From Nitrospirota bacterium (lineage in GTDB: Bacteria > UBA2233): a stretch of 39,245 nt of DNA. The notes under the pieces are model-generated. The model saw only the letters and a list, made by a program, of their open reading frames with translations, was not told the origin of the DNA and did no database searches. Positions 1-39,245 of the stretch are shown piece by piece (within the stretch, counting starts at the first letter, position 1; every line of letters begins with the position of its first letter). The translations under genes and the position numbers were made by a program. The stretch covers positions 62,001-101,245 of the forward strand of contig WOZJ01000057.1 in the NCBI GenBank assembly GCA_011620345.1, given 5' to 3'.

Positions 1-24
1 CAAAAGTCTTGAATTCAGGGCCTC

Positions 25-735
25 CTAGCCGGCAAAGTACTCCGGCGGAAACGAAGATTGAAGCTGCTTGAGGGCTGTCTGAACTTGCTTGGCGTCTTTC
101 CCCTCGATTGTAACAAGCACGACAAACGGGTTGCTCTCGATTTTCGGGTAGGAGCCGATTTGGAGGTCGGGGTGCGCCTTTTGGATGGACGCGAGCGTTT
201 GGGAGAGCCATGACTCCGGAACCAAAAATGTTATCGATTCTATAAAGTAAGGGTCGGCGGAGAACTGCGAGGCGATCACCTCTAACTTCTTCTGAAACAG
301 CCTAGGAACTCCAGGGAGAACGTATACGTTCTCCATCCTCACGATAGGAAACGTTCCGTCGTCGGCCGGGATTAGGCTTGCTCCCTTCGGAATGTAAGCC
401 ATGCGCATCTTTCCTTCGAGGTGTTGAGCCCCAAGCAAGGGAAAGAGGCTGGGTTCTTGGACAAGCGGGATGCCGAAGGCGTAGGCAATCGCTTCCATCG
501 TAACGTCGTCATGGGTTGGTCCAATGCCCCCGGAGGTGATGATCGCGTCAAAAACGTGGCGCAGAGCATTGAGCTCTTGGGCGATGGCCCCGATTTCATC
601 GGGGACAACGACGACCCGTTCGAGTCTGGATCCGAGTTCCCAGATGCGCTTTGCGAGATAAGGCGTATTTTGGTCTTCAACCTTTCCTGTCAGAATCTCG
701 TTGCCCACGACGAGCAGGGCTAGCCTTAGTTCCAT
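25..735 (-). CDS. CinA-like (COG1058) molybdopterin-binding-domain protein, stand-alone
   Basis: VGNEILTGKVEDQN, SGGIGPTHDDVT, LPGVP and IGSYP motifs; no C-terminal PncC domain. Confidence 0.85.
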   Translation of the reverse strand: MELRLALLVVGNEILTGKVEDQNTPYLAKRIWELGSRLERVVVVPDEIGAIAQELNALRHVFDAIITSGGIGPTHDDVTMEAIAYAFGIPLVQEPSLFPLLGAQHLEGKMRMAYIPKGASLIPADDGTFPIVRMENVYVLPGVPRLFQKKLEVIASQFSADPYFIESITFLVPESWLSQTLASIQKAHPDLQIGSYPKIESNPFVVLVTIEGKDAKQVQTALKQLQSSFPPEYFAG

Positions 736-738
736 GGT

Positions 739-1086
739 CTACCAGAACGCGTTCTCGATATGATGGATTTTCGGGGTGGATCCGCTAAAATCGATAAAAA
801 CGCAATCAAACCGTGCCTCGTCTGTATCTGTTTCCATGGGATGTCTGAGTAGATAGGCTTGTGCAGCCGCTCGAAGCCTTCGTTGTTGAGCCCTGGTGAG
901 CGCCTCCTCCAAAGGGATCGCCTCGATGTTCGTCCTCCCCTTTACCTCGACAAAGACGAGCGTCCGTCCTGTTCTCGCAACAAGGTCGATCTCCAGCCTG
1001 TGAAACCGGACATTCTGGCCTAGGATTGCAAAGCCTCGCTCAAGCAGAAACTCCTTGGCGAGCTGCTCAGCATGCTTGCCATTCAT
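739..1086 (-). CDS. yraN: YraN (UPF0102) family putative endonuclease
   Basis: G..AE..A..FL...G..IL..N, EIDLVA, LVFVEVK, RFD, HIENAF; usual position after rnhB. Confidence 0.9.
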   Translation of the reverse strand: MNGKHAEQLAKEFLLERGFAILGQNVRFHRLEIDLVARTGRTLVFVEVKGRTNIEAIPLEEALTRAQQRRLRAAAQAYLLRHPMETDTDEARFDCVFIDFSGSTPKIHHIENAFW

Positions 1087-1687
1087 GGTGCTTTAGCGGT
1101 GCGAACGAGACGCGGTGTTCCGGGCATGGACCGAACATCCTGACTCTTTCTACGTGATAGCATGTAGGATACCCCTTGTGTACGGCAAACCCGTATGCCG
1201 GATAGCGGGCATCGAGCTTTTCCATGAGCCTATCCCGCATGGTTTTTGCAAGGATGCTGGCCGCGGCGATCGTACCCGAGAGCATATCTCCTTTAGGAAG
1301 AAGAATGCAGGGAGCTTCCGCCCTAGGGTCTAGCGTGCCGTCCACCAAAAGAATCGAAGGGGAGCATGGAAGCTCATCGAGCGCCCTTTTTGCGGCCAAG
1401 CGGAAGGCTCTTGAGATCCCAAGCGTATCTATTTCCGATGCCAGCGCGAACCCTACGGCCCACAGGCTGTTGAGGCCTACGAGAAGCTTGTGGGCCTTTA
1501 GCCGCTGGCCAGGAGTAAGTTTTTTGGAATCATCGAGCGCAAGGCTCTCCATCGTCGGCGTGTATGTAAACACACCTACCGCCAAAGGCCCGGCAATGGG
1601 GCCTCTCCCCGCCTCGTCCATCCCTGCGAGGCTTAGGCTCGGATCGCCCTGAAATAGCCTGTGCTCTAGGGCATACCCTGCGGCCAA
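1067..1687 (-). CDS. rnhB: Ribonuclease HII
   Basis: GMDEAGRGPIAGP, DSKKL, VDG, KGD..IAAASILAK, HKGYPT, HRVSF; TTG start abuts rplS stop. Confidence 0.95.
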   Translation of the reverse strand: MAAGYALEHRLFQGDPSLSLAGMDEAGRGPIAGPLAVGVFTYTPTMESLALDDSKKLTPGQRLKAHKLLVGLNSLWAVGFALASEIDTLGISRAFRLAAKRALDELPCSPSILLVDGTLDPRAEAPCILLPKGDMLSGTIAAASILAKTMRDRLMEKLDARYPAYGFAVHKGYPTCYHVERVRMFGPCPEHRVSFAPLKHHEWQAC

Positions 1688-2056
1688 CTAAACTTCCTGC
1701 TCCCGGTAGGCTACTGTTCCCTTGAGCCTCGTGGCCCGTTTGCCCTTTAGGCCTCTTAGGTAGTATAGCCTGGCCCTGCGAACGTGGCCGCGGCTCAGGA
1801 TCTTGACGTCCGCGATCAACGGGGACATCGTAGGGAAGATTCTTTCGACACCCACGCCGTGAGAAATTTTTCGAACGGTAAACATACTGTCGGAACCGCC
1901 CTTGCGGATACGAATAATAATGCCCCGAAATACCTGGATGCGCTCCTTCTCGCCCTCGCGCACCCTGTAGTGAACTTCTACGGTATCGCCTACGCGTATG
2001 AGGGAAAAGAAGCCGGGTAGGGGCGGAAGCTCAAGCCGGTCGGTCAATGTGTTCAT
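1688..2056 (-). CDS. rplS: 50S ribosomal protein L19
   Basis: [44 protein letters not shown]; start moved to ATG 2056 (GAGGAG RBS at 2061-2066, ATGA overlap with trmD). Confidence 0.97.
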
Positions 2057-2838
2057 GGTTCTCCTCGTTCTCTTTTGATCCATCCTCTTTGATAAGGATA
2101 CCTTCTGTTTTGAATCTTTTCCAGGAGGCGGCGTTCCATTGGGCCCAGGTTGGCCTGTGCAAGCAGTTCGGGACGGTTGAGGAAGGTTGTTAGAAGGGTG
2201 TGGTAACGCCGGAACAGGCGGATCTTGCCGTGATTTCCGGAGAACAGGACGCTCGGAACGCTGTAGCCCTCAAACACTCTTGGCCTTGTAAACTGAGGGT
2301 ATTCGAGTAAGCCGTCGGAGAAGCTCTCCTCGGATACGCTTGATGGGTCGCCCACGACTCCTGGGATCAGCCTGGAAACCGCCTCGATCACGACGAGCGC
2401 GGCGGCTTCCCCGCCCAAAAGTACGACGTCCGTCACGCAGGCTTCATGGTCGACAAAATTAAGAAGACGGTCGTCTACGCCCTCGTAGCGGCCGCAGACG
2501 AGGATGGCCCCCTGGCCTTCGGCCAGGTTTTGAACAAAGGGCTGCGTTAGGCGCTTTCCCCTGGCCGACAAAAGGACAACGGGGGCTTCTTTGGCTTGAA
2601 CGAGTGCCTTTGCCTTTTGGATGGCTTTAGCGAGCGGTGCAGCCTCCATTACCATTCCTGCGCCCCCGCCAAACGGTGCATCGTCCACGTGTCCAAACTT
2701 ATCGCGGGCGAACTCCCTAGGGCTCACGTAGGCCACCTCGATCGTCCGTTCCTCTAGTGCCTTTCCAAGCAACGAGGACTTGAGAGGGGCCTCGAAGTAG
2801 TCCGGGAAAAGCGTGACCAGGCCGAATCGAAATGCCAT
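2053..2838 (-). CDS. trmD: tRNA (guanine-N1)-methyltransferase TrmD
   Basis: [44 protein letters not shown]. Confidence 0.97.
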
Positions 2839-2877
2839 GGGCGTCCGTTCTGCAATTTGGATGAATGGGGCTCTATT

Positions 2878-3390
2878 CTAGGGAAGGCAGGCAGGGTCGA
2901 AAACGACCAAGCGCTCTTCGATGCTGAGCTTATGAACGTAAGTATCGAGAAGGGGGATGAGCACTTCGTTTCGGCCCTCGTCCTGAACTACAAGAATGTC
3001 TAAGTTATGCGGCTTCATGACGCGGTTTACGGTTCCAAAATACCTGCCTTGGGTGTCGAAAGCACGGATACCCACTAAGTCGGAGCTGAAGAACTCCCCC
3101 TCTTGGAGTGAAGGTAGGTCTTCTTCGTGTACGAGAAGCGTGGCGCCCCGTAACTTCTCGGCCTGCTCCAGGGAGCATAGCCCCTCAAATTTCAATAGAA
3201 AGCGGCTGCCGTAAGGCTTTGCTGATTCAATCTTCAAGGACAAGCCTTGCACAAGGACACGGGAACCCTCTCGAAATAAATGGCCGTAGTCTGGCACGGC
3301 CTGAACCCAAACCTCGCCCTTTAGCCCTTTCGGCCTATTGATCTGGCCTATCGTCCGAAGATGAGACACCGTTCCATCAGACTTATTCAT
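2878..3390 (-). CDS. rimM: Ribosome maturation factor RimM (start ambiguous: ATG 3405, ATG 3390 or GTG 3369)
   Basis: IGQI..PKGLKGEV, LKFEG, DLP.L.EGEFF..DLVG, EVLIP; conserved position between khpA and trmD; the upstream ATGs lie inside an inserted element. Confidence 0.93.
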   Translation of the reverse strand: MNKSDGTVSHLRTIGQINRPKGLKGEVWVQAVPDYGHLFREGSRVLVQGLSLKIESAKPYGSRFLLKFEGLCSLEQAEKLRGATLLVHEEDLPSLQEGEFFSSDLVGIRAFDTQGRYFGTVNRVMKPHNLDILVVQDEGRNEVLIPLLDTYVHKLSIEERLVVFDPACLP

Positions 3391-3511
3391 TCTTGCTCGC
3401 TGCATGAACGAAGCTGACTTCCTGCTTCGTAGAGGCTGGTTTCACGCGGGCCTTGCGGCCTACGTCAGAGCCTTCCTCTCCACAGGCTGACACCGTGGAA
3501 CTCACGGCCAG
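3369..3511 (-). ncRNA. Putative TnpB omega-RNA (reRNA) scaffold
   Basis: Nested stems on the minus strand: CCGTG/CACGG hairpin, CCTG/CAGG, TGGA/TCTA, GGCT/AGCC, ACGTAGGCC-GCAA-GGCCCGCGT with GNRA loop; GCCTGTGGAG...GAAGCAGGAA scaffold signature; ends at the element right end. Confidence 0.6.
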
Positions 3512-3526
3512 GTTTCTCAAGTCCAT
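3383..3526 (-). pseudogene. tnpB: Remnant of tnpB C-terminal tail (47 codons)
   Basis: Translates as MDLRNLAVSSTVSACGEEGSDVGRKARVKPASTKQEVSFVHAASKNE, matching the NL.NLAVSSTVSACGE...S.KQE tail of IS607-type TnpB; no RuvC or zinc-finger domain remains. Confidence 0.7.
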
Positions 3527-3555
3527 ATTACATATGAATGCGCCAGAATAAGCAA
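3527..3555 (-). promoter_or_regulatory. Possible sigma70 promoter inside the element left end
   Basis: TTGCTT-N17-TGTAAT; predicted start near 3520, just upstream of the RNA scaffold. Confidence 0.35.
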
Positions 3556-3580
3556 CTACACCAGAAACTGTTGAACCCCA

Positions 3581-3841
3581 TTAGGCCATAGGCTCGATGA
3601 TCTCGAGGATTGCCCGCTTACGAACCTTGGCGGAGGCTGCCGACAAGATGGTCCGAATGGCTCGAGCCGTTCTGCCGTCTTTGCCTATAACTTTGCCAAG
3701 ATCCTCCTTCGCCACGCTCAACTCCAGGACGCAGCTTCGCTCCCCGTCTACCTCTTGGACGCGTACAGCGTCTGGGTTGTCAACGAGAACTCGCGCGATT
3801 TGCTCGACAAGATCTTTGAGGCTCTGATTTGCAATGGGCAT
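3581..3841 (-). CDS. khpA: KH-domain RNA-binding protein KhpA (YlqC/UPF0109)
   Basis: [28 protein letters not shown] (GxxG loop); ATG 3841 with GGAGG 6 nt upstream. Confidence 0.93.
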
Positions 3842-3868
3842 TCCCAACCTCCGCTTTGTGGTGGTGCG

Positions 3869-4102
3869 TTACGTAGCCCGCTTGATCAAACTCCTTACCG
3901 TATCCGTAGGTTGAGCCCCTTGGGATACCCAGTAGGCGTAGCGCTCCTTATCGAGCATGACCTCTATGGATTGCTTGAGGGGGTCGTAAAAACCGAGCGC
4001 TTCGATATAATTTCCGCTTGGTGCTTTAGGCTTTTCCTGGACCACGATCCGGTAAAAGGGCCTGTTACGTTTTCCTTTTCGAACGAGACGAATAGAGAGC
4101 AT
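3869..4102 (-). CDS. rpsP: 30S ribosomal protein S16
   Basis: IRL.R.G....PFYRIVV, IEALGFYDP, YWVSQGAQPTDTV. Confidence 0.97.
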   Translation of the reverse strand: MLSIRLVRKGKRNRPFYRIVVQEKPKAPSGNYIEALGFYDPLKQSIEVMLDKERYAYWVSQGAQPTDTVRSLIKRAT

Positions 4103-4144
4103 GGAGTAGTTCCTCCTGTTGGAAGATCATAGGAAGGATTGGCT

Positions 4145-5479
4145 CTAGGGCATACCAGAAAGCAGCCCCCGCAATCCTTTACGATTGCCCGTAAGCTGTC
4201 CGACGAGCTTTTTGGTCTCTTCGAATTGTTTAAGTAGTTGATTGATCTCCTGAACCCTTGTGCCTGATCCAGAAGCGATGCGCTTCCTTCTGGACCCGTT
4301 TAGGATTTCAGGGCGTTGACGCTCTTGGCGTGTCATCGAGTTCAGAATGGCCTCAACGTGCTTGAAGCGCCCTTCCAGTTTGGCGGAATCTATCTCTGAG
4401 GCAACCTTGGAGAACCCTGGGATCATCCCCATGATGCCCGAGAGGGGCCCTAGCTTTTTCATGGTCCGGATCTGGTCGCGGAAGTCCTCGAGCGTGAAGC
4501 TCTTTGTACGGAGCTTTTTCTCGAGCTGTTTTGCGTGTTCTTCTTCGAAGGTTTCCTTCGCCCTCTCGATCAGCGTAAGGACATCGCCCATTCCAAGGAT
4601 CCTCGAAGCCATCCTCTCGGGGTGAAAGACCTCTAGGTCCGAGGGGCGTTCTCCCGTGCCGATGAGCTTGATCGGAACGCCCGTGATTTCTCGCATAGAG
4701 AGCGCACACCCACCCCTGGCGTCTCCGTCCATCTTTGTAAGGACAATGCCGGTAAGTCCTACCGCCTCATGGAACGTGCCGGCAAGCTTGAGGGCGTCTT
4801 GTCCCGTCATGGCATCTGCAACGAGCAAGACCTCTTTGGGTTGGATGCGTTGTTTCATCTGGACAAGCTCTTTCATGAGCGCTTCGTCAGCATGAAGACG
4901 TCCTTGGGTGTCCAGGATGAGCGTGTCGTACCGCGACGTCCTGAGGAAGTCGATAGCCTCCTCAGCGAGCGCAAGCGGGCTTTTTGGGCGTTTTCCCCAA
5001 GGATAGACGTGAACGTTGAGCGCCTTTGCGAGCGTGAGAAGCTGTTCGAGCGCCGCAGGACGCTTGACGTCCGTCGTGGCGAGGAGCGGCTCGAGCCGTT
5101 TGCGTTTCAGGTGGAGGGCCAGCTTTGCCGCCGTGGTCGTTTTACCCGAGCCCTGGACTCCTACAAGAAGGATGACGTGTGGAGGGGCGCCTTTCAAGGC
5201 GAGGTCTTGCGCTTCCGTACCGAGCAGCGCCTTAAGCTCTTCGTGGACAATCATCAGCAAGTGTTGGTCCGGGGTAAGCGATTCGAACACGCGTTGGCCT
5301 AAAGCCTTCTCGCGAACACGCTCCAAGAAGGCTCTGGCCACCTGAAAATGGACGTCCGCCTCAAGCAGTGCCCTCCGGATTTCCCGGAACGCCGCCTCGA
5401 TATGCCCTTCCTTGATGACACCCGTTCCCTTGAGGGTTCTCAGGGCCTCGTTTAGCCGCTCTTGCAGCCTTTCAAACAT
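4145..5479 (-). CDS. ffh: Signal recognition particle protein Ffh
   Basis: ALLEADV, GVQGSGKTTT, DTQGR, DAMTGQDA, TKMDGDARGG, RILGMGD, M domain RRKRIASGSG. Confidence 0.98.
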   Translation of the reverse strand: MFERLQERLNEALRTLKGTGVIKEGHIEAAFREIRRALLEADVHFQVARAFLERVREKALGQRVFESLTPDQHLLMIVHEELKALLGTEAQDLALKGAPPHVILLVGVQGSGKTTTAAKLALHLKRKRLEPLLATTDVKRPAALEQLLTLAKALNVHVYPWGKRPKSPLALAEEAIDFLRTSRYDTLILDTQGRLHADEALMKELVQMKQRIQPKEVLLVADAMTGQDALKLAGTFHEAVGLTGIVLTKMDGDARGGCALSMREITGVPIKLIGTGERPSDLEVFHPERMASRILGMGDVLTLIERAKETFEEEHAKQLEKKLRTKSFTLEDFRDQIRTMKKLGPLSGIMGMIPGFSKVASEIDSAKLEGRFKHVEAILNSMTRQERQRPEILNGSRRKRIASGSGTRVQEINQLLKQFEETKKLVGQLTGNRKGLRGLLSGMP

Positions 5480-5605
5480 CCGTCGCGCTCCGCCCTTGAA
5501 CGATCAAGGATAGGCCTTTCTTTAGGGGTTTTGGTAGAATAGCCTTTATGGGTTGCAACCAAGGCGGGGATAGGGAAAAACCTGTTCCGATTTGTAAAAC
5601 TTCTT

Positions 5606-5635
5606 TTGCTAAAGCAACCCTGTTCTTCCTATATT
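5606..5635 (+). promoter_or_regulatory. Putative sigma70 promoter of tsaD-rsmA
   Basis: TTGCTA-N18-TATATT upstream of ATG 5674. Confidence 0.4.
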
Positions 5636-5673
5636 TGCACGGATCAACCGTAAAATCAAGAGTTGAGCATGCC

Positions 5674-6684
5674 ATGGATCGTTCCGTTGTCGTAGGAATC
5701 GATACGTCGTGCGATGAAACCTCGGTGGGCATAGTAAACCCTCGAGGAAGGATGCTCGCGAACATCGTGAGCTCCCAGGCCTCGGTATTCGCGAGCTATG
5801 GCGGGGTTGTCCCTGAAATGGCCGCAAGAGAGCACATGTCCCGTATCCGTGGCGTATACCGGGCTGCCCTCGATGCCGGGCACGTCTGCCCAGAGCAAGT
5901 TGCCGGAATTGCCGTGACCCGGGGGCCTGGGCTTTCAGGCTGCCTTGGCATCGGCATTGCGTTTGCTAAAGGGCTGGGCGTAGGGTTCGATGTTCCCGTT
6001 GTCGGCGTTGACCATGTTGAAGGCCATATCTATGCCGCGTTCTTGGCCTACCCGGAGCTTACCCCGCCGTTTGGATACCTCGTTGCGTCCGGGGGACACA
6101 CGCAGATAGGGGTGTTCGAAAAAGAAGGCAGAATCCGTGTGCTTGGGGAGACGCGAGACGATGCTGCGGGAGAAGCGCTGGACAAAGGGGCGAAGCTGCT
6201 TGGTTTTCCCTACCCTGGAGGCCCGGCACTCGACAGGGTAGGGATGGGGGCGCCTAGGCCGCTAGGCGTTGCGTTTCCACGCCCGCGCATCCCCGGAAGG
6301 CCTCTTTCTTTCAGCTTTAGCGGCCTCAAAACCGCGCTTGCCTTCTATCTTGAACGCACAAGAGGAGATGTCCCCATCTCGGAGCTCGTCCAAACGGCCG
6401 GTGCAGCCTACCTCGATGCCGTCCTGGAAAGTCTCGTGAAACGGGTGTTTCGGCTTACCGAGCAGGCTTCCCTTCGCACGTTCGTCGTCTGTGGGGGTGT
6501 TGCAGCTTCAAGGAGGTTAAGGCAGATGCTCCAAGAACAGGCCGTTTCCAAGGGTTTGACGGTTCGAATACTGTTCCCGCCCCCAGACCTCTGCACCGAC
6601 AACGGAGCCATGATCGCAAGAGCCGGGCTTGTTCGGCTCAGCAAGGGCCATGACGAAACGGATACGCTCGATATTCCAAGATGA
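5674..6684 (+). CDS. tsaD: tRNA threonylcarbamoyltransferase TsaD
   Basis: GIDTSCDETS, GGVVPEMAAREH, HVEGH, SGGHT, DDAAGEALDK, FSFSGLKT, CTDNGAMIA; start trimmed to ATG 5674. Confidence 0.97.
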   Translation: MDRSVVVGIDTSCDETSVGIVNPRGRMLANIVSSQASVFASYGGVVPEMAAREHMSRIRGVYRAALDAGHVCPEQVAGIAVTRGPGLSGCLGIGIAFAKGLGVGFDVPVVGVDHVEGHIYAAFLAYPELTPPFGYLVASGGHTQIGVFEKEGRIRVLGETRDDAAGEALDKGAKLLGFPYPGGPALDRVGMGAPRPLGVAFPRPRIPGRPLSFSFSGLKTALAFYLERTRGDVPISELVQTAGAAYLDAVLESLVKRVFRLTEQASLRTFVVCGGVAASRRLRQMLQEQAVSKGLTVRILFPPPDLCTDNGAMIARAGLVRLSKGHDETDTLDIPR

Positions 6685-7499
6685 CGAACAAAAAGCCTCC
6701 GCTCGGCCAGCATTTCCTAAGGCACCCCGAGCTTGCCCAAAAGATCGTTGCATGCTTGGGGGAAGGCCCGTTTGGCACGGTAGTGGAGATCGGCCCGGGA
6801 AAGGGAAGCCTTACGGAAGCGCTCGTCTCGAAATGCCGCCGCCTTGTTTTGGTCGAGCGCGACCCCAAGCTCATACCTCAGCTGAAAGAGCGTTTCGAGC
6901 CTTTGGGGGTGGAGGTTATTGAAGGGGATGCAAGGACGTTTTCGCTCGGCACGTTTCTTAAAGAAGGCGAAAGAGCATCCGTTGTGTCAAACTTGCCTTT
7001 CTACGCGCAAGCGCCCATTCTCATGACGTTGCTCGAGCAATCCTTTTGGGTTGAGCGCATGGTGTTGATGTTCCAAAAAGAGGTGGCCGAGAGGATTATG
7101 GCGAAGCCCTCCAGCAAGGCTTACGGGCTATTGTCGGTGTTCAGCCAACTTTATTCGTCTATCGAAAAAGGGCTGTTTGTTCCGAAAGGAGCGTTTTCAC
7201 CTAGCCCCAAAGTCGATGCGATGGTGCTCGTATTTGACCCCTATCCGACCCCAAAGGTTTTCCCTAAGGATATCGGCTACTTTTCCTTGCTGTTGAGGCA
7301 TCTGTTCCAATCGCGAAGAAAAACCCTCCGTGCCACGCTTCGGCGGTTGGGCTACAAGGAGGCCCTCGAGAGCCTAAGCCTCGAAGGGGCTGGCGGATTA
7401 TCGACAGACTTTTCTAGGCGGCCAGAAGAGCTTTTCCCCGAAGAGCTCGTGATGCTGGCCGATGCGTTACAGCCTTTTAAAACAAGTAACGAACCATAA
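6681..7499 (+). CDS. rsmA: 16S rRNA m6,2A dimethyltransferase RsmA/KsgA
   Basis: LGQHFL, VEIGPGKGSLT, SNLPF, MFQKEVAERI, FSPSPKVD, RRKTL. Confidence 0.96.
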   Translation: MTNKKPPLGQHFLRHPELAQKIVACLGEGPFGTVVEIGPGKGSLTEALVSKCRRLVLVERDPKLIPQLKERFEPLGVEVIEGDARTFSLGTFLKEGERASVVSNLPFYAQAPILMTLLEQSFWVERMVLMFQKEVAERIMAKPSSKAYGLLSVFSQLYSSIEKGLFVPKGAFSPSPKVDAMVLVFDPYPTPKVFPKDIGYFSLLLRHLFQSRRKTLRATLRRLGYKEALESLSLEGAGGLSTDFSRRPEELFPEELVMLADALQPFKTSNEP

Positions 7500-8979
7500 A
7501 CGTCGCTTCGTCCATGTCCCTGAACTCGCCGATCGTGTCGGATGGGTCGCCGCCCACGAATAAATACGTGCCCACAAGCTGGAGCCATGGCTTGTACTTA
7601 TAGATAAGCTCCAAGCTCCCCACATAAGCCTTGTTCTCGATTTGGTACACGCCCTGAGGGTTGCATTCGATCCTTCCGTCCAGAAAGCTCGTTCGAAGGC
7701 CGAGGCCAACCCTGTGCTTGCTAGGTTCGGAAAAAAGGTCGCCCCCATGGGCCAAGATGACGTCCTGCGTAAACTGGCCCGAGAGGAAGGATCCGGAAGG
7801 CAAAAGAAGAAACTTTTGGGGAAGGAGATAGTCCAGCCCGACCCCCCAAGAAATGCTATCTTTTTTCTTTACGATGTCAGGCACCTCGATTCGGGTCTTT
7901 GATCCGAGCGAGCGTTCGTCTAGTAGGGCGTCGATCGCCCCTCGGACAAGTTGACGCGCGTAGTCGGTTCGCCAGAATGGCCCTTCTAAGTCCTTGTAGA
8001 CGTCTCGGTTGTACGGTCTTCCATGGAAGAATGCCCATTCGAACCGAAGCGTCGTGTCTCCAACGCTCCTTGTCAGGTCGGCCCCGAACATGTGCATGCG
8101 CGTGGAGGTAGGGTAGAGGTCGAGGTCTACCAGCGAGCGATAAAGGCCGCCCGATGGGAAAAGCCGAGTCGTGGCCCCTACGTCTGCGCTGAACACGGGA
8201 AAAGGGTCGAGCCCGGTAAAGTAGTATAGGTGCGTGTCAAACCCTGCCACGTGCTTTGAAAGTCTGAATCCGGTGCTGAAAGAAGAAAGAGCCCCTTCCT
8301 TACCCCAGCCGCGGAGGTTTTGCTGTACGGAGAATCCAGAGAGGAAGGGGTCCCCTTGGAAATACCCCCTCAGATCCTTTGCCACATCCAGTAGGGAAGG
8401 AAAAAAGCGATTCCCCTGCGTAGACAGCCGGTATGGGAAAAACACGGGCGCAAACACCCACTCCAGCTCGAACACGGGCAGGCTGTAGGCGTCGACCTTT
8501 ATGGCAGGAATGCCGATTTTTCGGTCGGCCTCGGGGAGCTCGACAAAGCGGCTGTAGTCTTCAGGGTTGAAAAGGTCCGTCGGCTGGTATTCGTCCAGAA
8601 CGCCCCAGCTGATCTTTTGCTTTCCGATCCGGACGTCAAAGTCTTTAAAAAAGAGGTCTAGGTAGAATTCGTTGACGTCGAGGTAACCCGGCTGGGTTTC
8701 AAACACAGAGAACGGCTTAAGGAAGGGACTTTTCTCCGTGGATGAATGCAGGATGTTGCCGTCGTAGCCCGTCTTGATTTCCGATTCGATCTTTGCGTCT
8801 GGGGAAAAGATAATTGAGGGGTTGAGCTTGAGCTCGGTCGAAGGATTTTCGGAGGGCGTGTTGGCGTTCGCTCGAATGCCGAAACGCTGCTCTAGCCTGC
8901 CCGTTAGGTCGGCCTCGATAGCAAGGGCACTGCTTGCGAAAAGCAGGATAAAAAACAAGGGGGTGGCAAGCTTTGGCAC
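7477..8979 (-). CDS. Outer-membrane beta-barrel protein, DUF1302-like
   Basis: Signal peptide ending ALA; EFYLD...DVRIGKQKISWG..D...P.D.FNP.D motif; amphipathic strands; C-terminal YLF beta-signal. Confidence 0.65.
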   Translation of the reverse strand: MPKLATPLFFILLFASSALAIEADLTGRLEQRFGIRANANTPSENPSTELKLNPSIIFSPDAKIESEIKTGYDGNILHSSTEKSPFLKPFSVFETQPGYLDVNEFYLDLFFKDFDVRIGKQKISWGVLDEYQPTDLFNPEDYSRFVELPEADRKIGIPAIKVDAYSLPVFELEWVFAPVFFPYRLSTQGNRFFPSLLDVAKDLRGYFQGDPFLSGFSVQQNLRGWGKEGALSSFSTGFRLSKHVAGFDTHLYYFTGLDPFPVFSADVGATTRLFPSGGLYRSLVDLDLYPTSTRMHMFGADLTRSVGDTTLRFEWAFFHGRPYNRDVYKDLEGPFWRTDYARQLVRGAIDALLDERSLGSKTRIEVPDIVKKKDSISWGVGLDYLLPQKFLLLPSGSFLSGQFTQDVILAHGGDLFSEPSKHRVGLGLRTSFLDGRIECNPQGVYQIENKAYVGSLELIYKYKPWLQLVGTYLFVGGDPSDTIGEFRDMDEATFMVRYLF

Positions 8980-9034
8980 GCAGCGAACCGTTTTTGATCT
9001 AGCCTACCACCCCCTGGATTCTTCCGGCAATGAT

Positions 9035-9946
9035 CTAGAACTGGTAGGTAACGCCCATGACCGCCTGGTGGTGGAGGTTGAGCCCGTTGGGTATACCGAT
9101 TCCCTTAAGGGGCTTGGCATTCCCCAAGTCGGCAAAGCCAACCGAAAGAGTCAGGTGTTCGTTCCACACGAGCGCGGCGAACACGCTGAACCAGTCGTCA
9201 TACTTGGGTTGCTGCTTGTGTTCGTAACCGACGATAAGCTGTTTACCCTTGTAAACGAGCGGTACGACCGCGATCGACCCCTCGAATACCTCCTCACGCC
9301 GAACGCCGAACCCAAGCAGGCCGTTCAACTCTGCCGTGGTCGAGCGCATCCCGGCCGAAACGATCGTCGGCCATGGGAGGAATGTCAGCGTTTTGCCTAC
9401 CTGGAAATAATAATCCGAGCCCGAGTCTTTGACGTTTGGGTATCCTTCGAGGCCAAGCTTTGGGCCGTTCAGGTGTCTTCCGCTGCCGTCAATCGCCCTG
9501 TAGATGTAGCCGAAACTGATGCCAGGCATCCAGCTTGCAAGTTCGCCTTCCTTGACCAAGGCCAGCTTTGTATGGAAAATATGGAAGTTCTTGTCGAGCG
9601 AAGGCGTCATAACCCAACCCGTGTCGTGGTTGAACACGAGATAGCTGTAGCCGACCTCGAGCCTGTCGAACAGGCCCTCCGTAACGTTCAACCAAAGAAG
9701 GTCGCCGTCTCCTAGCCCTCCTTTGTCAAAATCCTTGCCGCCAAGCGTGGCGTAATGGAAGCCCAAGACCGGCAGGCCTACACGTTGCCAAGCGGCCTGG
9801 CCGAGTTTGATCTTGGAATCGGCGACGTGGTACGTCGGGTTGAGGTAGAACCCGGAATACCCCTCTCCGGCAAGGTTGAACGCGTGCGCCAAAGAGGGAA
9901 TACAAAAAAGCGCGAGGGAAACGAAAAGCCCGACCAATCGCTTCAT
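9035..9946 (-). CDS. Outer-membrane beta-barrel/porin-like protein (possibly DUF3034-like)
   Basis: AAAGGAGG RBS; signal peptide ending AHA; alternating Gly/aromatic strands; C-terminal GVTYQF. Confidence 0.65.
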   Translation of the reverse strand: MKRLVGLFVSLALFCIPSLAHAFNLAGEGYSGFYLNPTYHVADSKIKLGQAAWQRVGLPVLGFHYATLGGKDFDKGGLGDGDLLWLNVTEGLFDRLEVGYSYLVFNHDTGWVMTPSLDKNFHIFHTKLALVKEGELASWMPGISFGYIYRAIDGSGRHLNGPKLGLEGYPNVKDSGSDYYFQVGKTLTFLPWPTIVSAGMRSTTAELNGLLGFGVRREEVFEGSIAVVPLVYKGKQLIVGYEHKQQPKYDDWFSVFAALVWNEHLTLSVGFADLGNAKPLKGIGIPNGLNLHHQAVMGVTYQF

Positions 9947-9982
9947 GATGGCATCCTCCTTTATGGTTATTCACTAAAATCA

Positions 9983-10011
9983 TCTATATACTATGCAACT
10001 CATGTTGTCAA
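9983..10011 (-). promoter_or_regulatory. Putative sigma70 promoter of the beta-barrel genes
   Basis: Perfect TTGACA, 17-bp spacer, TATAGA. Confidence 0.5.
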
Positions 10012-10027
10012 TGCATGCACCATGCAT
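10011..10027. promoter_or_regulatory. Palindromic operator candidate ATGCATG-CAC-CATGCAT
   Basis: Perfect 7-bp inverted repeat abutting the -35 box; near-identical copy at 37913-37927. Confidence 0.55.
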
Positions 10028-10104
10028 CGTGAACGCCGTTGAGAACAAAAAACCTGGAAGGCGAGAATTTAGGTCCTACGGCTGTGCGAACCAAAAACCT
10101 TCCC

Positions 10105-10133
10105 TTGGAAGAAGAAACGTGGTAGCCTACAAT
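10105..10133 (+). promoter_or_regulatory. sigma70 promoter of tRNA-Thr (and probably the rpmH operon)
   Basis: TTGGAA-N17-TACAAT. Confidence 0.6.
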
Positions 10134-10156
10134 TCAAAGGTACCTCCAAGCGAAGG

Positions 10157-10231
10157 GCCGATGTAGCTCAGTGGGAGAGCAACTGATTCGTAATCAGTAG
10201 GTCGGGGGTTCAAATCCCCCCATCGGCTCCA
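10157..10231 (+). tRNA. tRNA-Thr (anticodon CGT)
   Basis: Acceptor GCCGATG/CATCGGC, anticodon arm ACTGA-TTCGTAA-TCAGT, GGTTCAAATCC T arm, encoded CCA. Confidence 0.97.
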
Positions 10232-10306
10232 TGGACGAGCAGGGTTATCGGCCTCAATTCGGCCAAAAAAGAATATGATGTGAAGAAAATCAAAGGAGTG
10301 TAGGCG

Positions 10307-10456
10307 ATGAAGCGAACATACCAGCCGCACGTGGTCAAGCGGCTCAGGACGCACGGGTTTCGAGCGCGGATGAAGACGCGCTCTGGCCGGGCTGTGCTTG
10401 CCAGAAGGCGCGCCAAGGGCAGAAAATACCTAAGCGTTTCGGATGAGCGTAGGTAA
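10307..10456 (+). CDS. rpmH: 50S ribosomal protein L34 (absent from ORF track, 49 aa)
   Basis: [58 protein letters not shown]. Confidence 0.97.
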
Positions 10457-10856
10457 GCCAGATTTTCGCTTGCCAAAATCGGCCCGATTGACAAGGCGCT
10501 CGGAAATCCAGCGAGTTCTTGATCGCGGGGAAAAGCGGGTTACAAGGCATGTCGTGGTATTCCAGCTTTGCGTGCCTTCCTCTCCAGGGGGAGCTCTGCC
10601 TAGGCTCGGGCTCATCGCTTCTCGGAAAGTAGGCAATGCCCACAAGAGAAACCGAGCGAAACGGTTGCTTCGGGAGGTCTTTAGGCTTCACAGAGGTTGG
10701 TTTGGCCCTGGCGAAGAGGTGGTCTTTTTGGCCAAGCGGGGCGTTGACGGGCTCTGCCTTCAGGATGTCGAAAAGGAGCTAAGGGGTGTTCTCAAGCCCG
10801 AAAGAGCAGGGTATGTGCTTGGGGATTCTCCAGAGGTTTGCCCTATGGTTTCTTAG
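10443..10856 (+). CDS. rnpA: Ribonuclease P protein component
   Basis: [32 protein letters not shown] (RNR motif); follows rpmH. Confidence 0.95.
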
Positions 10857-11049
10857 TGGATATCGAAACATCCTTTCGCCCGTCTTAAAGCCAAGATGCC
10901 GGTATGTACCGAGTTGTTCGTCCTACGCCTTCCAGGCAATCCAGGATTACGGGGTGGTTCGAGGGGGCGTCTTAACGGCCCTTAGGATCGCCCGCTGTCA
11001 CCCCCTCCACCCAGGAGGAATGGATACAGTCCCCCAAAAGCTTTGTTGA
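10813..11049 (+). CDS. yidD: Membrane protein insertion efficiency factor YidD
   Basis: Y...LSP....CRYVPSCSSYA..AI..YG..RG......RIARCHP..PGG.D.VP; start trimmed to ATG 10813. Confidence 0.94.
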   Translation: MCLGILQRFALWFLSGYRNILSPVLKPRCRYVPSCSSYAFQAIQDYGVVRGGVLTALRIARCHPLHPGGMDTVPQKLC

Positions 11050-11059
11050 GGATAATTGT

Positions 11060-12658
11060 ATGGAAAAACGCCTGATTCTCGCGCTCGTTTTGTCAGTACT
11101 CGTGCTTATCTTTTGGCAGCGCTTGTCGAGTCGAATGCTTCCCGGAACCCGGACTGCGGACGATCGCACGAAGGCCTCCCAAAGTGCTGGGGCTGTACCA
11201 AAGGAGCCCTCGGCAGCCCTACCGGACTCCCCAGCAGGGGAAGTCTCAACGTCCTTAAGGGTGCCGGATGAGCCCATGTTGTGGCTCGAAACCTCGAATT
11301 TAAAGTTGGGCGTAGGCCAGCAGACGGGCGCCATCCGCCATGCCCTTGTCAAAGGCTACCAGGAAGATCTTCGTAGGGATTCTCCTATGGTCGACCTTGC
11401 CCATATGGGCCAAGGAATGCTTGCCTCTCCAGTACTCGCGTACGCGACCCAAAGCGGGTTCGAAAGGCTGATGCCTAGCAAGGTCACGGTCCGCCAAGAC
11501 GCAGGGGGCGCAAAGGTTGAGCTGGTGTTCGATGGGTTGCGGGCCGTATACGAAATTCCTCCTCGTGGATATTCATTTTCCGTTGGCATCACCAAAGAGG
11601 CGGGGTATCGGCTGCAAGCCCCTGTCGTTGTACTCTGGCCCTTCGGGACGACCAAGGAGGAGGGGAAGGATCGCTACCACATCTCTAGCTTCCAGGGGCT
11701 CGTTGGCAAGAAGCTTACGAATGTTCCTATGGCTAAGCTCAAGGAGGCCAAAGAGGTTCAAGGCCCGTTCCCTTGGGTTGGGTTTGGAGACAAGTTCTTC
11801 TTCCAGGCCTTGATCGACGATTCTCGGCCATTCCTGGAGGCACGGTTGATCCCCCTGAATGCGCACGGGGTTGTCCTGAGCGTTCCTTTGTTTGACCCTG
11901 CAGCCGGAGAGAGTGCCCTTGCCCGCGACCTAACCTTATTCATGGGCCCAAAGGCCTACGATGTCCTAAAGGCTCAAGGACATGACCTCGTTCGGGTCGT
12001 CGATTTCGGCATGTTTGGTTTTTTGGGCAGGCCACTTTTGGTCACGTTGAAGTTCTTCCACAAGCTCCTTGGCAACTGGGGGTTGGCGATCATCGCAGTA
12101 ACGGTGCTACTCAAGCTGCTCCTAGCCCCCCTTACGCATCAGAGCTACCAGTCCATGCGAAAGATGACGGAGCTCCAGCCAAAGATCCGCGCGCTGCAGG
12201 AGCGCTTCAAGAACGACAGGACCCGCCTAAGCCAAGAGACGATGGCGCTTTACAAGGCCCATAAGGTGAACCCCTTGGGCGGTTGTTTGCCGACGCTTAT
12301 CCAGATCCCCGTGTTCTTCGCGTTCTACTACACGCTGATCAACACGGTCGAGCTTCGTCATGCCCCTTTCTTTTGGTGGATTCAGGACCTCTCGGCCAAA
12401 GATCCTTACCTGGTTACGCCCTTGCTGATGGGGGTCTCGATGATCGCCCTCCAGCTTCTTACCCCAAACCAGCAGAACACGAACCCCACCCAACAGCGGA
12501 TGATGCTGCTTATGCCCATCGTGTTCACGTTCATCTTCTTGAGCCTGCCTTCAGGGCTCGTGTTGTACTATTTGTTTAGCAATATCCTTTCGATCGCTCA
12601 CCTTTTGTTCTTCAGACAGTGGCAAAAGAACAGGCCTTTGCTCGCACAGGCGTCATAG
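11060..12658 (+). CDS. yidC: Membrane protein insertase YidC
   Basis: N-terminal TM, periplasmic domain, FMGPK, GNWGLAII, NPLGGCLP..IQIP, WIQDLSAKDPY, PSGLVLYY. Confidence 0.97.
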   Translation: MEKRLILALVLSVLVLIFWQRLSSRMLPGTRTADDRTKASQSAGAVPKEPSAALPDSPAGEVSTSLRVPDEPMLWLETSNLKLGVGQQTGAIRHALVKGYQEDLRRDSPMVDLAHMGQGMLASPVLAYATQSGFERLMPSKVTVRQDAGGAKVELVFDGLRAVYEIPPRGYSFSVGITKEAGYRLQAPVVVLWPFGTTKEEGKDRYHISSFQGLVGKKLTNVPMAKLKEAKEVQGPFPWVGFGDKFFFQALIDDSRPFLEARLIPLNAHGVVLSVPLFDPAAGESALARDLTLFMGPKAYDVLKAQGHDLVRVVDFGMFGFLGRPLLVTLKFFHKLLGNWGLAIIAVTVLLKLLLAPLTHQSYQSMRKMTELQPKIRALQERFKNDRTRLSQETMALYKAHKVNPLGGCLPTLIQIPVFFAFYYTLINTVELRHAPFFWWIQDLSAKDPYLVTPLLMGVSMIALQLLTPNQQNTNPTQQRMMLLMPIVFTFIFLSLPSGLVLYYLFSNILSIAHLLFFRQWQKNRPLLAQAS

Positions 12659-13968
12659 CGGCCATTGCGACGGGTCTGGTAGATGCGGCAATCGGCATCG
12701 TCCGCCTGTCTGGCAAGGAGAGCTGGGAACTAATCGGGCCCTGCCTTGCTCCTTCCCCAAAGGCGCCTACCCCAAGAAGGACGTATCGGACGGCGTTCGT
12801 CGACCCAAGAACGGCCGAACTCATGGATGAAGTTCTCGTTGCATTCTACGCGGAAGGTCGGAGCTTTACGGGTGAGCGGATGGTCGAGGTCTTCGGACAC
12901 GGCGGCGTTGCCAACCTGACCTCCATCCTTGGGAAACTGATCGAGCAAGGGGCCAGACAGGCCCTGCCCGGAGAGTTCAGCCAAAGGGCTTTTCTTAACG
13001 GTAAGATCGATCTTACCAAGGCGCTTGCCATCAAGGCGATGGCCCAGTCTGGGAACCCTTTTGCGCTGATTCAGGCAAGGAAGCACCTAGGGGGCGAGTT
13101 TTCGGCGCGACTAGATGCTGTCAGGGGAATGCTCGTGGCTTCGATCATCGACATCGAAGGGGAGATAGAGCTCGAAGAGGATACGCTCAACGAGGGTTCT
13201 CTGGAAAACGTTCTTTTGGGTGCACTCGAAAGCTTGGAAACGCTAGCTAAGGGGCCGAAAGGACTAGCTGGAGAGTTCCGGATCGTGATCGCAGGGGCGC
13301 CGAATGCCGGCAAATCAAGCCTTTTCAACGCGCTTTTGGGTAAGGAGCGATCCATAGTCACGCCGATTCCCGGCACAACCCGCGATTTTTTGGAAGCGAG
13401 CCTTAGGCTTGGCCCCTACGAGGTGCTGCTGATAGATACCGCCGGGTTGTCGAAGGTTCCCAGCGGCCCGGTCGAGAGGTTAGGCATCGAAAAAACCTAC
13501 GAGCTGCTCCGGGAAGCCTCGTTTGTCATCCACCTTGTGGATGTGACAAGCAAGGAAGCCCCGCTCGAAGCCTTCGAGGGCAAGGCTTGGGGGCGAATGG
13601 TCGTCGGTTCCAAAAAAGACTTGCTTTGGTCTCCTAAGCCCCCAGACGATTCTTTTGACATATCTGTAAGCGCTAAGAGCGGGGAAGGAATGGATGCGCT
13701 AAAAAGGCTTTTGATGGGACGACTTGAGCAGCTCGAAGCGCTCTCGAAAGAAGAGGTGTTCGCGCTTGGTGGGTTCGAGCAAGAATCCCTTCAGTGTGCC
13801 ATGGACCATGCCTTGCGGGCGATCGATGGCCTAAAAAAAGGGATGGCGCTGGAGGCCGTATCTCAAGAGCTTTTGGATGCCGTCTCCTGTATTGATCGAA
13901 TAAGCGGGAAAATTCTCGATTTTGAGTTGATGGAAGGGTTGTTCGCCACGTTCTGCGTCGGGAAATGA
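12619..13968 (+). CDS. mnmE: tRNA modification GTPase MnmE
   Basis: [47 protein letters not shown]-terminal FCVGK. Confidence 0.96.
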
Positions 13969-15797
13969 ACAAGGACAAGCTTGCGCACGCGGTCGTTGTT
14001 GGGGGAGGGCATGCCGGCGTAGAGGCGGCGTGGGTGCTCCATAGATTAGGGGTTCCAACTACGCTCGTGACGCTTTCCAAGGGGACGATAGGTAGGATGT
14101 CGTGCAACCCGGCGATCGGCGGCCTTGCCAAGGGGCACCTAGTCAAGGAGGTTGACGCGCTCGGAGGATTGATGGGGGTGGTGGCCGACCGGACGGCCAT
14201 CCAGTACCGGACGCTCAACGAAAGGAAGGGGGCGGCCGTTCGGGGAACCAGGGTGCAGTCCGACAGGCTAGCCTACGAAAGGGCCGTGCAGTCCTTTATT
14301 TTAAACGCTCCAAACCTTCGTGTCCTCGAGAGTGAGGCCGTGTCGGTTTTGAGCAAGCACGGCAGGATCGTAGGGGTAGGCCTCAAGGACGGCTCGGAGC
14401 TTCCCTGCGGGGCGCTTGTTGTGTGTACGGGAACATTCCTTGGGGGGTTGCTCCATTCGGGCCAGGGTCGTCGTGAAGGGGGGAGGGCAAACGAGCCTGC
14501 CTCCAGTGGGCTTACGGAGAGCTTCAAACGTTTGGGCATTTCCGTAAGGCGCTTTAAGACAGGAACCCCGGCAAGGCTTTTGCGTTCTTCGATAGCCGTG
14601 GATAAGCTCGAGCGCCAAGACGGCGATTGCAGCGTACTTCCGTTTTCGTTCCGGCATAAGGAAGTCACAAGGCGGCAGATCGCCTGTTTTAAGGCATGCA
14701 CGAACGATAGCACGCATGCGATCATCAGAGAAAACCTGCACCTTTCGGCGCTGTACGGAGGCCGCATCGCCGGAATAGGCCCCAGGTATTGTCCGAGCAT
14801 AGAAGACAAGGTCGTAAAGTTTCCAGAAAGGGATCGCCATACGGTCTTTTTGGAGCCAGAAGGGTTTGATTCCCAAGTGGTGTATCCAAACGGCGTATCC
14901 ACCTCTCTCCCCGCAGAGGTACAGGAGGCATTTCTAAAAACGATCCATGGGCTTGAGCATGCGGTGATCCTAAGGCCTGGCTACGCGGTCGAGTACGACT
15001 GCATCGATCCAAAGACGCTCAAGCCTACGCTCGAGCACAAGAAGGTTTCAGGCTTGTTCTTTGCAGGGCAGGTCTGCGGGACGTCTGGCTACGAAGAGGC
15101 GGCCGCGCAGGGGCTTGTCGCTGGCATGAACGCGGCTCACCTGATTCTTGAGCGCTTACCCTTTATCCTTGAAAGACATGAAGCCTACATCGGCGTGCTG
15201 ATCGACGACCTAACGAGCAGGGGGACGGACGAGCCCTACCGGTTGTTTACTTCGAGGGCGGAGTATAGGCTGGTGTTGCGCGAGGATAACGCTGAAACCC
15301 GGCTTGGCCCCAAGGCTCATACGTTGGGCCTGTTGAGCGATTCCGAATTCGGCCTTATGGAGCAAAGGGCAAGGCGGCTTTCTCAAGCCTTGGCCTTTGC
15401 TCGAAGAGATTCGGCTATGAGGCTTGCGTTGATGGAGGCTGATCCGAAGAACCCAGCCCCGTTCGAAGCCCTTGGGCAGGAAGGCCAACTAGGCCCAAGG
15501 GAACGTCTTACGCTTGTGACAGAGCTCGTGTACGAGGGCTATTTAAAGCGCATGCAACGAGAAATCGCCTTGCTCGAGAAAGAAAGGGCGCTTTTTATTC
15601 CGTCGGTGCTTCAGTACGAAGACATCCCCGGCCTTTCTCGCGAGCTCCAAGAAAAGCTCTCCAGGAAACAGCCCAAGACGTTTCTGGAGGCAATGGCGAT
15701 TCCCGGGATGACCCCGTCCGCCTTGAATGCGATCGCTGTTCACATCAAGAAGCTCACATCCTTAAGGCCTAAGTTGTGCGAATCCTTGGGATCTTGA
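13965..15797 (+). CDS. mnmG: tRNA uridine 5-carboxymethylaminomethyl modification enzyme MnmG (GidA)
   Basis: [58 protein letters not shown]. Confidence 0.98.
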
Positions 15798-16603
15798 CCT
15801 GTTTGATTGTCGCTAGGGGGGTTATGGCCACCACGATCTTTGCCCCAGATGCTTCCATTGTCCCTTTTGACGAGTTTGTCGAGGTTTTAGCCCAAAATGA
15901 CGTGGTTTACCTAGGGGAAATCCACACCAGCCAAGAAATTCACCAGGCCCAGCTGGAAACGATAAAAAGGCTTGAAACACGAAGACCGTTAATCGTTGCC
16001 ATGGAGATGTTCCAGACTCCCTACCAAAGGTTTCTCGATGCCTATACTCAAGGCGCCCTATCCGAATCCGAGCTCCTCGAGGCCACAGAGTACAAAAAAA
16101 GGTGGGGTTACAACCCCGAGTTCTACCTCCCCATCTTAAGGTTTGCCAAGGACCATGGTATCCGGCTTTGGGCAACCCAAATCCCCACGGAGCTCGTTCA
16201 GCAGGTTCAATCCGCGGGTATCGGGAATGTCCAGAGCCCCTACCTGCCGAACCCGCCGATCCTCCCTTCAAAGTCTTACGTGGACAAACTCGAGGAGGTC
16301 TACCAGGGGCACCCGAGGATGGGGAGCTTTGAGGAGTTTTTAGATGTTCAGTTGGGCTGGGATAACGGAACGGCCTTGGCTTTGTTGGAGGCCCTTAGGG
16401 CACACCCTAAGGCTTTGGTTGTCGTCTTGATCGGCCAGGGTCACGTCCAGGAAGGCCTTGGAGTCCCCCAAATTCTTAAGGCCTTGGCCCCTTGGGTTTC
16501 TCAGACGGTGTGTGTTCCTGTTTTTGACCCCTCGGAGCTCAAGCCGGGCGATGATTTTGGTATTTTGATACAAGGGGAAGAATGGAATGGGGGGATTGGG
16601 TAG
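15776..16603 (+). CDS. ChaN/PhuW-like (haem-uptake, EreA/ChaN fold) exported protein
   Basis: Hydrophobic N-terminus; [37 protein letters not shown]. Confidence 0.8.
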
Positions 16604-19211
16604 GAAAGGGTGGACATGGGCCGTTTTTTTAGGATGGATCCTGTTGATGAAGGGTAGTGTGGGCGCTCAAGAACTCGGGGGGCGGCTAAGCTTCGAGGAG
16701 GCCAAGTCCCGCTCCTCCTTGATCCGCAACGTTCGCTATGAGGTTTTTCTGGATCTAACGGATCCGGGAGAAGAATTTCTTTCCAGGACCAAGGTGACCT
16801 TCGAGGCCCTGAACGCCAACGAGGGAACGTTTATCGATTTTGCCGCCAAAAAGGTGAACGAAGCCACTTTGAACGGCTCTTCCTTACCGCTTGGGTCTTT
16901 TGGCGACTCTAGACTCAAGATTACTCCGGTTCAGGGGCAAAATGAGCTGTGGGTTGAGGGGGTCGTTCCCTACGAGCACACGGGGGTGGGGTTGCATAAG
17001 TTTGTCGACCCGACCGACGGCAACGTGTATTTGCACACCCAGTTCGAGCCCTTCGATGCCCATAGGGTTTACGCCTGCTTCGACCAGCCCGATATCAAGG
17101 CGACTTTTGTTTTTCGCGTACGTGCCCCGAAAGGATGGCGCGTCGTCTCCAACCAAAGCGCCCTGCAAGCGGCTTCAGAAGGGCAGGAAAGCCAGGAATG
17201 GGCCGATTGGAGCTTCGAGCCCACGCCCCTTATCTCTACGTACGTTACGGCGTTGATCGCGGGCCCGTATGCGGAGGTACGCTCGGAGCACCAGGGTCTT
17301 CCGCTTGCCCTGTACGTGCGTAGGTCTCTTGAGGCCTATCTCGACCCCGAAGAGATCTTCGCAATAACAAAATCGGGGTTGGATTTCTTTGGCGAGCGCT
17401 TCGGCATTCTGTATCCATTTTCAAAGTACGACCAAGCGTTCGTGCCCGAATTCAGCGCGGGTGCCATGGAGAACGCCGGCCTCGTTACGTTCAACGAGCG
17501 CTACGTCTTTCGCTCGAAGGTAAGCGAGGCCTCAAGAGAAGGCAGGGCCAACACCATCCTGCACGAGATGGCCCATATGTGGTTCGGGGATTTGGTAACG
17601 ATGCGCTGGTGGGACGATCTTTGGCTGAACGAGAGCTTTGCCGACTTCATGGCAAGCTATGCGCTTAAGGGGGCAACACGCTTTAAGAACGCCTGGGCCC
17701 ATTTTGCCAACACGGAGAAGGCCCAAGCGCTCCTCCAAGATCAGATGAGCACGACGCACCCGATTGTGGCCCACTACCCGGACACCGAGAGCGTACGTCT
17801 CGGGTTTGACGCGATCACCTACCAAAAAGGTGCTAGCGCCCTAAAACAGCTTATGGCCTACGTTGAGGAGGAGGCTTTCTTTTCGGGACTCAAGCGCTAT
17901 CTTCAGGCGCATGCCCTTGGAAACGCCGAGCTTGCTGATTTTCTGGCCGCGCTTGAACAGGCCTCGGGCAGGGACTTGGGGGGGTGGGCTAGAGCCTGGT
18001 TGCAAACCCCCGGCGCGAACACGATCACCCCGGTTGTCGCTTACCACTCGGACAAGATCGATAGTGTAGCCCTAAGACAAGGTGCGCCTGCAGATCACCC
18101 GACGCTTAGGCCACATCGGTTAGGGGTTGGCCTGTACGCAAAGGTGGGCGGGCGCATGGTGCGGTCTCATGGCCTCATAAAAGACATCGAAGGAAAGAAC
18201 ACCCCCATTCCCGAGCTTGCTTCAGAACAAACCCCGGAAATCCTTCTGCCGAACGATGAGGACCTTACCTATGCCAAGATCCGGCTGGACCCAAAGAGCA
18301 GCAAAGCGGCCGAAAAGAGCCTAAGGCTCATTGAAGACCCTCTTGCGAGGGTGCTCCTTTGGGGGTGCTTTTGGGACATGACGCTCGATGCAGAGTATCC
18401 AACGAGCAGCTGGCTCAAGCTTTTCTACGGCCACGTTCGCTCCGAACCCGACCCTATGGTGCTCGATGCTCTTTTGAGGAGATCTGAGGACGCGCTCCTG
18501 CGCTTTACCGCCGTTGCACGCAGGGGAGAGTCCTGGGCAAGGTTTGCAAGGTTTGCAAAGGAGCGGATGGGGCTTAGCCAGCCCGGCTCCGACCAGCAGC
18601 TTAGCTGGGCCAAGGCGTTTTTTGACACGGCGTACGAAAAGGACCAGCTTTTGCTCATTAAGGGGTTGCTTGATGGAACCGAGCAGATTCCAGGGCTAAC
18701 GATGGATTTTGACCGGCGTTGGCAGGCGATTCTTACCCTTGCCAAGCGGGGGGAAGCGACTAAGAAGTCGATCCAAGAAGAGCTCGAGAAAGACCCAACG
18801 GATATGGGGCAACGGAATGCGGCCCAGGCACGAGCCGCTCTTCCTACTCCAGAGGCCAAGGCATTGGCTTGGAAAGAGGCTACGCAGAACCCTAATATCC
18901 CGTTAAAGACGAGGGAAGCGCTGGCCCTTGGGTTTTGGCAGCCATTCCAGGAGGACGTGCTCGCTCCCTACGCGACGCGTTACTTTGAGGAAGTTCCGAG
19001 CTTCTGGCAAAAGTTCGGGCCCGATGAGGCAATTGTTCTAACGAGAAGGCTTTTCCCCCGATTGTTCGTCAAAGAGGATGTTCTTCAAGCAGCCGAAAGG
19101 CTCCTTCAAGACTCAAAGCTTTCCTATGAGGCAAGGAGAATCTTGATGGAAGGCAAAGACGAGATCCGAAGGGCGCTTAAGGCCATGGCTTGCGACGAAC
19201 GGTCGTTATAA
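16587..19211 (+). CDS. pepN: Aminopeptidase N (M1 family, actinobacterial-type) with N-terminal signal peptide
   Basis: TQFEPFDAHRVYACFDQPD, GAMEN, HEMAH-x18-E (WLNESFA), YQKGAS; ERAP1-like C-terminal domain. Confidence 0.93.
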   Translation: MGGLGRKGWTWAVFLGWILLMKGSVGAQELGGRLSFEEAKSRSSLIRNVRYEVFLDLTDPGEEFLSRTKVTFEALNANEGTFIDFAAKKVNEATLNGSSLPLGSFGDSRLKITPVQGQNELWVEGVVPYEHTGVGLHKFVDPTDGNVYLHTQFEPFDAHRVYACFDQPDIKATFVFRVRAPKGWRVVSNQSALQAASEGQESQEWADWSFEPTPLISTYVTALIAGPYAEVRSEHQGLPLALYVRRSLEAYLDPEEIFAITKSGLDFFGERFGILYPFSKYDQAFVPEFSAGAMENAGLVTFNERYVFRSKVSEASREGRANTILHEMAHMWFGDLVTMRWWDDLWLNESFADFMASYALKGATRFKNAWAHFANTEKAQALLQDQMSTTHPIVAHYPDTESVRLGFDAITYQKGASALKQLMAYVEEEAFFSGLKRYLQAHALGNAELADFLAALEQASGRDLGGWARAWLQTPGANTITPVVAYHSDKIDSVALRQGAPADHPTLRPHRLGVGLYAKVGGRMVRSHGLIKDIEGKNTPIPELASEQTPEILLPNDEDLTYAKIRLDPKSSKAAEKSLRLIEDPLARVLLWGCFWDMTLDAEYPTSSWLKLFYGHVRSEPDPMVLDALLRRSEDALLRFTAVARRGESWARFARFAKERMGLSQPGSDQQLSWAKAFFDTAYEKDQLLLIKGLLDGTEQIPGLTMDFDRRWQAILTLAKRGEATKKSIQEELEKDPTDMGQRNAAQARAALPTPEAKALAWKEATQNPNIPLKTREALALGFWQPFQEDVLAPYATRYFEEVPSFWQKFGPDEAIVLTRRLFPRLFVKEDVLQAAERLLQDSKLSYEARRILMEGKDEIRRALKAMACDERSL

Positions 19212-20630
19212 ATAGAGGTGCTCAAAAGGCTCCCCAAGGAATACAGGGATTTTGCCCTCGAACGTTGGAGCCCCGAACATTCGAAACAGGTTCTCCTCTT
19301 TTGTGCTGCAGAGCTCCGCTCCAAACGTCTCCAAAGGGATGCCGTAGGTCTTTGCAAGGAGGCTCGCCGATGCTGTGCCTTTGGATAGACGCCCTTGAGC
19401 GCCCTGGAGGATGCCCGCATGGACGCCGGCCACCATACCCGCCTCGAAGAAGAACCCGGCCATCAAATCGCAGGCCAAGTAGACCTCCAGGCCTTCTTGG
19501 CCAAGGCGGCCGGCAAGCGTAATCCCCCCCAATGCCGGGAGGTCTTCGAGGACCAAAACGGGCCTTTCGACCGCCCGAAGGCGTTGGATTAAGTGATCCG
19601 TCTCGTCTTTTGCCGGATGGCCGACCACGAGGCTGAAGGCGCTCGGGATGCGTTTATTTGCTTGCACCTCGATACGGAAAGGCGTTAGGCTGTCATCGCG
19701 CATGACCGGCAAAGGATCGTAAACGCCAAAAAACCCTATGCGTTTGGCGATAAGATGCCTTGGGACCACGTCGAAGGATGGGTACAGGTACGCTACCGGT
19801 ACGGTCAATTTTGGGGGTTCGGCCTCTTTCGGGTCCCGGAACTCAATCGGAAGCGGAACGGGGAGGGTCTTGTCTGCCCCCATCTCCTGGACGAGCGCGA
19901 ATAGGGGCACGTGGAACGCCTTGGCGAGGAACGCAACCGTGTACGAGCCAACCTTGTTGAGGATGTCCCCTTGCTGGCTTGACCTGTCCGAGCCGATCAC
20001 GACCAGGTTCACCTTCCCCCCCGCAAGGGTTTGCAGTACGGCGTTGTCCGCCACGAGCTCGGTCTCGATTTCTAGCGAGAGAAACTCCGGAGCACTAAGA
20101 CGGACACCTTGGCCGTAGGGGCGCGTGAGCGTCGGGTATGCCTTGACCCGTTTTCCTGCCTCTTTAGCGATCGCCAGTGCCAACCCGAGCTCCCCGCTGA
20201 CATGGCAATGGGTCAAAAGGTATGCTGGGTCCGGGAGGAGCTTTGCAAGCCTTTCTGCGCGCGTACGCCTGAGCTTGAGCGTGGTTTGGATGAACGAAAG
20301 GGCACCCTCGGAAATGCCCATGCCTGGCGGTGCATTGGAGAGAATCTGCCTTCCAATCCCATCAAACGGAAATGTCGGCCTTGCGCTTGTAAACGCCTGG
20401 ATAACCTGCTCTGGGCTGAACCCCTCCCGCTCGCCAAGGATAAGCCCGTAGGCCAGGGCGAGTACTTGCCCGAACGCTCGAGTTTGCATTCGTTCTACGG
20501 CCTGGAGGAGTCCTCGCAGCCCTTCGATCGAAACCCAGGACTCCTCCTCGGGTAGACGGGTTTCGTCTAGCAAGCGGAGCTGTTTTCCGTCGAATCGGAC
20601 GGGCTCGAACAGTGCCGGTGTCTTCGGCAT
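19206..20630 (-). CDS. Divergent MtnA/IF-2B-family sugar-phosphate isomerase-like protein with a second degenerate IF-2B C-terminal domain
   Basis: LDETRLP, ARPT, LTHC, TRPYGQGVRL, GSDR..GDILNKVGSY, IEFRD, FDVVP; about 150 extra C-terminal residues repeat the Rossmann-like pattern. Confidence 0.75.
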   Translation of the reverse strand: MPKTPALFEPVRFDGKQLRLLDETRLPEEESWVSIEGLRGLLQAVERMQTRAFGQVLALAYGLILGEREGFSPEQVIQAFTSARPTFPFDGIGRQILSNAPPGMGISEGALSFIQTTLKLRRTRAERLAKLLPDPAYLLTHCHVSGELGLALAIAKEAGKRVKAYPTLTRPYGQGVRLSAPEFLSLEIETELVADNAVLQTLAGGKVNLVVIGSDRSSQQGDILNKVGSYTVAFLAKAFHVPLFALVQEMGADKTLPVPLPIEFRDPKEAEPPKLTVPVAYLYPSFDVVPRHLIAKRIGFFGVYDPLPVMRDDSLTPFRIEVQANKRIPSAFSLVVGHPAKDETDHLIQRLRAVERPVLVLEDLPALGGITLAGRLGQEGLEVYLACDLMAGFFFEAGMVAGVHAGILQGAQGRLSKGTASASLLAKTYGIPLETFGAELCSTKEENLFRMFGAPTFEGKIPVFLGEPFEHLYL

Positions 20631-20650
20631 ATGGCTTCCTTCGTTTTGCG

Positions 20651-21097
20651 TTAATGAATGATCAAGACGCTGCAGGGGGCCTTATGGTTAATTCCATCCG
20701 AGACGCTACCTATGAGGTGGCTTGTCATTTCGGACAGGCCTCTGGATCCGATCACGATCAAATCGACCTCTTTGCCTTTAGCAAGCCGCACAATGGCTTG
20801 GGTAGGCGCTCCCTTCTCGAGGTGGTAGGCCGCCTGCACGCCCTTTTCTTCTAAAAAGGCCCTGTCTTTTTCCAGAACCCCCTTTCCCCAGGCAACAAGC
20901 CCGCTAGAGTACCGCTTTAGGATCTCGCGGGAATCCTCGTCTTTGAAGATTTCCGTTTTTTTGAGATCGTCCGGGATATCGGCCACGCAGACGACAGATA
21001 CCTTGCATCCGAAGACCTCATGCAAATGGCAAGCCGTTTCTCTGGCCTTGTTGGCACACCGAGACCCGTCCGAGCAAAAAAGCAGGTGTTTGACCAT
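20651..21097 (-). CDS. Universal stress protein (UspA family)
   Basis: LFCSDGS, G.P..AIV, DLIVIGSRG......IGSVS......APCSVLII; AGGAGG RBS. Confidence 0.93.
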   Translation of the reverse strand: MVKHLLFCSDGSRCANKARETACHLHEVFGCKVSVVCVADIPDDLKKTEIFKDEDSREILKRYSSGLVAWGKGVLEKDRAFLEEKGVQAAYHLEKGAPTQAIVRLAKGKEVDLIVIGSRGLSEMTSHLIGSVSDGINHKAPCSVLIIH

Positions 21098-21208
21098 CCT
21101 GAACCCTCCTTCTTGATAAACCGCTTAACGATAGGCTAAGGTACTTTATAAAGAATCGCAACACCCTGCGATAAGAACCCAAACGGAACCTTCGTAGGCT
21201 AAACAAGC

Positions 21209-22189
21209 TTGTCAGATCCCACTTGTCTTTCTCTGAGCGTTGTCATCCCCATAAAGGATGAAGAGGCGAACCTTAAGGCTTTGCACGAGCGTTTGAGCGT
21301 GGTGCTTGGCCATATGGCCAAGCCTTATGAAATTTTGTATATTGACGACGGGAGCGAGGATGGGAGCTTCGCGCTTCTCAAGGCGATCCATGAAGCCGAC
21401 AGGCGCGTAACGGTTGTTCGGTTACGCAAGAACTTCGGCCAGAGTGCCGCCCTTCAGTCTGGTTTTAATGAGGCTAAGGGTGAGCTTATAGTGACGATGG
21501 ATGCAGACCTCCAAAACGACCCTCAAGACATACCAAAAGTTTTGGAGGTACTAGAGCACACCGGGTGCGATGTGGTGAGTGGGGTTCGTTCGAAGCGAAA
21601 AGACCGTTTTTTGACAAGAAAGCTGCCATCTAGGATAGCCAACTGGCTGATTTCCAAAGCTACGGGCGTTCCGGTTCGTGACCTTGGCTGTTCGCTCAAG
21701 GCCTACAAAAGGGAGGTTATTCAGGAAATCCTCGTCTACGGAGAGCTTCACAGGTTCCTGCCCGTTTTGTGCGCGCTTTCCGGCGCGAAGATTCAAGAAG
21801 TCGAGGTAGGACATCACCCAAGGCATGCCGGGAAGAGCAAGTACGGGCTCAACCGTGTGCTCAAGGTGCTTGTCGACCTGCTAGTCCTCCTTTATATACA
21901 ATCGTTCGCCACAAGGCCTCTCCATTTCTTCGGGGTTGCCGGGTTTGTAATGGTACTTTCCGGGCTGGCGATCGATTCGGGGCTTGCCGTTTACAAGATT
22001 CTCTGGAATGCCGACATCGGCAATAGACCGCTCCTTCTGTTCGGGGTCCTTTTGATTCTTAGCGGCCTTCAGGTTTTTCTTCTTGGAATCGTTGCCGAAC
22101 TTTTCCTAAGGAGCCAACTTCTCAGCTCCGGGAAACGCCCCTATGCCGTCCGAAATATCCTCCGTGCAGCCCAAGATACGCTCGGCTAG
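21209..22189 (+). CDS. GT2 polyprenol-phosphate glycosyltransferase (ArnC/GtrB/DPM1-like) with two C-terminal TM helices
   Basis: LSVVIP, IDDGSEDGS, LRKNFGQSAA, MDADLQNDP, DLGCSLKAY, YGELHRFLP, GKSKY. Confidence 0.9.
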   Translation: MSDPTCLSLSVVIPIKDEEANLKALHERLSVVLGHMAKPYEILYIDDGSEDGSFALLKAIHEADRRVTVVRLRKNFGQSAALQSGFNEAKGELIVTMDADLQNDPQDIPKVLEVLEHTGCDVVSGVRSKRKDRFLTRKLPSRIANWLISKATGVPVRDLGCSLKAYKREVIQEILVYGELHRFLPVLCALSGAKIQEVEVGHHPRHAGKSKYGLNRVLKVLVDLLVLLYIQSFATRPLHFFGVAGFVMVLSGLAIDSGLAVYKILWNADIGNRPLLLFGVLLILSGLQVFLLGIVAELFLRSQLLSSGKRPYAVRNILRAAQDTLG

Positions 22190-23138
22190 GCCTAGGTATC
22201 GGGGCCTGACCCGCTTTGCGGCGCGGTTCGGGGTGAGCCTTCTGCTTGTCTGGTTGCTCTTTAAGAGTGTGCCCGTTTTGGATGCGCTCGATTTGCTTAA
22301 GCCTAGAGTGATTCCTTTCATTGCGGCTTCCTTGCTAATGTACCTCGCCGCCCAGGCCTTGTGCGCGTTAAAATGGAAGATCATCGCGGAATCACTCCTG
22401 CCAGGCATCCGGTACGGGCTTGGTTTGTACGTGATTCTTTATTACATCGGGATGTTCTTTTCGATGTTTCTTCCCACAACAGTCGGCGGAGACGTTGCCA
22501 GGGTGTGGTATTTTACTGCAAGGACGGGCAAGCTCAAAGAAAGTGCGGCAAGCGTGTTCCTAGAAAGGGCCACGGGAGGGTTTGGGCTTTTGTCCGTTTT
22601 GGGCGTTGCATACCTTCTGACGGACGCCGAGGTGCTGGCCTCGCTCCCTTGGGTAGGGGGGTTCTTGCAAAACAAGGCCATGGCTGTCCTGGTGTGCATA
22701 CTAGGCGTCGTCGGGGTTCTTGTGTTCGGGCTTTTGGGCAAACGTCTTCGTTGGCTTGAGGTGATGCCCAGCTCCTTAGCCCCGCTTCTTTGGGCCTACG
22801 CCTTTTCCCTCGTCTTTTACGCGGGGTTCGGGTTTGCCCATTACCTCTTGGGGGTTGGGCTCGGGTTGCACGTGGGCTTTTTGTACTACGTGTTCTTTGT
22901 AGCCCTTGTTTCGTTGGTGAGCATGTTGCCCGTGACCGTCTCTGGAATTGGCCTTCGAGAGGGTGGATACGTGCTTTGTCTTCGGGCCGCGGGAGTTCCG
23001 CTGAATAGCGCGACGGCGTTGAGCCTGCTTTGGTTGCTGGTCTTGTTGCTCGGATCTTCTATAGGAGGCATCTTTTACCTTGTTGGGATTGGAAGAACGG
23101 AAGACGGGAGAATTGAGGATGGCCTTCGGCGGCGATAA
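22143..23138 (+). CDS. Lysylphosphatidylglycerol-synthase TM / flippase-like (UPF0104) membrane protein
   Basis: KWK, FFSMFLPTTVGGDVAR, SVFLER, LPVTVSGIGLREG; multiple TM segments; exact start uncertain. Confidence 0.85.
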   Translation: MPSEISSVQPKIRSARPRYRGLTRFAARFGVSLLLVWLLFKSVPVLDALDLLKPRVIPFIAASLLMYLAAQALCALKWKIIAESLLPGIRYGLGLYVILYYIGMFFSMFLPTTVGGDVARVWYFTARTGKLKESAASVFLERATGGFGLLSVLGVAYLLTDAEVLASLPWVGGFLQNKAMAVLVCILGVVGVLVFGLLGKRLRWLEVMPSSLAPLLWAYAFSLVFYAGFGFAHYLLGVGLGLHVGFLYYVFFVALVSLVSMLPVTVSGIGLREGGYVLCLRAAGVPLNSATALSLLWLLVLLLGSSIGGIFYLVGIGRTEDGRIEDGLRRR

Positions 23139-24135
23139 CGCGCCGATTTCAAACAAGGCATGGACGCTCGTAACGGGTGGGCTTGGTTTTATCGGTTCGC
23201 ACCTTGTCGAGAGCTTGCTAGGCGACGGTGTTCCAGTGCTCGTTCTAGACAATTTAGACAAAAGCACCTATAACCCGATGCTTAGGCTGGAAAACCTATC
23301 GATATTATCGAAGGTTGGCAGATCTAAGGGGGCGGCGTTCCGGTTTATACTCGGTGATACGCGCAACCGGACTCTTATTAAGACGATATTCTCCGCCAAT
23401 CCAATTGGTTGCATCGTAGATTTGGCTGCAAGGGCAGGGGTCCGGCCTTCCCTCCTCGACCCTGTGGGGTACATTCAGGCCAACGTAGAGGGGCTTGTAA
23501 GCCTTCTTGCAGAGGCGAAGGAAGCCGGTGTCCGTCAGATCGTTTACATTTCCTCGTCCTCGGTCTACGGCAATAAGCCAGGCCGTTTTTTTGAGGACGA
23601 TTCCGAGCTCGACCCAAGCTCTCCCTACGGCATGAGCAAGCTTATGGCAGAGCGTTTTCTTGCCCTCTACGCTCGCCTTTACGACCTATCCGGTATCGTG
23701 CTTCGGCCTTTTACGGTTTACGGTCCTAGGCAGCGTCCAGAAATGGCCATTCATAAGTTCCTTAACCAACTTTTCCATGACCGTCCGCTCACCATCTTTG
23801 GGGATGGGAGCATGCGGCGTGATTTTACGCATGTCTTGGATATTGTTGCAGGAATTCGTAGAGCGATCGAGCTGTCCATCCAGCCGGGCGTTGTGCGAAC
23901 CTATAACCTTGGAACCTCGCATCCTGTTTCTTTGTTTGCCCTTATCGAGGCCCTAGAGGAGGCGACAAACAAGAAGGCCGATATTCGGCTCGTTCCCGCC
24001 CCTCCTAGCGAACTTTTTCAAACATGGGCCGACATCACAAAAGCACGGGAGCAGCTTGGGTATTGCCCAAAGATCGGGCTTCAAGAAGGATTGAGCGATT
24101 TTGTTCAGTGGTATAATAAACGCATAAAACCCTAA
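23119..24135 (+). CDS. NAD-dependent epimerase, UDP-glucuronate 4-epimerase-like
   Basis: TGGLGFIG, LAARAGVRPSL, SSSSVYG, YGMSK, FTVYGPRQRPEMA, RDFT; start at ATG 23119 behind GGGAG. Confidence 0.85.
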   Translation: MAFGGDNAPISNKAWTLVTGGLGFIGSHLVESLLGDGVPVLVLDNLDKSTYNPMLRLENLSILSKVGRSKGAAFRFILGDTRNRTLIKTIFSANPIGCIVDLAARAGVRPSLLDPVGYIQANVEGLVSLLAEAKEAGVRQIVYISSSSVYGNKPGRFFEDDSELDPSSPYGMSKLMAERFLALYARLYDLSGIVLRPFTVYGPRQRPEMAIHKFLNQLFHDRPLTIFGDGSMRRDFTHVLDIVAGIRRAIELSIQPGVVRTYNLGTSHPVSLFALIEALEEATNKKADIRLVPAPPSELFQTWADITKAREQLGYCPKIGLQEGLSDFVQWYNKRIKP

Positions 24136-24178
24136 AACGCCGCAGTGTTTTTCAAGAATTTAACGGAGGTTTTGAGGT

Positions 24179-24907
24179 ATGTTTATGCCTTTGCAGGGTT
24201 TTGAGGACGAGGCAGAGAGAGAGGATTCGGTTCGGGTTGTCCCCGTCATGTTCACGGCATCTTACGTGCTCTTTCCGGGCAGTACGGTCTCGATCATCAC
24301 CTCCCAGCCTTCGGATATCGCCATGGCAGAGCAAGCGCTCGAGCGGGGGGAGCAGGTCGGGATTCTGCTCAAAAAGACGCTCCCTAGCCTTGCCAAGAAC
24401 CTTGAGGAGGGCTGGTACGAAGTAGGGTGCCTTGGGATGGTCTCCCAAGTCAAGCTGCTCGAGGAGGCGAAGTACGCAATCACTTTCGTGGGCACTCAGC
24501 GCTTCCGCGTGCAGCGCGAAGTGGCAGATTATCCCTTCCCGATTTTTGTCGTACAGGTGCTCAACGATCGTCAGATTTCCGGCTATGTCCCAAGAATGCG
24601 CAAGTTAAGGACGCTTATGGAGGAGCTGTTTCTAGACATCTACAGGCTTTCCGAAGATCAAGAGGACCATGTCGAGTGGATTCTCGAGTTGCTTGACATG
24701 ACCTTCGAGCTAGACGAAGAAGACTTCATGAACGCAGCGTGTTCGAGCATGCCGATCAGCACGCTTGAAAAACAGATGTTACTGGAGTACTCGATGGCCC
24801 TAGAGCGTTTTGAGAAAGCGGCAGAAATCCTGGAGTTTGAGCATAAAAGAAGGCTTCTTGAAAGAGAGGTCCCTTTAGGGGTGCTCTCGTGGGACGCAGC
24901 CTTTTGA
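24179..24907 (+). CDS. Stand-alone LON peptidase substrate-binding domain protein
   Basis: VLFPG, VGCLG.V, Y.I.FVG.QRFRV, EKQMLLE....ER; no AAA+ or protease domain. Confidence 0.8.
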   Translation: MFMPLQGFEDEAEREDSVRVVPVMFTASYVLFPGSTVSIITSQPSDIAMAEQALERGEQVGILLKKTLPSLAKNLEEGWYEVGCLGMVSQVKLLEEAKYAITFVGTQRFRVQREVADYPFPIFVVQVLNDRQISGYVPRMRKLRTLMEELFLDIYRLSEDQEDHVEWILELLDMTFELDEEDFMNAACSSMPISTLEKQMLLEYSMALERFEKAAEILEFEHKRRLLEREVPLGVLSWDAAF

Positions 24908-24913
24908 GGGAAT

Positions 24914-24990
24914 TGGTAGCGGGGGGTGGATTTGAACCACCGACCTCCGGGTTATGAGCCCGGCGAGCTACCGGACTGCTCCACCCCGCG
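24914..24990 (-). tRNA. Initiator tRNA-fMet (anticodon CAT)
   Basis: CGCGGGG start with C1:U72 mismatch, anticodon arm CCGGG-CTCATAA-CCCGG with three G:C pairs, encoded CCA. Confidence 0.97.
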
Positions 24991-25011
24991 CCTTTGAAAG
25001 CATCTTTTCTA

Positions 25012-25040
25012 AGTATCCTCCTTTCAGGAAAGAAAGTCAA
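25012..25040 (-). promoter_or_regulatory. sigma70 promoter of tRNA-fMet
   Basis: TTGACT-N17-GATACT. Confidence 0.55.
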
Positions 25041-25055
25041 CTACTAGGAGGATTC

Positions 25056-25847
25056 ATGGAACGCTTTGCGTTAATCCTTGGCGTTTCGAGTGGGTTTGGG
25101 AAAGCCACCGCGCTTGAGCTGGCCAAAGGCGGGGTTTCGATATTCGGTGTACACCTCGACCGGAAAGGTGGCCTTGAGGTAGTCGAGAGGCTAAAGAGCG
25201 ACATTGAACGGGCTGGTGTTCGGGCGGTCTTCTTTAACGTCAACGCAGCGGACGACTCTAAGCGATCCTTAGTTATCGAAGAGATGACTCGTCTAAGGAA
25301 TGAATCCTTTTTTCGTTTGAGCGTTTTCCTTCATTCTCTTGCATTCGGTACGCTCAAGCCGGTTGTTGCAAAAAGCCCGAAAGAGCGAGTGAGTCGATCC
25401 CAACTTGAGATGACGATCGATGTCATGGCCAATAGCTTTCTTTACTGGATGCAAGACCTCTATGGGGCGGGGTTCCTTGAGCAGGGTACCCAAGCGTACG
25501 CAATGACTTCGGCCGGAGGTACGCGGGTATGGCCGAGCTATGGGCCGGTGTCCGTTGCCAAGGCTGCCCTTGAGGCGCACGTAAGACAGCTTGCCTACGA
25601 ACTTATCCCAAGCGGAGTGTCCGTAAACGCCATTCTTGCCGGTGTTACCCGGACGCCGGCGCTCGAGAAGATCCCCGGGGCAGAGCAGATGGTCAACCTT
25701 GCCCTCGAGCGTTCGAGCGCAGGCAGGCTGACCGCCCCTGAAGATGTAGGACGTTTGATCGCGACGGTCGCACTCTCTCCTTTCGACAATACCTGGTGTA
25801 CGGGGAACACGATCCGCGTAGATGGGGGGGAAAACCTGGCCGGTTAG
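25056..25847 (+). CDS. SDR oxidoreductase, FabL-like enoyl-ACP reductase
   Basis: LILGVSSGFG, Y-x6-K (YGPVSVAK), VNAILAG.T.TPAL, TGNTIRVDGG; start trimmed to ATG 25056 behind AGGAGG. Confidence 0.8.
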   Translation: MERFALILGVSSGFGKATALELAKGGVSIFGVHLDRKGGLEVVERLKSDIERAGVRAVFFNVNAADDSKRSLVIEEMTRLRNESFFRLSVFLHSLAFGTLKPVVAKSPKERVSRSQLEMTIDVMANSFLYWMQDLYGAGFLEQGTQAYAMTSAGGTRVWPSYGPVSVAKAALEAHVRQLAYELIPSGVSVNAILAGVTRTPALEKIPGAEQMVNLALERSSAGRLTAPEDVGRLIATVALSPFDNTWCTGNTIRVDGGENLAG

Positions 25848-26404
25848 GTCTTTGGCCTTAAGAATGTCAATCCTAGCGAAATATCGAGGGTTTCGGCATT
25901 TTCCCTGTTTCTTCTTGCGGAAAAGCTCTGGACGTTGATGCGCGGCCAGGCGCCGTCGAGTTCTCTTAGGAGCGTGATAAGTTTTTCTGGCGGAACTTGG
26001 CTCAATCGCACTTCAAGCGGTTCCGAGGAGATGTCACGAAAGGGTTTTGGCTCCGCTGCAAGCATGTCGCCTAAGTTCTCCCCAAGCTCGAGCTTGGCGA
26101 TTATGGCTTGCATTTCAGCCGCAGGGGAGGGTTTTCCGGCCGCTTTTTGTGCGCTTGAGAGAATTTGGGCTATTCTTTGGCGGGACTCCTGAACCTCCTG
26201 GATATTTGCGGCCAAGTCCCGGATTTGGCGTTGTTTTAGAGGTATGGCCCCTTTCAACCTCTGAAACCGTGTAGCTGCGGGCTCGATTGCGCTTGTCCAC
26301 GCAAAGAAGAAGAGCGCCAACCCAAAAGCAAAGCCAACGAGCCATCGCTCTCTTTGCGAAAGCCTCTCAAAGCGCTCCTTAAGTACACCGACGATACGTT
26401 TCAT
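25844..26404 (-). CDS. gspM: Type II secretion system protein M
   Basis: F.RLSQRER then one TM, coiled coil, ferredoxin-like C-terminus; follows gspL. Confidence 0.8.
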   Translation of the reverse strand: MKRIVGVLKERFERLSQRERWLVGFAFGLALFFFAWTSAIEPAATRFQRLKGAIPLKQRQIRDLAANIQEVQESRQRIAQILSSAQKAAGKPSPAAEMQAIIAKLELGENLGDMLAAEPKPFRDISSEPLEVRLSQVPPEKLITLLRELDGAWPRINVQSFSARRNRENAETLDISLGLTFLRPKT

Positions 26405-27870
26405 AGCGCCGGCGAAAGCTTAAGGAAGAGCGTGAACACGACCCCGTCTTGTTGGACGCGGACATTCTCGAACCGGACGCCTACGAACGGGCCAACAGGG
26501 CGCAAGGCTGCCTTAAGCCTCTCGTAGGCCGTCGTATCCTCTGCAACGGCCAGAACCCGCAGTTCTCCTTGCCGGTAAGACGCCTCATAGAGTTTGGCGG
26601 CACCTTCGGTTAAGAAGATTTGGGCTAGAGTTTCCAGGGCAACACCAAAAGGGGCAGGCCCAACCGCCCCGAGGTATGCCTCCCTAATGTCCCTTTCTTG
26701 AGTGGCTAGCGTTCTTGCCTGGGTCAAAGGGTTGATGACGGGCTGGACTTGCGGGAACGCCTGTGTAAACAGCGCCCTTTCTTGAGATACAAGCGTCTCA
26801 AAGGTTGCCTTGGTCTTCATGTACGTCGCGGCCGTGAGGAGGCCAAAAAGAAGCAAGATAAAGGCCCCTATCGCCGCCCCCTCCTTAAGGAGCGAAACGG
26901 CCTGGGGCAACAAATGTACGCCGTTTCCGTTGCCGATAGTAAAAGGAACTGGCCTCGGAGAGGGTGTTCCATCCAAGAACGCGCGTAGCGCTCCCCTTAG
27001 ATGAAAGGCGTGTCCCCAAGAAGGGTCTTCTTCTAGCCGAACGACCTGAAAGGTTCCGCCAAAGGCCCTTTCGCAAATTTCATACCATTCGGTTTCCCTT
27101 GCTCGGACGACGAGTGGAACGCCGATACTGAGCTCGCCTTGGAGACATTTCAGGACGTAAGCCGCGCCGGTAAGAAGCGCTTCCTTGCTTCCATAAGGCT
27201 TTGCAGGGAGGAATTGTAGCGCGCTTCCTTGGCCTGGAGTGCTATAGCCTACATGAACGCCCGATGTTGATTGGTCAAAGAATAAATGGCCTTTTGGTGT
27301 TGCTTCGCCCTTTTTGCTCCGTAGGGCATGGTTGAGGTCGCGAAGACGCGCGAACCCTTCGCACTCGAGAAAGGCGTTGTCAAGCGAGGCTTCCCGTATT
27401 TCTTTTTTGACGGCTTCCAAGAAGGAACGTTTCATCGCGGCGGCAAGAATCTGAGTGCCTTTCGGAGTACGGTTGGGGACAAGCCCGATAGAAGACCCCT
27501 CAAGTCCCCATAGCAGCCTGGGTTCCAGCTCTAGCGGGGCCACCTTCATGGCATCGCTCGTTTTCGAGAAGGGGAGCACAAGCCCTCTGAATGCAAACAC
27601 CTCTGCGGGTAGGACGATGCAAACGCCTGTCCCTGAGTCCCGTACGGTGTTTGCCAAGTCTTGTGGCAGGGCATCGAGAAGGTCTGCAATGTTAGGCATC
27701 CCGTCGTCGGCTTCATGCTGCTGGCTGTAAACGGAAAAGCTTGGGGCTCCTCTTAAGCCGATCGTTGCATGCAAAAAAACGGCCGGGCTTGAGAAGGGGT
27801 CGATCGCAACATAATCCCCCGTCAAAAGCCGAGAAAGGGACGGCCATGAAAGATTACGAACTAAAGCCAT
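26401..27870 (-). CDS. gspL: Type II secretion system protein L
   Basis: Actin-like cytoplasmic part (R.L.LPF, PLELE), single TM, FTQAFP....INP..Q periplasmic motif; operon position. Confidence 0.75.
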   Translation of the reverse strand: MALVRNLSWPSLSRLLTGDYVAIDPFSSPAVFLHATIGLRGAPSFSVYSQQHEADDGMPNIADLLDALPQDLANTVRDSGTGVCIVLPAEVFAFRGLVLPFSKTSDAMKVAPLELEPRLLWGLEGSSIGLVPNRTPKGTQILAAAMKRSFLEAVKKEIREASLDNAFLECEGFARLRDLNHALRSKKGEATPKGHLFFDQSTSGVHVGYSTPGQGSALQFLPAKPYGSKEALLTGAAYVLKCLQGELSIGVPLVVRARETEWYEICERAFGGTFQVVRLEEDPSWGHAFHLRGALRAFLDGTPSPRPVPFTIGNGNGVHLLPQAVSLLKEGAAIGAFILLLFGLLTAATYMKTKATFETLVSQERALFTQAFPQVQPVINPLTQARTLATQERDIREAYLGAVGPAPFGVALETLAQIFLTEGAAKLYEASYRQGELRVLAVAEDTTAYERLKAALRPVGPFVGVRFENVRVQQDGVVFTLFLKLSPAL

Positions 27871-28934
27871 ACCCAGCGTAACACCGTAAAACCATCATCC
27901 TTTCTTTGTACAATGCATTCAATCGTTTCCTGAGAACTGCCCACATTCCCCGTGGAAAGGATCCTAAACGTACTGGATGCGGTATTCATGTAGTTTAACA
28001 CGCCTCCAGCCAGCTCGTCGCTCAACCCTGGAATCTTCTGAAGCTCTGCCTTGTCCTCGAGAGGCTCGTTTTCTCGAGACTTGATGATGTCGTCCGCTAC
28101 GAACGGGCTAATTTTGGAAGACAGGCTTTCCAGTACAATCCTGTCAGCCGTGTTTACGTTTACACTCCCTTCCGAGTAGACGGTTATATAAGGCCTGAGC
28201 TTTTCAAAGGTTTCGTGGTCGAACCCTTTGATGAGGCGTATTTCAAGGAGCGTGCTCAGAGGGCCGTTTGTTGGCGTAAAGGGTGTGGTGAGATCTTGGT
28301 AAAAGTCACTTTCCGCCCCGTTCGGTCTTGGCTCATCGTCCGAGTCAAGCCAATCCATAAGGCTCTCTAGGCGCTCTTGGCCAAGTCCAAGCTCCTCAAA
28401 GAGCCGTTCAAGCACCGCTTGGAGCTCCTCGAGCTTGGCTACTTGGCGGCTTCCACCCCCATACCCCTCGCCTGTGGCCTTGTTTTCTTGGCTTTCAACG
28501 GGCTGTTCAGGGCTTCGCGTACCTTTCTCAGGCGAGTCTTGCCCAGGAGGGGAGGGTTGTCCGCCCCCGGGCCGGTTTGTACCTTGAGCGTTTCCGAGAA
28601 AAGCGTTTGGATTGAGCTTTGCGGCCTCGTCTTCGATCGTTAGCGTGATGGTCCCGCCAAGTTGTTTGTCTTGGATACCATTTGGCACCTTGGCCCAGCG
28701 ATCGAAGAAGCTGTCGGATTTGTTTTCCCAAGCGTCCAGCTTGAGCGCAACCTTTGCGATTTCAACCCCGGATGCCGCGAGGGCGTACGCTTTTTGTGAG
28801 GTGGCATACTCCTGAAGGGCTAGTGTATGCGAGACGACGCGCGTGTTTAACCCGACCGTGATCACGCCAAGCAGTGCGATGACGGCAAGTACTAGCAAAA
28901 GTGCAAACCCGCTTGGAGCATACGGCCGCTTCAT
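27861..28934 (-). CDS. gspK: Minor pseudopilin GspK
   Basis: G|FALLLVL (no E5), IEDEAAKLN, DWLDSDD..RPNGAE..FY, VNVNTA. Confidence 0.92.
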   Translation of the reverse strand: MKRPYAPSGFALLLVLAVIALLGVITVGLNTRVVSHTLALQEYATSQKAYALAASGVEIAKVALKLDAWENKSDSFFDRWAKVPNGIQDKQLGGTITLTIEDEAAKLNPNAFLGNAQGTNRPGGGQPSPPGQDSPEKGTRSPEQPVESQENKATGEGYGGGSRQVAKLEELQAVLERLFEELGLGQERLESLMDWLDSDDEPRPNGAESDFYQDLTTPFTPTNGPLSTLLEIRLIKGFDHETFEKLRPYITVYSEGSVNVNTADRIVLESLSSKISPFVADDIIKSRENEPLEDKAELQKIPGLSDELAGGVLNYMNTASSTFRILSTGNVGSSQETIECIVQRKDDGFTVLRWVWL

Positions 28935-29671
28935 GGGCTAGGTTTTCCTTGAGGTGGCGAAGTTGAGGCCCCTTGGTTTTGCTGAGGCCGGCCGTTTTGG
29001 GCCTTGTTGTCGCCTGCTTGCCCTTGCTGCAGTCCGGCAGGAATTGGGACAACCTGACGGTAAGTGGCAATGGAGCGAGTGTTTGGGTCTTTGACGCGTA
29101 TTTCCACGGCTACGGCGATGGGAAGGTTCGCGCCTTGCGAAGGGGCATTCGTGCCTAGATTTGGAGGGTTAGGCAATGTATCTTTCCAGGTGTCTCCGTC
29201 AAAAAACCAAAAATTCAGGCTTTGGACGTTTGGGATAAGCGGGTCTAGCGTGCCTCCCTTTTCGAGGCTTCCATCGTAAGGGACCTTGAGCCATCGAAAA
29301 AGCGTCATTACCTTACTTATAGGGTCTTTCATGACGAAATAGCCCACGCAGGCATTGTCTGAAAAGGGCGAGTCGTCGGCTGGATCCTTGCCCAAGAGGG
29401 TCCGGAACAAGACGGCATCAAGGCTTGAATTTCCAAACCCAGTTTGAAAATTTTGAATAGGCTGAGCTTCACCCTTGGCATCGGCCGAAAGGTTGGTCAA
29501 ATCCTTGGTAAGAATAAAAAGCCCCCTTGTCAACGCAACGTGGAACTCTGAGCTGGCGCTCGCGTGTTCCGCTGCGTTGGAGGCCTGAAAAAGGCTAGAT
29601 TGAGCCATTGTCGCGATCATGGCAAGGATGACCGTGACAACGAGCACCTCGAGCAATGTGAATGCCTTCAT
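28931..29671 (-). CDS. gspJ: Minor pseudopilin GspJ
   Basis: A|FTLLEVLV class III signal, L.KDL, FFDGDTW, LPIAVAVEI. Confidence 0.85.
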   Translation of the reverse strand: MKAFTLLEVLVVTVILAMIATMAQSSLFQASNAAEHASASSEFHVALTRGLFILTKDLTNLSADAKGEAQPIQNFQTGFGNSSLDAVLFRTLLGKDPADDSPFSDNACVGYFVMKDPISKVMTLFRWLKVPYDGSLEKGGTLDPLIPNVQSLNFWFFDGDTWKDTLPNPPNLGTNAPSQGANLPIAVAVEIRVKDPNTRSIATYRQVVPIPAGLQQGQAGDNKAQNGRPQQNQGASTSPPQGKPSP

Positions 29672-30249
29672 GGGGATTTTTTCGGCTGCTGGGGGGGGTT
29701 GGCAGGCTCTTCTGTGCTGGAGGCATGCTCTTTGGCCTTTTCCTTGGAGCCCTCGCCCATCTTGCCGGACTGGAGCATCTTCTTGAAGGATTCCATTATT
29801 TTTGGGTCTTCTTGAAGAACGAGGCGTTCTCCCAGCGTTTGTAAGGCCCCGGCCTCGTTCCTTTTCTCCAGCCAGGTTTTCACCCCAAGCATCTGGGGGA
29901 AATCCTCGATCGTTAAAGTAACCTCCTCGGCCTTCATCCTCGGGGTCGTTTGTTCAAGCTCTTCGTCTACCCACGGAAGCGGGGGGAATTGAACCGGTCC
30001 CTGCCCGGGTGGGGCGGGTTCTTTTCCTTGAGCGTTGTCCTCCTTGGCCGCCTTCCAGTTTTCGACATCGAGCAGGCCAAACCCCCTCTGGATGACGAGC
30101 GCGTCCTGCAGGCGGGTGGTTTGTCTGGCCACGAGCGCGAGGCTTGCGTTGAGCTCGTCAATCAATGCCACGGCCGTGAATCCGAAAACGGCAAGCGCGA
30201 CGAGCACCTCTAAAAGGCTAAATCCCCGGGTAAAAGGGCTGGTCTTCAT
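29668..30249 (-). CDS. gspI: Minor pseudopilin GspI
   Basis: G|FSLLEVLVALAVF class III signal; position between H and J. Confidence 0.8.
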   Translation of the reverse strand: MKTSPFTRGFSLLEVLVALAVFGFTAVALIDELNASLALVARQTTRLQDALVIQRGFGLLDVENWKAAKEDNAQGKEPAPPGQGPVQFPPLPWVDEELEQTTPRMKAEEVTLTIEDFPQMLGVKTWLEKRNEAGALQTLGERLVLQEDPKIMESFKKMLQSGKMGEGSKEKAKEHASSTEEPANPPQQPKKSP

Positions 30250-30793
30250 ACTGCTCGAACAACTTTTCCGGGATCCGTCCGGGTTCTATGGACACAAGAC
30301 CGGTTAATGCGTTCATCCAGAGCGTCTGGATGCGTCCGGTGTTGTCCTGGGCCACCCATACAAAGCGCTCGGGTATGCTGTCCTTCGAAAACGCAAGCGT
30401 AAGCGTTCCCTTCGCGATGGGTTTTCCGCCTCTTTTACGGACCTCAATGATACGAACATCCTTGCCAAGCCTCAAGGTGGCGTAGGGCTGGATCGAGAGG
30501 CGTTCGTTGGAAGCCGTTGGCACTCCGTCTACCCAGACTTCTCCCGAGTCCAGGTCAAGATGGACGTACAAGGGGCTTGGCCGAAGAATAGCGTCTTGCG
30601 AGGCCTGTTCTAGAAGTGCCCTGAGAATTCGAATGTTGCGCTGCCCTTGAAACCCGAAAACCGAGTCCATCCTTGGCACGAGAATGCCGGCCAAAAGAGC
30701 GATTAAAAAGACGACCAGGCCAACCTCGATAAGCGTGAACCCGTTAGCGTCGTCTAGGCGTGAGGCCGATAGGCGCTTGCTCTTCTTGTCCAT
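30218..30793 (-). CDS. gspH: Minor pseudopilin GspH
   Basis: G|FTLIEV..V..LI.LL class III signal; start trimmed to ATG 30793. Confidence 0.8.
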   Translation of the reverse strand: MDKKSKRLSASRLDDANGFTLIEVGLVVFLIALLAGILVPRMDSVFGFQGQRNIRILRALLEQASQDAILRPSPLYVHLDLDSGEVWVDGVPTASNERLSIQPYATLRLGKDVRIIEVRKRGGKPIAKGTLTLAFSKDSIPERFVWVAQDNTGRIQTLWMNALTGLVSIEPGRIPEKLFEQYEDQPFYPGI

Positions 30794-31280
30794 CGCTCGT
30801 TTCAAAGCTTGCAATGTCGTCGTACCCAGGAGATCCAGGTTCGTCAAGCTGGCCGTTTGGGCCAGGCGAGACGATCTCGTAGGGCCTTTGTCTGCCATAC
30901 ATGTCAACATTTCCTGGGGAGAGGTAGGTATAGTCGTTCCCCCAGGGGTCTTTGGGGATGCGTTCCATGTAGCCTTGCGGGTGATAGTTGCGGGGGATGG
31001 GCTCGATCGATGGCGGCTCGATAAGCGCATGCAGACCCTGCTCGGTCGTGGGGTACAGTCCGTTGTCCACCTTGTACATCTGCAACGCCTGCTCGATTTG
31101 GCGGATCTGGGTCAGCGCGGTCGTTTTTCTTGCCTCCTCGACCCTTCCTAAAAGCCTTGGGGCCACGAGCGCGGCCAGCAGGCCGATAATGATAACAACG
31201 ATCATGATCTCGATGAGCGTAAAGCCCTCTTCGTACGGCCAACGGCCTCGGTACTTTTTATCCTTCCCTTTTTTTTGCAT
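30744..31280 (-). CDS. gspG: Major pseudopilin GspG
   Basis: G|FTLIEIMIVVIIIGLLAALVAP, YKVDNGLYPTTEQGLHAL, PKDPWGNDY.Y.SPG. Confidence 0.96.
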   Translation of the reverse strand: MQKKGKDKKYRGRWPYEEGFTLIEIMIVVIIIGLLAALVAPRLLGRVEEARKTTALTQIRQIEQALQMYKVDNGLYPTTEQGLHALIEPPSIEPIPRNYHPQGYMERIPKDPWGNDYTYLSPGNVDMYGRQRPYEIVSPGPNGQLDEPGSPGYDDIASFETSDGQEEQAPIGLTPRRR

Positions 31281-31288
31281 TTCCGTCC

Positions 31289-32515
31289 CTACTTGATCAA
31301 TTGGTTCATTTCAAAAATAGGCAAGAGGATGCTCATGACGACAAACCCGACTATACCCCCCATAAAAAGGATCATCACTGGCTCGATCAACCCCATGACC
31401 GTCTCGATCGATGATTCCGTTTGCGTCTCGTAGCTCTCCGCCACCTTGAGCAGCATCGATTCGAGCTCGCCCGAACGCTCGCCCACGGAGACCATATGGA
31501 CGAGCATCGGGGGGAACAGCCCGCTTTCTTTGAGCGTTTGAGCCATGGAGCCCCCCTCTCTGATCCTCTCCTGGCAGCGTTGAAGGGCTTCTTGGAAAAG
31601 CACGTTGTTGATGATGGGCCGTGTGATCTCGAGCGCCTTCAGAAGGGGGATACCGGCCGACAGCAGAACCCCTAATGTCCTCGAGAACCTAGCGACAGAG
31701 ATTTTCTTAAGCAAGCCGCCTGCAACGGGAAGTTCAAACAGGAACCGGTCGAACAAGCGTCTGCCGGGCTTTGTCTTCAGGGCGCGGTTCAAGAATACCC
31801 CACCAAGGACACTTATGCCAATAAGCAGCGGAAAGGACTCCTTGAAGAACTCTGACCCCCCAAGGAGAATGCGCGTTGGCAAAGGAAGGTTCTTGCCCAG
31901 TTGGGAGAAAATCGAGCCTACCTTGGGGACGACGTAGGCCATAAGCAGCGTCAAAATCCCCAAGCTCGTAAGCAGGATGAACACGGGGTAGGCGAGCTTG
32001 GAAACGAGTCGGCTCTTTAAAAGCTGTTGTTTTTCTAAGTGCTCGGCAAGCCGCTCAAGGACGGTATCCAGCCTTCCGGTGAATTCTCCCGAGCGAACCA
32101 TGTTGACGTAAAGTTCGGGAAACGCCTTTGGAAACCTTCCAAGCGCGTCGGCCAGTGCGCTGCCTTCGAGCACCTTGTCCTTGATTTGCGAAAGGACCCG
32201 CCTTTGCGTGGCGTTCTCGGTTTGCTCTTCTAATGCCTTGAGCGCCTCGACAAGGGGCAAGCCCGCCTTAAGCAGCGTGGCCAACTGTCTTGTTAAAACC
32301 GCGAGTTCGCCAGAAGCAAGCCTAGGCGACAGCCAGCGCTTAGCCCCGTTGGCAGGCCTCCTCGCATCTTCGGAGTGTTCCTGGACGATCTCGACCGGGA
32401 AAAGCCCAAGCTGCCTGAGCCTGTCTCTGGCGGCACGAGGGTTCTCGGCGTCGAGTACGCCTTCCTTGGGCTTCTTTAAGCCGGGAGAAAGGGCTTTGTA
32501 GCTGAATACCGGCAT
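31289..32515 (-). CDS. gspF: T2SS inner-membrane platform protein GspF
   Basis: MPVFSYKA, TRQLATLLKAGLPL, MVRSGE.TG.LD, LAYP, VGERSGEL, IEPVMI. Confidence 0.95.
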   Translation of the reverse strand: MPVFSYKALSPGLKKPKEGVLDAENPRAARDRLRQLGLFPVEIVQEHSEDARRPANGAKRWLSPRLASGELAVLTRQLATLLKAGLPLVEALKALEEQTENATQRRVLSQIKDKVLEGSALADALGRFPKAFPELYVNMVRSGEFTGRLDTVLERLAEHLEKQQLLKSRLVSKLAYPVFILLTSLGILTLLMAYVVPKVGSIFSQLGKNLPLPTRILLGGSEFFKESFPLLIGISVLGGVFLNRALKTKPGRRLFDRFLFELPVAGGLLKKISVARFSRTLGVLLSAGIPLLKALEITRPIINNVLFQEALQRCQERIREGGSMAQTLKESGLFPPMLVHMVSVGERSGELESMLLKVAESYETQTESSIETVMGLIEPVMILFMGGIVGFVVMSILLPIFEMNQLIK

Positions 32516-32518
32516 CGC

Positions 32519-34207
32519 TTAAAAGATGTCTTCGCCCGTTACGCGAAGCAGTTCTTGCGTGGTCGTAATTCCTTGGATGACTTTTTGTTTTCCGTCTTCT
32601 CTTAGCGTTACCATTCTTTTTTTGACAGCAAGCTGACGGATCGTGGCGGCGTCGCTCCTCTGGACGACGAGTTCGCGGATTTCATCATCCACGACCAAAA
32701 TTTCGAACAGCGCGATTCTGCCGTGGTAGCCCGTGCCCATGCACGCCTTGCAGCCTTCCCCGTGGAATAGCTGCCCGCTTTGTAGCTCTTCTTGTGCGAT
32801 GCCCGCCTCTTTCAGCTCGAGGGGCTTTGGCGTGTAGGGTTTCTTGCAATGAGGACACACGATACGAACGAGGCGCTGGGCAAGAATGCCCACGACCGAA
32901 GAGGAAACGAGGAAGGGCTCGACCCCCATGTCAATCAGCCGTGTCACGGCGCTTGGGGCATCGTTCGTGTGCAGTGTCGAAAGGACGAGGTGGCCCGTCA
33001 AAGAGGCCTGGATTGCGATCTCGGCCGTTTCTGTGTCCCGGATCTCGCCTACCATGATCACGTCGGGGTCTTGGCGAAGGATAGAGCGCAGTCCGCTTGC
33101 AAACGTAAGTTCAATCTTGGGATTGACATGAATCTGGCCTATGCCTGGGAGCTGGTACTCGACGGGATCTTCAACTGTAATGATATTTTTTTCTGCGGTA
33201 TTAATATGGCTGAGCGCGGCATACAGCGTGGTCGTCTTTCCCGAGCCTGTCGGGCCTGTAACGAGGATGATGCCATGGCTTCTTGTGATGAGCCGCTTGA
33301 TGGTGCTCAGCCTTTCCTGGCTCAAGCCTAGTTCACCTAGTTTGAGTAGGATGACCGTCTTGTCCAATAGGCGCATGACGATCCTCTCGCCGTATGTCGT
33401 GGGGATCGTGGAGAGCCGAATGTCGATATCCCTTCCTGCGATCTTGATCCGAATCCGGCCGTCTTGAGGAAGTCGCTTCTCTGCGATGTTCAGCGATGCC
33501 AGAACCTTTATGCGCGATGCGATCGAAGCTTGCATCCGCTTTGGGGGCCTTAGGATCTCGTAGAGCACGCCGTCGATCCTGAACCGGACGCTCAAGTCCT
33601 TCTCAAACGGCTCGATATGGATGTCGGAGGCCCTTCCCTTTACGGCCTGGACGAGCAGCATGTTCACCAGGCGGATGGCGGGAGCGTCTGAATCGGAATC
33701 AAGGATATCCTGGGGCTCCTCAAGGTCGTGTGCAAACATCTCGAACCCGCCCGCATCCAAATCGCCCATCATTTCCTCGGGGGAATCTCCGCCTTGGTTG
33801 TAGGCCAGGTTAATCAGCGTGAGAACGGCCTCTTTGGGCATGAGCACTTTTCTTGGCGGAATCCCAAGGTGCCCCACGAGGTCGAGGAACGCTTCGTAGG
33901 CGGTAGGGTCAGCCATGCCTACGAAAACATCCCCATGCTCGTCTTTTAGGGGAATGACCATGTGGCGCTTGGCGAACTGGATAGGAATTCCCTCGGTAAG
34001 CTTAGGGTCAATATGCCTCTGGGAGAACTCCCGCACAAAAGGGATGCAGAACTGCACCGAAAGCGCTTCGTAGATGGTCTCTTCAGGGACTAGGCGTTGG
34101 GAGGCGAGCGTCTCTCCTAGCCTTGACCCCTTTGCTTCCTTGATCTTGAGCGCCTCTTCGACGGCTTCCTTTGGGACCTGAAAAGCCTCCGTCAAGATTT
34201 CACCCAA
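32519..34207 (-). CDS. gspE: T2SS ATPase GspE (start possibly an ATT at 34264)
   Basis: ASDIHIEP, EKRLPQDGR, GPTGSGKTTT, LRQDPDVIMVGEIRD, CPHC..CKAC metal site, N-terminal MshEN-like repeat. Confidence 0.96.
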   Translation of the reverse strand: MGEILTEAFQVPKEAVEEALKIKEAKGSRLGETLASQRLVPEETIYEALSVQFCIPFVREFSQRHIDPKLTEGIPIQFAKRHMVIPLKDEHGDVFVGMADPTAYEAFLDLVGHLGIPPRKVLMPKEAVLTLINLAYNQGGDSPEEMMGDLDAGGFEMFAHDLEEPQDILDSDSDAPAIRLVNMLLVQAVKGRASDIHIEPFEKDLSVRFRIDGVLYEILRPPKRMQASIASRIKVLASLNIAEKRLPQDGRIRIKIAGRDIDIRLSTIPTTYGERIVMRLLDKTVILLKLGELGLSQERLSTIKRLITRSHGIILVTGPTGSGKTTTLYAALSHINTAEKNIITVEDPVEYQLPGIGQIHVNPKIELTFASGLRSILRQDPDVIMVGEIRDTETAEIAIQASLTGHLVLSTLHTNDAPSAVTRLIDMGVEPFLVSSSVVGILAQRLVRIVCPHCKKPYTPKPLELKEAGIAQEELQSGQLFHGEGCKACMGTGYHGRIALFEILVVDDEIRELVVQRSDAATIRQLAVKKRMVTLREDGKQKVIQGITTTQELLRVTGEDIF

Positions 34208-34259
34208 AGGCAGAAAGTTCGGAAACGCCCTTACATCCTGTTTCTTGGCTTCCTGGGTT

Positions 34260-36416
34260 CTAATAGTTGCCCTCCCCGAGCCTTTCTGGCCTCAGATGAA
34301 TCTTATTGCGCAGCCTGAACTCTTCGAACATAAGCTCTTGTTCAATCCGGTAGCGGTCGATATCGGACGGCGTACGAATGATGTGGGGCGTAAGAAGAAT
34401 AATGAGATTTTGCTTTGTCGCTTGCGTTCCCTCGGTTTTAAACAGGTATCCCAGGATGGGGATAGAGCCTAAAATAGGCACCTTGCTAATTATTTTCGAG
34501 ACGTTCGTATCGATCAGCCCCCCGATGATGATCGTCGCGTTGTCTTTGACAACGGCGTGCGTTTTGGCCGTTCGCTTGTTGGTCGTGTACCCGAATTGGT
34601 CAGTGTATGAGGCGCTCCTGTCAACCTGAGAAACCTCTTGGTAGATCTCGAGCTGGATAAGGTCCCCCTCGGAGATTTTTGGCGTAATCTTGAGGATAAT
34701 GCCCACGGGCTGACGTTCGATGGAACTTTGGGTCATGCCCGTGGCGGTTAGCGTGGTCCCTGCTTGCATGGGCACTTCTTGGCCTACGTTGATTTCGGAC
34801 TCTTGGTTGTCCATGGCCAAAAGGTACGGCGTGGAGAGCACATCCGAGCGGCTGTCCGAGGCCACGGCCTGGATTACGGCCTGCCACAAGGGGATCTGCT
34901 GGCCGCCAATGTTTACCATCCCGCCGCTGATGGCCGTTGCGGCAAAACCAGGTAGCGAAAATGGGTTCATGAACGTAGAGGAAAACGCTTGTCCGCCCGC
35001 TTGAGCGGCGCTAATTCCTCCAGCCCCTGTTTCCAGGCCCGATTGCATTTGGCTTGGCAAAGTCCCGAGTCCTCCCTGACTTGGCAGCATGCCTGTCTCA
35101 TTCCCTTGCGAGGTGCCTGGCCCCCCGCCCGGCAGGGTCTGTCCGCCCACGGCGTTGTTGCCCACGTTGCCGCCGCCCTTTATCCATACGCCCAAGTCCC
35201 TGGACGCGTTGACGCTGAGCGTCGCGATGAGCCCCTGGACAAACACCTGGTTTCTTCGGATGTCGAGCCTTTTTAAGACCGTCTCGATCATGCGGTAGTC
35301 CTGCTGGGATGCAAACACTATGATAGAATTGGTTCCCTTGTCGGCAGCAATCTTTACGGGCCCCTGGAACTGCCCCGTTACAACCCCTAGCTGGGCCTCC
35401 TTGGTGAGAGCCTGCCCGGCTTGGGCGGACGTTTGCTCGCTAAGCTCCGTTCGTGCGAGCTCCTGGAGAACCTTTGCAACCTCTTCGGCGTCTGCATTTT
35501 TTAGGTAATACACGAACATGTTTCCGTAGGTGGAGGGGGTTTGGACATCTAGCCGCTTGACCACCTCCAGGATCTGAGAGGCCTGAGAGGGGTCTGCCAT
35601 GACGATCAAAGAGTTCGTCCGCTCGTCCGGGATAACCTTGAGCATGCCTCCTAACAACTGTCGAGGGGTAGCGCCCCTTTGGGCCCGACCCCTTGTAAGG
35701 AGCCTTCTTGCCGCCGTACCATACCCCTCGCCAAACAATGAGAGGACTTTGTCCGCCATGTCCGTACAGGAGGCATACTCCAAGGGGATGATCATAATCT
35801 TGGAGAAGGTTTCTGCTACGTCAAACTCTTTGGCGAGCTCCTTTAATCTTGAGATGTTGTTGGCCGTGTCGATCAAAATGATGCTGTTTGTCGTCGGATA
35901 GGCGGCGATCAGGCCATCTTGAGACATCATATTTTGCAGAAGCCCGGCCAAGTCCTGACTGTCCACGTACCGGAGCTTGAGCACTTCCGTGACGAACATC
36001 TCGCCTTCTGGCGTCGTGAAGCCGGGCGTAATCAGGGGTAAGGGGACGTTCCTGGCGTCCTTGGTGGGGATGATTTTAATCGCAGGCCCCGCCTTGACCG
36101 CCGTGAAGCCTTTTAGGTTCAACACGGAAAGGAAGATTTGATAGGCCTGATCGACGCTTACCTTGTCCGGCGTTACGATGGATACCTTACCCCTGACGGA
36201 GTCGTCCACGATGAAATTTTTCCCCGTGATTTTCGAGATGAAGCGTACCATCGCCTGGAGGTCGACGTTTTCGAAGTCGATCCGGACGAGGTTGCCCTGT
36301 ATTTCCGCAGGAAGCTCCTGAGCAACGCTAGCCCCCGACGTAAGGAGCGCGAGCAAAGCGCCCAAGGCAGCGAGGATTTTCACGGGGGGCCTGCGACCTC
36401 CAGATTTACAGGGCAT
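34260..36416 (-). CDS. gspD: T2SS secretin GspD
   Basis: Signal peptide, N0 (ITGKNFIVD), N1-N3 repeats (RTNSLIV), secretin domain (VGIILKITP.I, KVPILGSIPILGYLF, LTPHII). Confidence 0.95.
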   Translation of the reverse strand: MPCKSGGRRPPVKILAALGALLALLTSGASVAQELPAEIQGNLVRIDFENVDLQAMVRFISKITGKNFIVDDSVRGKVSIVTPDKVSVDQAYQIFLSVLNLKGFTAVKAGPAIKIIPTKDARNVPLPLITPGFTTPEGEMFVTEVLKLRYVDSQDLAGLLQNMMSQDGLIAAYPTTNSIILIDTANNISRLKELAKEFDVAETFSKIMIIPLEYASCTDMADKVLSLFGEGYGTAARRLLTRGRAQRGATPRQLLGGMLKVIPDERTNSLIVMADPSQASQILEVVKRLDVQTPSTYGNMFVYYLKNADAEEVAKVLQELARTELSEQTSAQAGQALTKEAQLGVVTGQFQGPVKIAADKGTNSIIVFASQQDYRMIETVLKRLDIRRNQVFVQGLIATLSVNASRDLGVWIKGGGNVGNNAVGGQTLPGGGPGTSQGNETGMLPSQGGLGTLPSQMQSGLETGAGGISAAQAGGQAFSSTFMNPFSLPGFAATAISGGMVNIGGQQIPLWQAVIQAVASDSRSDVLSTPYLLAMDNQESEINVGQEVPMQAGTTLTATGMTQSSIERQPVGIILKITPKISEGDLIQLEIYQEVSQVDRSASYTDQFGYTTNKRTAKTHAVVKDNATIIIGGLIDTNVSKIISKVPILGSIPILGYLFKTEGTQATKQNLIILLTPHIIRTPSDIDRYRIEQELMFEEFRLRNKIHLRPERLGEGNY

Positions 36417-36473
36417 TGGCGGGCTCTTGCTTTACCACGGGTTTCCTTCTCTTGAAATTCGTTCAGCCTAAAT

Positions 36474-37853
36474 TTATAGAACTCGAATGAACGCGACAAG
36501 GTCCAGCTTCTCTTCTTTGCTCAGCTTGGTCCCGGAAACAAGGTTGAAAAACTCAACCGTGTCCTCGAGCGTGAGCAACCTCCCGTCGTGAAGGTAGGGC
36601 GGGGAATCCTTGATGCCCCTCAAGGGAAAGGTTTTGATCGGCCCATCTCCGACCATTCTGTGGCCATCTACAGTTTTCGGCTGGAAGAAGCGTTCGGTCT
36701 TTAAATCATGCATCAAGTTGTCCGTATAGTAAGGGGCCGGATGGCAAGTGCCGCACCTTGCCTTGCCGAAAAAGAGCCGTTCTCCGCGTAGTTCTGCTTT
36801 TGAGGCCTTGCCCGGGTCGAGGTAGCCGAAGATATCCAGCTTTGGCGCAGGGGGAAAGTTGAGTATTTCTTGAAACTCGGCCATGGCATGAACCTGATGT
36901 CCCCTATCCAAAATGTTGATCCCCTTTTTAACGGCGATCACGATGTCGCCGTCGAAGTAAGCTCCACGCTGTTCGAACTCCGTGAAATCCTCGACGGTCT
37001 TGAGCGCCCTTTGAGACCCAAATAGCCGCTGAATATTTACCCCTCGAAGGGTTGGAGTATCGATGCGGTGTCGCAGCTCTTGAGGCCTGATGTCGTTTAC
37101 TAAATGAAAAGCCGCGTTGGTATGGCCGTTTGCGTGGCAATCGAAGCAGGCGACGCCAAGGCTAGCCTTTTCCGTTTTTCTGTCTGCGGTCTCGTTGAAC
37201 TCTTGCTGAGGGAAGGGTGTGAGCAAAAGCCTTAATCCTTCGAGTTGTTTGGGGTTTAAAAGTCCGTTAAAAATCTCGAAGTAGTTCATCCTGGTTACGA
37301 GCTGGCCTTTGGAGACATCCCCCAACTCGGGATGGGTTGTTAGGTAGATAGGGGACGGAAACTCCGGCAGGAAGCGGTCTGGAAGGTCAAATTCGACGTC
37401 GAAGCGCTCGAGCGAGCGGCCTTCTTGTTTTTTGATTTCTTCTATTTGGAAGTGGGGATATACTTGGCCTCCCGCCTCGTGCTTAACGTGGGGCAAGGGG
37501 AGGAACCCTTCTGGGTAGAGGCCTTTTTGTTTAATTTCTTCAGGATCCATGCCAGAAAGTCTTTCCCAGGTAACCCCTTGTGGAAGCTTAACCCGAACAC
37601 CTTCCTGAATGGGTTTCCCCTTTGACATTGTCGCACCCGATGGCTTGTCGGATAAATCGTAGCGAAGCTTCAAGTAGTTGAGATGTCGAACCCGGTAGCG
37701 CGGAGCCTCTTTTTTTAGAGTTGTCATGATGGAAGCAAACCCAGCCGTTTGGTCGACAGGCATGTAGCTTGTCTCCGAGGCGAGACCGTCCCCACTGCAG
37801 GCGATTGCCCCGAATAACATTCCAAGGATGCCAAACCTGCTCATTTGGCGCAT
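36474..37853 (-). CDS. Uncharacterised exported di-heme cytochrome c (bCcP/MauG superfamily-related)
   Basis: Two CxxCH motifs (CFDCH, CGTCH), TPTLR, RGE.LFFGKA.C, LRG....PPYLHDG; N-terminal signal with possible lipobox GAIAC; AAGGAG RBS. Confidence 0.85.
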   Translation of the reverse strand: MRQMSRFGILGMLFGAIACSGDGLASETSYMPVDQTAGFASIMTTLKKEAPRYRVRHLNYLKLRYDLSDKPSGATMSKGKPIQEGVRVKLPQGVTWERLSGMDPEEIKQKGLYPEGFLPLPHVKHEAGGQVYPHFQIEEIKKQEGRSLERFDVEFDLPDRFLPEFPSPIYLTTHPELGDVSKGQLVTRMNYFEIFNGLLNPKQLEGLRLLLTPFPQQEFNETADRKTEKASLGVACFDCHANGHTNAAFHLVNDIRPQELRHRIDTPTLRGVNIQRLFGSQRALKTVEDFTEFEQRGAYFDGDIVIAVKKGINILDRGHQVHAMAEFQEILNFPPAPKLDIFGYLDPGKASKAELRGERLFFGKARCGTCHPAPYYTDNLMHDLKTERFFQPKTVDGHRMVGDGPIKTFPLRGIKDSPPYLHDGRLLTLEDTVEFFNLVSGTKLSKEEKLDLVAFIRVL

Positions 37854-37907
37854 AACGGGCTCCTTTTGATTGATTAAGGCCGTGTCAACGGCTTGCCGAA
37901 TAAGGCA

Positions 37908-37937
37908 AGATTAGCATGCAACATGCTTTAGGGGCAA
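37908..37937 (-). promoter_or_regulatory. Putative sigma70 promoter of the di-heme cytochrome gene, with an operator in the spacer
   Basis: TTGCCC-N18-TAATCT with extended -10 TGn; palindrome AGCATG-CAA-CATGCT at 37913-37927. Confidence 0.5.
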
Positions 37938-37988
37938 TCCGAAAAGAGTGGGATAGGACCTCGAGCGATAGGGAATCTGCTTGGGTCG

Positions 37989-38390
37989 CTATTCCCAGGG
38001 CAGCATGGGGCGTACCCAAAGTTTTCGTGCTCTTGGCCCGTCGAACTCGAGAAACAAGACGCCCTGCCATGGTCCAAGTTTGAGCCTCCCTGCTTCCACG
38101 GGGACGAGGACCGACGGGCCGATGAGACTTGTTTTGATGTGAGCATCGGCATTTCCCTCCGCGTGGCTATAGGAGGGTGCCCAAGGAACTAGCCTCTCGA
38201 GGGCTTCGAGAAGGTCCTTCTGGACATTCGGGTCGGCGTTTTCGTTGATTGTGACTGCGGCCGTGCTATGGGGCGAAAAAATTAGGACGGCGCCTTCTTT
38301 TAGGCCAATTTCCTGAATTTTTTGCTCAATCCTAGGCGTAATATCGAGGGATTGAACGCGTGCCTCAGTTTTGATCGCGAGCTCGAACAT
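37989..38390 (-). CDS. yjbQ: YjbQ (UPF0047) family protein
   Basis: DIT, HSTAAVTINENADP.V..D, H.EGNADAHIK, LGPWQGV.F.EFDGPR.R. Confidence 0.93.
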   Translation of the reverse strand: MFELAIKTEARVQSLDITPRIEQKIQEIGLKEGAVLIFSPHSTAAVTINENADPNVQKDLLEALERLVPWAPSYSHAEGNADAHIKTSLIGPSVLVPVEAGRLKLGPWQGVLFLEFDGPRARKLWVRPMLPWE

Positions 38391-38412
38391 AAGCCCTCAC
38401 TTCCCGTATTGG

Positions 38413-38440
38413 TTGACTAGGGTTTTATGCTGGTTATATT
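38413..38440 (+). promoter_or_regulatory. Putative sigma70 promoter of dnaK
   Basis: TTGACT-N16-TATATT. Confidence 0.5.
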
Positions 38441-38594
38441 GTTCCTAGAGCTTCAAGAGGCACAAAAAGCCTTCGTCGATACCCCGGTGTTTCGATGGAT
38501 AAAAGATATTATAGTACTTGAACGGTTACGAGATCAAGCTTTCTTTATCCTTATCTTTGAATAATAAAATGCTCATTTAACAGTGGAGGATACC

Positions 38595-39245
38595 ATGGGA
38601 AAAACCATCGGAATTGACCTAGGCACGACAAACTCCGTTGTTGCCGTGATGGAGGGGGGAGAACCCAAGGTCGTTATCAACGAGGAGGGGTCGCGTTTGA
38701 CACCCTCCGTTGTTGCGTTCACCAAAGAAGGCGAAGTTCTGGTCGGACAGGTAGCTAAACGCCAGGCAATTACCAACTCTGAAAACACTGTCTATTCAAT
38801 AAAGAGGTTTATGGGCCGGAAGTACGACGAGATCGCAGACGAGATTAAAAAGGTCCCTTACAAAGTCGTACGTGCTGACAACGGGGATGCCTGGGTTGAG
38901 GCAGGAGGAAAGCGCTATTCGCCGCCCGAGATTTCTGCATTTATCCTAAGGAAGCTCAAGAAGGCGGCCGAGAACTACCTAGGCGAGCCCGTTACGGATG
39001 CCGTGATCACGGTACCCGCCTATTTCAACGATTCGCAGCGTCAAGCCACGAAGGACGCAGGGCGAATCGCGGGGTTGAATGTGCAGCGCATCATCAACGA
39101 GCCTACGGCAGCGGCTTTGGCTTACGGCTTGGATAAAAAGAAGGAAGAGACGATCGCCGTGTACGACTTTGGCGGAGGAACGTTTGACATCTCGATCCTT
39201 GAGGTGGGCGACAACGTGACCGAAGTCAAGGCGACCAACGGGGAT
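38595..39245 (+). CDS. dnaK: Chaperone DnaK (Hsp70), 5' part, runs off the window
   Basis: [72 protein letters not shown]. Confidence 0.98.

What the first reader, a model, noticed from the sequence alone, without database searches (positions are those of the whole stretch)
3345..3555. Orphan TnpB omega-RNA whose guide is the 5' end of rimM
Seen: the insert retains the structured part (CCGTG/CACGG hairpin, CCTG/CAGG and TGGA/TCTA stems, GGCT/AGCC, a GCAA-capped hairpin), preceded by TTGCTT-N17-TGTAAT that would start transcription near 3520. The nuclease gene itself is gone. Known: TnpB guide RNAs overlap the tnpB 3' end and the element right end, and take the guide from the flanking host DNA; nuclease-dead TnpB derivatives can act as RNA-guided repressors. 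Inference: this locus could make a trans-acting guide (TGTCTCATCTTCGGACGATA...). With a TnpB encoded elsewhere it could cut the excised allele (target preceded by TAATGG) and so lock the element in place, or it could have been domesticated to regulate rimM-trmD-rplS.
Basis: partly seen in the sequence, partly recalled or inferred. Interest (0 to 1): 0.8.

Follow-up and report, generated by a model that had tools for sequence, protein, structure and literature searches.

The report
Guide-RNA-only IS607 mini-transposon at rimM
A 207-base non-autonomous remnant of an IS607-type transposon sits exactly at the rimM start codon; it has lost its genes but keeps its promoter-bearing left end and the full TnpB guide-RNA scaffold, a known kind of selfish element and not a host regulator.

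Summary
Window 3369-3575 (minus strand) is a 207-bp insertion between khpA and rimM. The sister species has the empty site ...ATGGGG|TGTCTCAT....

The insert has two parts. The left part is about 51 nt of an IS607 left end, at the position of the tnpA promoter in full-length relatives. The right part is the last ~45 codons of tnpB plus the right end.

A metagenome scan returned 41 loci, 39 homologous to the insert. Many carry a full tnpB, and some a serine-recombinase tnpA. In these the same 150-nt RNA scaffold overlaps the tnpB 3' end and stops at GGAACGG, followed by variable flank.

The scaffold structure has strong covariation: 13 of 40 pairs show compensatory changes and 97% of cells pair. 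Rfam RAGATH-18 matches only below threshold (24.4 bits against 44.9).

The element has at least three copies in this genome and inserts after GGG.

No cognate tnpB or tnpA is in the assembly; the two TnpB genes present are distant. Nothing supports domestication: the insertion is lineage-specific and two stems carry mismatches.

Verdict: a new member of a known kind, the guide-RNA-bearing non-autonomous IS element. Moderate interest.

The parts
3369..3575 (-). 207-bp non-autonomous IS607-family element: left end, tnpB 3' remnant with omegaRNA, right end
   Evidence: Precise insertion relative to the empty site in G001. Further copies sit at G000 contig ends C60, C22 and C39. Positions ~54-207 are homologous to 39 of 41 metagenome loci.
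3576..3581 (-). Target/TAM-like motif ATGGGG immediately 5' of the left end; its A is the last base of the khpA stop codon TAA
   Evidence: The same ATGGGG precedes the C39/C22 copy. GGG precedes the left end at all 12 junctions examined. This matches the IS607 GG core and TGGG TAM reported in 10.1101/2023.11.20.567912.
3525..3575 (-). Left end (~51 nt), homologous to the left end and tnpA promoter region of full-length elements; -35-like TTGCTT 3554-3549, -10-like TGTAAT 3531-3526
   Evidence: Read by eye against the left ends of L019, L026, L034, L046 and L050. The promoter scan did not flag it. The C60 copy has TAGAAT as its -10.
3383..3526 (-). 47-codon ORF, the remnant of the tnpB C-terminus that follows the RuvC-III motif; the deletion junction is near 3524/3525
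   Evidence: tblastn with the L042 TnpB: residues 357-395, 79% identity, E 2.5e-12. Alignment A2. No Pfam family matches it.
3369..3519 (-). omegaRNA/reRNA scaffold (151 nt): hairpin 1 (3493-3507), RAGATH-18-like three-tier stem with a GCAA-capped hairpin (3419-3486), long 3' hairpin (3376-3418), single-stranded tail GGAACGG (3369-3375)
   Evidence: RNAalifold on 22 sequences gave 40 pairs, 13 with compensatory changes. 97% of cells pair, against 86.6% in shuffles and 26-45% in slid controls. Model R1 scores it 156.5 bits. The window copy has 2 broken pairs, A.C and A.A.
3419..3486 (-). RAGATH-18-like core
   Evidence: Rfam RF03064: 24.4 bits (gathering score 44.9), E 0.029 locally and 0.024 genome-wide. 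The same position scores 26-33 bits in 10 of 14 related loci.
3349..3368 (-). Predicted 20-nt guide region: the first bases after the right end, covering rimM codons 1-7
   Evidence: Family conservation stops at GGAACGG and the flanks are unrelated in all loci. This 20-mer occurs once in the genome and is preceded by ACGG, not the TAM.
2878..3369 (-). rimM; its GTG start (3369-3367) uses the last G of the element
   Evidence: Pfam RimM N-terminal and PRC domains, with the domain starting at residue 6. G001 uses the same GTG 4 nt after the khpA stop.
3581..3847 (-). khpA (KH-domain protein), upstream gene of the operon ffh-rpsP-khpA-rimM-trmD-rplS
   Evidence: Pfam KH_KhpA-B, E 2.3e-25. ORF map.

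Best explanation
Window 3369-3575 (minus strand) is a miniature, non-autonomous derivative of an IS607-family insertion sequence.

Origin. An internal deletion removed tnpA and almost all of tnpB. It fused the ~51-nt left end, which corresponds to the tnpA promoter region of full-length relatives, to the last ~155 nt of the element. Those ~155 nt encode the complete TnpB guide-RNA scaffold (omegaRNA/reRNA, RAGATH-18-like).

Mobility. The mini-element was moved in trans by a serine-recombinase TnpA. It landed after a GGGG motif that lies between the khpA stop codon and the rimM GTG start. No target duplication was made.

Transcription. RNA would be made either from the captured left-end promoter or by read-through of the ffh-rpsP-khpA operon, which has the same orientation. 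That RNA carries the scaffold followed by the first ~20 nt of rimM as its guide.

Function. With a cognate TnpB supplied in trans, this RNA would direct cleavage of the empty allele (GGGG + TGTCTCAT...). The occupied allele, where ACGG precedes the target, would be spared. The result would favour retention of the element by recombinational repair.

Status here. No cognate TnpB or TnpA is found in this assembly, so the RNA is most likely idle. The element is best read as a recent selfish insertion that the host tolerates because the rimM start codon was regenerated.

Shown: the insertion, the homology to IS607 tnpB/omegaRNA, the RNA structure, the target motif and the multiple copies. Inferred: transcription, TnpB binding, homing in trans and neutrality for rimM.
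For: Insertion:
- The empty site in the same-genus genome G001 defines a precise 207-bp insertion with GG at both junctions.

Homology to IS607 elements:
- A metagenome scan with a 20-mer of the element returned 41 loci. 39 are homologous to element positions ~54-207 at 75-88% identity; 2 are chance hits.
- In 15 of the 21 distinct loci in alignment A1, an open frame runs into the scaffold. It is 360 aa or more, or runs to the contig end, and ends ...KPAS.KQEVSF.
- L055 carries tnpA (Pfam MerR + Resolvase) and tnpB (OrfB_IS605, Cas12f1-like TNB, HTH_OrfB_IS605).
- The window's 47-codon ORF aligns to the TnpB C-terminus: 79% identity over 39 residues, E 2.5e-12.
- The left end is homologous to the left ends of full-length elements.

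RNA structure:
- 40 pairs, 13 with compensatory changes.
- 97.0% of cells pair, against 86.6 +/- 0.7% in shuffles (0 of 500 reach the observed value).
- Covariation score 0.341 against 0.152. Slid controls pair 26-45%.
- Conservation ends at GGAACGG and the flanks are unrelated, as expected for scaffold followed by guide.

Agreement with published IS607 rules:
- GGG precedes the left end at 12 of 12 junctions read.
- The right end finishes in ACGG. Published values are a GG core dinucleotide, a TGGG TAM and a scaffold ending UCGG (passages of 10.1101/2023.11.20.567912).
- The layout of 5' flank, RAGATH-18 core and 3' flank matches Ren et al. (PMC11061315).

Mobility of the mini-form:
- Further G000 copies lie at C60 (includes the deletion junction), C39/C22 and in contigs of public runs.
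- One of those copies sits at a site that is empty in G000 (C61).
- Summed contig depth inside the element is 3-25 times that of the flanks in three DNA runs.

A second, independent guide-only form:
- A 315-bp mini-element keeps the left end and the whole scaffold at two other sites (L017 = L022; L035).
Against: - The Rfam RAGATH-18 match is below the curated threshold (24.4 against 44.9 bits), so Rfam alone would not call it.
- The 20-mer used for the metagenome scan forces that stretch to be invariant in the alignment, which inflates apparent conservation there.
- The window sequence is part of model R1, so its 156.5 bits is not an independent test.
- No cognate tnpB, Resolvase-type tnpA or Y1 tnpA was found in G000. 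The trans-homing step therefore has no demonstrated partner in this genome.
- The promoter is weak by consensus and the scan tool did not report it.
- No RNA data exist for this locus. The one RNA-library contig (X15) is another copy, and a contig cannot show transcription.
- The window scaffold has two non-canonical pairs. Orphan copies carry more broken pairs (2, 6, 7; 4 in the copy linked to a tnpB pseudogene) than gene-linked copies (mostly 0-1, one with 3). This suggests decay and not maintained function.
- The C60 copy has an unexplained extra ~25 nt at its left end and no GGG directly before the conserved start.
Confidence: 0.85

Rival explanations
1. The guide is in active use. A cognate full-length IS607 element (tnpA-tnpB) lies in an unassembled part of this genome, for instance in the gap between contigs C39 and C22, whose ends carry the element's two termini. 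Its TnpB would load the rimM-adjacent omegaRNA in trans and actively protect this insertion from loss.
For: - Only 5 nt of the left end (C39) and 54 nt of the right end (C22) of that copy are assembled, so its interior is unknown.
- Contigs of three DNA runs that hold this region branch at 3522 into a tnpB reading frame (...HDRDVNAAI). They carry the same two sequence variants as the C22 copy (3399 G>A and a 1-nt deletion at 3401).
- Insertion sequences are often missing from draft assemblies.
Against: - The tnpB-linked branch cannot be assigned to this organism. In X1 its depth (29.6) exceeds that of the G000-like flanks (4-8).
- The flank of one RE-containing contig of that variant (loose end at 3368 in X1 and X2) is not in G000, and neither is the tnpB branch sequence.
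- No tnpB or tnpA of this family is in any of the 72 contigs.
- The window copy has two broken stem pairs.
Confidence: 0.25
2. The main effect at this locus is on the host. The element acts as a mobile promoter and 5' leader that now drives or modulates rimM-trmD-rplS independently of the upstream ffh-rpsP-khpA genes. The insertion broke the tight khpA-rimM juxtaposition, where the stop and start codons are 4 nt apart in the sister species.
For: - The left-end promoter region points into rimM, and there is no terminator-like site between it and rimM.
- The khpA stop and the rimM start are 4 nt apart in G001 and 211 nt apart here.
- The GTG start is regenerated from the element's last G.
- The other mini-element type also sits inside a translation operon in the same orientation (rpsL-rpsG, L022).
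Against: - The promoter matches 8 of 12 consensus positions and was not flagged.
- No expression data exist.
- The insertion sites are explained by the GGG target motif alone.
- This would be a side effect and would not account for conservation of the RNA scaffold.
Confidence: 0.15
3. A domesticated RNA-guided regulator. A nuclease-dead TnpB relative (TldR-like) would use this guide to bind the rimM 5' end and repress rimM-trmD-rplS.
For: TnpB-derived repressors with adjacent guides exist (titles and abstracts seen). The guide does match the 5' end of an operon gene.
Against: - Any TnpB-family guide matches the DNA next to its right end by construction. Here that DNA is preceded by ACGG and not the TAM, so the occupied allele should not be bound.
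- No nuclease-dead TnpB is present. Both genomic TnpBs keep the aligned D, E and D columns and are only 21-23% identical to the family TnpB in the alignment (24-29% over partial tblastn matches).
- The insertion is absent from the sister species.
- The same mini-element sits at unrelated sites.
- The scaffold shows two broken pairs.
Confidence: 0.03

Closest known systems
IS607-family TnpB reRNA containing the RAGATH-18 motif (ISFba1; Ren et al., Cell Res 2024, PMC11061315; passages and sections 6 and 10 read)
   Same: - Three-part scaffold: a 5' flank hairpin, a RAGATH-18-type core with the conserved ...CUGUGGAG... / ...GAAGCAGGAA motifs, and a 3' flank hairpin.
- The guide is taken from the DNA just beyond the right end.
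- The TAM is G-rich.
- The element family carries a serine-recombinase tnpA.
   Different: - The core scores only 24-33 bits against Rfam RF03064 (threshold 44.9) in this family.
- Here the scaffold overlaps the tnpB 3' coding end, whereas the ISFba1 reRNA is described as fully downstream of the gene.
- The 3' flank is 50 nt, not 64.
- The TAM is GGG(G), not AGGAG or GAGGG.
- The family's TnpB is closer to ISDra2 TnpB (E 1e-69) than to chain 8iaz (E 1e-50).
- In the window, the tnpB gene is absent.
IS607-family CboIStron TnpA(S)/TnpB system (Zedaveinyte et al., preprint 10.1101/2023.11.20.567912; passages read)
   Same: - GG core dinucleotide at both junctions.
- Target and TAM of the TGGG type.
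- The scaffold ends in NCGG, so the occupied site differs from the TAM at position -3.
- Precise excision and integration without target duplication.
- A protein-free mini-IS can be mobilised in trans.
   Different: - No group I intron is present here.
- The mini-IS in that work was engineered; the element here is a natural deletion derivative present in several copies.
PATE-like, protein-free IS200/IS605 derivatives that encode omegaRNAs (Meers et al., preprint 10.1101/2023.03.14.532601; passages read)
   Same: Both are short non-autonomous elements that keep both transposon ends and an omegaRNA. That RNA would have to be used in trans by a TnpB encoded elsewhere.
   Different: - Those elements are moved by a Y1 (HUH) transposase as single-stranded DNA and have palindromic ends.
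- This one belongs to the serine-recombinase IS607 family and has no terminal palindromes.
- It has the tnpA promoter region fused directly to the omegaRNA.
TldR, TnpB-like nuclease-dead repressors (seen only as titles and abstracts)
   Same: A TnpB-type guide RNA whose guide matches a host gene region.
   Different: No dead TnpB gene is adjacent or elsewhere in the assembly. The guide-target match is the automatic right-flank match of a transposon. The insertion is not conserved in the sister species.

Membership tests
Rfam RAGATH-18 (RF03064) | Covariance-model score at or above the gathering score (44.9 bits) | tested here: not met
   24.4 bits at window 3419-3486 (-), E 0.029. It is the best hit in the whole genome, E 0.024. 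10 of 14 related loci score 26-33 bits at the same position.
Rfam RAGATH-18 (RF03064) | Outer stem plus conserved internal-loop motifs (CUGUGGAG ... GAAGCAGGAA) | tested here: met
   The cmscan alignment matches model positions 1-12 and 55-71; the inner 42 positions are replaced. These columns are invariant in the family, but the 3' motif (GAAGCAGGAA) lies inside the 20-mer used for the search.
TnpB omegaRNA / reRNA | Encoded at or overlapping the 3' end of tnpB and running to the transposon right end | tested here: met
   In full-length relatives the tnpB frame ends inside the scaffold. In the window only the last ~45 codons remain.
TnpB omegaRNA / reRNA | Conserved secondary structure supported by covariation | tested here: met
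   13 of 40 pairs have compensatory changes. 97% of cells pair. Shuffle and slide controls are far lower.
TnpB omegaRNA / reRNA | The scaffold ends at the element boundary and is followed by a locus-specific guide | tested here: met
   Conservation stops at GGAACGG in all complete loci and the flanks are unrelated. The boundary equals the insertion boundary seen in G001.
TnpB omegaRNA / reRNA | A discrete transcript that binds TnpB and guides TAM-dependent DNA cleavage | not testable with these tools
   Only assembled contigs of public runs were available. These cannot show RNA ends or expression.
IS607 family (as a derivative) | Serine-recombinase TnpA (MerR-type HTH + resolvase domain) with tnpB | tested here: not met
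   Met in relatives: L055 tnpA has Pfam MerR + Resolvase, and tnpB follows it. Not met in the window element or anywhere in G000: PF00239 gave 0 matches, and tblastn gave no tnpA. The window element is therefore filed as a non-autonomous derivative, not as an IS607.
IS607 family (as a derivative) | GG core dinucleotide at both junctions, no target-site duplication, no terminal inverted repeats, G-rich target motif | tested here: met
   Empty site ATGGGG|TGTC, filled site GGGG|TTCAAC...AACGG|TGTC. GGG| precedes the left end at 12 of 12 junctions read. The feature definitions come from passages read.
MITE / non-autonomous mini-IS | Short, no intact gene, both ends of the parent element, several copies with the same internal deletion, insertion polymorphism | tested here: met
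   207 bp. The C60 copy includes the same deletion junction. There is a C39/C22 copy. The X15 contig carries the same form at a site that is empty in G000 (C61). The site is empty in G001.
TldR-type domesticated guide system | A nuclease-dead TnpB homologue encoded with the guide | tested here: not met
   Only two TnpB genes are present (C40, C72). Both keep the D/E/D columns shared with the family TnpBs, both are distant (21-23% identity), and neither is near the element.

The most novel reading that the evidence does not exclude
Guide-only IS607 mini-elements may be a distinct parasitic layer, not mere debris. Two independent deletion lineages exist: the 207-bp form here, and a 315-bp form between rpsL and rpsG and at one other site. 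Each kept exactly the promoter-bearing left end fused to a complete omegaRNA. They could therefore borrow both the TnpA (to move) and the TnpB (to be restored after excision) of full-length elements. In addition, the G-rich target motif would place them preferentially just upstream of start codons in highly transcribed operons, which guarantees guide expression by read-through.
Probability: 0.2. Interest if true: 0.6.

Novelty: new member of a known kind. Interest (0 to 1): 0.4.

Why it matters
This is a clean natural example of the guide-RNA half of a TnpB system travelling without its nuclease. Both boundaries are defined, an empty site is available, a covariation-supported RNA structure has been obtained, and full-length parents are identified.

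If such guide-only elements really are retained by TnpB supplied in trans, they bear on two questions. One is how RNA-guided homing shapes transposon ecology. The other is how guide and nuclease became separable modules on the path to CRISPR-like systems.

For genome annotation, it shows two things. Below-threshold RAGATH-18 matches can mark real omegaRNAs of a divergent IS607 subfamily. And a 47-codon ORF upstream of rimM is a tnpB relic, not a gene.

For the host, an insertion exactly at the rimM start codon, inside an operon that also carries trmD and rplS, has been tolerated.

Tried and rejected
Searches and scans that added nothing:
- The Rfam gathering-threshold scan of the window found only two tRNAs.
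- MFE folding of 3345-3580 is no more stable than shuffles on either strand (z 0.15 and -1.29). Single-sequence folding gave no support; the support comes from covariation.
- The 207-bp element searched as DNA in 60 other genomes gave only two ~20-nt chance matches, and nothing in G001.
- The earlier-findings look-ups returned nothing.
- BLAST of the left 60 nt against the metagenome loci gave only short, insignificant hits. The left-end homology was instead found with a short motif and read by eye.

Ideas rejected:
- The two TnpB genes of this genome (C40, C72) as cognate partners. They are 24-29% identical to the family TnpB over partial tblastn matches, nearest to Cas12f-like chains in the PDB, have their own CCCCGG..TTTAG.. 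hairpin ends, and have no RAGATH-18-like RNA.
- The empty-site joint in run X2 (skip 3367->3575) as evidence of excision in this strain. Its depth (8.3) equals that of a ~96%-identical co-occurring strain (record 13, 4 differences in 103 nt), and its shorter side is only 27 nt. It probably comes from the sister lineage.
- The in-frame ATGs inside the element (3405, 3390) as new rimM starts. The upstream one is out of frame in the C22 copy, and the ATG is not conserved across the family.

Inconclusive probes:
- Of the five probes from loose ends of public-run contigs, four were not in G000: three flanks and the tnpB branch. The fifth, the X15 flank, matched C61.
- RNA-library run X15 holds a copy of the mini-element at another site. 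As a contig in a library that may contain DNA, it says nothing about transcription.

Literature searches:
- Four searches and passages of five papers found omegaRNA-bearing PATEs and orphan RAGATH-18 RNAs.
- None gave an explicit description of natural IS607-derived guide-only mini-elements.
- Supplementary tables were not available. Table S1 of PMC11061315, for example, may list such loci.
Full report
LOCUS AND OBSERVATION

The window's minus strand carries the operon ffh (5479-4145), rpsP (4102-3869), khpA (KH-domain gene, 3847-3581), rimM (3369-2878), trmD and rplS. The ORF map is; Pfam identities for five of these genes (all but ffh, which I named from its translation) are.

About 210 bases lie between khpA and rimM. 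The same-genus genome G001 lacks them. There the junction reads ...GGCCTGATGGGG|TGTCTCATCTTCGG..., with the rimM GTG start 4 nt after the khpA stop.

In the window the junctions are ...TAATGGGG|TTCAACAG... and ...GATGGAACGG|TGTCTCATC.... The insert is therefore 207 bp (3575..3369), with a GG at each junction and no target duplication.

WHAT THE INSERT IS

Rfam gives only a below-threshold RAGATH-18 match at 3486..3419: 24.4 bits against a gathering score of 44.9, E 0.029. It is nonetheless the best RAGATH-18 match in the whole 1.8-Mb genome.

The decisive evidence came from relatives. A scan of public metagenome contigs with a 20-mer from the element returned 41 loci. Of these, 39 align to element positions ~54-207 at 75-88% identity. 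L051 and L052 are chance matches.

In many loci a long open frame runs into this region and ends ...SACGE.GSG...KPAS.KQEVSF...
- L055 carries a 214-aa tnpA with Pfam MerR and Resolvase domains, followed by a 407-aa tnpB with OrfB_IS605, Cas12f1-like TNB and HTH_OrfB_IS605 domains.
- L042 carries tnpB alone.
These are IS607-family elements.

The window's 47-codon ORF (3526..3383) aligns to the extreme C-terminus of these TnpBs, just after the RuvC-III motif. tblastn with the L042 TnpB matched residues 357-395 at 79% identity, E 2.5e-12.

The first ~51 nt of the insert are homologous to the left ends of the full-length elements. Those begin (T/C)T(C/T)GAACAG.. and contain the -35/-10 region just upstream of tnpA.

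The insert is therefore an internal-deletion derivative: left end with the tnpA promoter region, fused near 3524/3525 to the last ~155 nt of the element.

THE RNA

I aligned the window scaffold (3519..3369) with 21 distinct relatives. RNAalifold predicts four structural parts:
- a three-tier stem whose outer part is the RAGATH-18-like CCUGU/GCAGG, with an inner GCAA-capped hairpin;
- a long 3' hairpin;
- a single-stranded tail, GGAACGG.

Of the 40 pairs, 13 have compensatory double changes. On the named structure, 97.0% of cells pair, against 86.6% in column shuffles (0 of 500 reach the observed value) and 26-45% when partners are slid by 1-3 columns. The covariation score is 0.341 against 0.152.

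One caveat applies: the 20-mer used for the search is invariant by ascertainment.

Sequence conservation stops at GGAACGG in every complete locus, and the flanks are unrelated. This is the signature of scaffold followed by guide.

The layout matches the reRNA of RAGATH-18-associated IS607 TnpBs described by Ren et al. (PMC11061315), which has a 37-nt 5' flank, a 73-nt core, a 64-nt 3' flank and then the guide. Here the 5' flank is ~33 nt if transcription starts near 3519, the core is 68 nt and the 3' flank is 50 nt.

TGGA/TCTA is not supported by the relatives, and GGCT/AGCC is only partly supported.

TARGET MOTIF AND FAMILY RULES

GGG directly precedes the left end at all 12 junctions I could read:
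- the window (ATGGGG);
- the C39/C22 copy, with its empty site in G001 (ATGGGG);
- a copy in run X15, whose site is empty in G000 contig C61 (AAAAGGGG);
- one further flank in run X3;
- L019, L026, L034, L046, L050 and L031;
- the two sites of a second mini-element type.

The right end finishes in ACGG. This fits the published rules for another IS607 element: a strict GG core dinucleotide, a TGGG target and TAM, a scaffold ending UCGG, and discrimination between the occupied site and the empty site at position -3 (passages of 10.1101/2023.11.20.567912).

The 20-nt predicted guide occurs once in the genome, where it is preceded by ACGG.

COPIES AND MOBILITY

Within G000, pieces of further copies end three contigs:
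- C60:1-96 has 97% identity and includes the same deletion junction.
- C22:1-54 has 96% identity.
- C39 ends 5 nt into the left end.

The C60 copy and the C39/C22 copy map to different places in G001, so there are at least three copies.

I laid contigs of three DNA runs and one RNA-library run on the region.
- Summed depth inside the element is 3-25 times that of the flanks.
- Several other flanks appear.
- A contig in X15 carries the same 207-bp form at the C61 site.
- At 3522, a branch continues into a tnpB frame (...HDRDVNAAI) in all three DNA runs.

Close full-length relatives therefore co-occur in the same communities. They cannot be assigned to this genome, however. The probes for the tnpB branch and for three further flanks seen as loose ends are absent from G000.

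A 207-bp skip seen in X2 most likely belongs to a ~96%-identical sister strain.

IS THERE A PARTNER NUCLEASE?

G000 is 96.8% complete in 72 contigs. It has no Resolvase-domain gene and no Y1 transposase.

It has two TnpB genes: C40 (383 aa) and C72 (385 aa). Both keep the aligned D, E and D columns. However, they are only 21-23% identical to the family TnpB in the alignment (24-29% over partial tblastn matches), are nearest to Cas12f-like chains in the PDB, have their own hairpin ends, and have no RAGATH-18-like RNA.

The family TnpB (L055) is nearest to ISDra2 TnpB (8bf8, E 1e-69) and next to chain 8iaz (E 1e-50).

The sister species G001 has a full tnpB that is 38% identical to the family, with a related omegaRNA scoring 42.5 bits on R1. 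G000 has no counterpart.

The unassembled interior of the C39/C22 copy leaves this open.

FUNCTION

The best-supported reading is a selfish, non-autonomous IS607 mini-element whose RNA would work only with a TnpB supplied in trans. This is the role proposed for omegaRNA-bearing PATEs of IS200/IS605 (passage of 10.1101/2023.03.14.532601). Ren et al. also report that only 64% of RAGATH-18 RNAs lie next to an IS607 TnpB. Orphan guides are therefore known in kind.

The element lies in the same orientation as the operon, so the scaffold will be transcribed at least by read-through. The left-end promoter is weak by consensus (8 of 12) and the scan tool did not report it.

Signs of relaxed constraint argue against a maintained or domesticated function.
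- The window scaffold has 2 non-canonical pairs of 40.
- The other gene-less copies have 6 and 7, and a copy linked to a tnpB pseudogene has 4.
- Of the 15 gene-linked copies, 11 have 0, 2 have 1, one has 3, and one is cut off by its contig end.

The insertion is absent from the sister species, and the same mini-element sits at unrelated sites. I give the domesticated-regulator idea about 3%.

A SECOND GUIDE-ONLY FORM

A different 315-bp mini-element exists, with a different deletion junction and a different parental subfamily. It also keeps the promoter-bearing left end and the entire scaffold. It sits between rpsL and rpsG in L017/L022 and at another site in L035.

This recurrence is the basis of the most novel reading not excluded: guide-only elements that exploit both TnpA and TnpB in trans. 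The higher mismatch load of these copies counts against it.

NOVELTY AND SCORE

The element is a new member of a known kind, the guide-RNA-bearing non-autonomous IS derivative. Here the parent is a divergent, Rfam-subthreshold IS607 subfamily.

Four literature searches and passages of five papers gave no explicit description of natural IS607-derived guide-only mini-elements. Supplementary tables could not be consulted.

The more exciting functional options remain unsupported. Interest: 0.4.

Noticed in passing
L022 12003-12317 (same element as L017 185-500); L035 3594-3908: A second, independent guide-only mini-element of 315 bp. It joins the left end and the first tnpA codons to the last ~75 codons of tnpB and the full scaffold. 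In L022 it lies between rpsL and rpsG in the same orientation as those genes. Both sites are preceded by GGG.
   Followed up: partly
L059 1400-2854 (-), which is G001:C19; RNA match at 1501-1641 (-): The sister species carries an intact-looking tnpB that is 38% identical to the L042/L055 TnpBs. A related RAGATH-18-like omegaRNA overlaps its 3' end (R1 42.5 bits). G000 has no counterpart.
   Followed up: partly
G000 C72:149-1306 (L015) and C40:37653-38804 (L016 1012-2163): Two stand-alone TnpB genes of a Cas12f-like clade with conserved D/E/D columns. Each is flanked by CCCCGG..TTTAG..-type hairpins. The C72 copy lies just after what looks like the 3' end of a tRNA gene (read by eye, not scanned) at the contig start. 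The C40 copy lies at a contig end.
   Followed up: partly
G000 C60:97-125 (reverse strand), just left of the C60 element copy: This copy has about 25 extra bases between the host sequence shared with G001 (ending ...GAAGG) and the conserved start of the element, and there is no GGG directly before that start. The matching right flank is seen in run X3, but it is missing from the G000 assembly.
   Followed up: partly
G000 contig ends C41 (~7830-7861), C2 (~17093-17131), C60 (~4907-4970) and C16 (~1800-1833): Another short repeat, shared with G001:C11, recurs at or near several contig ends. It probably marks a different repeated element that also breaks the assembly.
   Followed up: no
L055 7775-7796 and window 3390-3369: In one subfamily the right end contains ATGA(A/G)TAAGTCTGATGGAACGG. 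Its ATG happens to be in frame with the downstream host gene in both cases, giving spurious N-terminal extensions (MNKSDGT.. and MSKSDGT..) in ORF lists.
   Followed up: partly
L050 and L028: Two full-length or tnpB-only elements of this family lie next to clusters of tRNA genes.
   Followed up: no
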